A stretch of 61,901 nt of DNA, counting the filler, from Globobulimina sp. (lineage: Eukaryota), in the NCBI GenBank assembly GCA_003354225.1. It is 24 parts of 24 records of this genome, joined end to end, with 100 filler letters (N's around TTAATTAATTAA, not from the genome) between each part and the next. Parts side by side here need not be neighbours in the genome. Positions count along the whole stretch, not along the records: positions 54,257 to 56,738 come from PIVH01006423.1; 23 more parts are not named here. The stretch is one strand, 5' to 3'. The position numbers and the translations under genes are program-made. The notes beneath the pieces were generated by a model. It made no database searches. It worked only from the letters and a program-made list of their open reading frames with translations, and was not told where the DNA came from. Positions 1-61,901 of this stretch are shown here, one piece after another. Position 1 is the stretch's first letter; each line of letters begins with the position of its first letter.

Positions 1-478
1 TGTTTTTTTGGTGTTATTTTTGGTTTTATCTTTGGTTTTGGTTTTGGTTTTGGAATTGCTTTTTGTCTTTGTTTTTGTGCTTCTTTTCGTTCTTGTTTTA
101 GTTGTTTCATTGCTCGCTCTCTTTCCTCTGTCGGTAATTCTATGCTTTCTTTTATTAATAAGTCAGCTAAATCTCTCATATCAATCGGCAATGATTCATC
201 GGGCTCTCCGGTATATGCTAAGAGCTGCTCCATTTTGCTGGGGTCATGACGTAATATATCAGATGTATGTTGATATGATATTAGATCTAAAACGTGTTGT
301 AATAATTCTAATGCTTCTTTTTGATTTTGATGTCTATGCATCATATGTTGTTGAAGATGAATAAGTTGTTTGTCTATAATACAAACACATACTTTGATAA
401 AAGTGACATGCGGTCCTTATATCCATGAACCAACTTGTCCAAATCTGGGCGTTTTTTGGAAAGTACTCCAGATGACAT
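1..478 (-). CDS. Hypothetical protein, N-terminal part (3' truncated), one ~60-nt intron, K/P-rich end
   Basis: ATG at 478: MSSGVLSKKRPDLDKLVHGYKDRMSLLSK, then a GTATGT...GCATAG intron, then HQNQKEALELLQHVLDLISY...PKPKPKPKIKPK open to the contig edge. The plus-strand hydrophobic ORF 8..364 is its antisense shadow. Confidence 0.6.
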
Positions 479-694
479 TTTGCTTTGTAACTTAATAATA
501 ATAAAATCCCATTAAGAATCCATTAAGTTCGTTTATTAAAGTAAGTTTTTTTTGTACTACAACTCAAAAATCTCGTTTTTTGTTTACTTATAATTACGTA
601 CTTTTCAGACTTGTGTTACAAAACAGCTTATTTTAACAAACAAGCATCAAAAAGTCCGACACAATCCTGTATAAAAACGTAATAATATACTGGA

Positions 695-2485
695 TTAACT
701 ATATGTTTTATGGATTTTATTCCGTTTTTTCTTTCTATTCATGACATTGTTTTGTTTCTGTTTATTTGTTAACCCGTATTTATTTACATTCTCATCCATC
801 GGATAATAATTATCATCAGAAAAAGTGTCCGTATTTCTTGATACTTCCTCAATAATCACAGATTTCCCACTCATTGAATCTCTTCCATTCGATTGTTGAT
901 TATTGTTTACATTATTATTATCATCACCAATTATATCAGAAACACTTTTTTTCATTTCACTATATTTTAACATTTCAACCACATAATCTGCCACATCCTG
1001 TTTTGCATTGGAAGGGTGCTCATTTTCTGTGTCATTTACGTTTAATTGTAGCATATTAACATTATGTTCAACATCTTTTATGTCCTGAGCTTGTTCCATA
1101 TCTTTTATATCATCATCCGATGAACTATCATTTGTTCTGTGTCGCTTATATTTTCGTGTCACTTCCTATTTAATATCAGCAACACATCAACAACAAATAT
1201 TAATATATATTAATATAACAATTAACTAAATGTCGAATTAAAGAATCTTCTCTGCCGACATGAAGCATATTTTTTATCGATCGCGATGTTGACAACTTTG
1301 CATTTGTGGAATTATTTATATTTAACGAACTATTTTTTATTTTATTTTTCAAATAAAAGGAGTTTTGTTTTGAATTTTTAGTTAATTGAATAATTTGATT
1401 CGCATTTCTTGACAATTCATTTAATGAAAATTTGATATCGTTTTTGTGATCATTTCCCTGCATAACTTTATTTGTTAAAATATTTAAATTGTTCAAATCA
1501 TTATTATCGTTGCCCCAGTCACAATGTCCTCGTTCTCCTTCATTTGGAGCTATTTCATGTTCTGTGTTGTTATAAATGGTTGGTAGCAATGCTTCGTGTT
1601 TTAATAAACATTGCCGTTTCTTACGTCTGTTGACTGATTTTGAATATTCGATTTTGATGAATTGCTTAATTTTGTTTAATTTTTTGGACCAATTATTGGT
1701 GTAATGTTGTTGCAAAATTTGAGTAATATCATTTACATCAAACACATAAAATTCGCACCAGGTCTCACAAGTTAATGTGGAATTTCTTTTTTTTAAAATA
1801 AATGCATATTCGCCAACAACATCACCTCTTTGTATTACTTGTTCATATTTTCGGTTATTTTTATCATACATTTTATGCGATGCTTTGCCAATTCTTTGTA
1901 TGTAGATCTTTTCCGCAATATCACCTTTTACAAATAATTTATAGCCTTTGTTGCATGAAATTGATTTCATTTTTAATGCAATTAGTCCTCGAACATATGG
2001 ATCCAAATATTTATTACCAAAAAAATCTAAATTTTCTAAATATTTATTGCTTATATACAGTGATACATCCATCGCCAAATAAGATGGCAAATTGGATAAA
2101 ACATCGTTTTCGTCACCTGTTTATTTTATATATCAGCGGTACACAATATATCATATATGGAATATCTATGCAGTGTTATCGGAGCAACATTCAATTTTTG
2201 TTGATAAATATGTTGAAATTGTATTGTATCGCAATTGGTTATACAAAAATGAATATAGTAAACTGGATCAAATGTAAACAAACCTAATACATAGTTGTTA
2301 TTACCTAGTTACATGCATTTATATTATTATAGGTTTAGAGTCAGTGAATAGATACATACAATGATAGCGAGTGTGTGTTAATACAGCACGGGACATCTCT
2401 GGCGGTAAACGTTTCTGTTGACAAAAATGTTGTGCATCACGGTTGAGTGTGCGCTTTTGGGGTTTGGGGCTTTGAGCAAAAATAC
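695..2485 (-). CDS. Cyclic-nucleotide-binding-domain ion channel (CNG/KCNH/HCN-like), C-linker + CNBD + low-complexity tail, 5' truncated, multi-exon
   Basis: C-linker-like RDAQHFCQQKRLPPEMSRAVLTHTRYH...DENDVLSNLPSYL. CNBD motif LFVKGDIAEKIYI...RGDVVGEYAFILKKRNSTLTCETWCEFY. ORFs 1200..2090 and 695..1162 are joined by a GT-AG intron. A 21-nt micro-exon lies at 2284..2304. Confidence 0.8.
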
Positions 2486-2585
2486 NNNNNNNNNNNNNNN
2501 NNNNNNNNNNNNNNNNNNNNNNNNNNNNNTTAATTAATTAANNNNNNNNNNNNNNNNNNNNNNNNNNNNNNNNNNNNNNNNNNNN
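2486..2585. other. Artificial contig-joining spacer (N44-TTAATTAATTAA-N44), first of 23
   Basis: Identical 100-nt spacers start at 2486, 5071, 7656, 10241, 12825, 15409, 17993, 20577, 23161, 25745, 28329, 30913, 33496, 36079, 38662, 41245, 43828, 46411, 48993, 51575, 54157, 56739 and 59321. Intervening contig lengths fall from 2485 to 2481 nt (size-sorted). The linker gives stops in all six frames. Confidence 0.99.
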
Positions 2586-4277
2586 GAATGGGAACGTAAA
2601 TGTGGAGTTGGCGCCCAATTAAAAAACGTATCCACAATGTTAGAAAATATAGACGACGAAGACGATAATAAAGATCCATACAAAGGATATAAATTAATGA
2701 AAGAGAAAAAAGATTTGTTATTATTTGGTGATCCATTCTTTTATTGGGAATATTTTGCCGGCGATGCATTACATTGCAAACCAAAATATCGCACCTTGAA
2801 ACAAGAAATATTACATAACAAAATATTTAATTTAAGCTCGATGCAATATGAAGATTTGTTATTTTTAAGTGAGTTATGGCAGAAATCGAGCATGGGACAA
2901 TTTTGTACAGCTTTCAATCGTGGCGGTGCTTCCAATGAACAGTATGACATTGAAGCGGGATTACCATTGACCATATCACATATTATGAGTATTATTTTAT
3001 TTAGCGGCTCTTATGACCTCTTAGCATACAAATATATAAACTCAGCATGTAACAAACTAAGCACTACAGAGCAATATTCAGAGACCAAATTAAGAAATAC
3101 AGAGATTGGCATTTGGTATAAATTGATGAAAGAAGTGGTCATGTTTTACGGTGAGATGTCCTCCGTACAACAATCGTTTTTTATCAGTATTGATTCCCAT
3201 TTATTATTTAATTCATTTGCGCCCCAAATCAATTCACCATTTGTGGCTACCACATCGTTATCTGCATCGAGGATAATTACCGCAGAGACTGGTGCTATTA
3301 TTAAATATCAACAACATTCGAGCCTTGCCAATCCATTCATAGATATCTCGTATTGTTCGCCATTCCCGCATCGCGATTTAAAATTGTTTAGTTATGCCAC
3401 GGTGTTTGAAATCAAAGACATTTTTATTAAAAATAAGTTTGGCTCCATTGCCTCGAATAGGAATTATGTGACTGCCATGTTAATATGGGAGAGAATGATA
3501 AATGGACAGTATTATCATAATTTATGTGATTTTCAGAGTCAAAGATATCAGAAATCGTTGATGTTAATGATGGATAATGAATTATTAGCGAACAAACAAA
3601 AGAAAGCACCAACATATGTGCAATCAAGTTATAATAAGCAATTAGGAAGATTTGAAGGAGTGGAAAAAAACGGAGTATCGACATATATCCAAGCCTTATT
3701 TAGTTATATTATTGCCAATAGCAAAGAAATGTGGATTATACAATCAGAATATGAACAGTTAGGGCCGCAGTTACAAAATTATTTATTAACTTTGCATGAC
3801 AATGCATTTAAACCTTTTACGATTTTATGGAATAAACGATTGCGGAAAACATTAAAACAAGATTTAGCGTTTAAATTTGTCAACGAATATAGCTGGGAGT
3901 TGGATGAAGATGATGTGAAAGAATATAATGAATTGAAGGAATCGCAGATGATGGAGGGACCGGAGATGTCACTGCAATTAGAAGAAAATGATTATGATGG
4001 ATTTTTATTTAAAGCAATGTTAGCAAAACAATATTCCAGTAATGATGCAAAAGGTGGATTTGCTATTTCTTGTAATAAGTTACCTAAAAAATACTCGCGA
4101 ATATTAATTGAATGGGATTTACATTGTAAAGCAGCAAATGATTTTGTTATGTGTTCTCCTGCCAAAGTTATGTATAATGGTGACATCGATGGGTACACCA
4201 CATTTGCAAATCAGTTGCTTAATGGCAAAGATAAAATTACATTTAAAATATGTATTAAAATTAAGGAATCTTCCTAA
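2586..4277 (+). CDS. Hypothetical protein, degenerate ART-like domain plus C-terminal MATH-like beta domain, 5' truncated
   Basis: Frame is open from the contig start. The segment YKLMKEVVMFYGE...FFISIDSHLLFNSFAPQINSPFVATTS...GAIIKY...FIDISYCSPF aligns by eye with the ART-like ORF at 56846. C-terminal YSWELDEDD...GPEMSL...FLFKAML resembles MATH strands. Confidence 0.55.
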   Translation, partial: EWERKCGVGAQLKNVSTMLENIDDEDDNKDPYKGYKLMKEKKDLLLFGDPFFYWEYFAGDALHCKPKYRTLKQEILHNKIFNLSSMQYEDLLFLSELWQKSSMGQFCTAFNRGGASNEQYDIEAGLPLTISHIMSIILFSGSYDLLAYKYINSACNKLSTTEQYSETKLRNTEIGIWYKLMKEVVMFYGEMSSVQQSFFISIDSHLLFNSFAPQINSPFVATTSLSASRIITAETGAIIKYQQHSSLANPFIDISYCSPFPHRDLKLFSYATVFEIKDIFIKNKFGSIASNRNYVTAMLIWERMINGQYYHNLCDFQSQRYQKSLMLMMDNELLANKQKKAPTYVQSSYNKQLGRFEGVEKNGVSTYIQALFSYIIANSKEMWIIQSEYEQLGPQLQNYLLTLHDNAFKPFTILWNKRLRKTLKQDLAFKFVNEYSWELDEDDVKEYNELKESQMMEGPEMSLQLEENDYDGFLFKAMLAKQYSSNDAKGGFAISCNKLPKKYSRILIEWDLHCKAANDFVMCSPAKVMYNGDIDGYTTFANQLLNGKDKITFKICIKIKESS

Positions 4278-4435
4278 AAATATATATCTCGTTATTTATT
4301 TTTTTGTTGTTGTTGTAAATATATACTAGAGTATTTGTAGTGGTTTTTGTCTGTTATTTTTGTTTAATACAGTATGCTTATGTACAGCCGCTTTGTTTTC
4401 AATTAAAGTCCTACGCAAAAACCAGGGGAAAAACC

Positions 4436-5070
4436 ATGTCAGCAAACGCCGATTTTGACCAATGGTTGAAGCAAAATAATCTGTCAGAATTTGAAGATGT
4501 GTTTCATGAAGAAAATATTAGTCGTACGGAACAACTACGGAATTTATCATTTAGCAAAATGAGTCAAATTTTAGATTCATTGAAAAAACAATTGGGACCA
4601 AGTTTTAATCCAAAACTTGCGGATCGTTTTGTAAATTGCATAAAAAATATCAATCCCCAGATTTCAACCTTATTACGGGATGAAAATCAGCAAAAACCAG
4701 AACCACAATCCACACAAAACAATAAGATATTAAATAAACTTGAAACATATAATAATGCATATTCAACATCATTGGAACGGATCAAACTTAAACAACAACA
4801 AATTGATACGGAAACATCTAAATTGGATAAAGGCATGGAAGATATGTTTGCGTCATTTCACAATAAAACACAAAATATTATTCAAGAACAAGTGCTACAA
4901 TACAAACGATCACTATCTGATAATTTAAAAAAACAAAATACCAATTTTGAAAAAATAAAACATGAAAAACAGTTATACATTGACAAAATAAACAACACGG
5001 CAGAGACTGAAATGCCTGGATTAAATGCAATGATTGAAAATAAATTGAAAAAATATAACCAAGATAAATG
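4436..5070 (+). CDS. SAM-like domain + coiled-coil protein, 3' truncated
   Basis: MSANADFDQWLKQNNLSEFEDVFHEENISRTEQLRNLS matches the SAM W-L...F pattern, followed by a Q/K/N-rich heptad region. Confidence 0.65.
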
Positions 5071-5544
5071 NNNNNNNNNNNNNNNNNNNNNNNNNNNNNN
5101 NNNNNNNNNNNNNNTTAATTAATTAANNNNNNNNNNNNNNNNNNNNNNNNNNNNNNNNNNNNNNNNNNNNGAATCACAGTGTAGATTACGTTGTTCTTTA
5201 CAAACCAAACTGAAATTTCTTAACTAATTACTTTCATATTTAACGAGAAGAACTTTTCGTGAAATTTCGACTTTCTTAAATTTGCATTCAACATTACAAC
5301 TTGTATAGAGATTGATTTTCGTGACTATCCAAGACAAGTTATGAAATTCCTGAACGAAAACATAAATAATTATCCTTGCACACCGTATCTGATATTGCTT
5401 CTTTTCTGCTTATTGGGAAAGTGCAAAATGAGCAGAGAAATCCATGCGAAGATTACAAGAAAAACTGAGAATAATAATGTAGAGATTTATTTTGCAATTA
5501 AAAGTGTTAGATTTGTTTTTAAATTAACACAATGTTTATTGTTT

Positions 5545-5927
5545 TTATTCCTTTTCTACATAAGTATATAATGAGGAATCAAGCCAAATTGGTTCAGTGC
5601 TATCAATATAATACCAAATGACCATACCAGTGACATAGACTGGAAACATAAATTTAAACTGTGCCATTAAGGCATATCTATTATTCATCGACAATAGTTG
5701 TTGAGTGGCTGGATCACCTCTTCCTAATTTCGTATTTGTCCATCTTAATTTTGGATCAATATTCTCCCAAACCCAATTATTTCCTATCTTTCGTCTTTCT
5801 GTTTTGTTTTTAAATATATATAGCATAAATGTTTGCGAATCTGCGTTCGTATATTTTACAACATACGAATCATTGCCAACCGTTTGGTATACAATGGACG
5901 TAATACACGGGATGTGATTCGATTCAT
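5545..5927 (-). CDS. Small predicted mitochondrial single-pass membrane protein
   Basis: ATG at 5927 gives an Arg-rich, acid-free presequence MNRITSRVLRPLYTKRLAMIQRRK across a GTATGT...AAACAG intron, followed by one hydrophobic segment FMFPVYVTGMVIWYYI. Confidence 0.6.
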
Positions 5928-6233
5928 TGTGGTATTGCGAGTTGCCAAGCCTTGTTGAGTCAAGGGGTTAATGCTAAAGTTTTTGATTTCAAAGAATAAA
6001 TTTGGCTACTTTGCACATTCAGAGTACTGTGTATTTTTATGATAGTCATTTGTCAAACAGCACGTTATCAAACAGAGTGATAATAAAAATCTAATTAATT
6101 AAAATAGTCTGTACAATATCTTGCTTTTTTGAATATTAAACTAATCAAAAAAACACCTGCAGCCATAAAACTGCAAAAAAAACTTGTATAAATGCACAAA
6201 TTAAATCACAATCAAATAAGAATTCCTTTTATT

Positions 6234-7537
6234 TTATTCCATTTGATAACGGTGCATTATCTCATTAATGATATCATGTCCTTTATTTTTATATTCAATC
6301 AATATATCATTCGCATCTTTAACATTTGTCAATGCAGCATCCTTTGTAACAATTTCAACATTTATACTTTTGTCCGTAGAATTTTTAATTTTATCTTTCA
6401 ATAAATTTGCATTTCGTTCTCCGCTCTCATCCCAATCTAAAAATAACACAAATTGATCATAAAAATGAATCAATTGTTGTATAATTTCATTTGAAAGATT
6501 ATTTGCCCCATTTGGCAAACTCACAGGTTGTATCTTATAATCTGTTGCAAAATATATTGCCATGCAATCATACTCTCCTTCGGTTATAACAATCTTGTTC
6601 TTGTTTTGTATATTACCAAATCCAAATAAACCAGATTCGTTAAATAGTGGATATTGCGCAAATTGTTTAATATTATTAGAAACACATCGCATTTTATACT
6701 TTGTTGCAATGAATGTTTCGTGTTTCTCACTATATTGATACATTGGAAAGGTAATACATTGTTGTTTCTCTTTTAAATTTGCAAAATGTTTATATTTTAA
6801 TCCGCATTTATAATCAACAAAACATTGTGATGATAAATTGCGTTGTTTAATTAATCTGTTTAACAATGGTTTTTCTGCAAATAATCGCTCTGTTTCTGAC
6901 TTTATGTCTCTTTCGGATATATAATCCATTCGCGATATTTTCTCAATTTCACTCTCGTCGTTTTCTATGTACTCATAGTCAATATACTCATTATAATCAT
7001 TGTAGGCATCACCGGATTGATGGCCTGAAATATTAAATATTTTAATTAAAGATGGCCAATTTCCATGATTTTGACATCGGAAACAATTCCATGATCCAAT
7101 ATCAGTGAAGATTCCTAATGTCCATAGATTTGTGCTGTGGTTCTTATGTGGTGGACATAGCGGACATTCTCTTAATTGAATTACTTCTTTGTGTCCGGTA
7201 CGATACGTTCTAAACTGTTTTTGTTTTGTTTTTCCGGAATAAATGTGGGTTTGTTGAAATTTTCGGAAAATTATGGCAGTTACGAAACTTTGAAATCATT
7301 ATTTTGCTGAAGACCATGCGATTGAAGAAATTGTATAAGATTTATATTTGCGCAATGTTGTGATGGTGGATCATTAAACGATGCTGGATCAGTATTAATA
7401 GTATGATATGACATGCCGTGCACGTGGGTGTTTGGATAGTTTGCATATTTTTGCAATTTTCTGTGTTGTCTGGCATGGAATATTAAATTGTTGAGATTAC
7501 AAGAAATAGTACTTGTAATCCGATGTGATCTTTTCAT
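6234..7537 (-). CDS. Twinkle/T7-gp4-type primase (Zn-binding domain + TOPRIM), no helicase domain
   Basis: Intron 7215..7288. Zn ribbon ECPLC...WNCFRC. TOPRIM VITEGEYDCMA, VSLPNGA, LFLDWDESG, KDANDIL. The basic N-terminus resembles a mitochondrial presequence. Confidence 0.85.
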
Positions 7538-8088
7538 TGTTTTATTGACAATTATCGATGTGGATAAAATAACATTAATTTTAATTCAATTAAATATACT
7601 TTATAATACATATTAACAATAGCCCATAATATTAAACCTATTCCAATCTCTGGGTNNNNNNNNNNNNNNNNNNNNNNNNNNNNNNNNNNNNNNNNNNNNT
7701 TAATTAATTAANNNNNNNNNNNNNNNNNNNNNNNNNNNNNNNNNNNNNNNNNNNNATATATTTTATCAATCGCTTGTTTGGAGACTACTCGGAAATATAA
7801 ATGACAGTATCTTTATTTTGCAATATTGACTACTTTGTCATAATATTTACTCCGTTAGAAATGTCTTCAGAAAAAAAACATTGTTACTCGAACCAGCAAG
7901 ATTCAAGATTCTATGACTTCCGATGTGTTTCTTCAATAATTATATAAAAAAGCATAAGGTAATAAAATATTTTACAAAACGCAACTCAATTATGGACCAT
8001 ATTTATTGGCAAATTTATTAAGTTGCGACAATAATTTTTTTGGCGCCTTCAAAAATTTTACTTCTTCCACAGCGAATTGTATTAACTG

Positions 8089-10240
8089 TTAATTATTCTT
8101 TCTTTGTCGTCTTTTATCAATATCCGAATATTCCTTATATTTCTTACAAAAATATGTAAACAATGATTCCAAACTTAATATCCTATTCACGCAGATATTG
8201 ACAAACAACACAGCCACATATTTATTAAACAATGGACAATCAATCAACGATTCATCCATAACAATGGCTAAATATTTCACCACAACATCCCGAAATCTGT
8301 CATCTGCATTATTTAACACATTGTTATGAAATAAAATAAGTATCAAATCAATAAATTCATCGCGAAAATTATTCACAAATATGTCATTAATAATCGATGC
8401 CCATACTTTTAAATCCACACAGTTTAAATTCAAAATGTCATCAATAGCGGAACCATTTGTGTTCGCTAAATATTTATTAATAAATCCCATTAATCTCATC
8501 TTCGTATCACCGTCGCCATAAACACTTGTTTTCTTTCGGTCATTCTTATTATTATTCGTATTCATATTATTCGTATTATTAACATTATTATCCGTATTTA
8601 TATTTTTATTTCGTGATTTATTATGTCCCCAATTCAATTTCCTTACTTTCTGTGGTGCCGATACCGGGATTCTTTTATTAACGATATTCTGCGCAATAAC
8701 ATTCTCTTCATTTTTTTCCTTAATATTTGCATTTACATTTACAGCAACTGCTGGTTTACTCGCTTGCTTATTTTTATTTAATTCATTTTTATTTAATTCA
8801 TTTTTATTTAATCCATTTTTATAATTTTGGATATATTTTATAATTTTCTTCCTATGGCCAATTTTCTGAATACCTATCTTTTTCAAATGAGTATCATTCA
8901 AACTCATTACCATATCCATATTCTCATAGCCATTCGACGCGAACGCATCCAAATACTGCGGCAGTCGGCATTTATCCCGCAACCATATCACTACACTTTG
9001 TTCGCCTTTTTTTTTCATTCCCACCTCATTTTGCTGCGGATTCATAGGTACAGCTTTTTGCTGCACCACTGGTTTGTGACTGCACCAATGATTTTTATTC
9101 ATTTTATTCATGTGACTGATTTGTGACTGCAATGATATCAGATTATTATTTATAACTTGAATCTGTTGATTCGTCTTCAAATTCAAGCTATTAATCGCAG
9201 CATTGAACTGTTTATACATTGTATTTATATCACTCACTCTCTGTCTCTCCAACTGCTTCAACCTATCATCCAACCCATTTAGACACGACACCAACACATC
9301 AAACCTATCACCACCGCCGTTATTATTATCATTCCCCGCAACAGCAACGCGTTTACGTGCACCTACATCACTCACCGCAACATCTACAAATATCGTGAAC
9401 GTATTATACAATTTAAACTCATCAAACGACAACGTATCGGTCTTACAGTCAATACAAGATTTATTATAGCTTAGTTTGTCCTGTCCGGCACTGCTAATAT
9501 GCGCATCTTTGCAATACACGGTCCAATTCAAGTTCTTATTATTTAAGGCTGGATCCTCGCCATTCCATTGTAGAGAAATGTGCACTTTCCCCGCAGAGTC
9601 AGTATTGTTATAGATACCATTTGGAAAGATTCGCACAAAAAAAGTATTTTGGAAGACATCGGTCAGGAAACAAGCGCCGAATTTGGATCCTTTCATTGTG
9701 CTTAATAACGACGGCGGCAATGTCGCTTCGAAGGTTATCGATTTACGATTATTTGCAGCAGCATACATGTGGGCGTATGAGATATCGTTATGAATGGATA
9801 ATATTTGTAATATACGGGTATGAATGGAGATAGTTAGCTGTTTTTGATATGTTCTACGTGTTAATGGTATGCCTGACGATAACCATTGTTTTTGCTGCAT
9901 GAGATTTTCAAATGAAAATAGACCGCAATCTGCATAGCTTACTTGTGTGCAATTTATGGTGCTCGATAATAGAATGCTTTTGAAGGCATTTTGTGAGGCG
10001 GTACAGGCTAAGGAGAAGATCAATATTTGATTGTTTTGGGTGGCGCGTACGCAGAATGTGTATGGGCCAATGATAAATGCATCGGACATAAGTTGAGGGC
10101 TGTTAGTGGTTAGGATTTCGTTTAATTTCTGTGCGGATATGTTCCAGATGTATGTAAGGCACATTTCATTGCTTTTAAAATGATGTTTTTTCATGTATGA
10201 TAATACGATGCGAATTAGTTCTGACGCATTCTGAGTAGCG
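8089..10240 (-). CDS. Tandem MATH-like domains + coiled coil + SAM + helical (MA3-like) C-terminal domain, probably 5' truncated
   Basis: YIWNISAQKL...SDAFIIGPYTFCV and TDVFQNTFFVRIFPNG are MATH-like. SAM: VVIWLRDKCRLPQYLDAFASNGYENMDMVMSLNDTHLKKIGIQKIGHRKKIIKYI. The helical C-terminal domain call is tentative. Confidence 0.65.
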
Positions 10241-10340
10241 NNNNNNNNNNNNNNNNNNNNNNNNNNNNNNNNNNNNNNNNNNNNTTAATTAATTAANNNN
10301 NNNNNNNNNNNNNNNNNNNNNNNNNNNNNNNNNNNNNNNN

Positions 10341-10896
10341 AAACATTAATGTAAACGACAAGATTAAAGATGATGGAAATCAACACTTGTTGGAAAAAAC
10401 AATTCGAAGAAAAAAAAGTGTGTCATCTTACAAAACATTGTTCGGAGTGTTCTTAGCAGCGATTCAAGGAATAGTTGGTGGCAACGCAAGTGCTACGCCG
10501 TTTTTAATGTGGAAAAATAACAAATCGGAGAATGAAGGTATATTAAATTATATATTTTCATATCTGTTGGGTTTATATTTTGGCAGCACACTGTTGTTCA
10601 TTGTCATGGGCGTTTGGAAGAAAATGCACAAACATAAATGGTTGAAGCCGGTTGTACGGCCAGCCTTTTTTTCTGGATTTATGTGGGGCATTGGTTATGC
10701 GGCATATATATTTTGTATGCAGCATCTAACCTTTTCTATGGTATTCGTTACGTCGCAGATTGGCTCTATTATTGTGTCATCCTGCTGGTCATTGTTCTAT
10801 TTCCACGAAATAACACAAAATAAAAGTAAGATTTTGTTATTGATTGCTTTAACTTTAATGATTCTTGGTATTTTTTGTGTTGGTGTTGCGGACTAA
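10341..10896 (+). CDS. TMEM144-like drug/metabolite-transporter-superfamily membrane protein, C-terminal half
   Basis: Several TM helices. PAFFSGFMWGIG and IVSSCWSLFYFHEI match the TMEM144/GlcU-type C-terminal pattern. Confidence 0.7.
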
Positions 10897-11055
10897 TTCA
10901 ATTTCACTGTAATATGAATTTTCATCATAATGTTATTATTAAAAACTAAATTTAGGATTCTTGAAAGCGAGTACAAAAAATTTTCACTCAAACTTTAACT
11001 CCCTCACAATCACAAAAAACACGTACCAACAATAACACAACAACACACATAAATT

Positions 11056-12758
11056 ATGTCACAAGAAGATTACAAAGAAGACTCTGATTTGGGCAACATG
11101 GCCGAAGACATGCCTGACATGATGGACGAGACCTTATTTTGGTCCATGACATTAGAACCAACCAAAAGCCACGAAATCGGTCAACCCGCCATCGATGGAT
11201 ACGTTGTACACATCACCAACGCCTGTTTCGGCGCAGACGTCAGCAAACAATCACGCACTGTGGTTACCGTAAGCGACCAAGAAAAAGCCATCCCAGTCTG
11301 CATATTACGCCAAGGACACCATGAAAATCACTCTCTCGATCTATTATTCAACGGTATTTATCTTTCTTTTATTCCACACACACACACTCTGCGCAGTTAC
11401 GTGTGAAAGATCAGCACTTCCATCGCAATAAGTGCCCGGGTCTAAGAATTCTGTGCTACAAAAACCACACAAATTGAAGTAATGATCAATTTGTTAATAA
11501 CTCTCCATAACTCGCACAATTATACACTTATAATCGTGCGAATACGTTGAGTTTGCACATTATTTTTTTTTTGCATTAGCAATCAAAAAAATAATTTATA
11601 AATTTATAATAAATCAATGCAGTGCAAGGATTGAATAACATTAATCAGCAAATACATTGTTTTTGAATACATAGAAGCGGCCACGATCACATTAACCGGA
11701 CACAAAGTATCCACTGTGTATCTCACCGGGTACATCCAGCCACCGTTAGATATGAATGAGAACGACGCCGTTATGGACGAAGACATGACGTTAAGTGATC
11801 CATTCGATCCTATTTACATTCTTACGATGACACAATTTTACTGATACTTTTGATCAATTTTTTATTGATATGAAACTTGTAAATGCTCCTTCTGCTGAGT
11901 TTGCTCTTTTTTTTGTATGTTATAAATGTTTTTATTTCGGACGTAGCAAAACAATGCGTTTGTGATGTTTTACACAGTGAGGCTGAGATAATGGAGGCAT
12001 TGAAAAAACAAAGACGACAACAGATGTTATTGGACGATGAAGTGTTTGATGACGAGGATAACCAACAAAATAAGAACAAGAAACAAGCAGAAAAGGAGGA
12101 AGTCGATGATGATGAAGATAGTGAAGACAGTGATAGTGAGGAAGAGGAAGAAGAGGAGGAAGTAATTGAAGAAGTGGCAGAAGAAGAGGTCGTTGAGCCA
12201 CCCACAAAAAAACAAAAAACAAACAAAGGCAGCAAATCCACCAAAAATGGATCGAAATCGGAAAAAAAACGTAAAAATCCAGCACCAAAAGCAAAGGCAA
12301 AGGCAAAAGCGGTGCAGAAAAGCGTGGAGAAAGAAGACGATACAAAAGAAGAGGAAGAGAAAGTTGTCGTTGTGGAGAAGAAAAATAAGAAAAATAAGGG
12401 CAAAAAAGATAAGAAATTGCAAGCTATGAAAGGTGGTCAGGGCCTAAAATATCGTGATATGAAAGTAGGCGAAGGTGCGGAGGTCAGTGTTGGTGATAAA
12501 TTGAGTGTTTTTTATGTTGGACAGACTGAGGATAAGAAGGTCTTTGACAAAGCAATAAAAGGCAGCGGATTTGAGTTCAATTTCGGAAAAGGAGACGTCA
12601 TCAAAGGGTGGGATATGGGCTTAAAAGGAATGAAAGTTGGCGGTAAAAGAAAATTGGTGATTCCGCCTAAATTGGCGTATGGTGCCAATGGTTCCCCTCC
12701 GTCAGTTCCAGGCAACGCTACCTTGACTTTTACGATTGAGTTAAAAGCTGTAAATTAG
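11056..12758 (+). CDS. Nucleoplasmin-like (NPL) FKBP peptidyl-prolyl isomerase / histone chaperone (Fpr3/Fpr4/FKBP39/FKBP53 type)
   Basis: N-terminal NPL domain FWSMTLEP...VHITNACF...VYLTGY. Acidic and Lys-rich tracts. C-terminal FKBP GLKYRDMKVGEG...FDKA...GDVIKGWDMGLKGMKVGGKRKLVIPPKLAYG. Introns 11354..11674 and 11790..11977. Confidence 0.92.
11499..11562 (+). ncRNA. Candidate intronic H/ACA guide RNA hairpin
   Basis: Lower stem AACTC/GAGTT, an internal pocket, upper stem TCGCACAATTATA/TATAATCGTGCGA, and an ACA box at 11557..11559, 15 nt from the top of the pocket. It lies in an unusually long intron of a nucleolar gene. Confidence 0.35.
11824..11898 (+). ncRNA. Candidate intronic C/D box snoRNA
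   Basis: C-like ACGATGA (11824), D' CTGA (11841), C'-like TGATATGA and D CTGA (11895) over 75 nt in intron 2 of the NPL-FKBP gene. No target identified. Confidence 0.25.
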
Positions 12759-14159
12759 TGGATCGTATATAATTAATTTAAACAATGACATTGATATTGA
12801 GTTTTTTTTCCTTGTAATATTTGANNNNNNNNNNNNNNNNNNNNNNNNNNNNNNNNNNNNNNNNNNNNTTAATTAATTAANNNNNNNNNNNNNNNNNNNN
12901 NNNNNNNNNNNNNNNNNNNNNNNNTAAATGACAGAATGATGTCGTTTCTCAAGTGAAGATATTAAATACTAGCAAAAAAACAAAAAGTATTTTTCGATCC
13001 TAATTCGGTTTTGTAGGGTTTAGTCTCGTTTGACTTTTTGCTTCCTATGAAATGGTCGATGGTAACGTACAGTTTTCTGCAGTTTTCCAAAAGCCTGACT
13101 GAATATTCACCAGCTCGAATCTAAATGCACGGCTCACTAATTATATTCAATTGTGGGGATTAGTGATAATAACGAATGGGTATGGTTGCAATTACGTGAT
13201 CGATTACATATACTGGCATTTTTTATATTATTTCTTTGACATAGAGACAAAAACAGAAAGCAAAGAGGTGGAGAATGTATATGTTGCAGCACATAATGAT
13301 ATGATTGAAGATGATGTGGGATGAAGAAAACAAAGAGAAACAATATTGGATATGAGGGGGATATGTTTTACCCATCGTATTGTTATGCAAAATTCAAACC
13401 ACTTAACTATGTTACACAGAGTGGCGATGATATTTTATTTCTTGTGGATTAAGATAATGGAGTGGATGGCTGATATTTAACATTACAAGTACTCGAACAT
13501 TTTGGTCAACATTTGGAGCAATCCGTTGACGATCTCCTGCGGTTAGTGGTCGTTTTGGAAGTTCTTTTTGTTGTGGCTCTGGCTGTGTTTGATGGGGTTG
13601 ACGAACAACTCGATTAATTGCGTGATATTGTCGGGTTGGCACAGCACAAACTCGAGCCGCAGCACATACTCTTCGTTCTCGAATTAGAGGCTGAAGCGAA
13701 GCCTAAAGATGAACCAAAATATTTAGCTCCAAGGACAAAGCCAGAATCAGAACCGAACGATTAGTGAGTATTTGCTGATTTGTTGTGATTTTGTAGGTTT
13801 TTGTGTGTGTGTTTGTGTGTCTTGATTTGTGTACCGGTTCTGTTAAATTAAACTGTTAAAAGCAAGTAAGTCTGCGAAAACTGTAAAACTGTAAAATCGT
13901 TCTAACTGTAAAACTGCAAAAAGTCAATTATTATTATAGTTGTACGCCACGCTCGCTAACTTTTAATTTACTGATAAATTAAAAGTTTTTTTTTCTTTAA
14001 TTAGAAAAGCGTTCATTGATGAAATGAACTAAAAGCAAAAACTCTAAGAAAACACTAAGAAATCAATCAAAATCTTGCAATGATAGAAATGATAGATTAG
14101 ATATTGAACAAAACGAAACAAAACAAAACAAACATTAACATTGTGTCATGAATCATAAA

Positions 14160-15408
14160 TCATGATATTATCCATTGTTCCTCCAACAGTTTTATACTAA
14201 CTTTTCGTTGATCAATTTTTCTAAAAGACAGCAGTGCTCCGACACATAATAATACTGCAATCAATGCGGTCTCCCAATCCATTTTTAAATGAATTTCAAC
14301 CATTCCATTATTTTTGCCATTCCATAGCTGTTGAATTTCTTTGCTATAACAAAGCAAGAAAGTAAATACGATTGAGATTGAAAGCAAATGCTGAATAAAC
14401 GAGTTCTTATTTTTTACATATTTGAGATAGGTTTGATTTTGTAATAATTGATTTTGTGAGAGACGATTGGTGATAATGAAGAAAATCAAGGTCATCACTT
14501 GAAATATGGGATAAGCAAAAGCAATGTCGCAACATTTGTCTTTTATCACAGTGTCATACGTATTGCTCCCAAATAGGCATTTTGCGCCATCACCAATGTT
14601 GGACAAAGAATGTGCGATATTGGTCACGTGGCCATATTCGTTGCTATATTTGCTGATGTATTGGATGTGAAAGGCCAAAGGCGACAATAACCACAAAATA
14701 AGAATGGACAATGTCGACTGAATCAAATTGAATTCAATCATATCAACCTTTATTTTGGATAAACAAATCCGTTTATAAATATCATTGAAAATCAGCACTA
14801 CGCAGCCAACAAAAAATAATATCAGATTTGAGATGTATTTCTTGTCGTAATTTAATGCATTATCCGTCAAATAAAATGACATGGATTTATCCTGAAATAT
14901 TAATAAAAATATGGACACGAATAACAATACACAGCCGAATATATTCTCCACTCCCAACGCAATGTATTGATTATCGCAGGAAATACAACAATTAAACAGG
15001 GAGAAAATGGATATTCCAATCAAAGGGACACACATTACAATGTTTGCCGGCAACACACCGCTCGGAATAAATATGAATATCATATGAATGCAATCTAATG
15101 TGGATATAATTAGATATGACCTCCAATGCAAGTGTCCTTTTTTGCTGCTTTTGCTGCTTTTGCTCATTGCCTTTGTATCCGATATCGATGCATTCGAATA
15201 AGAATACGATGATATATTTGATATATTTGATACATTTGATATTAAGTCGCTGTCCATTGTAGTTACCGATATATTTGATATTATGTCACTGTTATCATTA
15301 TTTCTTAAATCTTTATCTTTGTTATTAATAAATCTTTGTTTTTTCTCTTTTTTCCTTTTTTTTTTTTTATATGCAACAATATATTTTGTTATTTTTCTGT
15401 ATAAAATA
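14160..15408 (-). CDS. CRT-like (chloroquine-resistance-transporter family) membrane transporter, 5' truncated
   Basis: Multiple TM helices. YLIISTLDCIHMIFIFIPSGVLP and the luminal GAKCLFGSNT...DKCC loop are typical of CRT/CLT proteins. Confidence 0.7.
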
Positions 15409-15508
15409 NNNNNNNNNNNNNNNNNNNNNNNNNNNNNNNNNNNNNNNNNNNNTTAATTAATTAANNNNNNNNNNNNNNNNNNNNNNNNNNNNNNNNNNNN
15501 NNNNNNNN

Positions 15509-16023
15509 AAAGTATATTGGTATAACGTTTTTTGTGGCATGCCATGGCCACATTGCATTTTTAAACAAAACTGACTGGTTTCATAGGTCAATATGTCTAA
15601 GTCTTGAATGGTTTCAATGTAACCTTCATTTATTGTCATTGAACAGCAATTATTTCGAAAGTTTCTTTGATTAGATTTTGATGATAATTTTTTAATTGTT
15701 AATTTTGGCGATTTATTTAACTGTGATATGCATAGTAATAAACATGAGCCATTTTTGATATTATAATACGTTAAATCTTTATATTTATCAGTTTCCGGTT
15801 GTAGTAGTAAATGGTTGTGGATTAATATCATGCTACATTTGGATGGTATTTGTAGTTCTTCTCTGATAAATGAAACAAAATTCCCAACTGTAATGTGCGG
15901 ATAACAATGAATTTTGGTATTTATTCCATTGATAAATATTCTAATCATTCCAGGAGGAACGTCATCCTCTATGTTACTGTATCCATCATCTTTCCTCTTC
16001 TTTTTACTGCTTCTTACGCCCAT
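15509..16023 (-). CDS. Ubiquitin-like domain protein with start of a Cys/His (RING/RBR-like) region, 3' truncated
   Basis: MGVRSSKK (possible N-myristoylation). Ubl IRIFINGI...ITVGNFV...LTYYNIKNGSCLLL. LKMQCGH at the truncated end. Confidence 0.6.
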
Positions 16024-16161
16024 CAGTGTAAAAAAAGTTTTTCTCAGTCGACTGGTTTTCGTTTCAATTCAATGGCTGTCTGCGACACAAACAGGATTAC
16101 AGCTAGATGTATATTAATAAATTATAAATAAATTATATTACAATTGTTGTACTGCATTAAT

Positions 16162-17992
16162 TTATAACTTTGATTTTTTTGGAAGTAATACTTTTCTTAA
16201 TGGAGGATCTCTCAATTTATAATTTTGTTTTTTTAATTCATCTCTGACTGTTTTCTTACTCATTTTGCCAGTCCCAGTAATTGGAATTTCTTTCCAATAC
16301 AATATATCATCCGGTAATTGAAATGATGCATAATTTAATCTTAAATGGTCCATAATCGTTCGTTGCGAACAGCTTTTATTCTCAAATAATTCAACAATAA
16401 CAACTGGTCTTTCATCATATTTTTCATGTTTTACAGCAACAACACATGCTCTATTAATCCCTGGTAATGCCACAATATAATTTTCCATGTCAACACTGGA
16501 TATCCATTCACCACCAGATTTTATAACATCTTTGCTTCGATCTTTAATCACTATGGTTTTATCCGCATTTATTGAACAAATATCACCAGTCAATAAATAT
16601 CCATTTTCATCAAACTTATTAGCTGCATCCACACGAAAATACCTATTTGTTACATGAGGCCCATAAAGTAATAACTCACCCATTGCTTTTCCATCATGCT
16701 CTAATTCCTTATTTTGCTTTTCTATATCAACAATTTTATACTGAAAGCCAACCGATGGTATTCCACAATTGGTGCAGTTATCCAATACCTGCTGTCTCAT
16801 AGTTTTATTTACGTCTTTTCTTCTTTGCATTGGTTGTCCCACGAATCCGATCATACACTCAGTCATTCCAAAAGCTTGAATAAATCGAATTTGCCAATTG
16901 TCCCAAAACCATGCTATTAAATCAATGGATGGTGCACTCCCACCGCAAAATGCCCGTTTTAAAGTCCCTTTTAATGGTTTGTATTTTATTGGATCAGCGG
17001 CCAATGTCTGCCGCAATGCATTCATAACAGTCGGTACACCCAAAACTATGGTACCCTTTTCAGCTAAACATAAATCTAAAAGTTGTGTCCAATCATTCAC
17101 ATTTCCAGTTAATAGTGATTTATTTCCTAAAGTCATAGCAACAAACGGTTGGGTCCTGTACAGCGTATAACAAATTAAAATAAGACGGTATGTTTTTGTT
17201 TGTGTACACAAAAATGTTTAGCGTCATATGGCAAAACGAAAACAATATTTGGCACATACCAGCCCACCGCATGGAACATTGGTACAATTGCAAATACGCT
17301 ATCGGAACCACTTATAGCTGTATTATCGACACCACACAGCGCCAATACGCATAGATATATTGCTCGATGTGAATATAGAACACCTTTGGGATTACCTGTG
17401 GTTCCTAAAATTTAAATAAATAGTTGTATCTGATTGAGTAATGCGAGTATATGATGATAAAACAAATAGAGGAATACCTGAAGTATAACATAAAATAGCC
17501 CCACTATTTTCTGTTAAACGTGGATATGAATAATTTGTGCTTATTTTCGAATACGTTTCAACAAAATCATCAAAATCAATACATTTTTGTTGCATGGCTA
17601 AATTATTAACTTTCATTGTATTGCGGTGATTAATATTATTTCCAATTTCTCCACAAATAACAAATAATTCAACATTCCTTAATTCATTTTCTCGTATTTT
17701 CTCAAATAATGGCAATAAGTCAGAATCAATAAAAACTATTTTATCCATTGCGTGGTTAATAAGATAGGACAGTTCGTTTGGATGTAATCTAATGTTTATT
17801 GTATGTAATACAGCTCCCATTAATGGCAATGATTGATATAACATGAAATGTCGGGCATTGCTCCACATGAACGAACCAATAATATCGCCAGGTTTTACAC
17901 CAAATGCATTCAATGCCAATGATAATTTATTTGATGCATATTTTAATTGCTTTTGAGACATTCTATGCGTTGCACCATTTTTTAATGCTGTC
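16162..17992 (-). CDS. Medium/long-chain acyl-CoA ligase, AlkK/DmdB-like, peroxisomal (PTS1), 5' truncated, two introns
   Basis: GAVLHTINIRLHP, CYTSG(T)TGNPKGV, QAFGMTE, YLLTGD, DRSKDVIKSGGEWISSVDMEN, IPITGTGKMSK. The C-terminus is -SKL*. Confidence 0.9.
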
Positions 17993-18092
17993 NNNNNNNN
18001 NNNNNNNNNNNNNNNNNNNNNNNNNNNNNNNNNNNNTTAATTAATTAANNNNNNNNNNNNNNNNNNNNNNNNNNNNNNNNNNNNNNNNNNNN

Positions 18093-20257
18093 TTACGTAA
18101 CCCTTTTATTGTTTTGTTACGATATTTTAATATAAAATAACTATTATTTGACAATAAAAATTTACTTACCGACTTTCCTCGCTCTCCTTTCTGATCTCTT
18201 CTGGTTCTTTGCTCTTTTCCCAATCTTGACAAATCACTTTCTTTAATAAATTCTTTAAAATTTTTCACTTTTTCTTTCGTTTCTCTGTCCGTCGTAATAA
18301 TTCCAGAAATTTCTAAATTTTTCTTTTTCGTTTCCAGTTTCACACTTTGTTTGAAACCACCCATTGATCGTAATTTATCGTTAGGGTTACGGTATTCGAA
18401 TATATTTGGTTTAGTGTAATTATCGTCTGAAATGCTAATTGACGCGACATGGTTTATATCGCGCCCGAAATATAAGCTTAACGGTATAAAAATATCGTAC
18501 ATATAAATTATACTTATTTCATGAGTATATTCGTTATATAACAATGGTATACTTTTGATACAAGGTATTGATATTATTTCGACATTAAAATTATTATGGG
18601 TATCCCAATATATAGTATTTACAGATGTCATAGTATAACTATTGTCTGGAATAATCGGACAACTTTTATTATTCACTCTTTGATTGTACACAGTTTTGTT
18701 GTCAGTATTATTATCATTAGTACATACAGGGCCGGCAGCTTGATACGGAATTTTTGTTGTTATTGTTTGATTTTGGTCATTATAATGTAATAATGCCAAT
18801 TGAAATATGTTTGAATTTATCGTATCTATATCGATATCGAAAGTATCAAACAAGTTCGTTTGAGTTTCGATTGTATTAAATTTTCTAATTTCTGTTTGGG
18901 TTTCGATATTTATTCCAGCTTCGTTAAATTCTGTAATAATAATTTTCGGTATATTGGGTATTTTCATAATATTTACGGTATTTCTCTCGGTATGACTTAT
19001 AATTAGGTTTACATTGTTAGTACCTACAGGTCCGACAGTTATCGGTGATGTACATACAGTTGTCACAGCATTTAGACACATTTTCTTTGTCAATTTTCGA
19101 GTTATATTGATTTTATTATCGGTATACAGTACATTGCGTGTTTTGTTCGGTGTTCTCTTTAGTCTCGGTTTACTCGGTATATCAATGAATATTTCATAAA
19201 TATACTCGTTATATGGTAATGGTATACTTGTAATAGAGGGTATTATTGTAATTTCGGTTTTAAATTCTACATGTATATCCCAATAAATAGTATTTACAGT
19301 AGTCATAGCATTTATACACATAAGTTTAGTTAATTTTTGGGTAATATTGGAAGATGATATGATATTCGGGATATTCCTGTAAATTTCTGTACTTGGGCTT
19401 TGGTTTAGTACATACTCGGTATTTAGTTCTAACTCGGTATTTAGTTCTAACTCGGTACTTACTGATTCCGAAAGTTCCTCGGATTCAGAGTGTACTATTT
19501 CCGGTATTATTGGTATTTCAGTATTTGATCGGTTTATATTCCACTTTTCTTTCAGTATCACGGTTTTTTTCATTAAATTTTCGGCTTTGTTTAAAATATC
19601 CATTTCTTCGTTATATAGTCCCTGTATCTGGTCTGGTATTGTTGTACGTACAGGTTCTATGTCTATCGTGCTACTGCTTGGGTTGCTGTAGTACATACTT
19701 AATCGTTTTGGTGTGTATAGTTCGTCCGATTTAGTATCAAAATTAACAGCTTTTGCTCGGATCTTGATGTCATTAGTTCGATTTTCTCCGATTTTTTTCT
19801 TTCTTTTGATACTGCTTAGTTCTTTAGCAGAAACATTAGCAGAATCGGTCTCATACAATCCTGGATTTTCTTTTAATTTTTCTTCTTTAATTGTCTTAGT
19901 TTTGGCATTTCGTTCCGGTTGAATTCGTGTTGGCATCATCTTTTTAATTTTACAAATTTCACATTTTTTACATTTTTGACATTTTCGGTTTTCAAAGCAG
20001 AAACATTTATGTATATTCGTTTTATGATGTATCATTCCATCTTCTGGTATGGTATTTGGTATATCGTTATTAATAGTATCATTCATAATAGCAATGGTAT
20101 TATTAGCAGAATCCATATTAATATCGGTATTGATGGTATATTTGGTATTTTCGTTGGTTTTGGTCGTAATTTTTCCAGGATTTTCAATCTGACTAGATTT
20201 TCTTCTTGTCGCAGAAATACGTGGTATTGATTGTGAAAAGGACGGTGAAACATTCAT
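18093..20257 (-). CDS. Large N/T/I-rich hypothetical protein with Cys cluster and internal repeats, 3' truncated, intronless
   Basis: ORF of over 720 codons. HKCFCFENRKCQKCKKCEICK cluster. The block ITQKLTKLMCINAMTTVNTIYWD..EITIIPSITSIPLPYNEY recurs in part three times. An 18-nt tandem repeat encodes TELELN (~19413-19458). Confidence 0.55.
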
Positions 20258-20466
20258 AATAAAACAGTGTACAGTGCAGTATAATAGTGAAAAAAGGATA
20301 ATATAAATAGAAACATAAAACGGAGGGGAAACAGGCGGTATTGTTTATAACGCTATAACACAGGCCACACGTTAAACTAGGCAGCGAGAGCGAGGCCAAT
20401 TAAAACAACCTCTCCTGAGCTCTGCGACAGAGTCTAGTCCAGAAGAAGGTAGGGGTGTTTTAGGTA

Positions 20467-20561
20467 TATACTTTGTACACGATCTGTGACGTCACAGTTA
20501 CAGGGGATAACACACACAAAGTATAGGCACCTATACTTTGCGTGTAAACTGTGACGTCACA
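20467..20561. repeat. Nested palindrome/direct-repeat structure with two TGTGACGTCACA palindromes
   Basis: CTGTGACGTCACAG at 20484..20497. Hairpin CAAAGTATAGG-CA-CCTATACTTTG at 20517..20540. Second CTGTGACGTCACA at 20549..20561. Confidence 0.85.
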
Positions 20562-20676
20562 TTGGAGAAGGCCAATNNNNNNNNNNNNNNNNNNNNNNNN
20601 NNNNNNNNNNNNNNNNNNNNTTAATTAATTAANNNNNNNNNNNNNNNNNNNNNNNNNNNNNNNNNNNNNNNNNNNN

Positions 20677-21279
20677 TTCTGAATTTCTGAGTTTCTTCCA
20701 GAGTTTCTGAATTAGTTCATTTCATACGTAGCCCTTTTGGAGACCACCGATCTCTCGCAATACCATATGCTGTCAATAATTAATAATCATATCATCCCTC
20801 TTATAATTACTAGTATATAATTTATATAAATGAATACCTTTTGTGTAGGAAAATTTGGTAAATTCTTTTTTTTCACTCACACCACATAACAACCAGTCTG
20901 TTAATTGATATTTTTGAATCTGTATGTTATAATAATAATGATTGCAAAGGTTGTAATAAATATACAATTAAAGCATGACAGCAGCAGTTGCACATACTTT
21001 TGCTCTCCAACAATGTACGCCGTGTTTAACGGGTTCAATATCCACAACAATATACTTATGACCCATGTCGTTGCTCGTAACACATTTATTATCGTCTGAT
21101 AATGCTAAGAATTTGTCTTTGAATGTTGTGCTAAATTGTAAGACTTCTATTTCAGGATAAAATGTCAATGCTATTTGAATCACATCCTTCATCGATACAT
21201 GTTCATTGTTAATAATTGTTCGCAACCAATATGACAATATCAACCTTATCTTGGTCTTACTTATGATGGCATTTGACAT
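20677..21279 (-). CDS. SPRY/B30.2-like protein, multi-exon, 3' truncated
   Basis: MSNAIISKTKIRLILSYWLRT...LSDDNKCVTS...YIVVDIEPVKHGVHCWRAK, an intron, then IQKYQLTDWLLCGVSEK. The W-x-V/K...GV pattern is that of SPRY-like folds. Confidence 0.5.
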
Positions 21280-21377
21280 GAGACTGCAAGGTCGCGATCT
21301 TGAGTAAGTTGAGTTCAGTAGCTGGGATTTAAATAATTCCCATTCAAAATTAAATATATTGCAACACAAATACAATC

Positions 21378-22132
21378 TCACAACAGAACACAATCAGATT
21401 TTTTTTTCTCGTCATCTAGCCTCTGGTTAAATGTCTTTTGTTTTGGATCATTTTGCTGATGATCTATAACATTTGCTGCTATCACTTTCATTTCCGATTC
21501 TAATTCACTTTTTGTTAATTTTATTCCCGCAATTTCTGCAGTTATGTGATAAAACATTGCATGTAATCCATCGCCGGTTTTTGCCGAAACATAACATGAT
21601 TCTAATTTCTCTCTATTGCACATGTCTTTATGTCGTTTCACTTTCACTGTTCGCAAATGTTGCAAATCCTAAATATGGAATATCGGAATTACGGCAGAAT
21701 ATATTATATGGAATGCAATCACTTAACGTATTTATTACCAACTAATGCAATATACGGTAATTTTTTGCTTGAGTCCATTGATCGTTTAACAACGAATAAC
21801 CAATCTACCAAATTATCGAATGTTTGATAATTTGTAATATCATATACTAACAATATTGCATCTGCTCCAAAAATATATTTTTTTATCATTTTCGACGATA
21901 CGGATTGTCCGCCAATATCCCATAATTGCATAGCGACCTGCACTGTACTCCCATTTGGGTGATTTAATGTTAATCTCTTTACAAAAAAATCTAAGCCAAT
22001 TGTCTGTTTGTAGCTATTTGCAAAATGATCTTCAACAAATCGATGACAAATGGATGTTTTCCCCACTGCGCCATCTCCCAAAATCACGAATTTGAATTGT
22101 TTTTGAATGAAATCGTCATTGTTTTCTTTCAT
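21378..22132 (-). CDS. RAB28: Rab28 small GTPase
   Basis: FKFVILGDGAVGKTS, YKQTIGLDFF and the Rab28-diagnostic QLWDIGGQ. NKYDL is formed across one intron. VSAKTG and a CAAX end CVLL. Confidence 0.9.
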
Positions 22133-22220
22133 TTTAGTCAAAATCGTCAGTCTGTTGCACTGCTATGTTAATAATAAAACGGATTACAAAAAAAACTTTA
22201 GTTGTTGCATGATGACTCCA

Positions 22221-22365
22221 AGAAAATCTTAATATCAGGGGTCTCACCTCATATCCTATACTAATTATAATACTAATACTATCCTATAGACGGCAAATGT
22301 TTAGAAATATTGCATAATATCATAAAGGAGACAGTGATGTGAGAACCCTGGTATTAAGATTTTCT
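22221..22365. mobile_element. MITE-like element / 31-bp imperfect inverted repeat in the Rab28-ORMDL divergent intergenic region
   Basis: Left arm AGAAAATCTTAATATCAGGGGTCTCACCTCA (22221..22251). The reverse complement of the right arm (22335..22365) is AGAAAATCTTAATACCAGGGTTCTCACATCA, with 3 mismatches. No clear TSD. Confidence 0.55.
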
Positions 22366-22420
22366 CGAAGTGAGCTAGTCATTGACTCATTGTTGCATCC
22401 TGTCTGGACATACTCAAAAA

Positions 22421-23043
22421 ATGACACAACGTCGTTTTAAACAATCAACAACAACATCTAAACCATTGGCTCGTGAGACAAGTGAAGACGTTCGAAAAAA
22501 CACAATTCCATTAATCGAAAAAGTGCCACTAAAACGATCCCAATCCTTCCCAAATTTATCAGTGAATTTTGCCGATGGATATGCATTTTGGTTGTATTAT
22601 TTATGTATAGTATTTATTTGCTGGTATTCATTATTTTTGTTCCCATCCCTGCAGTTTTGGCCATCCTTAACAATCATAAATATTATTCATGCCATAGTTA
22701 CCTATAAATTTGCTTCTTTTGTTTGCGATTTTGCGATGATAAATATTGCTTTTATAAATAGGTAACATTTTATTTGATGCATTGGCGACGAGGAACAGTC
22801 GATTCATTTGATCAAGGTCGCGATGATAAATATACATTTTGGGAAATGTTAGATGAAGGAAAACAATATACGCCGGCCAGGAAATTCTTTACTATGGTTC
22901 CCATTGCCCTTTTTTTGATGGCTTGCTATGAACATGAATGGAGGAAAAGATATTACTTTGCAAATGTTGTTGCCTTGTTTCTTTCTGTTGCGCCCAAAAT
23001 GCCCTTCCTAATGTATGTCAGGATTCTTGGTTTTAATCGATAA
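22421..23043 (+). CDS. ORMDL: ORMDL/ORM1 sphingolipid-synthesis regulator
   Basis: TM helices, then TIINIIHAI, an intron, and VTFYLMHWRRGT...DQGRDDKYTFWEMLDEGKQYTPARKFFTMVPIALF...PKMP...VRILGFN. Confidence 0.92.
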
Positions 23044-23260
23044 CCATTTAAGTTGATATTATAAATCATCCACAATTGTTTAATACAACGCATCGGCATC
23101 ACCTCCAATACAGTACGTACTTGACAATGTTTTTTTTTCTCTATGTATAATTTAGACTTTNNNNNNNNNNNNNNNNNNNNNNNNNNNNNNNNNNNNNNNN
23201 NNNNTTAATTAATTAANNNNNNNNNNNNNNNNNNNNNNNNNNNNNNNNNNNNNNNNNNNN

Positions 23261-25744
23261 ACCATATGTAGATCTGTACGAATTCTATGATCGTCATTTA
23301 ATTTCCACAATATTAATCTTTCATAGACTTTAAAAATTATTGGTAGTAATGTTATTGGTCTGTAATTAGTGGGGCTATTAGGACCATCAGATTTTTTTAG
23401 GATTGGTACTACAGCTCCCATTCTTATATAATTAGGAATTATGAATGTTTTGTTCCATAAATTAAATAGATTGTTTATTAATTCGAATGTTTCGTTGTTT
23501 GTTTTTAGGTGTGTTGTGCTTAAACCATCATATCCAGTTGCTCCGTTACTATTTTGGCTGTTAATTGCATCTTCTACAATATAATTATAATTAATATTTT
23601 TATAATGTAATAAAATTGTAAAATTATGACATCTCCAACAGTACATGGTAGTTTTCATAGCTTTCATTGAACATATTCATGTTTTTATTTTTATTTTTGT
23701 GTGTGTATATTTCATTTGCACCGTTGAGGTTTTTGCAAAGTACAGAATTACAATTTAATTTGCAATTATTACAAATATAATTATAATTATCCGAGCTTAT
23801 TATTTTTGTGATTATTTCGTTATAAGTTACATGTTTGCACTTTAAACAATTATTTTCTTTGTCAATTTCATTCTCAATTTTTTCATCATTGTCGTTTTCA
23901 TTTTCAATCATATAATCATTGTATAGATTATTTCTTTTTGAGTTGTTTGTATTGTCGTAAGCTTCTATGTTTTCCCAATCCGTGATTATGTTATTTTTTA
24001 TTGCAGTGTTTTCACTTTCATCTTCTTCTGGTAATGGTTTTATTGCAATGAATTGAAGTGGAGTTAGTATTTTATTGCTTCTTATTTCATTATTGATTTT
24101 ATTTATTAAATTTAAATTTTTGTTTTGGGGATTGTTTTTTTTTCCTGAAATATTTCCAAAGAAGTCACTTAATGCTTCTGATTTATTTGTTGGTTTGTTT
24201 TTGTAAATTAATGTAGGTTCATCTTCAACAAAACTATTTTTCTTATATTGGCTTTTATAAAATTTTAATTTTTTACAATTTTCAAGATTACTAAAATTGA
24301 CTGTGTTTTTCATTTTTTGTCTATCTTTTTTCTTATAATATAATTGCTCTGCTTTTCGAATTAAGTCGTGTGAATTTTGGTTCGTGTTGTAGTTTGTGTT
24401 ATTTAATTTCTTATGCTCAATTCTTATTTTTATTTCATCAAGGTCCATTGGCACCCAGTTATTTAGCCAGTCAGAATTGTACAGTCCATATGCTTTTATT
24501 GTGGCTAGGTGTAGAGTATATATTGTTGAGATTAGTGAAATATTTGTGATGAAATTTAAATCTGAATTACTTAAATTTGAAATTGCAAAAGCTTTGTCTG
24601 TGAAGGTTTGTATGTGTTTGTTTCCATTTTCTATAATATTTTTATGATTTAATAATTCATTTTTGTCCGGTTCTTTTTTCCTGAACACATAGTGTTTTTC
24701 GCATGCTTTTATTTTGCAATTGATTTTTTTTAAGGAGAAGATTACTGGTCTGTGATCATAAAAAATTGGATGTGTGTCGATTGACATTTTGTCAATATTG
24801 TTAATGTCGTTAGTTAGGACTAGATCAATTATCGAACCACCCGTTGTTTCATTTTTTTTCTTTTTAATGCAAGTGTTAATTCCTTTTATGAAGTAATTAT
24901 TAGCTATGGTCATATTATTATTATTTATGTAATTAAGCATGTATTTTTTGTGTTGATTAATGTTTTTGTCACCTGTTATGTTTCCTAATCTTGAGTTAAA
25001 ATCACCAATTGTATAAATTTCTGAGCATGATTTTTTATAAATTTTAGTCCATTTACTAAGTGCATCAAAAAAAGATTCAGATCTTTTTATATTATCTTTT
25101 TTATAACCTCGAGTGTAACTGATTGAAATAAATATTGGTTTATTATTATTATTATTTTCTATTTTAATCCAAACCGTGTCATGTCCTTTAATTTTGTTAA
25201 TACATTCTGTTTTATTTTTATTATTAGATTTTTTGTAAATCATTATACCACCATAATTACCATAGTTATTGGTAGTTTGTGGAGGTTTGTGTGCAATTAA
25301 TTCGTACCCAGGAAGGAACCAATTGGGCTTTTTTATTTGTCGAGTATCAATTAGGGCTATAAAGTCAAGGGATTTTTTTGTCATTAACTGGAAGAACATT
25401 GGGTGTGTATATCTTATTTTTTTAAAGGCTCCACCATTAATATTAAGGAAGCCTATATTGAATTTATTTATTTTAATTTGTGAAGCAATGTTGGGAGAGC
25501 TGTTTGGTGCATATATCTGCAGGAAAGGATAGTTTTGTATTAATTTGTTTATGTTAATGTCAGGGAAATCATTGTCTGGAAGAGAGTTGAACTTAGATCT
25601 GGTTTTTAATAATTTAAGGGTTAGCAATGATTTGGCATCACTTAATATTTTATTTTTGGTTTTATGATTTCTTAGGGCATATTTAAATAATTGTTGTAGA
25701 GCATTATTTTTTATTGTGGAAACATAGAGATCTTTGTTGCTTTC
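23261..25744 (-). mobile_element. Non-LTR retrotransposon (LINE) ORF2: APE endonuclease, Cys-rich insert, RT N-terminus; frameshifted near 23650
   Basis: APE motifs GFLNING, ALIDTR, GGIMIY, IGDFNSR, GSIIDLVL, YDHRPV. RT start ATGYDGL...VVPILKK...NYRPITLLPIIFKVYERLI in a second frame. Confidence 0.88.
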
Positions 25745-25845
25745 NNNNNNNNNNNNNNNNNNNNNNNNNNNNNNNNNNNNNNNNNNNNTTAATTAATTAA
25801 NNNNNNNNNNNNNNNNNNNNNNNNNNNNNNNNNNNNNNNNNNNNT

Positions 25846-26128
25846 GTGTCCGACACTGAAAATTCAAACGACAGCAAACGATCCTGACGAACAAATATGC
25901 AACGATCGATTACGGGCGGAAGAAAAGAAGGTCGAAGTTCCTAGTCAAAGTGAAAAACTATTTATGACCACCATACGACAACAATTGGAACTCCAGCGAT
26001 TAGCAGAACCATGGGGACAGCCAAATGCCGAACAGGAAGAATCATTAGTTAATCCATTTCAGCCAATAGTCAGTCAGCCACAACAGCCAGCTTCTACGCA
26101 AGTCAACAGTCCTGTTAAATGTAATTGA
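25846..26128 (+). CDS. C-terminal fragment of an unknown ORF converging on the Penelope 3' end
   Basis: Open frame CPTLKIQTTANDPDEQ...QPQQPASTQVNSPVKCN* runs from the contig edge. No recognisable domain. Confidence 0.35.
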
Positions 26129-26160
26129 CTAAAATGGCTCTTGACAACATAAAACGATAT

Positions 26161-26215
26161 TTTATTGACAATATTTCGCTGTTATTCAAACAGCATCATC
26201 AGGTCACCCTATAAA
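26161..26215 (-). ncRNA. Minimal type I hammerhead ribozyme of the Penelope-like element
   Basis: The minus strand reads TTTAT-AGGG-TGAC CTGATGA T GCTGTT-TGAAT-AACAGC GAA ATAT T GTCA-ATAAA. It has the conserved CUGAUGA/GAAA core, a 6-bp stem II, palindromic AUAU in place of helix III, and stem I TGAC/GTCA extended by TTTAT/ATAAA. Confidence 0.85.
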
Positions 26216-26334
26216 CAACACAAAAATTATTACATTGCATTAGACAAGAAGGTAAAATGAATTAAAACCCTAATGACAGAGAGAGGATAAATATGCAAAA
26301 AGAGAGAAGGACAGAGATAGAGAGAGCACATTAT

Positions 26335-28328
26335 CTAACTATAATCTTTAATCGCAGCGACCAGACTAGGGTGTAGGGTCCGGTCTGGCTGATTGACTGT
26401 GTGTTGACATTTTTCTATCATAAATTGTTCTTTGGCACAAAGTAAGTCATCCCGGTTGCTTCTCTCAATCACGTGAACTGAATTAAAATCAATAGAATGA
26501 CCACTCGCTAGAACATGTTTGTACAATGGATGATTTTTGTCCTTCTTTCTCTCAACTGCTGTCTTATGTTCGTAGGTTCGATAATTAAGGTGGCGGGTTG
26601 TCTTGCCAACATAAGAGACATTACAATCGGCACAGGGTATAGAGTAAACAACATTTTTAGGGGCCACTTCTGGACTGTTCTTATATAGACAGTGATTGAG
26701 TGATACACCCTTATCAGAATAACATTTAACACCAAATCTTTGAAGATATCGACTGATTTTAGAGCTGAGATTAAGGTAGAATGGAAGTGAAACTGTGGCA
26801 AGTGGCTTTACTTCAGGTTTCCTTTTGGGACAATATACATCCAACTTTTTCTGAACCAAATTAGCTGGATAACCACATTTTTCAAAGCCTCTCTTAAAAT
26901 GTCCCTCTTCATTACAAGCATTATTAAAAGTTGATGAAATTTGAACATTTCTTCGTGATAAGTTTGAAATTGTCCCAATTTTGTGTTGGACAGGTTGAAA
27001 TGATTTGAAATGTGTATATCGGCCAGTGTCAGTAGGCTTGTGGTAAACAGAGAAGACTAAGTCATCAGATGATCGATCGACTAAACAGTCCAGAAAAGAT
27101 AACTTCTTATCATTTTCATTTTCAAAAGTGAATTTTATTCTTCCTTGTGGGTCAAATTGGTTTAGCTCACTCAAAAACAAAGTCAGAACGTTGGTATCTC
27201 GGGCAACAACAAAGCAGTCATCAACATAACGTACAAAAAAGTCAATTTCTACTTTGGAATCAGTTAATGCTTTAGTTTCGAACTCTTCCATGAAAATACA
27301 AGCTAGCAATGGACTCAATGGACTGCCCATAGCTAAACCATATTGTTGACGATAGAACACTCCATTAAATTCGAATTGCGGAGTTTCAGCACAAATTCTA
27401 ACCAATTTCATAATATGAGCAACTGATAAATTGGTTCGATTAAACAGCAAATCAGATCTTGAAGTCAGCCGTTTTTCTAAAATGTCAAGTGCACGTTCCA
27501 AATCAACATTAGTGAATAGAGCAGATACATCAAAAGACATCATAGAGATAGTTGACCAGTCACTTTGCAGTTCTTTTATTTTGTTCATAAAATCATTACG
27601 GTCCTTTAGATGGGTGGGTTGTAAGCCAAGGAATGGTTTCAGAATGTAGGCTAAATAGGAAGCTATTTTATGAGTGACAGTCCCATAAATACTAACAACT
27701 GGGCGCATAGGAATTCCAGCTTTGTGACACTTAGGAAGTCCATAGAAGTAGGGATTACGAACCTTTTGAATGGAAGGTAATAGTTGTCTTTTGCGATTTT
27801 CGGAAATTTCACCATGGCTAATTGCTAAATTTAACTCTTTTTGCAACTTATCATGTAGAACTCTTTGGTTTCCTCCTCGTGCTTTCTTATATGTTCTGAC
27901 GTCACTAAGCACCTCATTGCATTTCTTGACATAATCAACTTGATTCAAAACAACCGTTTTTTGGCCTTTGTCAGCCTTGCAAATCTTTATATCCTTTTCT
28001 TTGACTAATTTTTGCAATCTCTTAGTTGCTTTCCATTGCTCTGTTGTTAAATTAGATTTGACCTTTGTAGCATTTTGTACCATCTTTGCAACAGTTGGAC
28101 AAATTGTATGTCTTTGATTTTCTAAAGGACCACCTTTCACAATTTTATCAACTCCATTGAATGTTTCAGTAATTGTTGGTCTAGTCAAAGTATCAATAGC
28201 AGCCATTAATCCAACTTTAGGTATTTCTTTGGGAACTGGAACAAATTTCGGTCCAAGTGCCAATATATCTAGCTCACTGGAGTTAAACTGTTTAGTTGAC
28301 AAATTGAGAACAAGACTATCACGGAATT
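26335..28328 (-). mobile_element. Penelope-like retroelement ORF: RT + GIY-YIG endonuclease, 5' truncated
   Basis: KADKG, FYGLPKCHK..PMRPVVS, SFDVSALFT, YRQQYGLAMGSPLSP, RYVDDCF, FLDC, VYHKPT. GIY-YIG NVVYSIPCADCNVSYVGKTTR..R..EH with CCHH residues. Confidence 0.95.
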
Positions 28329-28682
28329 NNNNNNNNNNNNNNNNNNNNNNNNNNNNNNNNNNNNNNNNNNNNTTAATTAATTAANNNNNNNNNNNNNNNN
28401 NNNNNNNNNNNNNNNNNNNNNNNNNNNNTTAAGTATTAGTACTTAGAAAAAAGTTAGTTAGCAGGAGTCAATTGTTTTGTTCGGAGTTTTGTATATGTTT
28501 CATTTTCGAAAACTGTAGCAACTCAAATTTCTTTTATCATTTGTGTACTGCCGTTTCTGTGGAACATCATTGCCGAGTAAACAAAGTCTATTGCACGAGA
28601 ATGAATCGACAATATTACGATCAATACATTCCAAGTTATGTCTACACCGTAAACCCAAAACCATTCTGACAATATTCATTTC

Positions 28683-30701
28683 TTGCCAAACGTTCAAATA
28701 ATTGAAGGAGAACCAACAACACTTCTGACTGATCAGCAATTACATAGAATTCTAAAACATATTATCTCACTTCCATCTCAACACAGTGCCACATATCAAT
28801 TCCAACAAACTAAAGAAAATAATTCATTATCAACATCAACATCATCTGAATCAATATTATCAGCAACAACAACAACATCAACATCAACCCCGAAATCAAT
28901 ATCGTCAGCATTATGGAAATCAAAACCAATATGGAAACCAAAATCAAAACAAAAAACAACAAATCAAGAAAAACGACGGCAACCTATAGCATGCAAACCA
29001 CCGAGTGATGAATTGCGGGATATCTTAAATGACACATCATATCCATACGAAAACGCAACACCACAAACCACCAGAAAAAGACAATGGAAAGCAAATGAAA
29101 ATGTTGATGAAGACGAACGTTTTCATGCACCACAACCGAAAAGGCACAGGAATTTGAGAGTGATTGGTCCGATCACTTTTCACCCACCAACAATATCAAG
29201 ATTATCTTTCAATATATTAAAGAACAGACAGCAACGATATCGAAATGTGTATAGAAACAGATTAAATCGAGTGTTGCTTAAATATAAACCACAACTTGTG
29301 AGCTACGTTAATGGCTGGATTCGTAACAATGGTGCAGATGTAGATAAATTACACAGATTTTATAATGGAATATGTGTTAAACTTGGATTAATAGCATGTA
29401 TAAAATATGAGGCTGAAGATGGAGAAGCTGAGCCAGATACAAATGAAGAAGAACAAAAACAAAAAGTGAAATGCAAGTTAAATGTAGATAAAAAAACGGA
29501 AGCAAAACAACCGCCACCCACATTACCAAAGCAACCAAAGCAACCAAAGAAATCAAACAATAGAGCACCACAACAAAAAAGTATTTGGGTTAAACGACTA
29601 TCAATGTATGCTAATACCAAGCCATCACCGCGTATTTTAAATCTATTTAAAGTGGATACAATACGTCATACAAATTGTACAAAGCACCAAAAAACAAAAC
29701 CACCAAAATGTAAACAACAACAAAAAAGTATTTGGATATCACGACTATCAATGTCTGCTAACACCAAGCCATCATCGCGTATTTTAAATTTATTTAAAAT
29801 GGACACAAATATACATCATGCAAACTATACAAATCAGCGAAAATCAAAACCTCCAAAATATAAACAACAACAACAGCAACAACAAACATCATATAATAAT
29901 TATATTCGACAAATACAATATCCGCCACAAAATATCATAAAATTGTTTAGAAATTATCAAAAACAAAGAATATCTGAACATAATAAATATGAAAAACAGT
30001 TTAATGGTAATAATAGATTTGGTGGTCAAGGGATAACAACATTTGATTATGACATTAATACAAACAACAAAAATCTACAAAATCACTCAAAATGGTATCA
30101 TAAACCACAACAATTTCATTATAATATTAGTAATAACAATCCATCACAAAATATACAAGCAAGACAAGTACCATCACCACCAAAACCAAAACCACAACCA
30201 CAATATCAACATAACAGCAACGAAAATGGTAATAAGAATAATATACACCATGTAAATGTATACAGAAACAATGAAACATTTACGTATAAATATGCGGTTC
30301 AACAGAAAAACAATAATAAAAATATACAACCAAAACAACAGAAAAACAATCAAAATCAACCAAATCAGTCAGCAAAATGGTATCATAAACAATACCAATT
30401 AGATTTAAATATTAGTAATAATAATAAAGCAGCGCAAAATATACAAACAAGACCGGTACCGGTACCAATATGCGAGCAAGTAAAAGGACACAGAAATGGC
30501 GCAACAAATAGACGCAAACGATTTTATTGTAATCCTAGTAATAATAATCAACATAAAAACAATGCAGCAAAAGTACACAGAAATGATACATTGTATATAT
30601 ATAAAAATGAAATTCAAAATACAAACACTAATAATGAAGATGTGGGGAAAAAGAAAAAAATAACAAAGGGTAGACCAGTGTATCGAGCAAAACGCAGATA
30701 A
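28683..30701 (+). CDS. Low-complexity Q/N/K/P-rich hypothetical protein with two internal duplications
   Basis: Long ORF. QQKSIW.RLSM.ANTKPS.RILNLFK.DT occurs twice and KWYHK..Q...NISNNN...QNIQ.R.VP occurs twice. The start is uncertain and probably in an upstream exon. Confidence 0.6.
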   Translation: MPNVQIIEGEPTTLLTDQQLHRILKHIISLPSQHSATYQFQQTKENNSLSTSTSSESILSATTTTSTSTPKSISSALWKSKPIWKPKSKQKTTNQEKRRQPIACKPPSDELRDILNDTSYPYENATPQTTRKRQWKANENVDEDERFHAPQPKRHRNLRVIGPITFHPPTISRLSFNILKNRQQRYRNVYRNRLNRVLLKYKPQLVSYVNGWIRNNGADVDKLHRFYNGICVKLGLIACIKYEAEDGEAEPDTNEEEQKQKVKCKLNVDKKTEAKQPPPTLPKQPKQPKKSNNRAPQQKSIWVKRLSMYANTKPSPRILNLFKVDTIRHTNCTKHQKTKPPKCKQQQKSIWISRLSMSANTKPSSRILNLFKMDTNIHHANYTNQRKSKPPKYKQQQQQQQTSYNNYIRQIQYPPQNIIKLFRNYQKQRISEHNKYEKQFNGNNRFGGQGITTFDYDINTNNKNLQNHSKWYHKPQQFHYNISNNNPSQNIQARQVPSPPKPKPQPQYQHNSNENGNKNNIHHVNVYRNNETFTYKYAVQQKNNNKNIQPKQQKNNQNQPNQSAKWYHKQYQLDLNISNNNKAAQNIQTRPVPVPICEQVKGHRNGATNRRKRFYCNPSNNNQHKNNAAKVHRNDTLYIYKNEIQNTNTNNEDVGKKKKITKGRPVYRAKRR

Positions 30702-31012
30702 ACCGTTCTATCATATCCTATTATTGTCTGTTACATATTCTTTGTGATGATTGAGTCTGTATGCAATGCATAACGGGATTGAAGTTATTTTGAACACAAA
30801 TAACATGCTCCTCGTCATAGCAGCAGGATCAATGCAATGTGTTGTGATTTATCGTATTTTGAATATAAATATGGTATCTCATGTCGTGAAGAATATGTTC
30901 TTTTTTTTTGTANNNNNNNNNNNNNNNNNNNNNNNNNNNNNNNNNNNNNNNNNNNNTTAATTAATTAANNNNNNNNNNNNNNNNNNNNNNNNNNNNNNNN
31001 NNNNNNNNNNNN

Positions 31013-31792
31013 CTCAGCCACCAAATGCGGCCAACCATGCCCAGATTGGGACAAAATGCTGAATGGATTTAAAACCGCGTATTCATTAACGAATGACAAA
31101 TATAAATGTTTCGGAGCTATCGATAATATGACAGCACGGGAATGGTGGCTAGAATGTGTGCATCAGTCCTTTGTCGAAGCTGGCTGTGACTATAAAAAAG
31201 ATTCACATATATTTGAGAAGATATTTAATAGAATTTATGCATTGTTTGGTTCAAGAGAGCCATATCATGTCTTTGAAGGAAAGTCAATGAGTTTTATTAA
31301 CATAATATTCAATATTATGCATATATATATTTGCTTATTATTTTAATACAACTCATGAATACTTGCGGTTTTTCAGATGTTACACCATTTTTGGAGTGGT
31401 GCAAATCGCATAGCAACCTCAAAATTGGTGTCATCACAAATGCGAGCGATAGATATAAAACCACTGTATTGCCCATTTTAGATTTGGATCCATATTTTGA
31501 TTTTATTGCTGTTGCCTCGCAGGCAAAATGTAAAAAACCAAGTAAAGGCATATTCGATTATGCAGCGTGTATTGGAGACTTTGATTTAGATGATTCGTGG
31601 GTGCATATTGGCGATAATATAAGAAAAGATTTTCAGTGTGTGAATGAATATGGCGGTCATGGAATATTGTTAAATAGATTTGATAACGAAGAGTTGTTAC
31701 AATTTCAAATTGATAATAATCAGCAATTGCCGATTTTTGAGGACTTAGCTGCAGTCGAAAGATATCTTGCAAAAAACTGGTCTTGTAAATGA
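31013..31792 (+). CDS. HAD-superfamily hydrolase (HDHD3/REG-2-like), 5' truncated, one intron
   Basis: WWLECVHQSF cap, GVITNASDR (motif II), KKPSKGIF (motif III), VHIGDNIRKDF (motif IV). Confidence 0.85.
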
Positions 31793-32054
31793 CATGCTTA
31801 CTGTTCAAACTTCAAACTTCAAATCGTGTTTCTTTAGGTTATTGATGACGGATCGATGATCAGTTGCAAAACCAAACGTTAATCGGCTAATTGAGGCCGG
31901 ATCTTTTACAAAAAATAGAGTATTATAGTTTGAATGGCCTCAATTGCAAACATCATAAAGGAAAGCAATATGACGTAATTGAAACTGAATTAAAAAGCTA
32001 TATTTACCAAATCTAGCAAATAGAAACATGCAATCCATTATTATGCAATTCAAG

Positions 32055-33424
32055 TCACGTAAGCAGTTCATTATAATTCTCGTTTTTATTCATTTTCCGT
32101 TTTTTTAACGGAGGTTGCGGTTCTATGCAAGGTGGAATATCAACCACTTTATTTTTCCTTTTCTTTTTTGGTGATTTCGATTTCGACCTCGATCTGCATC
32201 TTGACTGTGACTGCGATTTTGATTTTTTATTTCTTTTTTTAAATTTCTTCCTTTTTTCAAGTTTAGTCTTCTTTTCTTTTGAATGTATAATGCCTCCGTC
32301 CATTGTAACTGTAATATCATTCAAATCCAACTCCAAATCCGAATTATCACTCTCATCCTTTCTCCAAACCAGCCTCTCAATCACAACATTCTTTGCATCC
32401 GTCCCATTCATGTACTTTACAGTCGGTCCCTGATCACCGGTATGCTGTGTATATGCATCTATGTATATCATACGTAACACAAATGTGTTTATACAGTGCA
32501 CAAATTGCATATTCCTCCTCGCACCAAAACAACTTAACTGACTGCTCCATGAATAATGGCTTGATGCGCAACAATATCCTCATAGCAAGAAAACCGAAAT
32601 CCACAAATCGCATCTTTCCCTTTCCTTTTTTTTAATTGATCATTGGGCACAGTTTCTTGATCAGTGCCATGTCCATCGAACTTGCATAAAAATTTAAAAT
32701 GCGTATTCCGAACATGCCGATTTAGCCATCTTCGTTCATTATAACTTGCGCCACAAATATCGCACGGATGGTGGATTTGGATACCTTCCGAATGGTATAC
32801 CATACGATGTAATTCGTAATCGTCTGCGGATGGATAGGTCTTATTGCATTGTCCGCATTTTCTGCAACGAGCCCAACTCCGATGTGGCACATAACGTTTC
32901 TGCTTTTTATATTTGTCTGTGAATGCCTCAGACATTGTGTCTATAAATGTTATCCTTCCTGGATGCCCCAACGGCAATGACTCGATTTTGTGGTCAATGT
33001 TATCAGTGTTTTCGTGTGTTTTCGGGTGGTTATAATGTCGCGGATTTATAGTGTTGATGGGTATTGATGGTAGTAATGGTTTGCAAGTGTTTTTATTTCG
33101 GAGTTTTGGGTGTTTTCGTGTTTGTGGTTTGTTGATTGGAAGCATCGGAATTATGGGGGCGGGCAATGTGAAATTTGTGTAGTGAATGGGTGGTATTATG
33201 GGTGGTATTGATGATATCATGGCAGGTAATGGTAATATTGGCAATATTGGATGGAATGGGTTGGTGTTGCTGGGGATGTATGGTAATGATGGTAGAAAAG
33301 GTTGGAGATCTGGCGGCAGCGGTAAGTCATTCATTAAACCGGATGGGATGTTACATTTTGATGGCAATGGAGGTATTTGAAAGGATGTGGGCCATGGCAG
33401 CGGATAATTCGATTTTGATGGCAT
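32055..33424 (-). CDS. C2H2 zinc-finger protein with Pro-rich N-terminus and basic/SR-like C-terminus
   Basis: CGQCNKTY...LHRMVYH, CDICGASY...LNRHVRNTH and C..FSC....AHQAIIH. One intron joins to ORF 32055..32510, which carries KKRK NLS-like tracts. Confidence 0.75.
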
Positions 33425-34125
33425 TGGTAAAGGAATATATGATGTATGATTTGTGTGCGATGTTGGTGCACGGTTTGATAATGGATATGGTTTCGNNNNN
33501 NNNNNNNNNNNNNNNNNNNNNNNNNNNNNNNNNNNNNNNTTAATTAATTAANNNNNNNNNNNNNNNNNNNNNNNNNNNNNNNNNNNNNNNNNNNNAAATA
33601 ATACCAATACAATCCCCGTACATTTGCCTATTGAGCATAATAAGAACAATTACAATGAATCATAATATTTGATATTAATATTTAATTACTAGTATAATAA
33701 TTGTTGTGTATACAATATATCGTCAAAACAAAAAACAGAGACATGAGATCATGTCAACCTTAACTTCACAAAATCTGCTCTTAATGAAACTGGTTGAAAT
33801 TGTTTGTATAGCTGTCCATATAACTCAAAACAACAAAATATATTCTTCAAGTCGCATACCAACAAAATAGGAAACTTGTGATCAACTTTTTAAAAAAGTG
33901 AAAAGTTGGTAATTTCTAACTTTGTAAAATCGAAGAATTGAAGTCTTTCCTTTTAGAACCTATCTTATTGATACAATACACACACAATACACAAACAAAA
34001 AAGCAAGCAAAATGGCGACAGAGTTAGTGTGCTGATGTCTACTCCGAAACAGCCAGAATTATCGGATTTATATTGCAAAATGTTTTATTTACACTTGTTT
34101 TAATCTAAACATTAAACGAAAAAAC

Positions 34126-34920
34126 ATGCTCCAACCGTTGATGAATTCAGATGCTGCGTTCGACGAACTTGTTCAATATGTACCACAACTGCAAAAAATT
34201 AATAAATCGTTACAAAGGGCCAAGAGTACAATTGGTTCATCATATGATACAAAATCATTCAGAGATGGAGTAAACGATGATGTATCCCTTGGAATCAATA
34301 TTGTCGATACATTGACTAAAATTGAATATGAATTTGATCCAACAGACAATAAAAGTGATAAAATGTGGACAGAAGCTCTGTCAACAAAACATAAATTTAA
34401 GTTATTAAAAGCTGATATAGAACAAAAATTAATTGAGTATGAAGTTTATGAGGTTTCTTCGAATAATAATATACTTTCAAACATTGACCAAGCGTCAATA
34501 CAACAACAGCAACAACAACAACAACACGCGGTATTTAATGATGTTACAATTTCCAACGATGAGCGACTTGAGGACGAACATGAAATAATGCAACAAGTTA
34601 ATTGTGAGATGCATTCATTATTTGTTTTGTAGCTGAAAGTATTAAATGTACAGATTGCGGAGGAAATCGTTGAAATCAAAGCGGCGCATCAATCATTGAA
34701 CGAGTTGGTGACAGCGCAAGGGCAGCAAATAGCGCTGGTTGCAGAAAATACAGAACAAGCAATGGAACACATGGAACAAGCCAATGATGAGCTTATTATC
34801 GCAGAAAGAAATAGAAAAAAATCAAGAACGAGAAAATGTTGTTTTTTGTTAATTTTGGTATTGATGCTTGGAATGCTATTTGGATTGATGGCAATTTCTG
34901 GTTCATTTGCAAAAAGTTGA
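34126..34920 (+). CDS. Qa-SNARE syntaxin (syntaxin-7/12/Pep12-like)
   Basis: IGSSYDTKSFR Habc motif. SNARE heptads LNELVTAQGQQIALVAENTEQA...ANDEL. C-terminal KCC + TM. Intron ~34597..34653. Confidence 0.85.
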
Positions 34921-35149
34921 ATGTTGGATTGAAAATTTCCAGAACACTCATAATTTTATAAAAATATAAATATTATTTTATAAGTATTATATACTAATAA
35001 TGAATGTCTGTTTGTTTGTGTGTTTGTGTTCAATTTGAACTCGCAAGAAACAAGCTATCAAATTGAGAATAGGTTTTTGACACAAAACCTTCTAAAACTT
35101 CATTTTTCTTTAACATCCTTGCATTTCGACAATCTAAAAACAAGTCACA

Positions 35150-35821
35150 ATGTCGCAAGACGATTATGGTATGGGAGGCAGTATGCTCTCTTCAAAAGAA
35201 AAAGAACGTATCACTCGCGATTTAAAAGAATTTCAACAAAGCCTTGAAAACAAAAAAAAGAAGAAAAAAGAGCAACAAATTAAACCCATTGCAGCAAACA
35301 ACACAACTGTTAAAATGGATGAATCACGAAATTTTAGCTACACTTATTTATTAAATCGGATATTTTCTCAATTAGAGCCAAGCCAAGGTTGCGGTAAACC
35401 AGTTATAATTATCCCAGAACCTATAGTTGGATTATTAGGAAGCAGAAGAACAGTTTTTGCAAATATTCAACAAATCTGCGGATTCCTACATCGCGATCCA
35501 AATCATTTGAAAAAATTTATAGAAACAGAATTAATTACAACCACAAATTTTAATGGCTTAAAACAGTTAATTTTGATGGGACGATGGACAGCAAAACATA
35601 TTAAATCAATTTTAACGGAATATATAAATAATTATATTTTATGCCATAACTGTTCCTCATTACATACAAAAATGAGCAGAAATAGTACAACGCGATTATT
35701 TGATTTAAAATGCAATAGATGCCAATCCCAAAGATGTTGTAAACGAATTGAAAAAGCATTTAAAACCATCACAAATCGACGACAACGAATACAACAAAGA
35801 AACGACAGCCAACGGTCGTGA
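35150..35821 (+). CDS. EIF2S2: Translation initiation factor eIF2 beta subunit (or paralogue)
   Basis: Poly-Lys stretch, YTYLLNRIF, RTVFANIQQIC..LHRDPNHL..FI.TEL, EYINNYILCHNCSS...LKCNRC zinc ribbon. Confidence 0.85.
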   Translation: MSQDDYGMGGSMLSSKEKERITRDLKEFQQSLENKKKKKKEQQIKPIAANNTTVKMDESRNFSYTYLLNRIFSQLEPSQGCGKPVIIIPEPIVGLLGSRRTVFANIQQICGFLHRDPNHLKKFIETELITTTNFNGLKQLILMGRWTAKHIKSILTEYINNYILCHNCSSLHTKMSRNSTTRLFDLKCNRCQSQRCCKRIEKAFKTITNRRQRIQQRNDSQRS

Positions 35822-36678
35822 TAATCCTAATTAAATTATTTTTGTTGTTGTTGTTTCAATTCGCTTGTTTCTTTTTTTTTATTTACCGCGTGTTCAAAGG
35901 ATTTATTTTTTCCTTTCATGCGAATTATATTAAATTGAAACTTTCATTCATATCTACCACGTTTGAAAATGCAGCATGTGTATGCTTTAGAACATGAATA
36001 ATTTGAAACAGGAATACGTTTGAAACTGTATACATTATCCTCGCACACACGGAAGATGGTGATCTTTAGTTCAATATTNNNNNNNNNNNNNNNNNNNNNN
36101 NNNNNNNNNNNNNNNNNNNNNNTTAATTAATTAANNNNNNNNNNNNNNNNNNNNNNNNNNNNNNNNNNNNNNNNNNNNATATAAAAAAGAAGATACCTTA
36201 TGTTTTGACAGATTGTGATCTTAATTGTAGTTTCGTGCTTTTTTCGTTTTTCTTTTTGAGAATGATCATTTAATTTTGTTTGTTAATTTTTTGCTGTGTA
36301 AATTAATTGTGCTCCTTGGATGTAACCGAAATTAAAATGTATTAACAGAGATGATGTCGATTTTAAAGGTAAATAAATATTTAATAATGTCCAAACACTT
36401 CTCATTTCTCAATAGCAATTCCTTGTGATGTGATGTGATATATAGTTGTTTCGATTTGTGCATTTAAATTAATTTAAATAAGTACAATGCGGAGGCCAAT
36501 GTGGTATTTATTGGCAACCATAATTTTTTCCAATATAAAAGCCAGGCGGTGTGTGTGTTGTGTTGCTAACAATTAGCAATTGGGCAGAGGTTGAAATTGA
36601 TTAATTGTTGTTCATTGTTGATATGGCTTTGCGTGATTATTGCATGGTTCATCTTTGATTTTTGGAATTCTTTGGGAA

Positions 36679-37102
36679 ATATGGCACCATCCATAAACCA
36701 AATACACCAATCGTGATTTTTTGTTGTATACAGAGTATAAAGAAGGAGCTGCAAAATATGGATACGGAGCTGCAAAAACTAGATGTTAGGAATCAGTTTT
36801 CATTTCCACTAGGTTTCAGTAAGTACGTCCATGATTTAACGATAACATCAGTTACCGCTTTCACTTTGCGATCAATATGTGCGAAGTTTAGATATGGAAA
36901 TATTATACCCCACGAGTTTATCAATGATATAAAGAAGCAGTATTTATACATGTTCGATTGTATGGCCATGTCATAATAATTTGTATAAATAACATTGTTT
37001 GCAGTGTTGTTTACTTTTAGTAAAGATCCATATTTTGCAGCTCCTTCTTTATACTCGGTATACAACAAAAAATCACGATTTGGTTTATGGACGTTGCCAT
37101 AT
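36679..37102. mobile_element. Foldback/MITE-like element with ~80-bp inverted arms
   Basis: The arm at 36679..36763 (ATATGGCA...CCATAAACCAAAT...AATCGTGATTTTTTGTTGTATACAGAGTATAAAGAAGGAGCTGCAAAATATGGAT) matches the reverse complement of 37026..37102 with one 8-nt indel and few mismatches. The spacer is ~260 nt. Confidence 0.65.
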
Positions 37103-37789
37103 GTTCTGGGGCTTTAAGAATCAATTCGAAATCCGTAATAATACTGCAGTGACGTGTGTGAATTTGATACCTCAAGCAAATAAAAGTTTTATTAATTAAT
37201 TAGACAAACTGTGGCCAGGTTATTCAATGGTTAATTAAACTAAAAACAAAAATTTTACAACGAAACAAAAAAAAAGGGAATAATTAATAAGTATATAACA
37301 TAGTAAAAAGTAATATAAATATAAGACATCATATCATGAAGATACAACACCTTCATTATATAAAAAAAAAAAGGTAAAAAAACAACGCAATGAGCATATA
37401 AATTAGTCATCATTAACTTCAACTGCATAATTTAAAATTTAGTTTGATTTATTTACTAATTATTATCATCATCATTTTGAACTTGCTTTCCTTTTCCTTT
37501 TCCTTTTACCGCCGCCTCCAAATCACCATTCGTAATATCCGGCAAATTGATCAACATTGTTTTTTGTTTGTTTTTTGTAGTTAGTTTGCAAAACCTCTTC
37601 TTTCTCATCTGGTTTTCACATATTTTGATAAACATAACTCAGTATCTCAAACACGACAGGTTCTGTAGCAATCATAACTAATTCATTTATTTCGTATGGA
37701 TTACCAGTTTTTACTCTGCTTTACGTCCAATGATCATATAAATAGGGACTTAATTAATTAAAGTTGTAAAAGATAAAAAATCGCCTTTT

Positions 37790-38070
37790 CAACATTCTGG
37801 AAATATAATACTGATATCGATGAAATGGAATATGACTGTTATTATATGACTGAAAATATTCCCACCAATCAATAATTTTTTATATCTTGTATTTATAACA
37901 GTATTTTCGTGTTGATCTAAAAAGTGCATTGTATGTAAACCTGTGGCACCGCCACCAACTACCACCAAATCAACAGTGTTTGCACCATATTTTACATATA
38001 TGATTTTTGCAATTTTCTATTAATAATGCTGTTATATTATTCGATTTGGATTGATCTACTTCAGACAAAT
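37790..38070 (-). pseudogene. Degenerate FAD-dependent oxidoreductase fragment
   Basis: The minus frame reads VKYGANTVDLVVVGGGATGLHTMHFL, a dinucleotide-binding GxGxxG motif. The frame stops about 40 codons later and the downstream sequence is disrupted. Confidence 0.4.
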
Positions 38071-38193
38071 AAATAATAACAAAAAACAAAAAAAAATAAC
38101 AAAAAAGTAGCGTAGCATCGTAGCCAGTTTTAGAGAAATCAATCCTGTAATCTTTTAAAAAACTCGTAGTACAATAGACGCGACAAGAACATA

Positions 38194-38661
38194 ATGGGTT
38201 GTGTTAATGAGACATTCCCTGCAAATGATGAAACAACGAATGACACAAATTATGACAAAGATAAAACAGTTGCCGCGGACAGAGAAGACCATATCGGTTG
38301 TGGTCACTCAAAAGTCATTGATACCACACATAGTCCACAAAATAAAACCCGTACCGTTGACTCAAAGCCAATTCATGATACAACGCCAAATGATGAATCA
38401 CAAAATGAGACAAATGAGAACATTACCGTTGACAGACAAGATCATATTGGTTGTGTTGACTCGAAAGCAATCGATGAAATTGATTTAAATCTATTCAAAC
38501 AAACCGAGATGAATTGCAATCATACAAATGATACAACAACGAATATTATCGATAACTGTCAACATTTACAACGCTTAGCCTTTGCGTTAAAATATTATAA
38601 TAATAATAAGGGGAATAAGTCGGTGAAAGAATGGCGTAATTTTTGTTTGACTGTGTATGGT
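38194..38661 (+). CDS. Hypothetical protein, 3' truncated, internal repeat
   Basis: DR.DHIGC..SK.ID occurs twice, followed by the helical motif NCQHLQRLAFALKYY. Confidence 0.5.
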
Positions 38662-39051
38662 NNNNNNNNNNNNNNNNNNNNNNNNNNNNNNNNNNNNNNN
38701 NNNNNTTAATTAATTAANNNNNNNNNNNNNNNNNNNNNNNNNNNNNNNNNNNNNNNNNNNNTTTTGTCTTCATTATAGGTCAGTTCACTGCCCAACCACC
38801 GTATACATGAGGGTGTTCGTCAGGTCGGACGGTTGGTTGTGTGTTTTTTTCTCCGCAACTTCCCCTCCGTTTTAAACAAGTTATACTTTGTCATTTTCTA
38901 CGTTTTATACCTCAATCTGTTCCTAATTGCTTATGCCATCCTTGGATCACATTATTTCGATTTAATTCGACCTATATTATCGATTACTTCCTGATTATAT
39001 TTTCATTATTTCTGCTCCGATCGCCAGGCTACACAGAGAACTTGACGCGAA

Positions 39052-41244
39052 ATGTCTACTCTGAATCAGGATGATGAAGTCTACAGTATTCCTTCTCCGC
39101 CGAAAGGAAAATCTTTACTCTTTTCTGCGAACATAAATGGTTTAAGAGGGAAATTCAACGTTGTCTCTGGTACTATTTTAACTTATAAACCTTCCATATT
39201 TGCCCTCCAGGAGACGAAAATTAATTCCGGACACAAAAACTCTGAATTTATTATCGATGGATACGAACTTTTTCGTTGTGACCGCGTCAATTCCCGTTGC
39301 GGAGGAGGTGTTGCCTTGTACATTCGATCAGACCTCAAACCCCGCAAAATAGCCCCACGTCATACTCCAACTGGATTGGAACTTGTAGCTGCTGAAATTC
39401 GTTCTGGGAGCAGGTCACTTATTGTTGCCTCCACATATCGTTCACCAAATGGACAAAACAAATCGGATTTTCTTGATTGTCTGTCAGAGTTTATTGTTAA
39501 TATGGGTGATCAGAGAAATCGACTAGTCATACTTGGAGACACTAACATTGATATTTTTCAACCCGATGATGAGTACATTGACTTTTGCCATAATTACGAA
39601 GTTTCACAAATTGTCAACCAACCAACTCATGTTCTACCCAGAAGTTCTACATCCATTGATCACATCCTTGTACCCAGTAGTTGGCCCTCTCCATCATGGG
39701 GAACAGCTGGTTGTATTGAAAATTATCACCGTATGCTATGGATTCATATACCATTCATAGCACCAAAGGCAATTGTTATTTCCCGTTCTGTATGGTTGTA
39801 TAAAAATGCTGATTGGCCTGCCTATCGCCAACAATTGGATGATCAGAAACTTATAGAGAAAATTTCTAATGCCCCCTCAGTGGATGAAGCAGCAGTACAA
39901 CTGACAAATTCTATCCTTACCATAGCTGCTGCAAATATACCCAAAAGAACAGTCAAACTGGACCCATCTAAATCATGGCTTAAGAAACCATTAAAACAGT
40001 TAATTCGTCGCAAAAATACTGCTCAAGTTGCCGCCGACCGCAACCGCAATAATGTGAAATTAACAAGAATTGCCCGACGTCTAAAGAAACGGGTTGAAAA
40101 AGAGGTAAAAATTGCCAAACTTGCCTACCATAAGGACCTATTTCAAAATTGCGAAACACCTAAGGAATTTTGGAATGCTATCAAACGAACAGTAAAAGGT
40201 CCTACTGCCTCTATACCTCCTCTAACTGTTAATGGTAACAATATTCCCATTGTTGATGATATTGGCAAAGCAAATGCCATTGCCGATTATTATGATACAA
40301 AGTGGAATCGTCAAGATGGACCTTCACCACCTCAAACTAGTCCTCCATCTGAACTTGAGCCAGATTGGATGTGTGAACCTGAGTTTGTCTTTGAAGAAAT
40401 AATGAAAATCCCTGACAACAAAGCCCCTGGTTCCGACAACATTACTGTACGGTTACTGAAAGAAGCAGCAACCATCCTCTCTCCTGTCATAGCTGCCCTT
40501 ATTAATCGATGTATCAGTGATGGTCATTTTCCAACTTCATGGAAACATGCTATTGTCATTCCCATACCAAAGGTGGCTGGATCAACGTTACCAAAGGATT
40601 ATCGGCCAATTAGCTTATTATCAATCATATCAAAGATCATGGAAAAACATTTGCTAAGATTACTTCTACCATACTTGGAACAGTCACTATCAGACAGTCA
40701 ATTTGGGTTTCGTAATGGGCGATCAACTGAAGATGCTTTGATTTATTTCGAAAAATTAATATGTGATGGATTTGAAATGTGTAAAGGTAAAACAACTAGA
40801 GTGTGTGCTATATTTTTTGATGTTTCTGCTGCATTTGATACTGTACCTCTAGGACGTTTACTTACATGTTTAGAAAATAGGTATAGTGTTCCATCATATT
40901 TACTATCTATTTTGAAATCCCTATTGTTTGATCGCTCACAATGTGTTAAAGTTGGTAATAAGTTGTCTAGTACTCGTAAAGTGTTAAGTGGTACACCACA
41001 AGGTGGTGTACTGTCTCCAGTACTCTTTGTCGCCTATGTTAACTCTGTGTTACAGTCTCGCCTCTCATCTGATGCTCACTTAGTCGGATTTGCTGACGAT
41101 TTATGTTATGTCTGTCCTCTGTCCAACTGTGCTTCTGAAGACCGAATCAGGACCGACCTGGGGGTCATTTCTGGTGGTTTTGCTGATTTGGGATTAACCC
41201 TTAATATCGGAAAAACACAGCAAATGATTTTCTCGGTTGCTCCT
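39052..41244 (+). mobile_element. Non-LTR retrotransposon (CR1/L2/Jockey-like) ORF2: APE endonuclease + RT, 3' truncated
   Basis: SANINGL, ALQETK, GGGVALYI, YRSP, LGDTN, SIDHIL. RT KAPGSDNI, WKHAIVIPIPK, YRPISLL, QFGFRNGRST, FFDVSAAFD, GTPQGGVLSP, FADDL. Confidence 0.95.
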
Positions 41245-41344
41245 NNNNNNNNNNNNNNNNNNNNNNNNNNNNNNNNNNNNNNNNNNNNTTAATTAATTAA
41301 NNNNNNNNNNNNNNNNNNNNNNNNNNNNNNNNNNNNNNNNNNNN

Positions 41345-43214
41345 CGAAAATTTAATAATGAAACAAGGCTGCAAAATAACATGCAACGGTGGTAATGGAA
41401 TTCAATTTGGTGACGGAGGTTCGGGTGGTTCAATTTTAGTTATTGCCAACCAAGTAAATATTGATAATTATCAACTGGAGAATCTACTGACTGTAAATGG
41501 AGGATTAGGAGACAGTGATGCTAAAAATGGTATTGCCGGGTCTATTAAATATGGTTATTTAGCATATTTTGATGAAGATGATGAGAATAAACACAATTTT
41601 GTGCCGACAAACAAAAATTTACAGAAATGTAATATAAGATATTTAGAGCATTTTTATGAAGATGATGAGCATTTTTATGAAGATGATTTTTATAATTTTG
41701 TACCATATTGTCAAGAATATATCGATGACATACCATTGATTGGAGTGACTGATATTGTGACGCAGTCAAATTATCTCAAATCTAAAATGTTTGCCGCATT
41801 TATTAATAATAAAGACCCAGAGGATATATTTACAAATGAGGGCATCAAACAAATGATAAAAACAAATTTCCATCATATCATTCAAGATAAAGAATTTATG
41901 AAAGAAATTGATTTATTTTCCGCTCAGACAAGTTTGGGTGGAATGAGTGTATTTGAGTTTATTTTTTTTGAATGCAGATATTATCAAATTGCATATGATA
42001 TCGATATCAATAAATATGATATTTTTGAGATGTTGATTGGCAGTGATTTTTTTGTTAAAGAGAATCAAGTTCAAGTTTGGGTGCAAAGTGTGGATCGGTC
42101 ACAGAAAATATTCACCAAATATCCTCCAACAACCTGTGAAATGCGAATACTATATGAATATGGAGCTAATGATGTGATTACGAAACATTTTAAAACAAAA
42201 GAAGGGATACAAATGTTAACGGACACAAATTTAATTTTGCAATATATTGATCAGAGAAAGTTATATGAATTAAACAAACGATTCTCGCCTCAAAATAAAA
42301 AATGGAAAGGATTGGTTATTCATATTTGGATCGAAATTGGATATGATAACACATTCAAATGCAATTTAAAAGACTTTGTATTTGAAATTGGAACAAAATT
42401 TGATTGGAACATAAATCGGAATGTATCATTTACAGCCGATACACTGTACATTTCATCTCTATGTATAACGAATGCGTCACATATTAATTCAATTCAACAT
42501 CAATTTAGAATTGTTTGTGAAGCAAACTTATTTATATTTGGGAATAGTAGTATTTGTATGGATGAATGCGGTGTAAAAGGTGCAATTTATAATAGAGAAA
42601 AAGGAATATTTATTTATGAACTGGATGCTGACGATCATGGTGGTATTTATGCCTCCGGCTTTAAATTTGGTGGAGGTGCTGGCTATACAGAAAAGGGAGA
42701 AAATGGAGTTAGCAAAATGTACTTTGCTGATGGTTATGGCGGTAATAAATATTTAAGTGCTCAAATTATGCAAAGTAAAAAGTCAAAATTTGAAAGATTT
42801 TCAGTCGGATTTGGTGGTGGTTGTGGCAAAAATAAGCAAGGCAGTACAGGCGGTAATGGTGGTGGGAAAATATTTATTTTATGCAATAATTTAAGAATGG
42901 CAGAAGGCTGTAAAATAACATCAAATGGAGGTGATGGTGCTAAATATGGTGGCGGCGGATCTGGCGGTTCAATTTTAATTGTTACAAACCACACAAATAT
43001 TAATGAAACAAATCGAAATGAAACATTAATTGTAAATGGAGGTAAAGGAGATAAAATAAATGATTATGGTGCCGGAGATGGAAGTGATGGATTTGTTCAA
43101 TTTGGTTACATTGATAGATCAACGAATGATATTACATTTAATGACATCTTCTTAGAAGGAAATTCATATAATTATGATTGTATGCATATGTTTGAGTTTA
43201 CTCAGATTATCTGA
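41345..43214 (+). CDS. Glycine-rich repeat protein (GGGSGGSI-type beta-solenoid modules), 5' truncated
   Basis: Two copies of M..GCKIT.NGG.G...G.GGSGGSIL.....L.VNGG.GD, with GGGAGY and GGNGGGKIFI motifs. A 21-nt duplication encodes EHFYEDD twice. Confidence 0.65.
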
Positions 43215-43927
43215 TTAGAGCAAGTTGCGTGTTGTGTTATTGTTTTTGTATTATAGTTTTTGTATTAGAATTTTTTAAGAAATTTTTTAATTTTTAATGT
43301 TAATTATTACAATTTCTGTGAAAACCTTTCAAGAGTAAGTATAATGTATACAATTTCAAAAGAAATTCGAACAGGTCATATTCTAAATTAATCATTATTT
43401 ACCATTAATACCAATTAGGAACGTATGTAAACAATTAAAACTAAAAATAAATAACAAAAATGAAACAATTTACAGTATAATTACATTGTAATATGATCGT
43501 ATTTAGATTAAATTATTTTTGTTGATATACTTTATATATTCCATATCCATTTGCATTGAATTTGGGTAAATTTAATGTTCTCCAGCATGCATTTTGATAT
43601 TTGCAATATTCATTAATATTAATTTCATTGCATACTGTTTCTGCTTTATTTTTACAATTTTTATCATCCAAAATTAATTTTAATTTAATTGGATTTTTTT
43701 TACTTCTTTTTTTTAACACTGTTTTTTTAATTACTATTCCTTTATAAATAAATGGAATTCGCCCTTTATTTCTATAAAAAACATGAGTTCCTTTACATAC
43801 TGTATTGTCATGAATCGTTTTCTTTGCNNNNNNNNNNNNNNNNNNNNNNNNNNNNNNNNNNNNNNNNNNNNTTAATTAATTAANNNNNNNNNNNNNNNNN
43901 NNNNNNNNNNNNNNNNNNNNNNNNNNN

Positions 43928-46281
43928 CAAACAACTTAGGTATACAATTTGCAGAATTAACAGATGTTAATGGTGAGATTCAAAAGGAAGCACAAATATT
44001 ATTATGTCGACCGAATTTGTCGATTGATTTATATTGGCCATCATCAGCCGTACCCGCTTTACATTCATTAATATTAATAGATAATACCTATATTGCCTGC
44101 ATTATGAAACATTTATCCATCACACATCTACGCGCATTAATTATTGCACAAATTAATGAAAATGCAAATTATGACACAAAGTATATAGTAAACAAATTTC
44201 CACTGCTTGATTGGCGACCAATTCATGAGAATACCGGTACGCACATAATCAACGCCGAAACTATAATGAATTCACAGAATATTATTGCGTTAGGATACAG
44301 ATTTAAAATACCATTGCTTACTAACTGTATAATGTCAAGTTGTGGTCAGCAAATAATTTATAATGATGATGAAACTGTCACTTATTGCGATGATTTAAGT
44401 GATGTGAAAATAATGCAAAGTAATGGTTGTAATAAGCAAAGTTATTATAATAATTACAAGAAAAAACAAAAGTTGTTACAAGAGACTGATCATGACACAG
44501 ACACTGAATGTGATGATAATATTATTTTATACAAAGTGTTTCCAACAGGAATAAAGTACATTGATTTATTGAATCCGTGCACCAAACATGGAATAAATAT
44601 AATTATTTCACCCAAAGGGAGTGAGAATAATATTTTCAAACAAATTGGCAGGAATTGGTTGAAAACAGATGCAAATCATATGATTTATGTGGATATATTT
44701 GATGATGATATGGATGCCATCAATATGCGGAATGAAGTCAGCGGAGAGGGCAAATTAACACTGATTGCAGGGAATAAAAGAGATTGTGATTGGTTTAAGT
44801 TGCAAACCGCAATAACTGCGGCAACATTAAGTAAAAACGACGAGAATGCATGCAATACACTGGTAATATATCCACATTGTAATATTTTAAATAAATCGAT
44901 AAATAATTTACAAAGAGATGTTTGTGGCGGTTTAAGCAAATTGAAATTTGAGAATGATGATGAAATAGGACATAAAGCATATGATTGGATTAAGCGAAGG
45001 AATAAAAGAAATAAACCGCAATCCACCACTGAATTTTATTTAAATTATGGAATTGAACCAGTTTTAAATGGTTCAACATATATCATTGGATTAGAAATGA
45101 ATTACGAAGAAATAAGAGATATTCGAATAAATCCAAATGCATATTTTCCATTCAGTGATACAGTAATAATCTGTGATGAAAATAATGACATTGATATTGC
45201 ACATTCTTCATCAAATATTTTATCTGAAATAAAATATACGGATTTGTCCATGGAAAATGTCAAAGTGTTGAATGGTTTGCGGAGATTATATTGTGATTCT
45301 CAGTTATTATCAAAAATAGATAATAATGATAATAATGAATGTGTTTTATTATGGAATAAGATATTTAATGATGATGAAAATGAGAATGATAAATATGAAA
45401 ATACATTGACATCAATGTATAAAATGTTAATGGATAAATATGATAATAATGGTGACTTATTATTGGATGTTAATTGTTTACAGAATGAAACGGCAAACGA
45501 TACATTGGATAATAGTATTAATAATCCACTTATATCCATATTAGAGAGAAATGATAATGAGGCTGGTAATGGTAATGATGATTTATTAGAAAAATTAAAC
45601 AAATTGTATGCGCAAAATATGTCAAAGAATATCGATGAGGATAATAACCCACAAATATTTATACGGTCTAAGTTTGACCATGGCGGATTTTTAAAGTCCA
45701 CAAGAATGAATATTTCGATTGAGTTATTTACTGATATTAGATATAAATATGGCATCGGCATTGGCCAACATTGTGCATTATTTATTAATGGTAAAGCTGT
45801 TAAATTACCGCAGAAATATGGTTATCAAAAGAAGAAGAAAAAAGAAAATGAGGATGGAGATGGAGAGGAAGAGGAAAGTGATCATGACATTGATCATGAA
45901 ATACTAAATGTATTTGAACAGTTATCAGCAAAATTTGATGGAGAGGAGGAATTTGGAGTAAATATTGTCAGATATGAGAAAGGTAAAATTGGTCAAAGAT
46001 ATGATTTTTTTGTTATTGCTGGTGAATTGACACAAGATATTTATGAAATTTGTATATTTATTTTTGGATATAATGGAGAAACAAAACAACCGTTTATGAT
46101 CCACAAACGTGTTGGTCCGGATGCATTGCCAGTTGCTGCAAAAAATAAAAAAAGAAAGAAAAAAACAGGAGTGTTGCAGTTAAATGGTGCGTTTGGTGAT
46201 GAACATGATCTCAATGAATCTCATGAAAACATCATCAATATAATGGAGAGAAAAGAATTTGTTTTTACAGATAACAATTAA
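43928..46281 (+). CDS. Highly diverged, predicted inactive F1-ATPase beta-subunit paralogue with C-terminal extension, 5' truncated
   Basis: Colinear remnants of ATP synthase beta: IDLYWP..VPALH, KHLSITHLRALI, FKIPL..IMSSCGQQI, FPTGIKYIDLLNPCTKHG, KLTLIAGN....KLQTAITAATL, NTLVIYPH, GSTYII, PNAYFPFSDTVII, DIAHSSSNIL. The P-loop is replaced by SPKGSENN. Confidence 0.7.
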
Positions 46282-46510
46282 ACTAACTTCACTTGTTTGT
46301 AGTAAAATTCCTAGATATTACGGATTTCGAATTGATTTACCCTTTTTTTTTTGATCAAAAGTTGTAAAAGGAAAAATATGATGAAATGTTAAAATGTAAG
46401 GAAATCATTANNNNNNNNNNNNNNNNNNNNNNNNNNNNNNNNNNNNNNNNNNNNTTAATTAATTAANNNNNNNNNNNNNNNNNNNNNNNNNNNNNNNNNN
46501 NNNNNNNNNN

Positions 46511-47282
46511 TTCGCGGCAAAAATCGCATCGTTCGCTTTATCATTTTTCGTAATATGTTGTTAAATAAAATGAAGGAAGTGACCACAGAGTTAGGGTTAT
46601 CAGGATTTGATTATGTGATGATGATAGATTTGGATATCAAAGAATTTGACATTAAGTCGTTATTTAGCGATTTAAACGACAGTCCGTACTCAATATTGTG
46701 CAGTAATGGCTTATTTAAATTAGAAATAATGAGAGACACATTCGCGTCAATAATGACTAATGGTACATGGCTATATACCTATCATTCATTATACGACCAT
46801 CATTTCAAAGATTTATTGAATTGGCCCTATTATCGGTATGAAGCAATGAATTCGTGCTTCGGAGGACTTGCAGTTAATGTTATATTAAACCCGTACCTTT
46901 TAATTATAATTTGACAATATGCATAATACAGATTTATAAGGACAGTGAGAAATTGTTAGGTTCTCAATGCAAATATATTATTTTGGAAGATATTAAATCT
47001 GAGTGGGAATACGCACAGCATTATAAAAACACGACTGGCAAAGAGAGGGCTTGGCCAATGGATAGAGACTGGTTCTTAACTGATAAATATAGGGAGCCAT
47101 TGCTCGAACTAGTCACTATGTTTTATACTGCAAACCTCAAAGTTGGTAAAGAACGACGCAAAATATGTGAACATTTGGCGTATCATTACTGTCTAAGGGC
47201 CCATGGATATACGTTAGCCATATCACGTGATACTATTGTTTATTATTTTGACTTTGCTCGAATGGCAAGCAATCCACTCTAA
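46511..47282 (+). CDS. GT-A glycosyltransferase-like protein (CAP59/GT69-like), 5' truncated, one intron
   Basis: FRNMLL...DYVMMIDLDI (DxD), RDTFA, NSCFGGLA-intron-IYK, ICEHLAYH. Confidence 0.65.
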
Positions 47283-47760
47283 ATAATCCATGCACAATTT
47301 CTAGAATTATTGACCATCCATGCATTCATTTTTCTCATTTATTTAAACATAATATTCTCAATGTCGTGCTTATTTTTGTTTGTTGTTTTTAGTTTTCAAA
47401 ACAAAAGATCCAAAATTATAACCAAATCATCATCGTTGCCCGATTTGTAATTAACAAGGAAGTAAAAACGACTGATTCTGTTATACGCAAACAGGATAAC
47501 AGAATGGAGTTCGTTTTGGTGATGGTGTAACTTTACCATGAAACACTTGTAAAAAAAAACCTTCTTCAGTGAAAACTATCTCTCTAGCTATGGTTGTTGT
47601 CATTTTCTTTTATGCTTTTTTTACAAAAAATTAATAGAATATAATAGAATCCATTTATATGATTGATATGGATCAACTCAAAATACATAAATATCACATT
47701 AGCTTTGTTAGCTAGTATTTCATAATCACATTAAACCTAATTCTAAGTTATCATTAGATT

Positions 47761-48992
47761 ATGATGTTATTTTTAGCAGAATACTGCAGAAATAACAATT
47801 ACTTAAATTCTATTTCCTCCGATCCGTTACACAGAATGTCATGGAAAGTCGTACGATATAAAGATAATGGATATAATGATCAGACAATTACATTGAATCA
47901 AAAAGCATTAAAAGATGAAAAGGGTATTTTAGTGCTTTTAAAAGATATTCAACATATAGTTGTTGGAAAGAGTACAAACGCGTTATTACAAAGCAAACGT
48001 GCTCAAAAAATAGCCAATAAACATTTCTTTTCTATTATTAATACAAAGGGACAGCATTTTGATTTTGAACCAACAAAAAAAGCGTACACTTATGATATTA
48101 TTACCAAAATATTAAAGTATCTCAAATATGATAAGTTAGAATCAGCAACACAGTCATTAATGAAAATGAAGCGCAATGATTCTATGAAAATTCAGATTAT
48201 AGAACAAAAACAAAATGAATGGAATGTTGTTAGGTATAAAGGGAATGGATGTAAACATAAAAAAATAACATTAAACTCAGAGGCATTGGTTGAAGTTGAT
48301 AGCGATAAATTAATTGCAGAATTAAAAGATATTCAAAAGCTTTACATTGGAAAACTTACGAAAACATTACTAAATAATAAATCTGCTCAATTTAAACAAC
48401 ACAACGACTTTATTTCAATTATTTTAGCAAATGATCGGGCGGTTGATTTTGAAATATTTGACCCAAATGACAAAACACAAATTATTTTTCAAATCATTCA
48501 GCATTTGAATAAAATTGGCAAAAATCCTAAAAATGGAGTTTCCAACACAATGGATGATATTATGGGGTTACAGGCGAATAATGTTAAAGATAAATCGTTG
48601 GAAATTGAATTCAATCCAATTACAGACACAGCACTGGATAATAAAATGGACGAAATGTCAGATTCAGATAATACACCGAGTGAACTGATGGTAACAATGC
48701 AAACTGAGTTTGTGCAAAGTACGCCAAATAAACCCATACCAATGCAGCGCACTGCGGGAGATATTGAGAGAGTGCAATCACAGCAGCAAACAATTGGGAT
48801 CAATATGGATGAAGACATTCAGTCATTATTACACAAAGTGGATTCATTACAAAAAGAGAAGGACTGTTTGCAAAACAAGCATGATAAAAACATTCAAGAA
48901 ACAAAAATATTGAATGAAAAAATCATAGCGATTTCGCAGAAAATGAAACAAATTCAACACGAAAATGAAGCATTGCGACTGAAACATTCAAA
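47761..48992 (+). CDS. Protein with two PH-like repeats and a coiled coil, 3' truncated
   Basis: Duplicated module W.VVRYK.NG....ITLN..AL......LKDIQ....GK.T..LL......F.SII......DFE, followed by heptad repeats. Confidence 0.55.
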
Positions 48993-49092
48993 NNNNNNNN
49001 NNNNNNNNNNNNNNNNNNNNNNNNNNNNNNNNNNNNTTAATTAATTAANNNNNNNNNNNNNNNNNNNNNNNNNNNNNNNNNNNNNNNNNNNN

Positions 49093-49761
49093 ATACAAAT
49101 AAAAGCAAATGCAAAGCAGATTTTGTGTGTGCTTTATTCTCATCGAATCTATAAGAATTAGTCCCGCATTTAAATGAATAACAATAATATTGCGTGTTTT
49201 TAGGTGTTATGTCCGATATTTTATCATCCTGCGATGAACAGTCAACTTTGTCATACTCTGTTCTTGTAATCATATTATCCGTACACTTTAATATAAATCC
49301 TTTATCGTTATATTCAAAACATTGATCAATGACAGCAGCAGCTGTGCTGTAATAACCTCCAGAACATGATGGGTCGTCATACATTTTAAACTCCACCAAT
49401 TTATTGTTATTATTTGCGTTCTCTTTGCATGTACAATGTGGCCTAATGCATGCGGCCGTATCTACCACATCTGGCTCTCCTTCACATTCTGTATTATATT
49501 TCCATATTTTGGTCACCCAATTTCCATTACGGCATTCAAATCGTGACGATTCACCGATATCCGTTGGTGTTGATCTCAGTATATTGCCTATATGCACAAA
49601 ATATAAAAATAAAAAACAAAATATAATGCATTGCGCGTACAATAGTCAAAGGCCCATATTTCTTTGTTTTCAACCCAAAATCCATAGTTTGATGGTTCAG
49701 TGCTTGATCCATAACAATAACAAGCGAATCCTATAAAAAAAGCTACTAATGCAACAAACAT
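49093..49761 (-). CDS. Secreted or surface Cys-rich protein, possibly GPI-anchored
   Basis: Signal peptide MFVALVAFFIGFACYCYG. One intron. Two C-x-N/D...Y...C modules. Hydrophobic end SALHLLLFV at the contig edge. Confidence 0.6.
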
Positions 49762-49897
49762 GTTGTGATTGGTTGAGTTTTTACTAGATTTCAAATTCAA
49801 TGTTGTGATAACTGATAAAGAGAGGATTTGTGTATCAATACGAACAGACACAAACAATATTGAACACAAATTTAAAATAATTACAAGCTAAAATCGA

Positions 49898-51318
49898 CTA
49901 ATTTTCATTATCAGACTTAGCTAATTCAGGATGTTCATCCGCATAAACCGAAGCTCTCAATAACGGCGACTTTCCTTTATATTTATTCCATTCCTCAAGA
50001 ACCTCTTTCGACTGCGGTCTCCCAATCGATTTATTGTTGGGCGCGTAATTAAACTCATCCCCTTCTATACAATCGAGCTCATTCATTTTATCCCAAGATA
50101 TCCGCATAAAATCCTTACTGAACAATACAACCAACCACCAAATATGTGTTACACTCCATATAATACAAAATGTGATGGCGATCCACGTGTCGATGGCCGC
50201 CCTTTTCTCAATGTCTTGAATAGGGCGCCATGAGGTAATACCAACAAATGCATTTTCAAATATTAGCAAGGTTAACATAATAAAACCTTCCAATAAATAG
50301 TAATCCATAATTGTGAGGTAATTGACTTTGGGCAATTGTTCAGTGATCACATAGCGGAATGCGACAGCGGTCAACATTAAGGTCACTGAAATGGATAACT
50401 TGTCAGAGATAAATTGCTTGTCTTCGTCATCGATCATTATTGGAAAGGAGGCAAAGGCCGCCACCACAATCAAGCAATTTGGGATTATGATGCTTGCAAA
50501 ATAAAATCCCGGCTGTCGCTCGACACGCAAACGGATCGATAATGGCTGCTCACCGCTAAAATCTATCCACGGACTTAACATCTCATATTCTGTAATGGAT
50601 GAACTATAGAAATGTAAAAATAACATATGTGCGAATATGCGTATATATCAAATGAGAAATAACAGTTTATATCTTAACAGCATTCGGACCGCAAATGGTT
50701 TTCTAAAATCTTCGTTTTGTACCCAATCCGGTGGATTTATGATCCAATTCCAATTAAATCGTTTGCTATTTACATCTTTGCCAGTCCAGGCATTAAAAGC
50801 CATGCTTAAAAACTGCCGATCCATTGGAAATCTCTGCAGTTCCATTCTTTCGACAAATTCGACGGTCACAACTACCATCATATACATGGTGGAGGTCTCT
50901 GGCAAATACCGCAATATCACCGGCTCGCTGTTCTCCCATATCTTGTTCTCGAATATTTCAGTTAATTTTATTGGCGAATCATTTTCTAAATCCTCAAAAA
51001 ATATGCCATCCAAATAATTTGGACATTGTGCGGGAATACCAAAATCTAATGCATATTTTTGTTGTTGTTGTTAGTTTTTAATTTAAAAATAAATAAATAC
51101 AAACCTTGCCAAAATAAATGAATCTCTACGGATGCGTGCCATTTTTGGCTTGTTACGTCAATGTCTTGTACGGTTATTTCAAACCATGGGTAGATATCTA
51201 TTGGAACATTGCGATCATGTGTCATTTTTACAGGCACTGAGCTCGCATGAACCATATCTTCAGGCCCAGCGCCAAGAACTGCAAGTTCATCTTCTTTCGA
51301 GTCCTTCGAGTCGGTCAT
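49898..51318 (-). CDS. Pentameric ligand-gated ion channel, Cys-less (Pro-loop) type
   Basis: VQDIDVTSQKWHASVEIHLFW, MELQRFPMDRQ (F-P-x-D Pro-loop with no flanking Cys), LRVERQPGFY, M1-M4 with DKLSISVTLMLTAVAF and LPKVNYLTIMDYY. Two introns. Confidence 0.9.
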
Positions 51319-51674
51319 TGTCTTTTTAGTTTTTGAGAATTTGTAGTTGTAAAATTAAGAAAGTTTAATAATGTAAAAATACGACACAACCTGGACGATA
51401 TTCTAAAACTAAAATTAACATAAATTGCAAACTCCAATCAAGATTTCATAAAAATAAAAAAAAAAAAATAAAATTAATCATGGTCTGTTTGGTTGCCTTG
51501 TATTTCCTTTTTGGAAGACTTTGCGTTTTTTCTTTATTGGTACCTCCGAGCCTTAATCCGTTGTTTCAGTATTTNNNNNNNNNNNNNNNNNNNNNNNNNN
51601 NNNNNNNNNNNNNNNNNNTTAATTAATTAANNNNNNNNNNNNNNNNNNNNNNNNNNNNNNNNNNNNNNNNNNNN

Positions 51675-54156
51675 ATGCTACAACTTCACAAGAAGCAGCC
51701 TCGTTTTGGACACCCGGTAAACAATATTTCTTTGAACCTAGGCAATTAATAGGAGGAAGTTTAATACTAGCCACAGCGCTAGTGGTAACGTTTCCAGTCA
51801 GTTGTGGCACGTGCATTCCAGTACGAGTACTGAATGCATTGCCCTACAATATGGTATTGTATGCAAAGTCTACTTTAGGCCATATAACGGAATTCCTACC
51901 TAATTCGGATTCAGAGGTATTTGGGGTAAACCTTGATGGCACCCCAGTCAACCCAGCCAATGATTCCTACGCTTGGCTCGCCGATTTAGATTTGTCAGAT
52001 ACCGATCTGACTAATCTCGAGAAACAAACAGTGGTCGAAACACTGAAAAATTACGCGATATCCTTCAGTCACGCCAAAAATGACTATGGGCACACAACCT
52101 TAGTGGAGCACAAGGTTGATGTTGGGGATAATGGTCCCATTAGGCAACGCCCTTATCGTATACCATTCAAGCAACGGTTTTTGGTGGAGGAGCATGTGGC
52201 AGACATGCTCAAAAAGGGAGTAATTGCGCCGTCAACCTCCCCGTGGGCCTCGCCTATCTTGTTGGTGCCTAAAAAGGATGGGGAAATGCGTTTCTGTGTC
52301 GACTTCAGAAAGGTCAATGCTATCACGAAAAAGAATAGCAGGCCTCTGCCGCGGTGTGACGATTTGATAGATCTAATCGGATCTGGCAAATCAAGAGACA
52401 CCCGTCGTTTTTTTTGTTCGCTCGATTTGACCGCAGGGTACTGGAATGTACCCATGGAAGAAAGTAGTAAAGAAATTACTGCTTTTTGCACGCATCACGG
52501 ACTTTGGCAATTCTTAGTACTGCCATTCGGTCTTACGAATGCACCGGCAACTTTTCAGGAAATGATGGAGAATATACTCGTAGGCGTCGATAGAGCACTA
52601 ATATATCTAGATGATGTCCTAATCGTTGGGGACACATTCGAAGAAACGCTAGATTTATTAGTTATCGTTTTCAAATGGATCGCTGATGCCGGGTTAAAGT
52701 TCAAACTAAAGAAATGCAGTCTGTTCAAGCGTGAGACTGAGTTTCTTGGTTTTGTTGTCGGTCGTGATGGGATAAAACCGTCTCCCAAGAAAATAACCGC
52801 CGTCAAAAGTAGACTGCCACCTGAGAACCTAACTGATTTACGCCGTTTTCTCGGTTTTTGTTCTTATTACCGTCGTTTAGTGGCTGAATTTTCTACTGTC
52901 GCCGCTCCTTTGTATGCACTAACTAAAAAGGAGACTAAATTTGAATGGAGTGAAAACTGTCAAAATGCGTTTGATGAGCTTAAGCGTAGACTAACAACTG
53001 CACCCGTTTTAGCTTATCCCGATTTTCGTTATCCATTTATAATCGAAACTGATGCTTCTCTTGTTGGTCTAGGCGCCGTCCTATCACAAGAAATCGATAA
53101 AGTCCGCCGACCCATCGCGTACGCTTCTCGTTTGCTTACACCAATAGAGCGTAAAACGTTCAGTGCTGTTGTTGCAGAAGCCACTGCAGTACTCTTTGCT
53201 GTGCATAAAGCGTTTCGTTGTTATGTATGGGGTTATCCGATTACGGTAGAAACCGACTCGTCTTGCCTAAAATGGCTTTTGTCTGCCACTCATGCAAATT
53301 CTAAGTTAGCTAAATTCGCGTTGCAATTGCAGGGTTATGACCTTACAATTAAACACCGATCTGGTAAATCCAATTTAGCTGCTGATGATTTGTCTCGTGT
53401 TGAGGTACAACCCGACGAAACTGACAAAACTGACCGAGTTGATGTTTTAAGTAAACTGGAACCAGAAACATCTGACCCAACTATTACTGTGGACAATGCA
53501 ATTAATTTGCCTAGACTACAGCGTGAAGATGTTTCGTTGGTGCCCATGATCGATTACTTAACGTCACGTACACTACCTACCGATGAAAAAGCAGCCAAAG
53601 ATTTAATCTATTCAGGACAGTTCTATACTATAGATGATAATATTCTCTATCGTATTGAGCCTAAGAGCCGCAATTTAACGCTTTTAGTTGTTCCCGAACC
53701 GCTGAAACAAGAAATAATTTTGGCCAGCCATGATAGTATCTTCTCGGGACACATGGCACTGCGTCGAACTTATCTTCGAGCCAAAGCACGTTACTTTTGG
53801 TTTGGAATGTTCAGTGATATAAAACGACACTGTCTTTCCTGTTTCAAGTGTGCTTCGCGTAAAGCACCCGCTAAAAAAATCATGGCTCCGCTTGGTCGAT
53901 TGCCCCCGGTTTCATACCCCTTCGATCGTGTGGCCTGCGATATTTTAGGACCATTGCCGTTGACCTACAATGGGAATAAATATATCGTAGTGTTCACAGA
54001 TTATTTGACAAAATGGGTCGAAGTTTTCTCAACTTCAGACATGACAGCTTCAACGCTGGCGCGTTTGTTTGTTGAGGGGATCGTTTGTCGATTTAGCAGC
54101 CCTCGAGTTCTGCTTACCGATCGTGGTACACAGTTTACTTCTGATCTCATGCGGGA
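51675..54156 (+). mobile_element. Ty3/Gypsy LTR retrotransposon pol: RT, RNase H, integrase; both ends truncated
   Basis: SPWASPILLVPKKDGEMRFCVDFRKVN, LDLTAGYW, LPFGLTNAPATFQ, IYLDDVLI. RNase H ETDASLVGLGAVLSQ. Integrase H..GH...CFKC, VACDILGP, LTDRGTQF. Confidence 0.96.
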
Positions 54157-54780
54157 NNNNNNNNNNNNNNNNNNNNNNNNNNNNNNNNNNNNNNNNNNNN
54201 TTAATTAATTAANNNNNNNNNNNNNNNNNNNNNNNNNNNNNNNNNNNNNNNNNNNNGAGAGTGAACGCGAGGAGTTTCTGCAGGTTTTGGGTGCGGCGGA
54301 GGACTGGATATGGGACGTTGAGAAGGAGAGTGCCGGCGTGTATAAGGCGAAAATCCGCGAGTTGAAGAAGGTGGGCAAGCCATTGTTTTTGCGAGCGGAT
54401 GAGCTGAGTGCTCGGCCTGCGGCCATTGGTGCGGGCGGGAGGACGTTAAACCAATTTGAGTCTGCAAATGGCCATTTACATTGTGGCCAATTACGACGTC
54501 GTGGGGAGGACAAAGGTGTCTCTGTATATGCAGATGGTGGCGGAGATGAGGAAGAGACATATGAAGCAACACAAAGAAGGACGGCGACGTTGGATGAATC
54601 TGAGAATCAAGGTATACATTATTTGCATATTCTATACCTATTAAAACAAACTTTGATGAATGTGTCATTTTTGTGTTTTTGTGTGTTGTGTTGTGATAAG
54701 ATGGATATTGTGGTAGTTATGAAATTATTGCGGTGGTATTATTGTTTGTGGTGTATGGCATTACCATTAATATTCCAACA

Positions 54781-56493
54781 ATGGGCTGTTTTAAAACTAC
54801 TTTATTGCTAATCATTGGATTATGTTTTAAACTCTCTGTCACTTTAAATATTACAGCTGGAGCTCATCATACATGTGCATTGTCGACCAGTGATGCCCTC
54901 AAATGTTGGGGAGAGAATTTTTTTGGTCAGTTAGGATATGGAGATACGGATTGGAGAGGAGATGGAGCAAATGAAATGGGAGATGCCTTATTAGAGATTG
55001 ATTTGGGAGTTAATTTCACTGCGACACAGATTGTAGCTGGAGGTGATCATACATGTGCATTGTCGACAAGTGATGCCCTCAAATGTTGGGGGATGAATAA
55101 TTATGGTCAGTTAGGATATGGAGATGTAAATGATAGAGGAGATGGAGCAAATGAAATGGGAGATTATTTATTTGAGATTGATTTGGGAGTTGGATTCACT
55201 GCGACACAGATTGTAGCTGGACGCTACCATACATGTGCATTGTCGACCAATAATGCACTCAAATGTTGGGGGAGGAATAATTATGGTCAGTTAGGATATG
55301 GTGGTGTAAATAGCAGAGGAGATGGAGCAAACGAAATGGGGGATGCCTTATTAGAGATTGATTTGGGATCTGGCTTTACTGCGACACAGATTGTAGCTGG
55401 ATGGTACCATATATGTGCATTGTCGACCAATAATGCAGTCAAATGCTGGGGATATAATTCTTTTGGTCAGTTAGGATATGGAGATACGGCTCGGAGAGGA
55501 GATGGAGCAAATGAAATGGGAGATGCCTTATTAGATATTGATTTGGGAGTTGGTTTCACTGCGACACAGATTGTAGCTGGAGGTGAGCATACATGTGCAT
55601 TGTCGACCAATAATGCAGTCAAATGTTGGGGATATAATTTGTTTGGTCAGTTAGGATATGGAGATACAAATAACAGAGGAGATGGAGCAAACGAAATGGG
55701 AGATGCCTTATTAGAGATTGATTTGGGAATTAATTTCACTGCGACACAGATTGTAGCTGGATATGCCCACACATGTGCATTGTCGACCAGTGATGCCCTC
55801 AAATGTTGGGGATATAATGGTTATGGTCAGTTAGGATATGGAGATACGGATTGGAGAGGAGATGGAGCAAACGAAATGGGAGACGCCTTATTAGAGATTG
55901 ATTTGGGATCTGGCTTTACTGCGACACAGATTGTAACTGGACATTATCATAATTGTGCATTGTCGACCAGTGACGCCCTCAAATGTTGGGGGTATAATAA
56001 TTATGGTCAGTTAGGATATGGAGATGTAAATAACAGAGGAGATGCAGCAAATGAAATGGGAGATTATTTATTAGAGATTGATATTGGGTCTGCTTTTACC
56101 ATATCCCCAACAGCAGCACCAACACAGGCAACACTTTCACCAACATTTCCACTCTCTGCACCTACCATATCCCCAAGCAACGCGCCATCGACAGCTCCAA
56201 CAGCAGCACCAAGCAGCGCGCCATCAACAGCTCCAACCATATCCCATACCAACTCACCATCAAAATCACCTTCTGATAATTATTTTGATTATGCATTTTA
56301 TGGATTTGGATGTATTGTTGCTGTTTTGCTCATAGTTGCAATTTTTTTCTTATTTAAAAAAAAATTGGGAAGTAGAAAAAAGATGAATTCAGTAACCAAG
56401 AAAAGATCAACACCACAAATTGAATTGCAATTCGGTGAGGTAGAGGACCAATCTAGTGATGGTATATCAAATCATTCGGATGAAATGGTATAA
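54781..56493 (+). CDS. Type I membrane receptor: signal peptide, seven RCC1/BLIP-II-like repeats, Pro/Thr/Ser stalk, TM, short cytoplasmic tail
   Basis: Signal MGCFKTTLLLIIGLCFKLSVT. Seven 60-aa units AG..HTCAL....KCWG.N..GQLGYGD...RGDGANEMGD. SPTAAPT stalk. TM FYGFGCIVAVLLIVAIFFLF followed by KKK. Confidence 0.92.
   Translation: MGCFKTTLLLIIGLCFKLSVTLNITAGAHHTCALSTSDALKCWGENFFGQLGYGDTDWRGDGANEMGDALLEIDLGVNFTATQIVAGGDHTCALSTSDALKCWGMNNYGQLGYGDVNDRGDGANEMGDYLFEIDLGVGFTATQIVAGRYHTCALSTNNALKCWGRNNYGQLGYGGVNSRGDGANEMGDALLEIDLGSGFTATQIVAGWYHICALSTNNAVKCWGYNSFGQLGYGDTARRGDGANEMGDALLDIDLGVGFTATQIVAGGEHTCALSTNNAVKCWGYNLFGQLGYGDTNNRGDGANEMGDALLEIDLGINFTATQIVAGYAHTCALSTSDALKCWGYNGYGQLGYGDTDWRGDGANEMGDALLEIDLGSGFTATQIVTGHYHNCALSTSDALKCWGYNNYGQLGYGDVNNRGDAANEMGDYLLEIDIGSAFTISPTAAPTQATLSPTFPLSAPTISPSNAPSTAPTAAPSSAPSTAPTISHTNSPSKSPSDNYFDYAFYGFGCIVAVLLIVAIFFLFKKKLGSRKKMNSVTKKRSTPQIELQFGEVEDQSSDGISNHSDEMV
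54850..56100 (+). repeat. Coding tandem array, 7 x 180 nt
   Basis: Exact 180-nt period. Blocks such as GCGACACAGATTGTA, GGTCAGTTAGGATATGG and AGAGGAGATG are shared by the units. Confidence 0.97.
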
Positions 56494-56838
56494 GTTCACT
56501 TTTTTTTGTATAAATAGTATGTATATACTTTTTTTTTATTAATGTGTTTGTCACCTTTTGCTCATTTGAGTGTGTGTGACAATACGTTATTAATATTATA
56601 ACATAGTACTTGTAGTACCTTTTTTTTTACATTTTAATAATAAGTAATACTGTATATGTAAATATTTCTCATGATCAATGATTTGGTTATTAATTAATTT
56701 GATTGTATGTGTTGTTTTGCATGTTTTTTTTTCTGTGANNNNNNNNNNNNNNNNNNNNNNNNNNNNNNNNNNNNNNNNNNNNTTAATTAATTAANNNNNN
56801 NNNNNNNNNNNNNNNNNNNNNNNNNNNNNNNNNNNNNN

Positions 56839-57844
56839 GCACAATTTGACAGGAAGATTGATCCGCGACGCCGTGGAAGATTATGGCTGTTCCATCGCGG
56901 ACAGATCGTTGAAGCGCGGAGGCAAAGACTGCTTTTTTTATCACGGCATAGATGGACATCGGATAATATTCAATACCACCATGATTCGGTTTTGTTCGCC
57001 AATCTCAACCTCGCGCTCCGCGAATATGATCCAAATGTACATCGATATGTCCTCCTCGACCGTGGGAATGGTGCTGCAATGCAAGGAGTATAGCAAATAT
57101 TTGCGGTTTTTCCAATCGAGCTGGTTGTCGATGCATAGCATGGAAGCAGAGCATATCTTTTGTGGCGGGGATTGGCCGTTGCGTATCAATTCGATATTGG
57201 ACGTTGGCTCCGTGTCGTCCTATAACTATAGATATTATTTGCGTGCAATCAATATAATCCAAGACTTGATTCGCGGCGAATATAACCATGAATGCGAGTA
57301 CATTGATAACAAAATCAAGTATGCGTTCAATCAGATATTTTCGTCGCGGCTTTGGATGCGAGATGCGATCCCAAAATATGTGGACAAATTGTTTGATAAA
57401 TATTGCGATAATTTGGGCGCTTCGATTGAGATCAATTTCGAATATATGAACGTGGATTGCAGCGGTTATCTGCAGATTAAATCGTCGATTATCGATCCGG
57501 ACCAATGTGACAGAATAAAATTCGATGTGTTGTGTTGCGTATTTAGTAATGTTACGATATTTAAATTTATCACATATAAATTATGTAAACAGACATTTAA
57601 TTATTTATTGGAGTTTTTAGGGGAGAAGAAACACGAAAAATTGTATGATTCGAAATTGAAATATGTTATATTTTCATCACCGAATGAAACCAAGTTGACC
57701 TGTAAAAATATTGTGAAATTATATCAAAAGAAATATAAACAAATTAATTGGTATATTGAGTATAAAAAAAAAGATCAATTTGGTCAGCCTGTCCTATTGA
57801 TTTGCGATCATAAAATTAAAATGGATGATTGTGTCATAATGTAA
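56839..57844 (+). CDS. ADP-ribosyltransferase-like (ARTC/toxin-type fold) protein, 5' truncated
   Basis: FFYHGI (R/H strand), FCSPISTSRS (STS motif) and SWLSMHSMEAEHIF (ExE) in canonical order and spacing. Confidence 0.65.
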
Positions 57845-57996
57845 TTAACAGAATCTAGTTTTTTTCTTGTAATTATTTTATTCTCTTTTCGTTTTTTAAT
57901 ATATTAAATGGTTTATGCCTTGCAACACAATTAATTTATCAAAGTTTTTTTACTACAACTAACTTATTTCTTTAACATTTTCGCAATTTCGCAATT

Positions 57997-58749
57997 ATGG
58001 GTAACAAAATATATTATTACTGTCCGTCATGCGGTGATGAAGTATGGGCGTACAGTGGTTTCGAAGGAAATACATGCTGGGGATGCAAAGGCTCCAAACC
58101 GACCACAGACAAAGGTTCCTGGTATGACTTAATGGGGAGAAGAGCGGCAGAACTTCCCTCCAATTTAAGCCAATTTTATGACAGTTCAGGTGGCAAAGTA
58201 ACGTTAACATATAATTCTGGTAAAGCCAATGTTGTATTTACCAATGTTTTGCCAAAGAAAAGATGGCTAAAAGTGGCTGGATATACCGAATTCAATAAGA
58301 CGTATACATGTGGTTTAAATGCGATTAATATGGGATTAAAAATATGGGATTATAATAAACAATGGAAATTAAGTGATTATTCATATAAATATTTTGCAAA
58401 TGCAAAATGGGGAATGTCTGGCTCAAAATTTTATGATTGTAATGTAAAAAAAGCATTTAAACATTGTGGGTATACATATCATGAAACATTTGCAGGGATT
58501 GGAGCGTTTCCATTTAAATGGAATTATATCGACGATAATGATTATAGTCAATATTGCGTGATTGGAATGGGTGGATATGGATTGGGGGCGCATTATTTCT
58601 TAATTATTGGTGTTGACACCGAGAAGCAACATTATTTGATTACTGATCAAACAGAGAATGTTTGGGTTGCGGGCACTAAATTGATGAGAACGGCACTTAT
58701 TTATCAGAATAACGGTTATTCGCAACATTCACTTTATAAAATAGGATAA
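57997..58749 (+). CDS. Zn-ribbon + papain-fold C39-like cysteine peptidase
   Basis: N-terminal MGNK and CPSC...CWGC. Catalytic-like YTCGLNAINM, GAHYFLIIGVD and YLITD (Cys-His-Asp). Intronless. Confidence 0.6.
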   Translation: MGNKIYYYCPSCGDEVWAYSGFEGNTCWGCKGSKPTTDKGSWYDLMGRRAAELPSNLSQFYDSSGGKVTLTYNSGKANVVFTNVLPKKRWLKVAGYTEFNKTYTCGLNAINMGLKIWDYNKQWKLSDYSYKYFANAKWGMSGSKFYDCNVKKAFKHCGYTYHETFAGIGAFPFKWNYIDDNDYSQYCVIGMGGYGLGAHYFLIIGVDTEKQHYLITDQTENVWVAGTKLMRTALIYQNNGYSQHSLYKIG

Positions 58750-59420
58750 TTTATACACGCATTATCGCATGTTTTTTTTTTAATTTTTTGATTTTCTAAC
58801 GTGTAGTTTCTGTGTTTTGTTATGTTTGTGAGTTATTTGGCTGATAAAAGCCAGTATACTCCATATAATTTAAGTTAAGGCATCACAGATTCAGATTTAT
58901 TAGCAACTGTAACAATATTTGCCATTTGTCGCTCGTATATGCAGAATAATGAGAAATAGTGATTTATCGTATATTCAGCAATGATGACGTACTGCATTTA
59001 AATGAATAAATATTTTTTTAACGAGAAACGGTCCGAATGTCCGATGATTGAAATCTGACTCACATACAAAATGCTCGGAATTGGTGTCTGGCAGATGATA
59101 AAAGAATTCCTGAGGATATATTTCTTCAAAACTTTGAACGAAATGAAAGAACGCTCATAATATATTCAAGTAAACAACGCAAAACCAACGTACATAAAAT
59201 AAACGAGAAAAACAAAGAAAACAAAAAAATAAATTAGTATTAACGGATATATAAAAAATTTATAAGCAGAAAAAAAGTCGTAAGTATTTATTGCGGCGGC
59301 GGTCCAGGCGGTGGAGGTACNNNNNNNNNNNNNNNNNNNNNNNNNNNNNNNNNNNNNNNNNNNNTTAATTAATTAANNNNNNNNNNNNNNNNNNNNNNNN
59401 NNNNNNNNNNNNNNNNNNNN

Positions 59421-59686
59421 GTACCATATCAAATTGCATGCAAACCATTGCAAGATGGGATGAAGGATTAACAGAGCCAAAATATTCAAATAATTTTGGT
59501 GGACAATGGCAGTTTGTGTATACAAATGGCGATGGCTGTGATGATGGACCAGGGAGTGTGGTGGCTGTATTTTGGAATTGTAATCCTTTGGCAGGCACTG
59601 GGGTTATAACCGCGGCCAAGGAAACAGGAACATGTAGTTTTGAGATACATTTAGATTCTAATTTAGCGTGTTCAACTGTACAATAA
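59421..59686 (+). CDS. Mannose-6-phosphate-receptor-homology (MRH/ATG27-like) domain, C-terminal fragment
   Basis: YTNGDGC...VFWNCNP...ETGTCSFEIHLDSNLAC matches the MRH Y..G..C / C / E..C.Y/F....S..AC pattern. No TM follows. Confidence 0.65.
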
Positions 59687-60004
59687 AGTAAGTATTAAAA
59701 GATTGTGTTTTGTAATTCCGCACCATACAAACAAGCATATAAAGCCAGAGTTTGCTCGATTTTGGCGGCTAATCTGTTCTCCTGATGGTAACTCACAAAG
59801 CCGCTAAGACATGACATCAAGCAGTATATGACTTCATATTCATATTGTTTCATATGTCTCATGTTGGTCTTGTTGGTCTTGTTAGTTGTTAATGGTGTTG
59901 TGGTGTAGTTGCATGGCTTTGGATTATCTGTTTAAATGTAACATAGTCAAATTTAAAAGGCTTTAATAATGCGAATACATGCAAAAGTATTTAGTTATCT
60001 TGAA

Positions 60005-61703
60005 TTATGAACAAAGAAATATTTCAACTTCTTTTACTTTGAATGTTTGTTTACCACTGTTTAAATAATGTGATTGTAGCATATCATATGCAGATGTGCT
60101 TGTAGATGAGCCTGAGTATGCATTACAATTTGAATATATTATAATATCATATCCGGTTCCAAACCAACTCATAAAATTTGAAGCATGGTATACTGCTTTC
60201 TGTGTCTGTGTTTGTTTTAAATTAAAAATTTGTGGTTGATAATTATTGCTGGATCTAATAAGAAATAGGAAAGCATTGCCATCCGATTTAGATCCATTAT
60301 TATTACTTGTCCATGGCACTGATGAATAACCACCAAAAACATTGTTTGCATCCGTATGAATTATATGTACTGTCCTTCCTTTCTTATCACATTTTGTATG
60401 GAAATCCTGTGCATTCCATCCATCTCTACTCGCTCTATAAAGCAATTTAAATGTTTCACCAACCTTTTTATTGGATTCATTCATCAATTTCACAAATATA
60501 TTCTTTTCGTTTTTGCTCAGAATCAACGAATCAATAACTTGCAATTGTTTTTCTTTGTTTTTTGTGTTTTGTTTGTTTGTATTATAACATATACACTGTA
60601 CAATATATTACATTTATAATTAACTTGTTGTAAATGATATAATTTCTGAATACAGTGACCATCCAAATTCATTTTTACATTTTGATCGGAGTTTATATTT
60701 TTTATTATCACACAAATTTGTACATAAATATTCGGATTTATTTGTAAATGTTGCTAATTGTTTCCAGTTTGATTTCTTTTCATCTTCTTGGTCTGCATCG
60801 CCATCACCATTTATTTCCAAATTATAACATAAATTTGCTTTTGTTTCAGCAAACTCAATCTTTATTTATGTGAATTATAAATTAAAAAAACAAACAAAAT
60901 AAATACTAAACAGTGGCTGAATTGGAACGAGTTTGAATATCTTTTACATAAAATATTGGTGGATTTGGATAATTATAACTTTTTATATTACCAATAGTTT
61001 GAATAAAATCATCCATTTTGTTTCTATCAAATTCCACACTGACCATTGCCTCAAATTGTGGTTTATTCAAAATGTCCATAATATCATCATTTATATTTTT
61101 ATTAATTTCTAAAATTTTCATCTTTCTTTTTGTTTTATGCAAAGTGTCATCATTCAACAATTTGTTATGATTTGTTTGAGCTTTAAGCAATAATAATTAT
61201 TAAGATACACTTTAATATTATTCAGATGCAATGATATCTTTTCTTGTTTTTTATTCATTTCTTTTTTTGAATTTTCAGCTAATTTATCCATTCGAATGTT
61301 GATTTTTTCACAATTTCTTTTCGAAACTCATTTATTTGGTTTTCATTTTGTGTGGAGATATTATGTAAAATATTTAGATCTTTCTCCAATTTATTCAAAT
61401 ATTGCGTGGCTTCCTTCAGTTTGTTATGGATGCCATCCATCACAGTGTCTTCTTCCTGGCCCAATACAACAACAACACGTCAACTAATATTAATATTCAT
61501 TCCTTGTTGTAATTTTTTGACTGCTTTACTGAATCTACTCGCTAAGATACCATCCAATTTAAATTATATTCCTTTATTTCCTCCATCGACACATCCAACT
61601 CAATAAGCTGTGGTTTTGCTTTTAATAACTTATTTGCTGACAGCCATTCAATTAATGGGTCTTCACCATCAGCATCACCTTCCTTTGTCTCCATTTGAGA
61701 CAT
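60005..61703 (-). pseudogene. SAM-like + coiled-coil + FN3 + TLDc gene, disrupted in its 5' half
   Basis: TLDc LLYRASRDGWNAQDFHTKCD...NVFGGY...FKVKEVEIF. FN3 YKLRSKCKNEFGWSLYS. The N-terminus (ATG 61703, DPLIEWLSANKL) has apparent frameshifts near 61560, 61305 and 61190, and an in-frame TGA near 61481. Confidence 0.7.
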
Positions 61704-61901
61704 TGATTATTGAGTAATTTTCAAGTAAGGCTAAGGAAAAAACTTCTGGCAACGCACCAACCAATATGTGATTAATTCAGACTTGTCAATATATAAACAG
61801 CCAGTATTCTCAGCCATCACTTTAACATTTTGAATTCCAATCGAATGAATGATGAATTTGAGAGCAGATTCTTTGATAATACAGCGCTGATTTGAATTAT
61901 T

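Follow-up and report, generated by a model that had tools for sequence, protein, structure and literature searches.

A mosaic seven-bladed RCC1 propeller on a putative surface glycoprotein of the foraminifer Globobulimina sp.

A gene of Globobulimina sp. probably encodes a recently amplified and recombining propeller, putatively a binding one, carried by a surface glycoprotein of foraminiferal type, whose variable face would bind an extracellular ligand and whose diversity would be of germ-line origin. The product would be a type I surface glycoprotein made of a signal peptide, a complete seven-bladed propeller, a mucin-like stalk above the membrane, one transmembrane segment and a short tail. 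The blades appear to have been recently amplified from one another and to be still exchanging short DNA patches through unequal recombination or gene conversion, and their scaffold is uniform even in the codons used. In each blade, six to nine loop codons, placed together on one face, differ far more than silent sites.

The window (the whole stretch of DNA that was analysed, 61,901 nucleotides) consists of 24 pieces of about 2.48 kb each, joined by 23 spacers (N44, a 12-base linker and N44). The genuine genomic context of the gene is confined to positions 54257-56738 (about 2.5 kb), i.e. 524 nt upstream and 245 nt downstream of it. The following features were identified on this contig:

54257..54611, + strand: fragment of an Hsp70-superfamily (Hsp110/Grp170-like) gene, from similarity to foraminiferal proteins
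54612..54700, + strand: possible intron (GT..AG, 89 nt) located 5' of the start codon; weak
54781..54843, + strand: residues 1-21, from the start codon through a hydrophobic segment that is a signal peptide or anchor (hydropathy, AF2)
54844..54855, + strand: residues 22-25, the strand that closes the propeller from the N-terminal side as its 28th (homologue of unit positions 57-60)
54856..56115, + strand: seven 180-nt RCC1 units, residues 26-445 (Tandem Repeats Finder, Pfam, AF2, Foldseek)
56116..56295, + strand: Pro/Ser/Thr/Ala-rich stalk, residues 446-505 (composition, low pLDDT)
56296..56364, + strand: single transmembrane helix, residues 506-528 (AF2 helix, hydropathy)
56365..56493, + strand: cytoplasmic tail of 42 residues and TAA stop (translation)

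The open reading frame (54781-56493, + strand) is intact and translates into 570 amino acids. Its N-terminal hydrophobic segment covers residues 8-26 (KD19 of 1.98), with a low-pLDDT helix predicted by AF2 at residues 5-15; a hydrophobic segment immediately preceding blade 1 is also present in three relatives described below (P0059, P0111 and L079). The closing strand was predicted at E22-26, LNITAG corresponding there to TQIVAG of the units. At the other end of the array, the final five codons of unit 7 are already part of the stalk, whose residues 446-505 comprise 13 Ser, 12 Pro, 10 Ala and 9 Thr per 60, with an AF2 pLDDT below 50 and, at the DNA level, a period-36 array at 56164-56263 (Tandem Repeats Finder). 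This stalk is probably O-glycosylated. The transmembrane segment (KD19 of 2.77 at residues 507-525; AF2 helix at 506-528) is followed by KKK, and the ectodomain contains three N-x-S/T sequons. Hydropathy, stalk composition and sequons together fit a surface glycoprotein, and the array does lie, as the first-pass annotation had it, between a signal peptide and a mucin-like stalk with its transmembrane segment. A Pfam search of the protein gave no recognisable domain in the tail and no signalling domain. Searching with residues 441-570 (stalk, transmembrane segment and tail) among 1142 candidates returned five matches at E<=0.001, each covering about 45% of the query (the low-complexity stalk) and four of them carrying the Pfam PT repeat (PF04886); no relative of the tail was found among these candidates.

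The upstream fragment informs on the host. It shares 49 of 67 residues (73%) with positions 739-805 of P0128/P0129, from Bolivina argentea and Nonionella stella, and the foraminiferal Hsp70-superfamily protein of these two species was the only match at E<=0.001; a Pfam search of the 118-aa Hsp-like piece gave no match. The contig carrying the propeller gene is foraminiferal. A bacterial contaminant or a fresh transfer was rejected on account of this foraminifer-like fragment on the same contig, and a bacterial origin is also disfavoured by the stalk and transmembrane segment, which are of eukaryotic style, as in the Nonionella transcripts P0059 and P0111. The fragment is conserved up to about position 54460, where an apparent frameshift occurs, the similarity going on in another frame (three-frame read), and it lacks the last 100 or so codons present in its foraminiferal relatives. 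Since it is both truncated and frameshifted, the contig may be rearranged or mis-joined. The 89-nt GT..AG segment that follows is skipped by one contig each in the public runs X3 and X5, with sides of just 23-26 letters. Joints of this kind in the read graph, including stalk-length variants, are hints only: either their sides are shorter than 30 letters or the runs they stem from belong to other organisms.

The RCC1 fold, with its seven blades, was recovered as annotated by several methods. Pfam RCC1_2 matched in seven stretches (E 2.4e-71, 234 bits for a cut-off of 22), WD40_RLD scored 214 bits (E 4.4e-63, cut-off 150) and RCC1 84 bits (cut-off 21.7). In the structure predicted by AF2, the same strand pattern is repeated seven times, giving 28 strands, and 408 residues, across most of positions 21-440, have a pLDDT >90. 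The best Foldseek matches were to UVR8 (E 7e-35, TM 0.87-0.91 normalised to the target), which also ranks first among solved structures in sequence similarity (E 2e-39); HERC2, RPGR and RCC1 were matched as well. RCC1 proper, the nuclear Ran exchange factor, was rejected as an identity for the protein, because the signal peptide, stalk and transmembrane segment would place the propeller outside the cell and the match to RCC1 itself is weak (E 4e-7). The propeller belongs to a very large class of secreted RCC1 propellers, "consensus-like" and for the most part bacterial, with two conserved cysteines per blade.

Tandem Repeats Finder detected one array at 54855-56088 (period 180, 6.8 copies, 86% matches, 1% indels, score 1635). 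The units, of 60 amino acids per blade, start at 54856, 55036, 55216, 55396, 55576, 55756 and 55936. At the nucleotide level, units 1-6 are 82-91% identical to one another and 73-81% identical to unit 7. All the residues originally listed were found in place: the di-residues AH, GD, RY, WY, GE, YA and HY in units 1-7 (from AH at 54862 to HY at 55942) and, in the unit table, the patch following CWG (ENFF, MNNY, RNNY, YNSF, YNLF, YNGY, YNNY), the patch following YG(D/G) (TDW, VND, VNS, TAR, TNN, TDW, VNN) and the framework variants (SDAL in units 1, 2, 6 and 7; NNA in 3, 4 and 5; DY in 2 and 7; GSG in 3 and 6). Codons 3, 4, 20, 22, 23 and 31-33 (and 44) of each unit are hypervariable. Aromatic residues make up 21 of the 42 residues at the strongly variable codons, in agreement with the proposal of aromatic-rich contacts. 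As for the uniqueness of the di-residue in each unit, all seven do differ, but seven different ones are expected by chance, since both positions have an entropy of about 3.8 bits family-wide.

These units had been described as nearly identical even at synonymous sites. This was overstated, unit identities being 73-91% and the synonymous p-distance (pS) of the framework 0.177, against a pN of 0.041. The homogenisation of the framework at the DNA level is, for its part, well seen in codon choice, which is specific to the position and fixed across the seven units: glycine is encoded by GGT at position 24 and by GGA at positions 2, 27 and 35, and leucine by TTG at position 9 and by TTA at positions 26 and 45, each time in 7/7 units. 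Among 66 arrays (this gene and the 65 out of 78 prokaryote loci with at least six clean units), the gene has the lowest framework pS; in a Bdellovibrio gene (L002) the blades are similarly identical (0.74) yet pS reaches 0.61. In a set of metagenome arrays, 9 out of 44 loci are equally or more homogenised (pS lower than in this gene). Mean blade identity (0.79) is the highest among 118 proteins (median 0.54). The blades are moreover mosaic, as proposed: for the 19 informative sites, 92 out of 171 pairs fail the four-gamete test, and neighbouring sites are less often incompatible than shuffled ones (0.425 vs. 0.538; P = 0.0062 with 5000 permutations, i.e. P = 0.006 in this PHI-like test). Identical multi-codon patches also occur in non-adjacent units (ACG GAT TGG in 1 and 6, TCT GGC TTT in 3 and 6). 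This mosaic array suggests a continuing exchange rather than a single amplification event.

At the variable codons, non-synonymous differences exceed the silent differences of the framework, as had been anticipated for contact codons (pN of 0.543 at 11 variable codons and 0.572 at six core codons vs. framework pS of 0.177), in a codon set that was picked post hoc, so that dN/dS there is inflated. Over all 55 codons, dN/dS is 0.60. At the five most variable codons, the difference per pair amounts to 1.89 nt. Fully neutral simulations, 2000 in number, stayed below this value at d=0.20 (maximum 1.47) and d=0.26 (maximum 1.64) but reached it at d=0.40 (maximum 1.90); these simple simulations assume a star tree and equal base rates. 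Synonymous differences are also raised inside the variable codons (pS 0.407), a feature that old patches in a homogenised frame would fit as well as positive selection.

Within each unit, AF2 predicts strands at positions 56-1, 5-10 and 15-19, plus an outer one around 46-49. Loops 2-4 and 20-44 are thereby gathered on one face, and loops 11-14 and 51-55 on the opposite face. When the protein is aligned to UVR8 with HMMER, positions 3/4 correspond to W285/R286 and positions 22/23 to D96/F97 and E43/D44; the pairing of position 33 with UVR8 D107 varies with the placement of a 7-residue gap. UVR8 residues R286, D96, D44 and E43 are described as forming inter-monomer salt bridges (PMC5091643). The variable codons thus fall in the loops of a single face, as the first-pass annotation required, a result obtained from strand topology and UVR8 equivalence rather than from 3D mapping, and this face is predicted to be that of the UVR8 dimer contacts. 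On this model, it would most likely be a binding surface for an extracellular ligand. Our guess is a protein or glycan borne by prey, bacteria or substrate that the cell surface or the pseudopodia encounter.

The best eukaryotic relatives are three Nonionella stella transcripts (P0059, P0106 and P0111; 56-60% identity), which have the framework motif in common with the gene. Two of them (P0059 and P0111) present the same succession of hydrophobic segment, propeller, Pro/Ser/Thr stalk and transmembrane segment, P0111 differing by a cytoplasmic SAM domain; the third, P0106, of 438 aa, covers a fragment of the propeller and lacks a transmembrane segment. A foraminifer-type metagenome contig (L079), within the same range of identity and with the framework motif as well, also encodes a hydrophobic segment before blade 1 and a Pro/Ser/Thr stalk, but its blade identity is 0.60 and its framework pS 0.54, and its reading frame runs off the contig beyond the stalk and further domains. 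In all four relatives the blades are less uniform than here, and none has the same tail. As L079, the closest eukaryote-type relative with DNA compared, is not homogenised, homogenisation appears to be a recent event specific to this gene and not a trait of the subfamily.

The choice of variable positions is shared far more widely. Over 1168 blades from 120 relatives, bacterial ones included, entropy peaks at positions 3, 20, 4, 22, 23, 32 and 33 (3.39-3.79 bits), and the family profile is correlated with that of this gene (Spearman coefficient 0.69). The combination of a frozen scaffold and variable loops recurs in unrelated metagenome loci. With the same positions variable in bacterial relatives and the same pattern in unrelated loci, we found no evidence for the dedicated immunity-like system that had been put forward.

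Could the array be an artefact of assembly? Short reads belonging to several arrays, paralogous or allelic, might have been combined into this order of the seven blades, or into some of the blades, and the gene would then not exist in this exact form. We consider this unlikely. The reading frame is intact and its predicted structure has exactly 28 strands, with the N-terminal closing strand and the transition to the C-terminal stalk correctly placed. An assembly made of contigs of about 2.5 kb, in which near-identical framework stretches between variable patches are about read-sized, does lend itself to such joining, and the truncated Hsp-like gene upstream points the same way. In the public runs, the Logan contigs over the array measure just 85-150 nt or so and none spans a whole unit, and the best run contains 0.55 of the sampled words; several error-free contigs nevertheless bridge the variable patches of adjacent blades. 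One record of run X1 (record 3; 55143-55254, 0 differences) joins the DYLF patch of unit 2 to the RY of unit 3, and record 5 of the same run covers 55593-55696, also with 0 differences. At two di-residue places, the codons of the assembly are missing from X1, and at that of unit 6 every covering contig in X1, X3 and X5 reads a codon unlike the assembly's. Even if the order were wrong, the blade types and the pattern of variation would stay real.

The reads also bear on a wider proposal, according to which the gene is one of many foraminiferal surface RCC1-propeller genes or alleles, blade exchange between loci producing binding faces that are individual-specific or fast-changing (self/non-self, prey, symbiont). 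We judge this improbable, despite the presence of all the HNWD hallmarks that can be tested on one gene, as given in PMC1805685 (repeats of high nucleotide identity, a mosaic structure, and hypervariable codons at the face of interaction). Some di-residue codons in the public runs correspond to no blade of the gene: Tyr-Asp at the place of unit 6 (three contigs in X1, two in X3 and two in X5), Gly-Gly at that of unit 5 (X1, X3 and X5), forms with Gly-Tyr in X3 and X6, and Thr-Asp in X5. Many of these read-graph "variants" are explicable as blades of the same gene overlaid, 27-84 contigs per run fitting two places among the 102-221 that fall on the 2.5 kb, and the extra ones may be alleles or belong to other individuals. 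Nonionella stella does have at least three paralogues, one of them with its cytoplasmic SAM domain; here, the tail is without a signalling domain and no relative shares it, no second copy was found among the other 23 contigs of the window, the exact framework DNA pattern had 0 matches in the metagenome collection, and the blades of L079, a relative of eukaryote type, are of the ordinary, diverged sort. A repertoire of surface RCC1-propeller receptors in the foraminiferal germ line, with blades swapped among genes or alleles and lineage-specific, aromatic-rich faces, would be the cell-surface, RCC1-based counterpart of fungal HNWD; we regard its existence as improbable. If true, it could serve self/non-self discrimination in pseudopodial fusion, or prey or symbiont recognition, and the unmatched blade variants of the read graph would be its first trace. 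The HNWD-family WD40 repeats of Podospora anserina are also reportedly the subject of Chevanne et al. 2010 (PMC2873952).

That there was no recent homogenisation at all, the blades being old and uniform only through strong purifying selection on a consensus-like scaffold combined with codon bias, is very improbable: Bdellovibrio relatives do keep a blade protein identity of 0.66-0.74 with saturated silent sites (pS 0.61-0.76), so that high blade identity alone needs no recent copying, and a low pS in high-GC loci may reflect codon bias, but this gene has a GC of 0.41 with its pS of 0.177, and a same amino acid uses different codons according to its position in the unit yet one codon across all seven units. 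Codon bias was rejected as the cause of scaffold uniformity for this reason, since it cannot yield position-specific codons common to seven units.

We therefore return to a recently amplified, recombining propeller on a surface glycoprotein. To our knowledge, little is known of the surface recognition proteins of foraminifera, and among the papers listed for these organisms (Reticulomyxa included), judged by titles or the start of abstracts, we found nothing on surface RCC1 proteins. Several of these papers deal, by title, with coccolithophores, dinoflagellates and other algae, where "RCC1" is probably the number of a culture-collection strain; in a dinoflagellate review, it was indeed a strain name. 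The gene would indicate that the route to new binding surfaces that consists in amplifying a blade, keeping the scaffold and varying one face also acts on a eukaryotic membrane protein, and its compactness makes it a suitable candidate for studying the ligands of foraminiferal cells. Should there be further copies, it would allow a test of protist recognition repertoires built through repeat shuffling. The amplify-and-vary route is already described for bacterial propellers (PMC9218822) and fungal WD40 receptors (PMC1805685). A single gene on a 2.5-kb contig adds an example and no new principle; it is a neat but fairly ordinary case.

Two analogies of the first-pass annotation fared poorly. 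Unlike the lamprey VLR system, the germ-line gene is complete and intact, and tblastn against the whole 24-contig window finds only the gene itself; orphan donor cassettes were found neither on the 2.5-kb contig nor, by tblastn, in the other 23. The likeness to TALE RVDs breaks down because variation extends beyond the di-residue (positions 20, 22, 23 and 31-33 are as variable) and because the propeller is a closed ring, not a superhelix. A target of a diversity-generating retroelement was rejected as well, since the 2.48-kb contig contains neither a reverse transcriptase gene nor a further copy of the variable region. The reverse transcriptase genes that the window does contain are retrotransposon genes, located on other contigs with no link to this one. 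Because no such element was found and the same pattern occurs in unrelated hosts, we infer that diversity arose in the germ line through ordinary mutation, repeat recombination and selection, and not through a dedicated diversification machine.

Among known proteins, UVR8 (PDB 4dnw, 6dd7 and others) has its dimer-contact and chromophore residues at positions 3, 4, 22 and 23, which are hypervariable here, but it is a cytosolic/nuclear UV-B photoreceptor of about 24% identity, with diverged 52-aa blades and without the signal peptide, stalk, transmembrane segment or conserved cysteine pair. The plant receptor kinases CRINKLY4/ACR4 (PDB 7a0k and 7a0j; Foldseek E 9e-16 and 4e-15) are similar in layout, being single-pass proteins with a seven-bladed RCC1-like propeller as ectodomain; their identity is 16-18%, they differ by their diverged blades and cytoplasmic kinase, and a mucin-like stalk is not evident from the titles of the entries. 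BLIP-II, the beta-lactamase inhibitor secreted by Streptomyces, is by its description in PMC9218822 a secreted seven-blade RCC1-like propeller whose sole role is binding; it was absent from the 30 sequence matches and from the Foldseek matches listed. 

Two further parallels lie in the mode of evolution. In the work of Pereira and Lupas (2022, PMC9218822) on highly repetitive propellers, the RCC1/BLIP-II lineage accounts for 10% of them; its members come chiefly from bacteria, with a few from eukaryotes and viruses, and are described there, as here, with near-identical blades in which few differences are silent and more are non-synonymous; the reading given, amplification followed by differentiation, is alike. 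The gene shows both traits of this group, its blades being unusually alike (0.79) with few silent differences (pS 0.177). A frozen scaffold with variable loops is described in the same source as a route of propeller evolution; that source is not known to feature a foraminiferal type I membrane protein, and the present array is in addition mosaic. The HNWD genes of Podospora anserina (het-d, het-e and others) differ in context, since their repeats are of the WD40 fold family and are borne by cytoplasmic STAND/NLR proteins, not surface proteins, and since exchange between ten loci and allorecognition were shown for them. Their WD40 repeats undergo concerted evolution and unit reshuffling (Paoletti, Saupe and Clave 2007, PMC1805685). 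In both cases, propeller repeats are homogenised and reshuffled, diversification being concentrated in a small number of codons of each repeat at the interaction face, and the codons of this face change faster than silent sites here too, for a codon set chosen post hoc and a face deduced from topology.

The open reading frame (ORF) of the propeller gene starts with the ATG at 54781 and ends with the TAA at 56491-56493 (570 residues). It contains a single long tandem array at 54855-56088 (Tandem Repeats Finder; period 180, 6.8 copies, 86% matches, score 1635), and the stalk-coding region holds a second, short array of period 36. The first unit starts at 54856 and the others follow every 180 nt, the final five codons of unit 7 being already stalk-coding. 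Nucleotide identity is 82-91% within units 1-6 and 73-81% against unit 7. The di-residues, the two other variable patches and the framework variants listed in the first-pass annotation match our unit table exactly. Its description of the protein as a seven-blade RCC1 propeller with a mucin-like stalk and a transmembrane (TM) segment was also borne out, Pfam, the AlphaFold2 model, hydropathy and composition being in agreement. Pfam matched RCC1_2 seven times (E 2.4e-71) and also its model of the RCC1-like domain (E 4.4e-63). In the AlphaFold2 model, built from a 30-sequence alignment, pLDDT exceeds 90 for 408 residues and the strand pattern recurs seven times within residues 21-440. Strand 1 (residues 22-26) is homologous to the final strand of a unit, and the ring is therefore complete, with 28 strands. 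Residues 442-511 are modelled as disordered and residues 506-528 as a helix. Hydropathy identified a hydrophobic N-terminal segment (residues 8-26), a putative signal peptide given the like layout of the relatives, and a strong TM segment (residues 507-525) followed by KKK. The stalk (residues 446-505) contains 13 S, 12 P, 10 A and 9 T out of 60. The gene product is probably a surface binding protein. In contigs of three public sequencing runs (X1, X5 and X6), 54-116 nt of the stalk-coding repeat (56091-56212) are skipped or replaced, which suggests that copies or organisms differ in the length of the mucin-like stalk.

Among solved structures, those of UVR8 are nearest (sequence E 2e-39; Foldseek E 7e-35, TM 0.91 on target), followed by HERC, RPGR and RCC1 domains. 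Foldseek also matched the plant receptor kinases CR4/ACR4, in their propeller ectodomains.

The window chains together 24 contigs, each about 2.48 kb long and apparently ordered by size, with the same spacer (N44, a 12-base linker, N44) at all 23 joints. Because it is a chain of separate contigs, genes on either side of a spacer are unlinked and do not represent genomic context. The propeller gene is wholly inside the piece 54257-56738. The other features are as follows.

Features of the window outside the propeller contig
2486-2585, 5071-5170 ... 59321-59420: spacers, identical N44-linker-N44
23627-25744 (-): retroelement ORF
26338-28326 (-): retroelement ORF
39046-41244 (+): retroelement ORF
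41346-43211 (+): 622-aa ORF, Gly-rich repeats at both ends
51677-54154 (+): Ty3/gypsy-type pol ORF with RVT_1, RNase H, integrase zinc-binding and integrase core domains
56840-57841 (+): 334-aa ORF
57997-58746 (+): 250-aa ORF
60008-60607 (-): ORF with a TLDc domain (E 1.7e-23)

The pol ORF has a GC content of 0.43, above that of most pieces. The other three retroelement ORFs, on separate contigs, comprise a LINE-type endonuclease with reverse transcriptase (RT), a match to an endonuclease-reverse transcriptase model, and an RT; by eye, and with no tool match, the C-terminus of this last RT looks like a GIY-YIG (Penelope-like) module. The 250-, 622- and 334-aa ORFs matched no Pfam family at E<=0.001.

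To judge from its sequence relatives, the source of the propeller contig is a foraminifer or a close relative, and the "protist" host proposed earlier is correct. At the 5' end of the contig (54257-54611), 67 residues share 73% identity with an Hsp70-superfamily (Hsp110/Grp170-like) protein of Bolivina argentea and Nonionella stella, the sole database match at E<=0.001 for this coding piece. Among the matches listed, the eukaryotic sequences closest to the propeller protein come from three transcripts of Nonionella stella (56-60% identity). Two of them (P0059 and P0111) encode a propeller, a PST stalk and a TM segment, one with an additional cytoplasmic SAM domain, and the third (P0106) is a propeller fragment of 438 aa. 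A metagenome contig (L079; GC 0.39) encodes a further relative in which a hydrophobic segment precedes seven blades of this framework; a long PST stalk follows, and the ORF then exits the contig. The Hsp-like fragment has an apparent frame change near 54465 and lacks the final ~100 codons present in its relatives. Very deep contigs in runs X5 and X6 diverge from the window at 54447, and their loose ends, read in frame, resemble the intact foraminiferal protein. The copy in the window may thus be a pseudogene fragment or a mis-join, either a rearranged locus or a mis-joined contig being possible. A single contig in X3 and another in X5 skip an 89-nt GT..AG stretch (54612-54700), the matching sequence on either side being 23-26 letters long; removal of this stretch would join the upstream ORF in frame to the propeller ORF. 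On this weak evidence, the stretch could be either a 5' intron or length variation.

The first protein search scored 8000 candidates, 4314 of them at E<=0.001. Among the best 120 of these 4314 relatives, three came from EukProt, and the named others were bacterial (Bdellovibrio, Sorangium, Actinobacteria, Chloroflexi; 36-58% identity). A scan of prokaryote genomes with a Bdellovibrio member as query confirmed 453 relatives out of 482 candidate stretches, with Bdellovibrionota, Myxococcota, Bradymonadia, Acidimicrobiia and Roseiflexaceae named in many titles. The record titles of 78 prokaryote loci (L001-L078) often name predatory or gliding lineages (Bdellovibrio, Bacteriovoracaceae, Myxococcota, Bradymonadia), as well as Acidimicrobiia and Roseiflexaceae; such hosts may be a clue to the ligands of these propellers, in a set biased by the Bdellovibrio query. 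In 1168 clean 60-aa blades from the best 120 relatives, entropy was highest at unit positions 3 (3.79), 20 (3.76), 4 (3.75), 22 (3.72), 23 (3.61), 32 (3.41) and 33 (3.39). The variability profile of the window gene follows that of the family (Spearman 0.69 over 55 positions) and that of 21 Nonionella blades (0.71). Since entropy peaks at the same positions family-wide, the hypervariable di-residue characterises the class as a whole, its bacterial members too. The pairs do differ between blades, as had been noted, but seven distinct pairs in seven blades are expected by chance, and the trait is not particular to this gene.

The AlphaFold2 model places three strands of each unit at positions 56-1, 5-10 and 15-19 and an outer one at about 46-49. 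An antiparallel meander of this kind puts loops 2-4 and 20-44 on the same face; loops 11-14 and 51-55 belong to the opposite one. By this topology, the strongly variable positions (3, 4, 20, 22, 23, 31-33 and 44) are all on the first face; the second carries positions 12-13 and 52-53, each with two or three states. In the HMMER alignment to UVR8, positions 3/4 correspond to W285/R286 and positions 22/23 to D96/F97 and E43/D44; whether position 33 corresponds to D107 varies with where the gap is placed. PMC5091643 gives R286-D96/D107 and R338-D44/E43 as inter-monomer salt bridges of the UVR8 dimer. Strand topology and UVR8 equivalence, both indirect arguments, agree, and support the earlier proposal that the variable loop codons lie on one propeller face. 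The putative contact residues are also aromatic-rich as described: the six core positions hold 42 residues, of which 21 are Tyr, Phe, Trp or His. Of the three N-x-S/T sequons in the ectodomain, two occupy unit position 53, which is on the other face from the variable loops.

We compared these codons with a neutral simulation (consensus blade, star tree, only stop codons rejected), run 2000 times at each of the two pairwise distances given by the silent sites (d=0.20 and d=0.26). Observed differences at the five most variable codons amount to 1.89 per codon pair, against neutral maxima of 1.47 (d=0.20) and 1.64 (d=0.26). Under neutrality, the probability of four codons with at least five residues is 0.0015 (d=0.20) or 0.05 (d=0.26), and a distance of d=0.40 makes the observed values attainable. 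The loop codons are thus either under diversifying selection or older than a scaffold renewed by conversion. Nei-Gojobori distances between blades gave a pS of 0.407 and a pN of 0.543 for the 11 variable codons, and a pS of 0.177 and a pN of 0.041 for the 44 framework codons; over all 55 codons, dN/dS is 0.60. The raised pS within the variable codons leans slightly towards the older-codons option. The claim that contact residues diversify therefore stands as to rate, which exceeds the silent-site expectation at d=0.20/0.26, but selection and older codons both fit.

The units had been called nearly identical even at synonymous sites; silent sites are indeed close, but the framework pS of 0.177 is not identity. 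Codon bias as the source of this uniformity is ruled out by position-specific codons common to all seven units (GGT at G24 vs. GGA at G2, G27 and G35; TTG at L9 vs. TTA at L26 and L45). Among the 65 of 78 prokaryote loci with at least six clean blades plus the window gene, framework pS ranges from 0.177 to 0.82, the window gene being the minimum, and its ratio of core pN to framework pS (3.2) is the maximum. A Bdellovibrio locus (L002) has a blade identity (0.74) similar to that of the window gene, but its silent sites are saturated (pS 0.61). Among the 44 of 79 metagenome loci with at least five clean blades, nine have a framework pS below that of the window gene (minimum 0.047) and six a higher ratio (maximum 10.7). 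Five metagenome loci (L139, L085, L142, L155 and L089) have a more uniform scaffold than the window gene (framework pS 0.047-0.093), with strongly diverged core loop codons (pN 0.34-0.51). The eukaryote-type L079 has ordinary blades (identity 0.60, pS 0.54). In view of these more uniform arrays and the ordinary L079, homogenisation recurs in this class as an event specific to individual genes.

The framework had been read as homogenised by unit shuffling or gene conversion, and the site patterns agree. Of 19 biallelic informative sites over 165 nt, all four combinations were found in 92 out of 171 pairs, and incompatibility between neighbouring sites is 0.425 vs. 0.538 after shuffling (P = 0.0062). 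Whole patches with identical codons are common to non-adjacent blades. These patterns support the exchange of short tracts between blades.

Six public runs, four of them from one sample, contain parts of the contig (at best 0.55 of the sampled words). Over the array, contigs are about 85-150 nt long; since none spans a unit, these runs leave the blade order unconfirmed. Several error-free contigs connect the variable patches of adjacent blades. Differences from the window cluster at the di-residue codons; some correspond to other blades of the gene and may reflect contigs aligned to the wrong unit. Other di-residue variants are found in none of the seven blades; in X1, X3 and X5 they are the sole version at the place of unit 6. 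This is a hint, no more, that additional copies, alleles or individuals are present.

The pattern first noted is real and beyond chance, and the evolutionary reading of a homogenised scaffold, shuffled patches and fast one-face loop codons is supported. An undescribed recognition system comparable to VLRs or TALEs, which the first-pass annotation put forward, is not supported: the gene is complete, no donor blade cassette lies within its reach (contig 54257-56738), its protein has no signalling domain, and the pattern is class-wide and already described. A blade-shuffling repertoire is improbable. Our literature searches on RCC1 surface proteins of foraminifera found nothing on this topic. According to Pereira and Lupas (PMC9218822), highly repetitive propellers occur in 32 of 65 families and are read as fresh amplifications from single blades. 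The gene is best filed as a eukaryotic, membrane-anchored addition to recently amplified RCC1 propellers. Its closest functional analogue is the HNWD family of Podospora: according to PMC1805685, WD40 repeats there undergo concerted evolution within and between ten genes, and diversifying selection acts on four interaction-surface codons in each repeat.
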